This document shows positions 1-24,863 of a stretch of 24,863 nt of DNA, piece by piece. The notes beneath the pieces were generated by a model, which worked only from the letters and a program-made list of their open reading frames with translations, searched no databases and was not told the DNA's origin. Position 1 is the stretch's first letter. The number at the start of each line of letters is the position of its first letter. The position numbers and the translations under genes are program-made. This DNA comes from Candidatus Aenigmatarchaeota archaeon (lineage in GTDB: Archaea > Aenigmatarchaeota > Aenigmatarchaeia > CG10238-14), in assembly GCA_044343545.1 (NCBI GenBank), contig JAWBZR010000010.1, positions 1 through 24,863 of the forward strand. Direction: 5' to 3'.

Positions 1-1
1 G

Positions 2-220
2 GATTACTGTGTTTACATTCACAAGAGCTGTCAAAAGATAATGATTGCACAGTGGGATTACAATGCGAGCTTGCCTGCGTGCAATGCGAGAAAGTATATA
101 ACGCAAGAAACTTTTATGCCAAACTACATACATAAAATAAATGTAACAGTATTTGTCCCCAGAGGTATTCCGTCAGGAAATACAACTTCGAGCATAATGA
201 CATTTTTCGCTGAACCCTAA
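2..220 (+). CDS. 3' end of a hypothetical, possibly surface-exposed, protein (partial; runs in from the window edge)
   Basis: Frame 2 is open from base 2 (DYCVYIHKSC...KINVTVFVPRGIPSGNTTSSIMTFFAEP) to TAA at 218-220 and is followed by a T-tract. Confidence 0.65.
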   Translation, partial: DYCVYIHKSCQKIMIAQWDYNASLPACNARKYITQETFMPNYIHKINVTVFVPRGIPSGNTTSSIMTFFAEP

Positions 221-223
221 AAC

Positions 224-249
224 TTTTTTTATTTTTTATTTTTTTATTT
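224..249 (+). terminator. Oligo-T tract, candidate archaeal intrinsic terminator
   Basis: Runs of T broken by single A bases directly after the stop at 220. Confidence 0.45.
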
Positions 250-257
250 CATTTAAT

Positions 258-1334
258 ATGCAAAGAACAGGTATATTTGATTTGCCACTTCATAACGGAA
301 AAACTCCTAAATGGTTGTTTGAAAAAATGGTAAGAATTTCTGAAGCTATTTCTGAAATAATAGTATTTGAATATGGACAAAAGGAATTTATAAAAAGATT
401 GTCCAATCCTTTTTGGTTTCAATCTTTTGCCTGCGCAATTGGTTTTGATTGGCACTCCTCCGGCACTACAACCACTGCTTGTGGTGCTTTGAAGGTTGCG
501 TTAACAAAAAATGACTTTGGCATAAAAATTTGTGGGGGGAAAGGGAAAAGAGCATTAAACGCAAAAAAAGAAATTCTCGAAACTGAATTAAACGACAAAA
601 AGATCACCAAAATATTGTATGCGGATAAAATGACGACAAAAATAGATAATTGTTGCATTCAAGATGGATATAAAATTTATCATCATTGTATAATATTTTC
701 TGAAAAAGGAGATTGGGCTGTCATCAATCAAGGCATGAACGAAAGATATGCAAGAAGATATCATTGGTTTTGTGAAAATGTAAAAAGTTTTGTCGAAGAA
801 CCGCACAGTGGAATAATGGGAGATAAAATAGAATCAAACGTCCTTGACATGACAAGTAAAGAAAACAAAGAATTAAGAAAAGCATGTATAGATGTAATAA
901 ATGATGAAAACATGCTAAAAAAATTAGTTAGACAAACGACATTAAATGATTTTGACAAAATCAATTTTTTAAGATTCCCGAAAAACCATGAAATTTCAAA
1001 CGTTAATTTAAGTAGAGAAACTATAGAATTCTTACAAAAAGTTTCAAGTTTTCAACCAAAAAATTATGAAGAATTGATAGCATTAGATGGTTTTGGCCCT
1101 CAAAAAGTAAGAGCCTTGGCTTTAATTTCTCAACTATTGTTCGGCGTTGAAATAAAATGGAAAGATCCGTTAAAATATACATTTGCGCATGGAGGTAAAG
1201 ACGGTCATCCACATCCAGTAAACAAAGAAGTTTATGAAGACTCCATAAATTTTTTAAAAGAAGCTATAAATCAAGCCAAACTGAAAGATTATGAGAAGAT
1301 GAATGCTTTGAAGAGACTAAATCAAATTTTTTAA
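258..1334 (+). CDS. DUF763 family protein
   Basis: N-terminal DLPLHNGKTPKWLF, PFWFQSF...GFDWHSSGTTT, DNCCIQDGY, QGMN, and C-terminal FAHGGKDGHPHPV; HhH-like LDGFGPQKVRAL. Confidence 0.9.
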   Translation: MQRTGIFDLPLHNGKTPKWLFEKMVRISEAISEIIVFEYGQKEFIKRLSNPFWFQSFACAIGFDWHSSGTTTTACGALKVALTKNDFGIKICGGKGKRALNAKKEILETELNDKKITKILYADKMTTKIDNCCIQDGYKIYHHCIIFSEKGDWAVINQGMNERYARRYHWFCENVKSFVEEPHSGIMGDKIESNVLDMTSKENKELRKACIDVINDENMLKKLVRQTTLNDFDKINFLRFPKNHEISNVNLSRETIEFLQKVSSFQPKNYEELIALDGFGPQKVRALALISQLLFGVEIKWKDPLKYTFAHGGKDGHPHPVNKEVYEDSINFLKEAINQAKLKDYEKMNALKRLNQIF

Positions 1335-2521
1335 CCATTCAATAGTGTTTGATATATTTTTTCTCTTATTTTTTCTGCTTTCAATGATGCTTCGAGTATT
1401 TTTTCATCTTTTATTGCTTGCTGCAATTTTGACAAAACCTTACTTTGAATCTCCAAACCCACCAAAAATCTTACAGGATCTCTATGCCATTTATCTCTTG
1501 TAAACCACCAATACATGCAGCTATGTTCTCCTTTATCTAACAAGTCTCTTGCTTCTTCCCACAATTTTCTTTGCGTTATATCACCGTTTATCTTTTTTTG
1601 AGCATACCACGTTGCTTTTATGGCTAAATATAAATGTTTCCATGCCAAATCATGCACTGTCCTAAAAGGTTCTTCTTTTTTTTCCAACCACAAAGGAAAA
1701 TAATTACCTTCCTTTATATCTTCATATGTTGTCGACCAACTTGACGGTAAAGCATCTATCTCACCAAAATGAGGAAATTTCTTAAAAATCTCGCTCACGT
1801 GTATTGACTGTATATCATTCCTCATCTCTATTTTATCCAATGTTTCATTCATTCCTCCTACCATTGATTTTACATGATGCCCTATCGTTTCGCCATCCAA
1901 CGCAGTAAAGCAATAAGTGCCTTTAGCCAATGTATCTATAAAATTGCTATCTGCTTTGCCAAACCCTATGTTTAAGCTTACAACATCATCTCTAAAAACA
2001 ACTTTTAGCTTGTACTTCCCATAACTTACTGTATGCCAACCCTTGTTAGTCCAATGACCGTTAGAAGCCACGCCGGCCAGCGTTATCCAGCTGTAACCGG
2101 CCTTGGCTATTGCGGGGGTGATAGAAGGAGCATACGCCATTTCAGGAAGCCAAGCACCAGTAGGTTTATACGCCTTACCAAATGCCTTTTTATTTATCTT
2201 GTCGTTGAGTTTGAACTGTCTTATTATTTCCTTTTCTGGCAATAATGGGCAAAGGGCGTGATAAGCTGTGCTACTTACAAACTCTAATTGACCTCTATCC
2301 GCCAATTCTCCAAAACCTGATATAACATCTGAAAGATTGTTTTCTTGAAAGAGGATGGTCAAAGATGCATTTATATTTAATGTAAAATTACATGAAGGGT
2401 GGGACTTGTAGATCTCTATGATTTTTCTGTAGGATTCTTCTGTTATTTTTAACAACCACTCTTTTGTCTGAATAGGAGGTTGATAGATGTGCCAGAGAGG
2501 TGCCCAATAAGCTTTAAGCAT
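1331..2521 (-). CDS. Glycoside hydrolase family 57 protein (amylase/amylopullulanase-like)
   Basis: GH57 conserved regions HIYQP, GQLEFVSSTAYHALCPL, WLPEMA (nucleophile Glu), ALDGETIGHH (acid/base Asp), HSCMYWW. Confidence 0.9.
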   Translation of the reverse strand: MLKAYWAPLWHIYQPPIQTKEWLLKITEESYRKIIEIYKSHPSCNFTLNINASLTILFQENNLSDVISGFGELADRGQLEFVSSTAYHALCPLLPEKEIIRQFKLNDKINKKAFGKAYKPTGAWLPEMAYAPSITPAIAKAGYSWITLAGVASNGHWTNKGWHTVSYGKYKLKVVFRDDVVSLNIGFGKADSNFIDTLAKGTYCFTALDGETIGHHVKSMVGGMNETLDKIEMRNDIQSIHVSEIFKKFPHFGEIDALPSSWSTTYEDIKEGNYFPLWLEKKEEPFRTVHDLAWKHLYLAIKATWYAQKKINGDITQRKLWEEARDLLDKGEHSCMYWWFTRDKWHRDPVRFLVGLEIQSKVLSKLQQAIKDEKILEASLKAEKIREKIYQTLLNG

Positions 2522-2552
2522 TATATCACTATATAGTAGTTAGTAAAAGAAG

Positions 2553-2580
2553 TATATAAATTTTACTATTTAATAGTAAA
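2553..2580 (-). promoter_or_regulatory. TATA box (TTTATATA) of the GH57 gene with an adjacent perfect inverted repeat
   Basis: TATA at 2560-2553, about 32 nt before the ATG; TTTACTATT-T-AATAGTAAA at 2562-2580. Confidence 0.55.
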
Positions 2581-2652
2581 TAATATACTCTACGATTTCT
2601 CCAGATCGGAAAAATTTTAACTCATATCTGCTCCACTTGCCTCGAAGAAAGT

Positions 2653-3699
2653 TTAAATAGTTTTTTTCAAATTTTGATATCTTTTCTGTGCCTCTTCTAT
2701 TATTCTTTTTAATAAGCTTTCATAATCTATACCTGCCACTCGAGCAGCCAAAGGAAAATAAGAAGTCATGGAAACTTCCGGAGGAATGAGGCCTGGAGGA
2801 CTATTAACATCAAGCACATAGGGATTGTTTTTACCGTCGCATCTTATATCTATTCTACATATATCAGCAAGCTCCAAGGCCTCCCACACTTTTAAGCAAA
2901 CCTCTTTTATCTTTTTTTCCAATTTTTTTTCAATATTGGCTGGACAAGAAAAGTGTTTTTTAGCAAAATCCTTATCTTTTTCCTCCATTATCCACTTGAC
3001 TTCCAAAGAATCTATTGGAGCATATCCTTCTGGCAGTATTGAATGATCTACTTCTATTATAGGCAAAAATTCTGGAGGATTGCCTATCATCGGGACAGAA
3101 AATTCTCTCCCCTTCAAGAAAGTTTGCACCAATGCTGGTTCCTCAAAGGTCTCAATGATAAATTTCACCTTCCTTTTTAAACTTTCTTCATCATAAACGA
3201 CACTATCATTTGTTACACCAGCAGAAGAACCTCTACAACAAGGTTTAACTATTAAAGGAAACTTTAATTTTTTATCCAACTTATCATTAGGCGAATAAAA
3301 AACTTGAGATAATGGCGTGGGTATTTTTCTGCTAATAAAAATTTCTCTTGCTTTCGCTTTATTTAACACCAAACCTTGAGAAAGAGGTGAGGGTCCTGTA
3401 TAAGGTAGTTGCAACATTTCTAACATTGCTGGTAAATGAGAATATCTATCTTTACCATAAATCCCCATAGAATAATTGAAAACTAAATCTATCTTTTCCT
3501 TGTTAGCTTTCAATTTCTCATATGCATTTTCATCTGCTTCTATCGGAATTACATCAAAACCAATATTTTCTAAATGCTTTATCATCCACTCTATAGTTTC
3601 AGGATCATCAAAATCGGCTTCTATTTGAGCCCTCGCATCGTTAGGATCAGGATATTTATGTCTCACGTTATAGACAAACGCAATTGTTTTTACACTCAT
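2653..3699 (-). CDS. D-alanine-D-alanine ligase-like ATP-grasp enzyme
   Basis: LEMLQLPYTG, NKAKAREIF, FPLIVKP...GSSAGV, QTFLKGREFSV, CRIDIR, LDVNSPPGL. Confidence 0.85.
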   Translation of the reverse strand: MSVKTIAFVYNVRHKYPDPNDARAQIEADFDDPETIEWMIKHLENIGFDVIPIEADENAYEKLKANKEKIDLVFNYSMGIYGKDRYSHLPAMLEMLQLPYTGPSPLSQGLVLNKAKAREIFISRKIPTPLSQVFYSPNDKLDKKLKFPLIVKPCCRGSSAGVTNDSVVYDEESLKRKVKFIIETFEEPALVQTFLKGREFSVPMIGNPPEFLPIIEVDHSILPEGYAPIDSLEVKWIMEEKDKDFAKKHFSCPANIEKKLEKKIKEVCLKVWEALELADICRIDIRCDGKNNPYVLDVNSPPGLIPPEVSMTSYFPLAARVAGIDYESLLKRIIEEAQKRYQNLKKTI

Positions 3700-3716
3700 A
3701 AAAAGATTTTAAACAA

Positions 3717-5591
3717 TCACATAATTAAATTTTTGTTTAATCTTTTATCTAACTTTTCCAAAATTTTTGCTATGCTCCAAGCTTGAGAAATACATCCTCT
3801 ACTTTCAAAAGGTTCATCGCCATCTATAATTTCACTTATACACCCCAAACCATACGTTTTCAATTCAAACTCTACAAAATTTTTTATTTCATCTTCCTCC
3901 GCTATCAAACCAAAAAGCCATGGCCAAATAGTGCCATTATGGTAAGCCAAATCTCTTTCTTTAAAACCTCCATAATATTTGCCACGGAAATTTTTATCAT
4001 CTTTCGGCAAAGTTCTAATTCCTCGCGGCGTCAACAACTTTTCTCTTACGATTTTTATGATTTTTGATTTCATATCTTCATCAATCATGCAAAAAGGTAA
4101 ATGAATTGCTATCAATTGGTTTGGCCTTAAAGTTTCATCCTTCTCAGTATCTTTAAGATATCGACCATTCCAGAATTTCTTTATAAAATTCTCTTTTACA
4201 TTTTCAGCAATCGATGCATAACTATAAGCTGATCTATCATACATTTTTCTTGCGAAGTATTCCATTATTTTTAACGCATTATACCACAATGCCTGTATCT
4301 CAACCGGCTTTCCATCTCTTGGAGTAACCGCTTTCCCGTCTACAATTGCATCCATCCATGTCATTCCGCTCTTAGAATTAATCAAAAAATCTTTATCCAT
4401 ACTTATACCATTCACACCATTCATGTAAAATGCCAATATAGATTTTAGTTTAGGATATATTTGAATGATAAATTCGAAATCATCCGTTACTAAATAATAT
4501 TTGTAAATTGCATCAATTAACCATAATGTCGCATCTGCGGAATTATAAGATTCGTCAAAATTAGGTATTAAACCAAATTTTAATTTATCAATCCAACTTT
4601 TTATTATTTCTCTTGCATCATCATATCTTCCGGTAACAAGACATAATCCAGGTAGAGAAATGAATGTGTCTCTTCCCCACTCGCCAAACCAATGATAACC
4701 TGCAATTATTGTCTTAGTGTTTTTTTTGCTAACAATATGCGAATCTGAAGATAAAACCAACCATTTTGCCCACTCGTCTTTTATGCCAGTTATCTTTTGA
4801 AAGTTTTTCAAAAGAGTTTTTTTTCTTTGAATCTCTTTTTTTATCTCATCTTCTACATTAATTTCGATCGAATCCACACTTGCAATTATCACTATTTTTT
4901 TACTTCCAAAAAATACACCTGGATTATAAAGATGTTCTATGGCATCTTCTCCTCTTTCAGCATCTACTTCATAGAAAAAATTCCAATACCATTTTTTATT
5001 TTCTTCCATTTCATTATTTTTGTAAGAGCAATTTGGAGAAAACACATTCAAATGAAAGTTCCCATATTCTGCTCTAAAACCGTTATGTTGAGTAAAAATT
5101 TTTATATCTTTCATATAGCTATTTAACGAGTAAATAGATCTAAAAGCCAAAAGTGGTCTAACAAATAACTTAACTGAAGGGTCACAATCGTAAACGATGA
5201 CCACTGCATCTTTTTCATGAAACATAAAAATTTTTTTCTCAACAATTTTCCCATCAATCTCGAACAAAAATGTAGGAAATGGATTTAAGGAAAATTTTTT
5301 CAAAAACAAAAATCCCTTTGGATAAACAACATCTTTATATCTGTTTGTTGAAATCGCGTAAAAATTTCCATCAACTTCAACTTCTTCTTCCACCTTGGAA
5401 AGTAAAACGTGCCTATTATCTATTTCTCCGCTGATAAGTAAACCATGATACTTTCTTGTATTCATACCTAAAACAGTAGAGGAAGCATATCCACCTAAAC
5501 CATTTGTTAAAAGCCACTCCAATTTTTTTGACTTTTCAAAATCTAAAAGTACATCTTTTTCTACATCAATTTTTGGCAACATTCGTCTCAC
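3717..5591 (-). CDS. Amylo-alpha-1,6-glucosidase (archaeal/bacterial-type glycogen debranching enzyme)
   Basis: EWLLTNGLGGYASST, IAGYHWFGEWGRDTFISLPGL, TWMDA, TPRDGKPVEIQALWYNA, YHNGTIWPW, QAWS. GTG start overlaps the upstream stop; alternative ATG at 5582. Confidence 0.93.
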   Translation of the reverse strand: MRRMLPKIDVEKDVLLDFEKSKKLEWLLTNGLGGYASSTVLGMNTRKYHGLLISGEIDNRHVLLSKVEEEVEVDGNFYAISTNRYKDVVYPKGFLFLKKFSLNPFPTFLFEIDGKIVEKKIFMFHEKDAVVIVYDCDPSVKLFVRPLLAFRSIYSLNSYMKDIKIFTQHNGFRAEYGNFHLNVFSPNCSYKNNEMEENKKWYWNFFYEVDAERGEDAIEHLYNPGVFFGSKKIVIIASVDSIEINVEDEIKKEIQRKKTLLKNFQKITGIKDEWAKWLVLSSDSHIVSKKNTKTIIAGYHWFGEWGRDTFISLPGLCLVTGRYDDAREIIKSWIDKLKFGLIPNFDESYNSADATLWLIDAIYKYYLVTDDFEFIIQIYPKLKSILAFYMNGVNGISMDKDFLINSKSGMTWMDAIVDGKAVTPRDGKPVEIQALWYNALKIMEYFARKMYDRSAYSYASIAENVKENFIKKFWNGRYLKDTEKDETLRPNQLIAIHLPFCMIDEDMKSKIIKIVREKLLTPRGIRTLPKDDKNFRGKYYGGFKERDLAYHNGTIWPWLFGLIAEEDEIKNFVEFELKTYGLGCISEIIDGDEPFESRGCISQAWSIAKILEKLDKRLNKNLIM

Positions 5592-6547
5592 TTGAAATTT
5601 CTTCTTAAAAATTTTGCAGAATCTTCAGGCGTAACTGTAGTAATATTCATACCCGTTCCGTATTCAAAACCAGCATCCCTTTCAATCCTTGGAATCAATT
5701 CTATGTGAAAATGATAGCTTTCCTTTGCTTCCATTTTTGGATAAAGCATGTGAAACATAAAGTTGAATGGAACATCAAGACGTTTGTATGCCTTTAAAAC
5801 GTTTTCTAAGGCCATCAAAACTTGATCTCTGGTTTTGTTTTTCATTTGAATGGAAGGTATATGTTTTTTTGGAAATATCCAAGCTTCAAATGGCTGCAAC
5901 GGTGCATACGGGCAAAGAACAAAAACTTCATTATTTTCAAAAACTACTCTTTTTTTCATTTTTCTTTCCAAATTTAAAATTTCACAAAAGATGCATTGAT
6001 TGTTGAAATCATAAAAATTTTTTGCTTTTTCAATTTCTTGTTGTATTAAAGCAGGAACTGCAGGCAAAGATATCATTTGAGTGTGTGGATGACTTTGCGA
6101 TGCGCCTGCCTCTTTACCGTGATTCTTGAAAATTGAAACATATTTCACATTTTCATCCGCCATCTCCATATAAACTATATCTGCAATTGTTTCGAACCAC
6201 AATATCCATCTATCCAAACCGTAAGAACCGGGATGCAAATCGTGCAATTCTGTATCTACAATAATGTAATGTTTTCCGTATGCCGAAGTGGATTGTAATA
6301 ATTTTTGTTTATTAGTCTCGTATCGAAACTTTGAAACTGCGGGAAATTTGTTTTCAAAAACCCTTATTCTCCAATTACCCAATGGCTTTTCTATTATACT
6401 TGGTGGTGTCTTACTTTCATTTCCAGGACAAAAAACACAAGATTCGTCTTTTAGCTGCAGACTTTTTTCATCACTCGTCGGTCTTTTTGCTCTCCTAGGT
6501 GATATTATTACCCATCTGTCAAGTAAATAATCTTTTCTTATTTCCAT
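5588..6547 (-). CDS. galT: Galactose-1-phosphate uridylyltransferase family (HIT-like) nucleotidyltransferase
   Basis: EIRKD...RAKRP, CVFCPGNE, NKFPA, FKNHGKEAGASQSHPHTQ (HxHxQ), HFHIELIPR, AGFEYGTG. Confidence 0.9.
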   Translation of the reverse strand: MEIRKDYLLDRWVIISPRRAKRPTSDEKSLQLKDESCVFCPGNESKTPPSIIEKPLGNWRIRVFENKFPAVSKFRYETNKQKLLQSTSAYGKHYIIVDTELHDLHPGSYGLDRWILWFETIADIVYMEMADENVKYVSIFKNHGKEAGASQSHPHTQMISLPAVPALIQQEIEKAKNFYDFNNQCIFCEILNLERKMKKRVVFENNEVFVLCPYAPLQPFEAWIFPKKHIPSIQMKNKTRDQVLMALENVLKAYKRLDVPFNFMFHMLYPKMEAKESYHFHIELIPRIERDAGFEYGTGMNITTVTPEDSAKFLRRNFK

Positions 6548-6553
6548 TAAAGT

Positions 6554-6581
6554 ATAATTTTATTTTCTTTTTAATTAAAAA
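6554..6581 (-). promoter_or_regulatory. Promoter of the galT-GDE-ATP-grasp unit (TATA plus AAATAAAATTAT element); the 49-bp gap is shared with the divergent phosphohexomutase gene
   Basis: Minus-strand TTTTTAAT at 6581-6574, an 8-nt gap, then the 12-mer at 6565-6554. Confidence 0.5.
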
Positions 6582-6596
6582 GCTAACAATATTATT

Positions 6597-7928
6597 ATGT
6601 CGAAAATTTTCAAAAGCTATGATATTAGAGGTATTGTTGGTAAGGAATTGAACAATAAAATTGCCGAAAAAATAGGACTTTCTTTTGGAACATACTTGCA
6701 AGGCTGTGAAGATGTTATAGTTGGTAGAGACATGAGAAACAGCGGGAAAATTCTAAAAGAATTTTTTGTGAAAGGTTTATTGAAAACAGGATGTAACGTA
6801 ATTGATATTGGCATGGTGCCGACACCATTGACATACTTTTCAATAGTTTTTTTGGAAAAGAATGCTGGTGCTTCCATTACTGCATCACATAATCCACCAG
6901 AATGGAACGGTTTCAAGCTTAGAGGAAAAAACGCTATGGCATTATTTTATGAAGGTGAGTTGAAAAAAATAGAAAATATATTCTCAAGTGGAAATTTTCT
7001 CAAGCTTAAAAAAGGATGGCTTGTTGAAAAAGACATGCGAAACATATACGTAAATAAGATTTGTGGAAGCTTGTGTCTGGAAAGAAAATTAAAGGTCGTG
7101 TTAGACGTTGGTAACGGAATGGGCGGAATTGCTGAAACCATCTACAGAAATTTAGGTTGCGAAGTAATCACACTTTTCAAAGAACCTGACGGAAACTTTC
7201 CTCATCATATACCAAATCCTTCTTTACCAGAAACCTTGAGATGTTTGCAAAGAATGGTTTTGAAACATAAAGCTGATATCGGAATTTCATTTGATGCGGA
7301 CTGTGATAGAGTGGGGTTTGTTGATAATAGGGGTAGAGTAATAAATCCTGCTATTATTTTTGAAATATTCGTTATGGATAGAATAAAAAGAAAAGATAAT
7401 GTTGTTTGCGACATAAGAACACCCAATTTTGTCATAGATTTTATACAATCCTTGGGTGGAAACCCTATAATAAAAAGAGCGGGTAGTGGATATATTATGC
7501 AAGAAGTTATTGAAAAAGATGCTATTTTTGCTGGAGAAATGAGTGGTCATTTTTGGTTTGGAAAAGAATGGTTCAACATAGATGATGGTATATTTGCTGG
7601 CGCGAAAATGATTGAATTCTTAAGCAAACAAAAAAAGAGCTTGGCAAAAATAGTAGATGATATGCCAAAGAATTACTTCTTGCCCTCTAAAAGAATAAAG
7701 TGTCCGGAAAACAAAAAGGAAAAAGTAATAGAGAAAATAGAGAAAATGCTTGAAGACAAATATGAAATATTGAAAATAGATGGAATAAAAATTTTGTCAG
7801 AAGATTTCTCAGTATTGATAAGACCTTCAAGAACAGAACCTGAAATAGAAATAGTTGTAGAGAGTAAGAAAAACAATGTGAATAAAATCGCGAAAAATTT
7901 CGAAAAAATCATAAAGAGCTTGCTTTAA
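6597..7928 (+). CDS. Phosphomannomutase/phosphoglucomutase
   Basis: FKSYDIRG, ITASHNP (phospho-Ser), FDADCDR (metal loop), GEMSGH, RPSRTEP. Confidence 0.95.
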   Translation: MSKIFKSYDIRGIVGKELNNKIAEKIGLSFGTYLQGCEDVIVGRDMRNSGKILKEFFVKGLLKTGCNVIDIGMVPTPLTYFSIVFLEKNAGASITASHNPPEWNGFKLRGKNAMALFYEGELKKIENIFSSGNFLKLKKGWLVEKDMRNIYVNKICGSLCLERKLKVVLDVGNGMGGIAETIYRNLGCEVITLFKEPDGNFPHHIPNPSLPETLRCLQRMVLKHKADIGISFDADCDRVGFVDNRGRVINPAIIFEIFVMDRIKRKDNVVCDIRTPNFVIDFIQSLGGNPIIKRAGSGYIMQEVIEKDAIFAGEMSGHFWFGKEWFNIDDGIFAGAKMIEFLSKQKKSLAKIVDDMPKNYFLPSKRIKCPENKKEKVIEKIEKMLEDKYEILKIDGIKILSEDFSVLIRPSRTEPEIEIVVESKKNNVNKIAKNFEKIIKSLL

Positions 7929-9741
7929 TTCTTTCTAATGCCAGCTCATGTGCCTTTAAGTAATTGGAAATTTGAATCGACCAATCGAACCTTTCCACTA
8001 GTTCTCGAGTTTTAACCTTTTCTAAAACTCTCACTTCTTTATCAAGATCTACACACCACTCCATTATACTTACCATATCTTTTATTATATCTTCTCTATT
8101 TCTCCCTCTTATTTTAAGAACCCTCTTATCTATGCAACTTTTATCTTCACAACTTTTCATTAACTCGACGCCGAAGCCTGCCACATCTGTTGTAAGCATC
8201 AATGTTCTCAAAGCAGCGGTTTCAAAAGGTGTATATCCCCATGGCTCATACTTGGATGGAAAGAATCCCATCGAGCTTCCCAAAACGAATTCTTCATAGT
8301 CCATTGATAACAAGCCGTCAGTGACTGAAACATAAGTCGGATAAAAAACCACTTTAACTTTATCTTCCTTTCTGTTTTTCAATCCATGTTTTTGCAAAGC
8401 GTCAAGTATGATATCGTTCTCGTAGCTTAGATCAAAAGCGCACAAGGGTGGGTTTTCTTTTTTGATTTTAAAATGTTTTGACAATATTTTAATCTTTATT
8501 TTAAAATTTTCATCAATAATTTCATCGATTTTTATTTCTCTACCATTTATTATTTCTTCTACTATTTCATCTTTTATAGCATCAAGACTATCATCAACTA
8601 AATCTTTTATTTCTTCGTATTTTACTATTGATTCCAATAATTCTTGTTTTGGTCCCTTAATTGCAGAAGGTATGAGTATAAAAGCAAAAACTAACTTTTT
8701 ACTATTATTTCTTTTCATGTTTTCATTTAATCTACCCAAGCTCTCAATAAATAGGTCTACTCCCTTGTTGAAAAATTCATATCTTCCAGAAATAAAGAAT
8801 ACAATGTTGTTTTTCATGTTTTCAAGTGAATAGTAAGGAGAAAAATAAGCGGAAAGAAACTCGTTTATCTTCTCTCTGTATTTCTCATGCAAGACCATCA
8901 TAGTTCTCGTAGACGGATATTTTGAAAGATCTAAACCATTTATCGTTATAATATCAGGTTTTTTCCCCAGAATATATGTAGCTTCGTCTGACACGATTTC
9001 GCTAACTGCAGTAAATACTTCTGAAAGATGTGCTGAAAGCTTTTCTATTTTATGTTGCGCTTCCAATCCAAACTTATAAGCTTCACTTTCGTCCATCACT
9101 TTGTTAGCCTTTAAGCCTGAATACACTTCATCCATTAGATTTTCACCAGCACTTGATTTTGCTCTACCAATTCTAGTTGCATGAGTTGTAAAGACTTTCG
9201 CCACAGGTATTTTTTTGCTAACCAAATATAAGATAGCTCCTCCACTTAACCACTCGTGAAAGTGGCAGATGATTTTACCGGAAAAAATTTTTTCTTTTAT
9301 CAGTTTTTCTATCAACATACCAACAGCAGTTGACCATGCCAATGGCTCATCATAATCAAAACCGGTTCTCAAAGAGTCTACACTAAACTTTTCCCACAAT
9401 TCCTTTTTTATTAAATCAACGTTTCTCACTCCATTTATGACTTTTTCCCTAAAAACACTCGTCTCGAGTAATATCAAATTTACATCATTAGCATTTATCC
9501 ATTTTCCATAATAGCAAATTATTCCTTCTTTTTTCAAATCTTCAAAAATTTTTTTAAATTTCAATGGTGTCTCTTCCTCTTCAAAATCTCTCAAGTTGTT
9601 TTTATTATAAAAACCTATTGCATAATAATTTTCGCCATAAATTTGTTTCATAAATCTTGCTTTTGACACTAAAACCGTATATATGCCGCCAACTTTATTT
9701 CCTGCCTCAAATGAAACTTCCAAGCAAACTTCAGGCTTCAT
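7909..9741 (-). CDS. Glycogen synthase, GT3 family
   Basis: EVSFEAGNKVGGIYTV, HFHEWLSG, FTTHAT, SGRYEFFNKGVD, KVVFYPTY, FPSKYEPWGYTPFE. ATG at 9741; TTG at 9744 also possible. Confidence 0.93.
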   Translation of the reverse strand: MKPEVCLEVSFEAGNKVGGIYTVLVSKARFMKQIYGENYYAIGFYNKNNLRDFEEEETPLKFKKIFEDLKKEGIICYYGKWINANDVNLILLETSVFREKVINGVRNVDLIKKELWEKFSVDSLRTGFDYDEPLAWSTAVGMLIEKLIKEKIFSGKIICHFHEWLSGGAILYLVSKKIPVAKVFTTHATRIGRAKSSAGENLMDEVYSGLKANKVMDESEAYKFGLEAQHKIEKLSAHLSEVFTAVSEIVSDEATYILGKKPDIITINGLDLSKYPSTRTMMVLHEKYREKINEFLSAYFSPYYSLENMKNNIVFFISGRYEFFNKGVDLFIESLGRLNENMKRNNSKKLVFAFILIPSAIKGPKQELLESIVKYEEIKDLVDDSLDAIKDEIVEEIINGREIKIDEIIDENFKIKIKILSKHFKIKKENPPLCAFDLSYENDIILDALQKHGLKNRKEDKVKVVFYPTYVSVTDGLLSMDYEEFVLGSSMGFFPSKYEPWGYTPFETAALRTLMLTTDVAGFGVELMKSCEDKSCIDKRVLKIRGRNREDIIKDMVSIMEWCVDLDKEVRVLEKVKTRELVERFDWSIQISNYLKAHELALERIKASSL

Positions 9742-9745
9742 CAAA

Positions 9746-9774
9746 ATAATTTTGTTTTCTTTCCGATATAAAAA
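9746..9774 (-). promoter_or_regulatory. Promoter of the GT3 gene (TATA plus AAACAAAATTAT element), probably leaderless mRNA
   Basis: Minus-strand TTTTTATAT at 9774-9766, an 8-nt gap, then the 12-mer at 9757-9746. Confidence 0.55.
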
Positions 9775-9857
9775 TATCTTCTAAAATATTTTAAAGATTC
9801 TCTGGAGGAAATTATGCGAAAAGCTAATTATAGTTCAGTAAGATATTACTAATTAAT

Positions 9858-10784
9858 ATGGAAGATTTAACAGTAATAGGAGATGCAAACATAGACTTTA
9901 TCACTTCACCTTTCAAAAAACTTCCAGAAAAAGATAAGCAAATAACCGTTGATGACATCAGCATCATGCCAGGAGGCTCTGCTTTTAATCTTGCCATAGC
10001 CGCCTCTCGTCTCGGCTTGAAAACAAAATTCATCGGAAGAGTGGGAAAAGATTACTATGGAAACTCGTTGTTAGAGATGGGTAAAAAAAATGGCGTAAAA
10101 ATGAGTGTCAAAAGAGAAGGTGTGACTGGAATAACAATGGCTCTGAACTTTATTGATGGAAGTAGATCTTTTATAAGTTTTAAAGGCAGCAATAATCAAC
10201 TTTCACTGAAAGATTTTTCTTTGGATGATATAAAGGGAAAATGGTTGGCGATAGGTGGATACAATTTACTCAATTCATTGAGAAAAGATATACCAAAATT
10301 AATAGAACACGCAAAAAGTAAGGGAATGAAAACAAGTTTAGACCCAAATTGGGATCCAGATGGCTGGGGGGAAGAAAGAGTTAAAGATATATATCAATTA
10401 CTGCCAAAATTAAATTTTTTTTTGCCAGACATTAATGAAGCTGAAGCAATAACTTATACCAGCAATGATATCCTCATGGCAAAAAAATTATTGAACCTTG
10501 GAATATCGACAGTGCTTATAAAAGAAGGTGAAAAAGGTTGTTTGCTTTGTTTAAAAGAATATATAAAGTTGGTTCCTTCATTTAAAGTGAATGCGATTAA
10601 CACCACGGGCGCTGGCGATGTATTTCATGCTGCCTTTATAAGATGTGTGTTGAAAGGGAAAGAAATAGAAGAATGTGTAAGATATGCTAATGCGGCTGCT
10701 GCCCTGGCAACTACGAGCAGGGGAATGGAAAGATATCCTACAGAAAAACAAGTAAGTAAATTTCTTGAAAGTTTGCATTACTAG
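9858..10784 (+). CDS. PfkB/ribokinase family carbohydrate kinase
   Basis: VIGDANID, PGGSAFNLAIAASRLG, GRVGKDYYG, LDPN, NTTGAGDVFHAAF. Confidence 0.93.
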   Translation: MEDLTVIGDANIDFITSPFKKLPEKDKQITVDDISIMPGGSAFNLAIAASRLGLKTKFIGRVGKDYYGNSLLEMGKKNGVKMSVKREGVTGITMALNFIDGSRSFISFKGSNNQLSLKDFSLDDIKGKWLAIGGYNLLNSLRKDIPKLIEHAKSKGMKTSLDPNWDPDGWGEERVKDIYQLLPKLNFFLPDINEAEAITYTSNDILMAKKLLNLGISTVLIKEGEKGCLLCLKEYIKLVPSFKVNAINTTGAGDVFHAAFIRCVLKGKEIEECVRYANAAAALATTSRGMERYPTEKQVSKFLESLHY

Positions 10785-10785
10785 C

Positions 10786-11007
10786 CTATTTTATAATTCT
10801 TTTCCCTTGCTCCCAGCTTTCCCACTCTATCCTGCATTCTTGGCACTTTAACACGTTAAAAGCTTTGAAGTAAGTTGCATAGCCTGTTGAGGTATCTGAC
10901 TTTGCATGCGTAAATTGGTCTAATTTTGTTGCATGATGATAGCAAACTCCTCTCCCGCACGCTATACAAACTCCCCTTGCTTCTGCATCACAAAACCAAC
11001 ACTTCAT
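10786..11007 (-). CDS. Small Cys/His-rich zinc-binding protein (B-box/DUF2180-like)
   Basis: CWFC-x7-CIAC-x4-CYHH...CQEC; its ATG overlaps the GT4 stop codon (TAATG). Confidence 0.75.
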   Translation of the reverse strand: MKCWFCDAEARGVCIACGRGVCYHHATKLDQFTHAKSDTSTGYATYFKAFNVLKCQECRIEWESWEQGKRIIK

Positions 11008-12173
11008 TACACAATCTCCCTGTAAAAGTTATCTAAATGTTTAGCAATATTATCCCAATTAAAAGCTTCTTCTGCTGCTCTTCTTCCATTTCTTCCCATC
11101 CAACGTGCTCTTTCGAAATCAGAAAATATATATTTTATTCCCCAAGCTATTGAATTTGGCGTTTGATAAACTCTAACTCCTGTTACTTCATGCCAAACAA
11201 TTTCTCCCGCTCCCGTTCCATGTGTAGCTATGACAGGCTTTCCTGCCGACCATGCTTCTAAAACTACAACACCGAAAGGTTCATTCCTACTTGGCACACA
11301 CACAGCATCCACAGATTTGTATAAATCAGATTTTTGATTAAAATCATTTATCCATCCAGTAAATCTAACGGCATGAGCTATGCCAAGTTCGTGAGCCCTT
11401 CTCTCAAGCCAATGCTTCATATCACCATCACCCGCAAAAATAAACTTTGCGTGTGGAAACTCTCTTAAAACTTCCGGAATAGCCTCCATGAGCAAATCAG
11501 GACCTTTCATATAAGTAATTCTACCTATGAAAAGAATTGTCGGATCTAAAGGTCCTATATGATATCTTGCCTTAACTTCAGCCGGGTTTATCCAACCATT
11601 AAACTTGTGAGCGTGAATGCCATTATGCAATATCCTTATCTTATCTTCAGGTATTCTATGAACCCACTTTATTTCTTCTTTGAAAGTATGAGTCAATGCA
11701 ATAACCCTATCCGCAATATACGAGCCATACCACTCCAAACCTCTTATCGCCTCTGCTGCTCCTCCATTAAATCTATTTCCGTCTCTTCCATACTGAGTTG
11801 AATGAAAATGAAAAACAATTTTGTGACCTCTTGCTTTTTTTATTTCATCTAATGCTGGAACGACATGCCAATCATGGCCATGAATGATGTCAAACTTTCC
11901 TGAAAAATCTTCACACCTAAAAAATTCATGAACCATCGACTTGCACATGTTATGCATTTCTTGAATTAAGTCGGGATTAAAAGCGAAAGAGCAGCGATGA
12001 TAATGAACGCCATTAATGTTTTCATAAGGCGATTGTCCAGGACCCATTCTTGTAAAAACGTGGACTTCATGCCCCGCTTTGTGCTGCGCTGCAGCCAATT
12101 CTGTGACAACGGGCGAGATGCCACCGACGGCTATTGAATGTAAAGACTCCCATGAAAAATGAGCTATTCGAAT
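11007..12173 (-). CDS. Glycosyltransferase family 4 protein with a non-canonical 5' end
   Basis: HGHDWH, FIGRITYMKGPD, PSRNEPFGVVVLEAW. The frame extends upstream of the ORF-track TTG (12098) through RIAHFSWESLHSIAVGGISPVVTEL to ATT at 12173, with an in-frame TGA at 12188. Confidence 0.88.
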   Translation of the reverse strand: MRIAHFSWESLHSIAVGGISPVVTELAAAQHKAGHEVHVFTRMGPGQSPYENINGVHYHRCSFAFNPDLIQEMHNMCKSMVHEFFRCEDFSGKFDIIHGHDWHVVPALDEIKKARGHKIVFHFHSTQYGRDGNRFNGGAAEAIRGLEWYGSYIADRVIALTHTFKEEIKWVHRIPEDKIRILHNGIHAHKFNGWINPAEVKARYHIGPLDPTILFIGRITYMKGPDLLMEAIPEVLREFPHAKFIFAGDGDMKHWLERRAHELGIAHAVRFTGWINDFNQKSDLYKSVDAVCVPSRNEPFGVVVLEAWSAGKPVIATHGTGAGEIVWHEVTGVRVYQTPNSIAWGIKYIFSDFERARWMGRNGRRAAEEAFNWDNIAKHLDNFYREIV

Positions 12174-12208
12174 ATTCGATCGACCTCAGACACTAAAATT
12201 ACTAAAAT

Positions 12209-12236
12209 ATAATTTTGTTTAATCCTCAATTTAAAA
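12209..12236 (-). promoter_or_regulatory. Promoter of the GT4/Zn-finger unit (TATA plus AAACAAAATTAT element)
   Basis: Minus-strand TTTTAAAT at 12236-12229, an 8-nt gap, then the 12-mer at 12220-12209. Confidence 0.55.
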
Positions 12237-12259
12237 TTTTTCCACATCAATAGTGCAAG

Positions 12260-15058
12260 TTATTTCCAAAACTTTCTCGTCCTAACAAACCTTTTTTCTT
12301 CTTCAAAGATAGCTTTGTAAAAATCATCTTCTGTTAAATAAAAATTCTTCAAAATCCTAAGAGCCACTTTAGGTCCTATACCTCTAGCTGCCAACACTAT
12401 CACTGCTTTTTTTCCATAAACTATCACTATATCAGAAATTTTACTCATTTTTTCAAACATTTTCTTTTCTTCATTACTCATATTTTTATTTTGCAAATGT
12501 TTTCTAACTACCTTTTCTGCCTCGATGTTTTTTGGACTGCAAACTGCTATTATTTTTGCCCTGCAATTGTGACACCTTATTTCCTCCGGCACATCCTTGA
12601 CGGAGACATTTAAAGACCACTTTCCGCAATTCATACAAACTAATTTTACTTTTTTATTCAACAATCTCTTTTTGAACATCTCGAGGAGTTGAAAATCTGC
12701 CTTTTCCGGACCGGTTACTTCTCCTTTCAATCTCATACCGGCTTTACCCAAAGGACTTAATTTGTTCGAAAAAACAATTTCTATATTACCACTTTGAATT
12801 TCTTCCAAAACTTTTCTTGTGTTTTCAATATCCAACTTTTCAACCTTAATTTCATTCAAAGTTTCTTTCCATACAGGCGTATCTCTATAAACGTCGATGA
12901 TCTTTGACATAGATATCTTGCCAAAATCGGCATCCCTGCTAATTATTCCGAATCTTCTTGCAACATGCAAAAACTTGAATTGGAATAGTTTCGTGTTTAT
13001 TATTGAAAAATCAACAATTTCCTCTATGGATCGTGGTGAAGTTTTATACAAAATTTCTCTAATCATCTCCAAACCTCTTTCTGGTAATTCAAGTATTATT
13101 CTATAAGGATCTGTTTTCAAATTTACAGGGCCAAAACGCAAGGAAATAAGATATGCTAACATTCTACCCAAAGTATCATTCACCTGATTGCCGAAACAAG
13201 AATTTATTATTACAGTTTCTCCTTCGCTTTCTATCACAACTCTTTTATCAGTCGCCACGACGTACTTCATTTGACGCTTTATCGCATTTGCCATTCTTTT
13301 TGCTGTATACTCATCAACCGGATATTCTTTCATTAAATACCTCACAACTTCTTGTTTCGTATATTTAGATTTTATCATACTTTCAATTTCGCCTCTTAAC
13401 GAACCTACATCTTTTGCTACCTCGAAAGGCACTGGCATAAGCTCGCCTTCCCAAGCTGGAATAGATGCTTCCATGTCAGCAGAAGGCTCTACATAAATTT
13501 CTCTCCTATCGATTCCGACAATTTTCCATGGCTCTCCTTTTATTATAAAATTTGTTCCCTCCTCCGCATTAACAGCTACAAATTCTTCATCGAGTGTCCC
13601 AACTTTTTCATTTTTTGCAACATTAATTACTACATAATTTTTACTGTCAGGTATGGTGCTCAAATTTTGAAAATAATACAACAAACCTTTTTTAGAAATT
13701 TTCATGCTCCCCTCATCAATAAACAAATATTTTAAATCTGAAAGCAACAAACAAACTGAAAGAAAAGTTTCTTTTTTCAAATGTTTATAGGGATAAGAAT
13801 TGGTTACTATCTTATAAGCTTCGTCTATTTTCATACGATAATTGTCTCTCAATAAACCTATTATTTGATGGGCTAAAACATCCAAAGAGCCAACATGCAT
13901 TTTTATTTTTTGAATCTTTCCCATTAATGCATGCTTTGCTATAATAGCAGATTCGAAGCAGTCATCTATATCAGTAGCTATTATTACCCCTTTCGAAGCT
14001 CGCGAAAAATGATGACCAGATCTTCCTATTCTTTGTAAAGCCCTAGATGGTTGACGCGGAGACATGTAATGAATGACAAAATCTACAGAACCTATATCAA
14101 TTCCCAACTCGAGAGAAGAGGTTGCAATGATTGCTTTCAACTTTTCATTTTTGAAATCCTCTTCTACTTTTACTCTTACACTTTTACTCAAACTACTATG
14201 ATGGTTTTCTATAGGTATATCTGGAAAAGCTTGCTTGAACCGAGAAGTCAATATTTCGGCAAAATCTCTTGTATTAGTAAATATTAAAGTCGATTTATGC
14301 TCCTTTACCAACTTTTCAATTTCTCTTAGCCTGGAAACGACTCTCGTGTTCAAACCCAAAGATTCTGCAGCTCTTTCATCTTCCTCTTTCACCTTTGGTG
14401 ATATGACTTTGATTTCTATCTTCTTTGCGAAATCAGATTTTATTATTTCAACTTTATTTTTAGAAAAAAATCTTGCAACCTTTTCAGGTTCGCCTACAGT
14501 TGCACTCAACATCACGAGTTGAAACTCTCCGCAAATCATTTTTAGTCTTTCCAAAGCTAAAGCTAACTGCGTTCCCCTTTTACTCTCAACAATTTCATGA
14601 ACTTCATCTATTATCACCCACTTCACATTTCTTAAATTTTCTCTCATTTTCTTTGCTGGCAAAATAGCTTGAAGAGTTTCTGGCGTCAAAACAAGCATAT
14701 CATCAGGGAATTCTGCCTGTTTCTTTCTTTCATAAGTTGAAGTATCACCATGCCTCACTGAAATGTTTATATTCAATTCATTACTCCAAAACTCGAACCT
14801 TCTCAAAAGATCTCTATTCAAAGATTTTAATGGCGTTATATATAATATGCTGGTAGGTTTTGGCTCCTGCTCCAACCACATGCTAAATATAGGTAACACG
14901 CCTGCTTCCGTTTTACCTAATCCAGTCGGTGCTATTATCAATACGTCTTTTCCTTCAATAATTTTGGGAATGCCCATTTCTTGCGGAAGGGTCAAACTTT
15001 CAAATTTCAACTTATTCAATCCTTCTCTTATTTTTGGATGTAATCTTGAAAGCGTCAT
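12260..15058 (-). CDS. lhr: Lhr-family SF2 ATP-dependent helicase with C-terminal Cys4 motif
   Basis: APTGLGKT, YITPLKSLNRD, TPETLQ, DEVHE, SAT, HHSSLS, TSSLELGIDIG, QRIGRSGH, IPAWEGE, CMNC...CHNC. Confidence 0.92.
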   Translation of the reverse strand: MTLSRLHPKIREGLNKLKFESLTLPQEMGIPKIIEGKDVLIIAPTGLGKTEAGVLPIFSMWLEQEPKPTSILYITPLKSLNRDLLRRFEFWSNELNINISVRHGDTSTYERKKQAEFPDDMLVLTPETLQAILPAKKMRENLRNVKWVIIDEVHEIVESKRGTQLALALERLKMICGEFQLVMLSATVGEPEKVARFFSKNKVEIIKSDFAKKIEIKVISPKVKEEDERAAESLGLNTRVVSRLREIEKLVKEHKSTLIFTNTRDFAEILTSRFKQAFPDIPIENHHSSLSKSVRVKVEEDFKNEKLKAIIATSSLELGIDIGSVDFVIHYMSPRQPSRALQRIGRSGHHFSRASKGVIIATDIDDCFESAIIAKHALMGKIQKIKMHVGSLDVLAHQIIGLLRDNYRMKIDEAYKIVTNSYPYKHLKKETFLSVCLLLSDLKYLFIDEGSMKISKKGLLYYFQNLSTIPDSKNYVVINVAKNEKVGTLDEEFVAVNAEEGTNFIIKGEPWKIVGIDRREIYVEPSADMEASIPAWEGELMPVPFEVAKDVGSLRGEIESMIKSKYTKQEVVRYLMKEYPVDEYTAKRMANAIKRQMKYVVATDKRVVIESEGETVIINSCFGNQVNDTLGRMLAYLISLRFGPVNLKTDPYRIILELPERGLEMIREILYKTSPRSIEEIVDFSIINTKLFQFKFLHVARRFGIISRDADFGKISMSKIIDVYRDTPVWKETLNEIKVEKLDIENTRKVLEEIQSGNIEIVFSNKLSPLGKAGMRLKGEVTGPEKADFQLLEMFKKRLLNKKVKLVCMNCGKWSLNVSVKDVPEEIRCHNCRAKIIAVCSPKNIEAEKVVRKHLQNKNMSNEEKKMFEKMSKISDIVIVYGKKAVIVLAARGIGPKVALRILKNFYLTEDDFYKAIFEEEKRFVRTRKFWK

Positions 15059-15092
15059 GAACCAAAGATAGTATTAAAGCATATTTAAAACT

Positions 15093-15578
15093 TTAGACAA
15101 AAAAGTAGACAGCCACCGCATAAATGACATCCAAATACAACCACATCATTTTATTTTGCAACCAAATTATCAAAGAAAATGGGTATCCAAGCAACGCGAA
15201 AGCATCTTTTTTTATGTGCCTATTTGTTTCTTTCCACAAAATCTTTGCGTCAGAAGAGCTTGGAAAACAGTTATAAGCTGAGGAAAATCCTAACCAGATA
15301 AAAATCAGCTTCCAAATAATATCCTCGTAAAAATCGGAATATAGATAAAAAATAATTGCAAACAAGCTGCCAACGATGAAAGGACCTAAAACTATGAAAA
15401 GAGATTGATGGAAGCTTTTAGGTCTTTCATGAATCACATAACCTAAAGGTTCGCCAAATCTAAAATAACAAACCTTTTCCACTCTAACTTTTAATAAATC
15501 GCAAAAAATTTTGTGTCCGAATTCATGAATGATGATGCCTGGAAATGTTATTATGTTCAAAAGTTTTCTAAACTCCAT
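15093..15578 (-). CDS. Membrane-bound putative zinc metalloprotease (HExxH)
   Basis: FPGIIIHEFGH, GYVIHE, LGPF, CFPSSSDA and hydrophobic helices. Start moved to ATG 15578 to minimise overlap with the upstream gene. Confidence 0.75.
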   Translation of the reverse strand: MEFRKLLNIITFPGIIIHEFGHKIFCDLLKVRVEKVCYFRFGEPLGYVIHERPKSFHQSLFIVLGPFIVGSLFAIIFYLYSDFYEDIIWKLIFIWLGFSSAYNCFPSSSDAKILWKETNRHIKKDAFALLGYPFSLIIWLQNKMMWLYLDVIYAVAVYFFV

Positions 15579-17181
15579 GAACCTCGACCACTTTACATTT
15601 CCCATAAGGTATAACTTTTCTCGCTTCTTCAGATAGCTCGCCAAAGTACCTATCAAATATTTCCTTTACATTTTCCTCGCCAAAAGTTATTACAATATAT
15701 TTTTTGGTTCTTGATTTCACAGCAGAGACTGGACCATATATTATTCTTCCATCAAAAACTCCTATCGCCAGAGACATATCTAACCTTCTCAACCATTCTC
15801 TTTTTCCGTATATCATAAAAGAGCCTTTTTGTAATCCTGCCTCCTTTTTTACTTGCTCTGGTAAAACGTAATACACGTCTGCCTGTATGCCAATTTTCCA
15901 AGCTTTTGAATAACAAGCACAAAATTCCGCAGCCTCTTTTATAGTCGTTTCAGGAATTTTTTTCTTTTGAGGATTTTTAATCACTACAAAAGGAGATCCA
16001 GTTATATCTGCATGGAAAACTATATCACCATCTCTTGCATGCTTTCTTATTATAATCTCGTTGCTTTCTGCATCTTTACCTCCTATTACCAAAAAGCCGT
16101 CAGTTGAAAAAAACCATCTAAATTTTTCATACCATTCCATCTTTCTTTTTTCCTTTTCTTCTTTCTTAATCTCAACATTTTGAGTCATTTGACTTATTCT
16201 TTCAATTTTTTTCTTCATCTCTTTTATTTTTTCATAAAAATCTTGCAAGTTTTGATTAAAAGATTTTCTTGGATCAAACACCAAACCGCCTATAACCACT
16301 TCCTTTGCTGACGTACTTTTCGACCTTTCAAATTTTTCTTGATATTCTAAATAATTTTCCATTATTTTTTTTATGTTCTCTTTCATTTCCTCTATCTTTT
16401 TGTGATAACTCTCAAGAGCTTTCAATTGTTGCTCCCTTATCCTTTTTCTTTTTTCCTCAGCCAATGCAATATCTTTCATTTTATACACTTGATATTCTAT
16501 TTCATAATCCTTTTCAATTTCTTCATTAACATTTTCAAATTCAGGGAAATTCTTTTCTATGTTCTTGAAAAAATCATAAAGCAATTCACCATTAAAACTG
16601 CTTTTAGAATTTGGAGATATGCTTAATTTTTCACAAATTCTTTGAGCAATCTCGCCTCCAAAACCAAAATCTTTTGCTAAAACTCTTACAATTTCTTTCT
16701 CATCAACCATACAAGAAATTTCCTTCAAGGTCAATTCAAATGGATTCTTGTGTGAGGATGGTGGATAAGCATATATTTCTCCTTTTTTTATTTTTCTATC
16801 CCTCCATTCTCTCAATTCCAAACCGTGAAGAATTTTTCTTTCTTTATCAAGCAAAATTATATTGCCTGAGCCGAAAAATTCCAAAACAATAAAATAGTTA
16901 CTCGTTCTTATCTCTACTATCCTATCAAAATCTACTTGATTAACTTCTAATATTTTTTCGCCAATCAACCTACTCTTTAAAAATTCACAAAAATTTGTTG
17001 GCGAAATTCCCGCATAATTTTTTTCCGTCAAAAACATATATTTGTTCGTAATTACAAGCTTTTTTCTCCCTAAATCAAGCAAAAAACCAAAAGGTAATTG
17101 TTTAATCTTCGATATCCTCAAGTTCTTCAAGTTCATTTTTTTTAGAAGAAACATCAATTCCAAGCTGCTTATCTCTTTCAT
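15568..17181 (-). CDS. rqcH: Ribosome quality control factor Rqc2/NEMF/RqcH (NFACT family)
   Basis: QVDFDRIVEI, LEFFGSGNIILLD, YAYPP, coiled coil, WYEKFRWFFSTDGFLVIGGKDAESNE, FHADITGSP, YSKAW, GSFMIYG. Confidence 0.92.
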   Translation of the reverse strand: MKEISSLELMFLLKKMNLKNLRISKIKQLPFGFLLDLGRKKLVITNKYMFLTEKNYAGISPTNFCEFLKSRLIGEKILEVNQVDFDRIVEIRTSNYFIVLEFFGSGNIILLDKERKILHGLELREWRDRKIKKGEIYAYPPSSHKNPFELTLKEISCMVDEKEIVRVLAKDFGFGGEIAQRICEKLSISPNSKSSFNGELLYDFFKNIEKNFPEFENVNEEIEKDYEIEYQVYKMKDIALAEEKRKRIREQQLKALESYHKKIEEMKENIKKIMENYLEYQEKFERSKSTSAKEVVIGGLVFDPRKSFNQNLQDFYEKIKEMKKKIERISQMTQNVEIKKEEKEKRKMEWYEKFRWFFSTDGFLVIGGKDAESNEIIIRKHARDGDIVFHADITGSPFVVIKNPQKKKIPETTIKEAAEFCACYSKAWKIGIQADVYYVLPEQVKKEAGLQKGSFMIYGKREWLRRLDMSLAIGVFDGRIIYGPVSAVKSRTKKYIVITFGEENVKEIFDRYFGELSEEARKVIPYGKCKVVEVHGV

Positions 17182-17671
17182 TTAAGACCACCATCAAACT
17201 TTCCCTTATTTCATTTATACTCTTTCCAAAATACCTTTCAAATTCTTTTGTCGTTACGAGCTTTCGAGTCCTGCCAAACTTTTCAGTTTTTATCAAACCT
17301 CTATTTTCAAGTTCTTTTATGTAGCCATAAGCTTTGTTACCTTGTATCTTTACTACATCAGATTGAGTTATTGGCTGTTTTAAAGCGACTATACCTAAAG
17401 TTCTAAGCATTCCCTCAGTTAGATCAGAATGAGGAGCTAATGATGCAACTTTATCTAAAAACTCTTGCCTCACTCTCAATTGATAGCCATACGACGTGCT
17501 AACTAATTCGAAACCTCTTTTCTGCTCGTCAAGTTCCTTTTTAATTTCTTCAATTATTTGTCTCACTTTTTCCTCTGAAGATATCCCGGAGATTTTTGAC
17601 AATTCTCTCAATGTCAAGGGGTGAGTAGACATGAATAGAGCTGCTTCTATTAATGCCTTTTTATCAGACAT
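17102..17671 (-). CDS. scpB: SMC-Scp complex subunit ScpB
   Basis: ALIEAALF, TLGIVALKQPITQSDVVKIQG, GRTRKLVTTKEFERYFG. Confidence 0.92.
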   Translation of the reverse strand: MSDKKALIEAALFMSTHPLTLRELSKISGISSEEKVRQIIEEIKKELDEQKRGFELVSTSYGYQLRVRQEFLDKVASLAPHSDLTEGMLRTLGIVALKQPITQSDVVKIQGNKAYGYIKELENRGLIKTEKFGRTRKLVTTKEFERYFGKSINEIRESLMVVLNERDKQLGIDVSSKKNELEELEDIED

Positions 17672-17728
17672 GAAAATATTATTCTTTCTTTATAATTAAG
17701 AAAATTTTCTATAATTTCTTGAAACACT

Positions 17729-18661
17729 TTATTTCTTGCTTTCTTGCTTTTCTATTTCTTCCTCCAAACCTAACTTTTCAACCAACTCTTTGTAACGATT
17801 CCTGATAGTAACTTCAGTAACATTAATTATGCTAGCCACCTCTCTCTGAGTTCTTTTCTCGCCAGTTAAAACGCAAGCTATGTAAATTGCTGCGGCTGCA
17901 ACTCCGGTAGGTCCTTTACCACTTGTAATATCCATCTTCTTTGCCTTGTCCAATATCTTTATCGCCATCGCTTGAACTTTATCGCTCAAATTAAGCATAG
18001 AGCAGAATCTTGGAACAAAATCCTTTGGGTCAGAAGGCAATATCCTTATTTTGAGCTCTCTCGAAATATATCTGTATGTCCTTCCTATTTCTCTCTTTTC
18101 TAAGCCGGAAGCTTCTGCTACTTCATCCAAAGTTCTTGGACTTCCAAATTGTCTTGACACACCATAAACCAAAGCAGCTATCACACTTTCTATGGATCTT
18201 CCCCTTACAAGACCTTTGTCAACTGCCTCCTCATAATACCTTGCTATCCTTTCATGTATAGGTTTTGGTATGTTGAGAAATGAGACCATTCTTTGTAGCT
18301 CCGACAAGGCAAAGGACAAGTTTCTATCCTTACTTTCTATAAGCCTCTTATGCCACTTTTTGAGTCTATAATATTGAGCCCTTTTCTTTCCATGAACCTT
18401 GTAAAGTTCTCCTAAACCCTTGCCGATTTCCGTTGTTAAACCTTTATCATGCTTTGTAAATGTTAAAGGTGCTCCTGTTCTTGCTCTCTCTGTCATCTGC
18501 TCAGAATCAAAAGCTCTCCATTCTTGATTTCTGTCTATCATATCTTCCTTAAGCACTAACCCACAACTTGCGCAAATAAGCTCTCCTTTTGCCTCATCCT
18601 CTATAAACTGAGTGCTTCCGCAATCGGGACATTGATTATTTTTAAATGATTTAAACTTCAT
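17729..18661 (-). CDS. tfb: Transcription initiation factor IIB
   Basis: Zn ribbon CPDCG...CASCG, EWRAF, GLVRGRS, PRTLDEV, GKGPTGVAAA, TEVTIRNRYKEL; SD-like AGGTGA upstream. Confidence 0.97.
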   Translation of the reverse strand: MKFKSFKNNQCPDCGSTQFIEDEAKGELICASCGLVLKEDMIDRNQEWRAFDSEQMTERARTGAPLTFTKHDKGLTTEIGKGLGELYKVHGKKRAQYYRLKKWHKRLIESKDRNLSFALSELQRMVSFLNIPKPIHERIARYYEEAVDKGLVRGRSIESVIAALVYGVSRQFGSPRTLDEVAEASGLEKREIGRTYRYISRELKIRILPSDPKDFVPRFCSMLNLSDKVQAMAIKILDKAKKMDITSGKGPTGVAAAAIYIACVLTGEKRTQREVASIINVTEVTIRNRYKELVEKLGLEEEIEKQESKK

Positions 18662-18814
18662 ACACCATCACCTATAAGTAATATAGAAAAGCTTTTAAGC
18701 TTTTCGTTTTTATTTATTGGAGGTATTTATTTATAAAGTTAACTATGCTTGAAATAAAGCTCTCAGCCCCATTTTTATTAGAAAAATAAAAAGAAAAAAT
18801 CCAAAACGGCCTTT

Positions 18815-19120
18815 TTAGGCCTTAGATAACAAAATACTCAAAGTGGAAACATTTACCTTTCCACTATTTACAGTCCTTTCCTCAGTTCCTATCTCGATGT
18901 TTTTCACCTTAACATCGGGTAGGAACTTGTTTCTCACAATCTCGGCAACGTCCACAGCTCTTGAAATGGACTTGCCTCTAGCTTTTATCTGCACTTCTTT
19001 TGCACCCGCTGTAAATTGTGTCATCACAGCCAAAACATATGACATAGCGGGTTTTTTGCCTATATACACGACATTTTCTTCAGATTTTGATGCATTTTCT
19101 GTTTTTTTCTTCTCAGCCAC
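18815..19120 (-). CDS. albA: DNA/RNA-binding protein Alba
   Basis: [40 protein letters not shown] start with GAGGTGA Shine-Dalgarno. Confidence 0.97.
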
Positions 19121-19211
19121 TTTAACTTCACCTCGCTTGTCTTTTTATTTTTTTTAACAATGTTGGGATTTCAACTAATAATTGATAAAAACAAATTTAA
19201 AAATTGATGTT

Positions 19212-19331
19212 TGGGGCTGCAGGGATTTGAACCCCGATGACCAGGTTTCTTCTCATCATCTGGAAATCAACGCTCCATCTACAAACCTTGATCTGGAGCC
19301 TGGCATAATAGCCTGGTTATATGACAGCCCC
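19212..19331 (-). tRNA. tRNA-Trp(CCA) with a 46-nt intron at 37/38 (19247-19292)
   Basis: Acceptor GGGGCTG/CAGCCCC-A, anticodon arm CCAGG-CTCCAG^A-CCTGG, T-arm CGGGG-TTCAAAT-CCCTG; relaxed bulge-helix-bulge; CCA end not encoded. Confidence 0.93.
19247..19292 (-). ncRNA. Putative intron-encoded C/D-box guide RNA for tRNA-Trp Cm34 (possibly also position 39)
   Basis: TGGAGC-G-TTGA: guide plus D-like box, with the +5 nt pairing to C34; perfect C box ATGATGA; AGGTTT-G-TAGA with the +5 nt pairing to C39. Confidence 0.6.
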
Positions 19332-19374
19332 TCAAAATATTTTTTTCTATTTACTCTTTAAAAAATAATTACAA

Positions 19375-20457
19375 ATGTTAAAAAATGTTTATGATGTCAT
19401 TGTAGTAGGTGCTGGCCCGGCAGGATGTAAAACGGCAGAAATAGCTTCAGCAAAAGGATTAAGGGTTTTGATATTAGAAGAGCACGAAAAAGTTGGCCGC
19501 CCAATTAAGTGCACAGGTCTCGTGAGCAATAGAATAATCGAATTGAGCGGAATAAGGGCGAAAAAAATTATTTTGAACACGATAAAAAAGGCCAGAATTT
19601 ATAATCAAAATAAAAAGTTTTTGGAATTAGAATCTAAAAAACCCGCTTATGTGATAGCAAGAGATAGATTTGATAAACAACTATTTAAACTTGCAATAAA
19701 AAATGGTGCTGAATTTTCTCTAGGTTGCAAATTCAAAAAATACACGAAAGAAGGAAAATATCTTTCGGTAGAAACAAGTGACGGTTATTATAAGTGTAAA
19801 TTGCTTGTAGGTGCGGATGGACCTACATCTTCTGTTGCAAAAAATGCTGGAATATATGAGCAAGGATTTTTTTTAATCGCTTACCAAGAAACTATTAAAG
19901 GAGAATATGAAGATTTTGTTGAATTGTGGTTTGGAAAAAACATTTCTCCAGATTTTTTTGCGTGGGTTGTTCCGGAAAATAAAAAATGGGCAAGAGTCGG
20001 TTTAGCCGCGAAAAGTGACGTGCAGCAATACTTTAGAAATTTCTTAAACATTAGATTTCAGCATATAGAGGAAAAAAAAGATATATTGGGTGGGATTATA
20101 AAATTTGGACTCATAAAAACTTCTGTTTCAAGCAATGTTCTGCTAGTAGGAGATGCTGCTATGCAAGTAAAACCCTTTTCTGGTGGGGGAATTATTTATG
20201 GGTTAATAGCTGCGAGATTCGCCGCAAGTGCATGTGTAAAGGCGATAAAAGAAAATAGATTTGACGAAAATTTTCTAAAAAAAGAATATGATGAAAAGTG
20301 GAAGGGTGCTTTATTTCCTGCAATAAAGAGAGGCATGTTTTTGCATTGTCTTACTCATAATGTTCCTGAAAAATTGTTTCCGTTATTTTTAAAATCTACC
20401 GAACCTTTCAAATGGCTTTTAAACAAAATTGATATGGACTTGCTGTTTACTCTATAG
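19375..20457 (+). CDS. Geranylgeranyl reductase family FAD-dependent oxidoreductase
   Basis: YDVIVVGAGPAG, PIKCTG, RDRFD, VGADG, FAWVVP, LVGDAA.QVKPFSGGGI. Confidence 0.9.
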   Translation: MLKNVYDVIVVGAGPAGCKTAEIASAKGLRVLILEEHEKVGRPIKCTGLVSNRIIELSGIRAKKIILNTIKKARIYNQNKKFLELESKKPAYVIARDRFDKQLFKLAIKNGAEFSLGCKFKKYTKEGKYLSVETSDGYYKCKLLVGADGPTSSVAKNAGIYEQGFFLIAYQETIKGEYEDFVELWFGKNISPDFFAWVVPENKKWARVGLAAKSDVQQYFRNFLNIRFQHIEEKKDILGGIIKFGLIKTSVSSNVLLVGDAAMQVKPFSGGGIIYGLIAARFAASACVKAIKENRFDENFLKKEYDEKWKGALFPAIKRGMFLHCLTHNVPEKLFPLFLKSTEPFKWLLNKIDMDLLFTL

Positions 20458-21058
20458 TCGGAAACATGTCTCTCTTCTTTTCTCTTTTTATCATAAGAGA
20501 TACTATGACGACTGTTATGAAAAACATAAAAAAGAAAATAAAGGAAAAAACTTCTGTTCCGACAGGATCAAGTTTTTCTATCAAGCAATTGAATAAAAAC
20601 ATGTTACAAACTAACTCGGGCATATTATAATTAATGAATAGGCGCAAAAGTGTAGGGAATAAAGCAACAAACATTCCAAGTAATGAGGAAACGTAGAAAT
20701 ATCTTAGATTTGGCGTTTCTCTAAGTTTCTTGTTATAAAAATAAGCTAATTCGAAAAACATCAAACCTATGCACATGCCGGCTATGGTATTGTTCAACAT
20801 CTTAGAAATTATGGATAAAGTTGACATGTCAATTTCTCTCAAATAACAGTTAAAAAAGAAAATGTTACAAGCATAGCCTGATAGATGTATGCCCATTAAT
20901 GAAAGTATATGGGGAATGATAGATAAAAATCCTCCCAAGGCAGCTATTATGTAGATATATATGAATTGTATGGTTTTTCTTCGAGAAAACGTGTAAAATA
21001 GGTTGAAAATTATTATGCTAAGAGCCATTCCGAGGAAGATGTTGGTAAATATTGGCAT
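20447..21058 (-). CDS. Hypothetical integral membrane protein with an internal duplication
   Basis: Several hydrophobic helices and two copies of C-N-x-F-x-F-N-C. Confidence 0.75.
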   Translation of the reverse strand: MPIFTNIFLGMALSIIIFNLFYTFSRRKTIQFIYIYIIAALGGFLSIIPHILSLMGIHLSGYACNIFFFNCYLREIDMSTLSIISKMLNNTIAGMCIGLMFFELAYFYNKKLRETPNLRYFYVSSLLGMFVALFPTLLRLFINYNMPELVCNMFLFNCLIEKLDPVGTEVFSFIFFFMFFITVVIVSLMIKREKKRDMFPTIE

Positions 21059-21231
21059 AAATTATTCAATATAATTTTTTAGTTAAATAGATGCTTCATA
21101 AGAATACCGATAGTAGTAGCATTACATCTGGCCACGATAAATTTGATTTGAAATATTTCAATCAAAATTCATAATTCTTGCTAAGATCGTTTCAAATACA
21201 AAATCGAAAAAGAGATGGAATGTAAGAGGCT

Positions 21232-21337
21232 AGCCTCGGATGGGACTTGAACCCATAACCCGCTGATCTCTCACAATCATCTTTTAATCTTAAGATCAGC
21301 TACAAGTCAGCTGCTCTACCAGTTGAGCTACCGAGGC
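21232..21337 (-). tRNA. tRNA-Thr(TGT) with a 33-nt intron at 37/38 (21268-21300)
   Basis: Acceptor GCCTCGG/CCGAGGC-T, D stem GCTC/GAGC, anticodon arm GCTGA-CTTGTA^A-TCAGC, T-arm ATGGG-TTCAAGT-CCCAT; central BHB helix CUUG/UGAG. Confidence 0.92.
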
Positions 21338-21426
21338 TTATATTTCTATTTTCTATTAATAAAGATTATTAAATTTTTCCTTGTAAAGGTTAAATCTTTT
21401 ATCTCTATGTTAATTTTCAGATAGCG

Positions 21427-22884
21427 ATGAGAATAGCAGTATTGGCATTAATCTTGATGTTATTTTTTAGCACGTGTTCTGCCAAAGATTATGATTCTAT
21501 TGTAGAGATTGCAACTAAGGAAGTAACTGTCAAGCAGTGTGGCATAGCCACATTTGATCTAAAAATTAAAAACACTGGAGAAAAGGAAGATACGTTCTAC
21601 GTTGTTGTAGAAGGTTTACCTGAAGGAACTTATGCTACCAGTCACGAAACCATTAACTTAAAGCCGAATGAAAGTAGGAATATTTATTTATTTGTCACAG
21701 CTAGTTGTCTTGAACCCAAAAATCATACAGGAAAAATTTCTTTCTTGGGAAACTCTAAATCAGAAGTAGATTTTAAGATGAACACGATTGTCGAGCATGG
21801 AATAGACATTTTATTACCAAAAAATGTAACTATATGCATTTGCGAAGAAAAAAACATTACAATCCTAATAAAAAACACTGGGTTATATGATGAAGATGTA
21901 AAATTAATTGCCGTAGGCGGAAAATTAAAGAATGAAAGAGTTAAGCTCGAACCTGGCGAAACAAAAGAAATTGAAGTTTTATTGGAAAAATCCTGTAATA
22001 TTTCGCCAGAAAAATATAATCTGGAAATTATAGGAGAATCTTTGTCAAGCTATGCGAAAGTAAGAAAGGTTTTTGTCATAGGAAGAGAAAACTGTTATGA
22101 TTTTCAAATTTCATATCCTAAAGAAGTTAGAACGTGCGTGAATGAAGAAACAAAATTTAATATATCTGTCAGTAACGTTGGAAGTATGGATGATGAATAT
22201 GAGTTAAGAATAGATGCTTTGAATGTATTTCAAACTATGAAAGTTAAAAGGGGTGAAACGAAGTTTTACATCATAAATTTTACATCATTTGACGCTGGAA
22301 TAATGGATGTTTCATTCTCAATAAAAGGCATGGCTGAAACAGAGAAAGGAAATATTAGATTCTTGATTGATAGATGTTATGGTGTCGACCTTCAACTGGA
22401 AGTTAATAGAGCTGACATCGAATTGGGAAGTGGAAAAATGATAAAGGGAAAAATCATTAATACGGGTAGTAGGGATGATAGATACGATATATCTTCCGAT
22501 GTTGAGTGGGTTTCCATAAAACCTAGTAATGTTTCCTTGAAAAGTTTAGAAAGTGAAGATGTATTCATCTATTATAGCCCAATTTATGGAATGAAAGGAA
22601 CTTTCCAAACGCAGATTAAAGCACAATCGTTGAAAGCCGTAGATGTCGAAAATGTGACAATAAATGTTTATGAATTTCTACCACCAATCATGCCAGAAGA
22701 AAATGAAAGTATAGAGATAATTCAAGAAAACGTCAGTGAAACACCAAAAGAAATTAGTGGACAAACAACAAAAACGACTATAGAAAATATATTGAAAAAC
22801 AAGAGTTTGGTTGCTATAATCATAGGTATAATATTAACACTCGTCGTTTTCGGGCTCGTTTATCTTTTCGTTATGAGGGAATAA
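21427..22884 (+). CDS. Secreted, C-terminally anchored surface protein with about four Ig-like (NEW3/CARDB-like) repeats
   Basis: Signal peptide, repeated I-x-N-(T/V)-G-x3-D motifs, low-complexity linker and C-terminal TM helix. Confidence 0.8.
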   Translation: MRIAVLALILMLFFSTCSAKDYDSIVEIATKEVTVKQCGIATFDLKIKNTGEKEDTFYVVVEGLPEGTYATSHETINLKPNESRNIYLFVTASCLEPKNHTGKISFLGNSKSEVDFKMNTIVEHGIDILLPKNVTICICEEKNITILIKNTGLYDEDVKLIAVGGKLKNERVKLEPGETKEIEVLLEKSCNISPEKYNLEIIGESLSSYAKVRKVFVIGRENCYDFQISYPKEVRTCVNEETKFNISVSNVGSMDDEYELRIDALNVFQTMKVKRGETKFYIINFTSFDAGIMDVSFSIKGMAETEKGNIRFLIDRCYGVDLQLEVNRADIELGSGKMIKGKIINTGSRDDRYDISSDVEWVSIKPSNVSLKSLESEDVFIYYSPIYGMKGTFQTQIKAQSLKAVDVENVTINVYEFLPPIMPEENESIEIIQENVSETPKEISGQTTKTTIENILKNKSLVAIIIGIILTLVVFGLVYLFVMRE

Positions 22885-22886
22885 AA

Positions 22887-23051
22887 ATGATGATAGAATT
22901 ATTACTTTTGGCAAACGCATTAATTTTTTTCGTATTGGCATTAGAAGCCAAAGTTAGATCTAAAATTGGATTTGCCATAGTAGTTTCAGGTTTGTTACTT
23001 GCTATAATAGATATTATCTACGTAATCTTGTATATTCTCAAAGTGATATAA
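22887..23051 (+). CDS. Small two-TM membrane protein (54 aa, absent from the ORF track)
   Basis: MMIELLLLANALIFFVLALEAKVRSKIGFAIVVSGLLLAIIDIIYVILYILKVI; fills the gap with 2-nt and 1-nt spacers. Confidence 0.75.
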   Translation: MMIELLLLANALIFFVLALEAKVRSKIGFAIVVSGLLLAIIDIIYVILYILKVI

Positions 23052-23052
23052 A

Positions 23053-23442
23053 ATGTCAAAAACCATCTCATGGCTAATGGTAGGATTGGCTTTATTTTTA
23101 GCACTAATTTCTCTTGTGAACCTGATAGAAAAGATTATTTTTAGAAACTGCAACGGTTTTTCTGAAATAATTCTTGAAAGCAAAGAAATTGATGTTAAGC
23201 TAGGGGAAGGAAAATTAGTGAAGGGTTTTTTAACAAACAAAGGTGTAGAAGATGAATTTAAAATCCAATCAGATTTTGAATGGATAGTCACAAAACCTGA
23301 GAAACTGAGATTAAAAGAAAATGAAACTGGAGAAATTTTCGTATATGTCAGCCCTATCAAAAAAGGGGAATTTTTGACGAATATAAAAGCAAGTTCGTAC
23401 TGCAAAACAGCAAATGAAAATTTGTTAATTCGTGTATCATAG
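23053..23442 (+). CDS. N-terminally anchored single Ig-like domain protein
   Basis: N-terminal TM helix; domain aligns by eye with the last repeat of 21427-22884. Confidence 0.8.
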   Translation: MSKTISWLMVGLALFLALISLVNLIEKIIFRNCNGFSEIILESKEIDVKLGEGKLVKGFLTNKGVEDEFKIQSDFEWIVTKPEKLRLKENETGEIFVYVSPIKKGEFLTNIKASSYCKTANENLLIRVS

Positions 23443-23459
23443 TTCGGTTTTTACCGAAC
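23442..23459. promoter_or_regulatory. Inverted repeat GTTCGGT-TTTT-ACCGAAC, candidate operator upstream of the HTH regulator
   Basis: Perfect 7-4-7 repeat 12 nt upstream of TATA-like TTTTTAAAA (23472-23480). Confidence 0.6.
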
Positions 23460-23503
23460 AAAAACAAAACATTTTTAAAATCTTTTTCCATAGTTTTATT
23501 TGA

Positions 23504-23734
23504 ATGGTAAAAAAGGATATACTGAAGGTTTTGAGTTGTGAAACAAAAATGAATATATTGAAGGAATTAAGCAACGGTCAAAAAACGCCGACAGATCTAA
23601 GCAAAAAATTGGGTAAAAGTAAATCGACTATAGCAGATCATCTAGATGAATTGACAAAACTTGGTCTGGTAGGTAAATATGAAGAAAAGGGAAAGAAATG
23701 GGTGTTTTATTTTTTGACAAAAGATGGAGAGTGA
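23504..23734 (+). CDS. ArsR-type winged helix-turn-helix transcriptional regulator
   Basis: LKVLSCETKMNILKEL...KTPTDLSKKLGKSKSTIADHLDELTKLGLV...KWVFYFLT. Confidence 0.88.
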   Translation: MVKKDILKVLSCETKMNILKELSNGQKTPTDLSKKLGKSKSTIADHLDELTKLGLVGKYEEKGKKWVFYFLTKDGE

Positions 23735-23741
23735 AAGAAAA

Positions 23742-24863
23742 ATGAACAAGAAATTCATCTTCGCATTTATTTTCTTGACTTCAATAATATTGGTTTTAAC
23801 TTTGCTATCTTTTTCAAAAATGGAAAAAAATGAAATCAAAAGATTTCGAAACTATGAGGAAATAGAAAATTTCTTGTATATGAGTAGCATTCGAAGCTCA
23901 GGAGGATTTTACGGGATTCGTGAAGAATTAATATTAATAAAAAGTCCTATTGTAGCGCAAGAAATTGGAGATTATTCATATTCAAAAACTAATATACAAG
24001 TTGAAGGTGTAGATGAGGCTGACATAGTAAAAACTGACGGAAAATATATATACACGATAAGCGGGAATCAAATAGTCATAGTAGACGCTTACCCAGCTGA
24101 AGAAATGAATGTTGTTTCAAGAATAGAAGAGATTTATTATCCATCTCAAATCTTTGTGAAAGATGAGTATCTCATAGTTTTTGGCAGTAAAAGTGATTAT
24201 TATTATGATTATTATTATGAGGGAAATAAAGTTGCTAGAATTCTAACCATACCTAGCGAAAACTCATTCATAAAAATTTATGATTTATCTGATAAACAAA
24301 ATCCAAAATTAGTCAAAGAAATTGAATTAAGTGGAATATATTTTCAATCAAGAATGATAGATGACTATGTATATGCGGTATTTATCCAAAATATATATAA
24401 TTATAGACCCATACCTTTACCAAAAATAAGTGTTGATGGAAAAGCAAGAGTTGTTGAGCCGCAAGATATTTATTACTTTGATAATTATGACTACTCTTAT
24501 TCTTTCACGACAATTTTATCTATTGATTTAAAAAATATGAACTATAAAACAAAAACTTTTCTGTTAGGAAATAGTCAAATAATTTACGCATCCAAAGAAA
24601 ACATGTATTTAACTTTTACATGGCAACCAGATATTTACGATATGTATGATGAATTTTTGGAAAACGTGATAATTCCTTCTTCACCTGATGAATTGAAAGA
24701 AAAAATAGTGGAAATAAAAAACTCTCACAAAAATAAAAATGAAAAAATAGTTATGATAAAACATGCTATTTACGAATATTTCAACGAAAAGCAAGAAGAG
24801 ATGAAAGATTTTTACAAACACGTTGAAAAAAGATTTGAAAATTTTGAAAAAAATTACTTGAAA
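23742..24863 (+). CDS. Secreted beta-propeller domain protein (partial; runs off the window)
   Basis: Signal/TM MNKKFIFAFIFLTSIILVLTLLSF, then YSKTNIQVEGVDEADIVKTDGKYIY, IYDLSDKQNP, SRMIDDYVY. In-frame alternative ATG at 23724. Confidence 0.9.
   Translation, partial: MNKKFIFAFIFLTSIILVLTLLSFSKMEKNEIKRFRNYEEIENFLYMSSIRSSGGFYGIREELILIKSPIVAQEIGDYSYSKTNIQVEGVDEADIVKTDGKYIYTISGNQIVIVDAYPAEEMNVVSRIEEIYYPSQIFVKDEYLIVFGSKSDYYYDYYYEGNKVARILTIPSENSFIKIYDLSDKQNPKLVKEIELSGIYFQSRMIDDYVYAVFIQNIYNYRPIPLPKISVDGKARVVEPQDIYYFDNYDYSYSFTTILSIDLKNMNYKTKTFLLGNSQIIYASKENMYLTFTWQPDIYDMYDEFLENVIIPSSPDELKEKIVEIKNSHKNKNEKIVMIKHAIYEYFNEKQEEMKDFYKHVEKRFENFEKNYLK

Follow-up and report, generated by a model that had tools for sequence, protein, structure and literature searches.

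Among archaeal tRNA introns, that of tRNA-Trp is known from Euryarchaeota as a guide RNA that is trans-acting in vitro (PMC2584109, PMC7994747, PMC4090602, PMC11408192). Reviews describe the Haloferax work as favouring trans action in vitro (PMC2584109, PMC4090602, PMC7994747), and one of them calls the Trp intron guide a unique case and states that what tRNA introns are for is not clearly settled (PMC4090602). Circles of the Trp intron are abundant in Thermococcus and in halophiles (PMC9014305, PMC12558985), and permuted C/D sRNAs are known as free molecules (PMC3491384, PMC6009581). Half guides and box-free guides are active in vitro (PMC7229835, PMC9670817), while the single-site archaeal guide of Hardin and Batey was active yet non-specific (PMC1635284). 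Reordered or single-kink guides in DPANN tRNA introns were not found in our literature search, which covered neither the primary papers on the Trp intron nor, from PMC2584109, Additional file 4; that file concerns guides in the Trp introns of at least 29 archaea and could include reduced forms. A full-text search returned no C box shared between two D boxes, no rotation series and no natural box-free stems.

The stretch of DNA analysed here, hereafter the window, comprises 24,863 nt of a Candidatus Aenigmatarchaeota archaeon and represents contig C2 of a low-GC genome of 651 kb (G000). Its minus strand carries a tRNA-Trp(CCA) gene at 19331-19212, identified by ARAGORN run with introns, by an Rfam tRNA match and from the sequence; a tRNA search without intron mode gave no gene in the window. 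The gene lies beside a divergent gene of the geranylgeranyl reductase family, with alba and tfb downstream. A T/A-rich, TATA-like element seen in the sequence at 19357..19365 (minus strand), 26-34 nt upstream of the gene, is presumably its promoter, judging from the usual position of archaeal promoters. ARAGORN places a BHB intron of 46 nt at 37/38 (19247..19292, minus strand) between the 5' exon (19293..19331), whose anticodon arm G31-A36 occupies 19299-19294 with the predicted target C34 at 19296, and the 3' exon (19212..19246), with the predicted target C39 at 19245. The original prediction had described this intron as a minimal, rearranged C/D guide, and every element it listed was recovered in place on the minus strand by ARAGORN, Rfam and the sequence.

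Read from its 5' end, all on the minus strand, the intron contains first the 5' strand of the outer BHB helix (19289..19291), in which intron bases 2-4 form three base pairs with bases 5-7 of the C box, as had been proposed; in the related genome G002 a C-G pair of this helix is replaced by U-A. The C39 guide (19283..19288) forms six of six Watson-Crick pairs with the last two intron bases and A38-U41, that is, with the 3' splice junction, and up to 10 bp are possible with one bulge. It precedes a D'-like box of the form NNGA (19278..19281, recognised from the sequence), the proposed partner of the single C box in the C39 fold, and its base -5 from this box lies opposite C39. The C34 guide follows at 19272..19277 with six of six Watson-Crick pairs to G31-A36, and its base -5 from the D box lies opposite C34, so that the predicted register holds for both guides, which are further backed by shuffling and comparison. 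The D box of the K-loop (19267..19270) is supported by D1:C6 covariation, treated below, although in the window itself D1:C6 is a mere G-U pair for both D boxes. The K-loop loop of 7 nt (19260..19266) can pair through 19265-19261, bases 28-32 of the intron, with the C34 guide over the initial five bases of the latter. The only C box (19253..19259, consensus RUGAUGA, from sequence and comparison) is situated 3' of both guides and is partly common to the outer BHB helix. Since nothing separates the D'-like box from the C34 guide (0 nt), C' is absent from the intron; both this and the location of the sole C box downstream of the D-like box agree with the original description. A degenerate C' box between D' and the C34 guide was considered and rejected, the space being 0 nt here and 0-4 nt in other two-D introns. 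The last six bases (19247..19252, ARAGORN numbering) provide the BHB central-helix strand and the 3' bulge and, together with C-box base 7, the 5-nt linker to the C39 target strand. With the central helix (three of four pairs, C34 at 19296 being mismatched with A at 19251), the outer helix, and EndA and RtcB encoded in the genome, the locus has the features of a BHB intron. C34 also faces A in most DPANN Trp introns, while the Thermococcus helix is perfect. This mismatch and the pairing between the loop and the C34 guide were absent from the original description. A 7-nt repeat of the 5' junction hints at a nested second intron; in relatives the loop is free to vary.

The nearest described counterpart is the euryarchaeal Trp-intron guide (Haloferax volcanii; Pyrococcus sR50), which shares the host intron and the predicted targets 34 and 39; the spacing from the 39 guide to D' in Thermococcus loci L072 and L095 equals that of the window, and the N+5 rule holds at both tRNA positions. 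However, the euryarchaeal order is C, guide39, D', C', guide34, D, whereas that of the window is guide39, D', guide34, D, C. The window guide has one C box, no C' and 6-bp duplexes in 46 nt, compared with about 10 bp in 62-102 nt. Neither the canonical terminal K-turn (C box 5', D box 3') nor an internal D'/C' pair between the guides is present, and the duplexes fall short of the usual 10-12 bp, with the exception that the 39 helix may reach 10 bp with a bulge. The Rfam model sR3 (RF01133) matched the canonical introns L064, L072 and L095; four named DPANN loci gave no match, nor did the window at E<=1. Other systems resemble parts of the design. In the free sRNA24 and sRNA26 of Nanoarchaeum equitans (PMC3491384) and sR56/sR57 of Pyrobaculum (PMC6009581), box D also stands upstream of box C and the guide order is permuted, but these RNAs are thought to need circularisation, whereas the D-loop-C motif of the window would already form in the precursor while it is linear, and one C' has been lost. 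In N. equitans, the intron within tRNA-Met yields a C/D-like RNA, again a DPANN tRNA intron with boxes C and D (PMC3491384); it measures 66 nt, and the excerpt of that paper gives it no target or single-K-loop design and does not call the other three introns guides. One kink is combined with one open guide, as here, in the halfmer and box-free guides obtained by engineering (Yang 2020, PMC7229835; Wang 2022, PMC9670817), where a plain 4-bp stem can replace the boxes, an arrangement that occurs naturally after the 39 guide in some relatives. They are nevertheless engineered or human, trans-acting and built on 8-12-bp duplexes, and the excerpts show none with a C box common to two D boxes. On sequence grounds, the Trp-intron element is a real and conserved variant that would work like a C/D guide, lies outside the bipartite class and was not found described.

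Because the elements are short, we considered whether they are chance motifs or a by-product of the BHB, an explanation that now seems scarcely credible. When intron bases 1-40 were dinucleotide-shuffled 100,000 times, with the last six fixed, single guides did appear, the C34 guide with NNGA 400 times (0.4%) and the C39 guide 1,181 times (1.2%). The C34 guide with the K-loop was obtained in 33 shuffles, both guides in one and all features in none (0/100,000). Joint chance, conservation and covariation over four DPANN phyla and the correspondence with the Thermococcus guide together refute it. Within the genus, all 60 of 60 cells of the three helices are paired across four distinct sequences. 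Two double changes occur, the first within the outer BHB helix and the second where the last intron base takes part in the C39 helix; the score was reached by 29 of 500 shuffles, four sequences being too few for significance alone.

The wider comparison drew on a scan of named genomes (at least 120 loci, chosen for having a C34 guide) and on pattern searches independent of any guide, which matched 93 of 201 genomes of the own phylum, 83/121 of Micrarchaeota, 64/151 of the Woesearchaeota phylum and 14/17 of Undinarchaeota. Non-matching genomes are possibly intronless, unassembled or variant, and some matches are false. Nearly all own-phylum matches and part of the Micrarchaeota and Woesearchaeota matches were examined as loci; unparsed rows were dropped (8 own-phylum, 4 Micrarchaeota, 10 Woesearchaeota-phylum and 3 Undinarchaeota). 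In a named Aenigmatarchaeota record (L129) the Trp intron differs from that of the window at 3/46 bases, from which the lineage is taken to be this DPANN phylum. The C34 guide with NNGA is present in 90 of the 92 distinct parsed own-phylum Trp introns, and in 82 of the 92 guide34-D is followed on its 3' side by a single C box. The same configuration was found in 37/46 and 10/11 distinct introns of the two other phylum sets and in 1/31 of Micrarchaeota, a sample that overweights guide-less forms (C boxes on both sides in 6 introns, no guide in 24; by eye, most rows outside the sample have D' and C' boxes together with a C34 guide). By comparison, C-like boxes precede the guide in all 64 distinct euryarchaeal introns. 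An apparent euryarchaeal exception (L052, in a record titled Methanosarcinales) was discarded, as its genome groups with the Woesearchaeota phylum sample. The prediction was to be abandoned if guides and boxes were not conserved among DPANN Trp introns; they are conserved and covary. C34 duplexes have a median length of 9 bp in Micrarchaeota, 6-7 bp in the other four of the five DPANN sets and 10 bp in Euryarchaeota.

The arrangements form a series. Thermococcales, Thermoplasmatota and Methanobacteria (the last without a 39 match) show the canonical order. Micrarchaeota loci L212-L215 have guide39-D'-C'-guide34-D-C (arrangement M), a rotation of it, and another rotation, guide34-D-C-guide39-stem (arrangement W), occurs in Woesearchaeota, Undinarchaeota and some own-phylum families, usually with a plain stem of 3-7 bp in place of D'/C'. 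The arrangement of the window (A) equals M without C' and was seen in 12 distinct introns from 13 genomes, seven genera and four families; its mirror, guide34-D-guide39-D'-C (A'; L289-L291, L294-L297), allows either D box to form a K-turn with the same C box. The remaining introns consist of guide34-D-loop-C alone, down to 19-27 nt, the C box overlapping the BHB strand. The term minimal therefore overstated the case, since the window intron is among the few with both guides and the relatives with 19-27-nt introns hold only the C34 half; the idea of a reduced C/D guide with one kink motif is supported by the comparison across DPANN. 'Permuted' is correct as a statement of order relative to the euryarchaeal guide. 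The order may have arisen by physical re-insertion of a circle or, equally possibly, by stepwise loss and gain of a C box, because in G439 and in Thermoproteota (G573, G524, G537) the order judged by eye is canonical and the terminal boxes have decayed. Among the 101 Thermoproteota and 81 Methanobacteriota genomes searched, inspection by eye gave no Trp intron with D ahead of C. Trp introns of Thermoproteota G573, G524, G537, G553 and G545 read guide39-D'-C'-guide34 and lack clear C/D boxes at their ends; these were reduced independently, with the canonical order preserved. Plain stems of 3-7 bp after the 39 guide were noted in L156, L159, L231, L237, L240, L241, L282-L288, L313, L314, L316, L321 and L326, with a linker of 5 nt (6 nt in two cases), and are natural counterparts of the engineered box-free guides.

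The kink motif has the tandem GA pairs typical of box C/D RNAs and a covarying flanking pair. D1:C6 is Watson-Crick in 117 of 156 DPANN motifs (T-A 57, C-G 33, A-T 27), against a mean of 52 and a maximum of 73 in shuffled sets. As kin among the 156 are not independent, relatedness inflates this count, yet the three pair types recur in several phyla, which argues that the kink is real.

Similar cassettes are present in other tRNA genes. Two kilobases from the Trp gene, the tRNA-Thr(UGU) gene (21337-21232, minus strand) has a 33-nt intron (21268..21300, minus strand) with a guide (21300-21293) aimed at U39 (21266), a D-like box (21291-21288) and a C box (21280-21274), all on the minus strand. 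This guide forms 8-9 bp with base -5 on U39 and a single K-loop; the design occurs in 11 relatives, in which U39:A and C39:G covary. The guide-D-loop-C cassette was likewise found in the Met (C16:15701-15820), Leu(CAA) (C13:2319-2435) and Cys (C18:34170-34295) introns of G000, with targets in their own tRNAs at Met C34, Leu(CAA) C34 (intron at 30/31) and Cys C39. A kink-anchored search with no guide specified gave matches in all 31 genomes searched; 60 regions and 30 loci were examined among the matches listed, with 124 further matches, and anticodons were assigned by eye. A Watson-Crick-closed kink was present in 64 of 69 parsed non-Trp intron genes. In 44 of these 64, base -5 of a guide with at least 6 Watson-Crick pairs falls on position 34 (29 introns) or 39 (15), compared with 80 of 3,765 cross pairings (2.1%) under the same register and pair criterion. 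Nineteen of the 20 register misses are introns of 56-84 nt (Ser-UGA, Ser-CGA, Arg-CCU, Thr-CGU) with the appearance of complete bipartite guides for other targets. In this set, mis-parsing affected three Leu rows, which were positive in a separate analysis. The register to 34 or 39 holds across eleven anticodon types.

Several long introns deserve separate mention. The tRNA-Ser(UGA) intron (62-84 nt) encodes a conserved bipartite C/D-like RNA in G000 (C1:91118-91266) and in L359, L403, L420 and L429. Its second spacer is a Shine-Dalgarno-like stretch, and we take it to be complementary to the 3' end of 16S rRNA; an rRNA landmark sought in G000 was not found. A 13-nt match of a Ser-intron spacer at C15:1107 was considered as SRP RNA and proved not to be it. 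Introns resembling whole C/D sRNAs without self-targets are those of L382, L399 and L411 (Ser-CGA), L389, L406 and L444 (Arg-CCU), and L381 and L397 (Thr-CGU); these long introns probably host rRNA guides. The only free-standing bipartite C/D-like sRNA matching the strict pattern in G000 lies on C9 (minus strand) near 2909. At C4:10664-10777 a tRNA-Ile gene was called with a TAT anticodon, which is unusual in archaea and occurs in N. equitans.

The proteins required by such an RNP are encoded in G000. L7Ae, Nop5 and fibrillarin, the set expected for a box C/D-type RNA, are all present along with EndA and RtcB; fibrillarin and Nop5, whose presence the original prediction had asked to be confirmed, are adjacent on C19, and Nop5 aligns over its full length to the Pyrococcus and Sulfolobus structures. 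Cassette-bearing genomes contain fibrillarin in 22/22 Micrarchaeota, 12/12 of the Woesearchaeota phylum and 4/4 Undinarchaeota. It was not found in 7/8 cassette-less Woesearchaeota-phylum genomes, and is kept in cassette-less Micrarchaeota (23/24) and Undinarchaeota (2/2). The seven (G484, G412, G458, G489, G462, G455, G413) have guide-less Trp introns. G226, whose assembly may be incomplete, has a full guide and gave no fibrillarin match. The cassette-less profile of the own phylum was dropped, because G027 has a cassette (L390) and the G159 match is doubtful. These distributions fit a dependence of the cassette on fibrillarin, and the seven genomes may represent one clade with a single loss. 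They bear on the notion that the K-loop binds L7Ae only for folding, splicing or intron stability, the antisense stretches being structural and leading to no methylation. The mutual exclusivity of the guide folds and the BHB would suit that notion, as would the ease with which guides can arise as inverted or duplicated pieces of the anticodon arm. We regard it as very improbable, given that base -5 is fixed on 34 or 39, known ribose-methylation sites, in eleven anticodon types, and that in one phylum the cassette is missing where fibrillarin is missing.

On balance we lean towards reading the intron as a rearranged box C/D methylation guide that would work inside the unspliced pre-tRNA, its C box being used by both D boxes. 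The elements, their conservation, covariation, register and reordering are established by sequence comparison; from these we infer the protein binding and the order of steps. Methylation of C34 (Cm34) by the intron guide is highly probable, action of the guide in cis is likely, and sharing of the C box for Cm39 is moderately probable. In a first fold (A), the C34 guide would pair back on the anticodon loop as a local hairpin, and the D box, loop and C box would form a K-loop recruiting L7Ae, Nop5 and fibrillarin for Cm34. In a second (B), the same C box would pair with the upstream D'-like box in a K-turn whose stem I hides the C34 guide, and the C39 guide would pair with the 3' splice junction 5 nt past the C box, leading to Cm39. 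The third (C) is the BHB; because it draws on a portion of the C box as well as on the same bases of the anticodon, splicing would occur only after the guide folds are released. Folding of the naked precursor gave the C34 helix a probability of 0.71-0.74. Constrained folds A, B and C reached -37.7, -40.0 and -34.5 kcal/mol, a spread of at most 5.5 kcal/mol, with kink energies and protein outside these values, and folds B and C had a probability of about 0 in the unconstrained ensemble of naked RNA without protein. A guide/loop hairpin of at least 5 bp occurs in 6/10 two-D and 10/45 one-D introns, and D' is kept without a stem I hairpin in G030, G054, G171 and G175; stem I was accordingly rejected as proof of fold B, not being specific to two-D introns. 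Complementarity between the loop of the K-loop and the C34 guide, present at 19265-19261 in the window, is also frequent in introns that lack D' (10/45 one-D introns); possibly it provides an anti-guide that frees the anticodon for splicing.

The C39 half is open to another explanation, in which the C34 half alone is active, with the C39 guide and the D'-like box left over from the loss of C' as a relic in decay. The C39 half with NNGA upstream persists in just 10 of 92 own-phylum introns and is lost in most of the phylum; moreover, there is no C' box, the D' box of the window is non-consensus, and fold B is unpopulated in naked RNA. A relic would hardly be expected, however, to track its target as this guide does. 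In four families it tracks target changes, matching no fewer than four distinct target sequences in which the two final bases of the intron are included. It shifts with the last intron bases between the window and G003/G004, in G171, and between L294 and L295, changes that would mismatch a spliced tRNA; in another family (L283-L288) the U39 target faces A at -5. As the guide covaries with the last intron bases, its target appears to be the unspliced precursor. The exact -5 register is also retained, as are the NNGA of D' in the 12 distinct two-D introns and a linker of 5 nt. The linker, taken as the distance to intron base n-1 from base 6 of the C box or from where a plain stem ends, was 5 nt in 29/40 C39-coupled Trp introns as scored, against 13/107 C34-only introns; after three rows with an overlapping C register were fixed and four misclassed rows with their own C' were removed, the former count became 32/36. 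In non-Trp 39-cassettes (Thr, Cys, Tyr) it was 5 nt in 13/13, compared with 4/24 34-cassettes, some boundaries being uncertain, and the G000 Cys cassette has a linker of 6 nt by eye. The 5-nt linker is also seen in 12/63 own-phylum C34-only introns, and the BHB alone forces at least 4 nt. All 12 distinct two-D introns show it if the full C box is taken for the measurement, and our main argument that the single C box serves D' is that the sole C box of form A obeys this linker. We therefore consider the relic explanation unlikely and retain the C box shared by both guides.

The original prediction placed the main activity after excision and circularisation. An excised circle, or another precursor, could indeed guide methylation in trans: the abundance of Trp-intron circles in Thermococcus and halophiles and the trans action favoured by reviews for Haloferax offer precedents, RtcB is present, and the circle would amount to a half guide whose closed spacer, at 17-18 nt, has a length that was active in vitro (PMC7229835). 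The duplexes are only 6 bp, though, and 8-bp substrates are poorly modified in trans (PMC9670817, PMC7229835). The C39 guide duplex of G030, G182 and G173 takes in exon bases C35-G37, which an excised circle would lose, so that action of the circle is disfavoured. Nor would the fixed linker be expected in trans, or the floor of 3-4 nt on the loop closed in cis by the C34 helix (2 nt in one case, 3 nt in three and 4 nt in 31). Because the C39 guide also tracks the last intron bases, circle action is not supported as the main mode. Trans guidance in general seems improbable, though a circle may still act in trans for the window's own intron. In three RNA runs of the same study, of each of which 3-5% was sampled, 0 reads mapped, a result that bears neither on expression nor on a circular form. 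Action in cis within the unspliced precursor remains the preferred reading.

More tentatively, one C box serving two D boxes in turn might make the pre-tRNA a self-timed switch through Cm34, Cm39 and splicing, within a DPANN-wide kit of cis guides that would comprise rotated full guides, half guides of 20-27 nt in many tRNA types and natural box-free stems of a kind known so far from engineering only. With five introns of this design in a single 0.65-Mb genome and further cases throughout DPANN, many introns acquire a possible function that can be tested. These guides escape the Rfam models used here. In vitro studies disagree on whether a single kink motif is enough for specific methylation (PMC1635284 versus PMC7229835), and the DPANN introns, short enough for transcription in full, would be natural test cases. 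If true, a C box common to two D boxes and plain stems in place of boxes would broaden the criteria for recognising and annotating guide RNAs.
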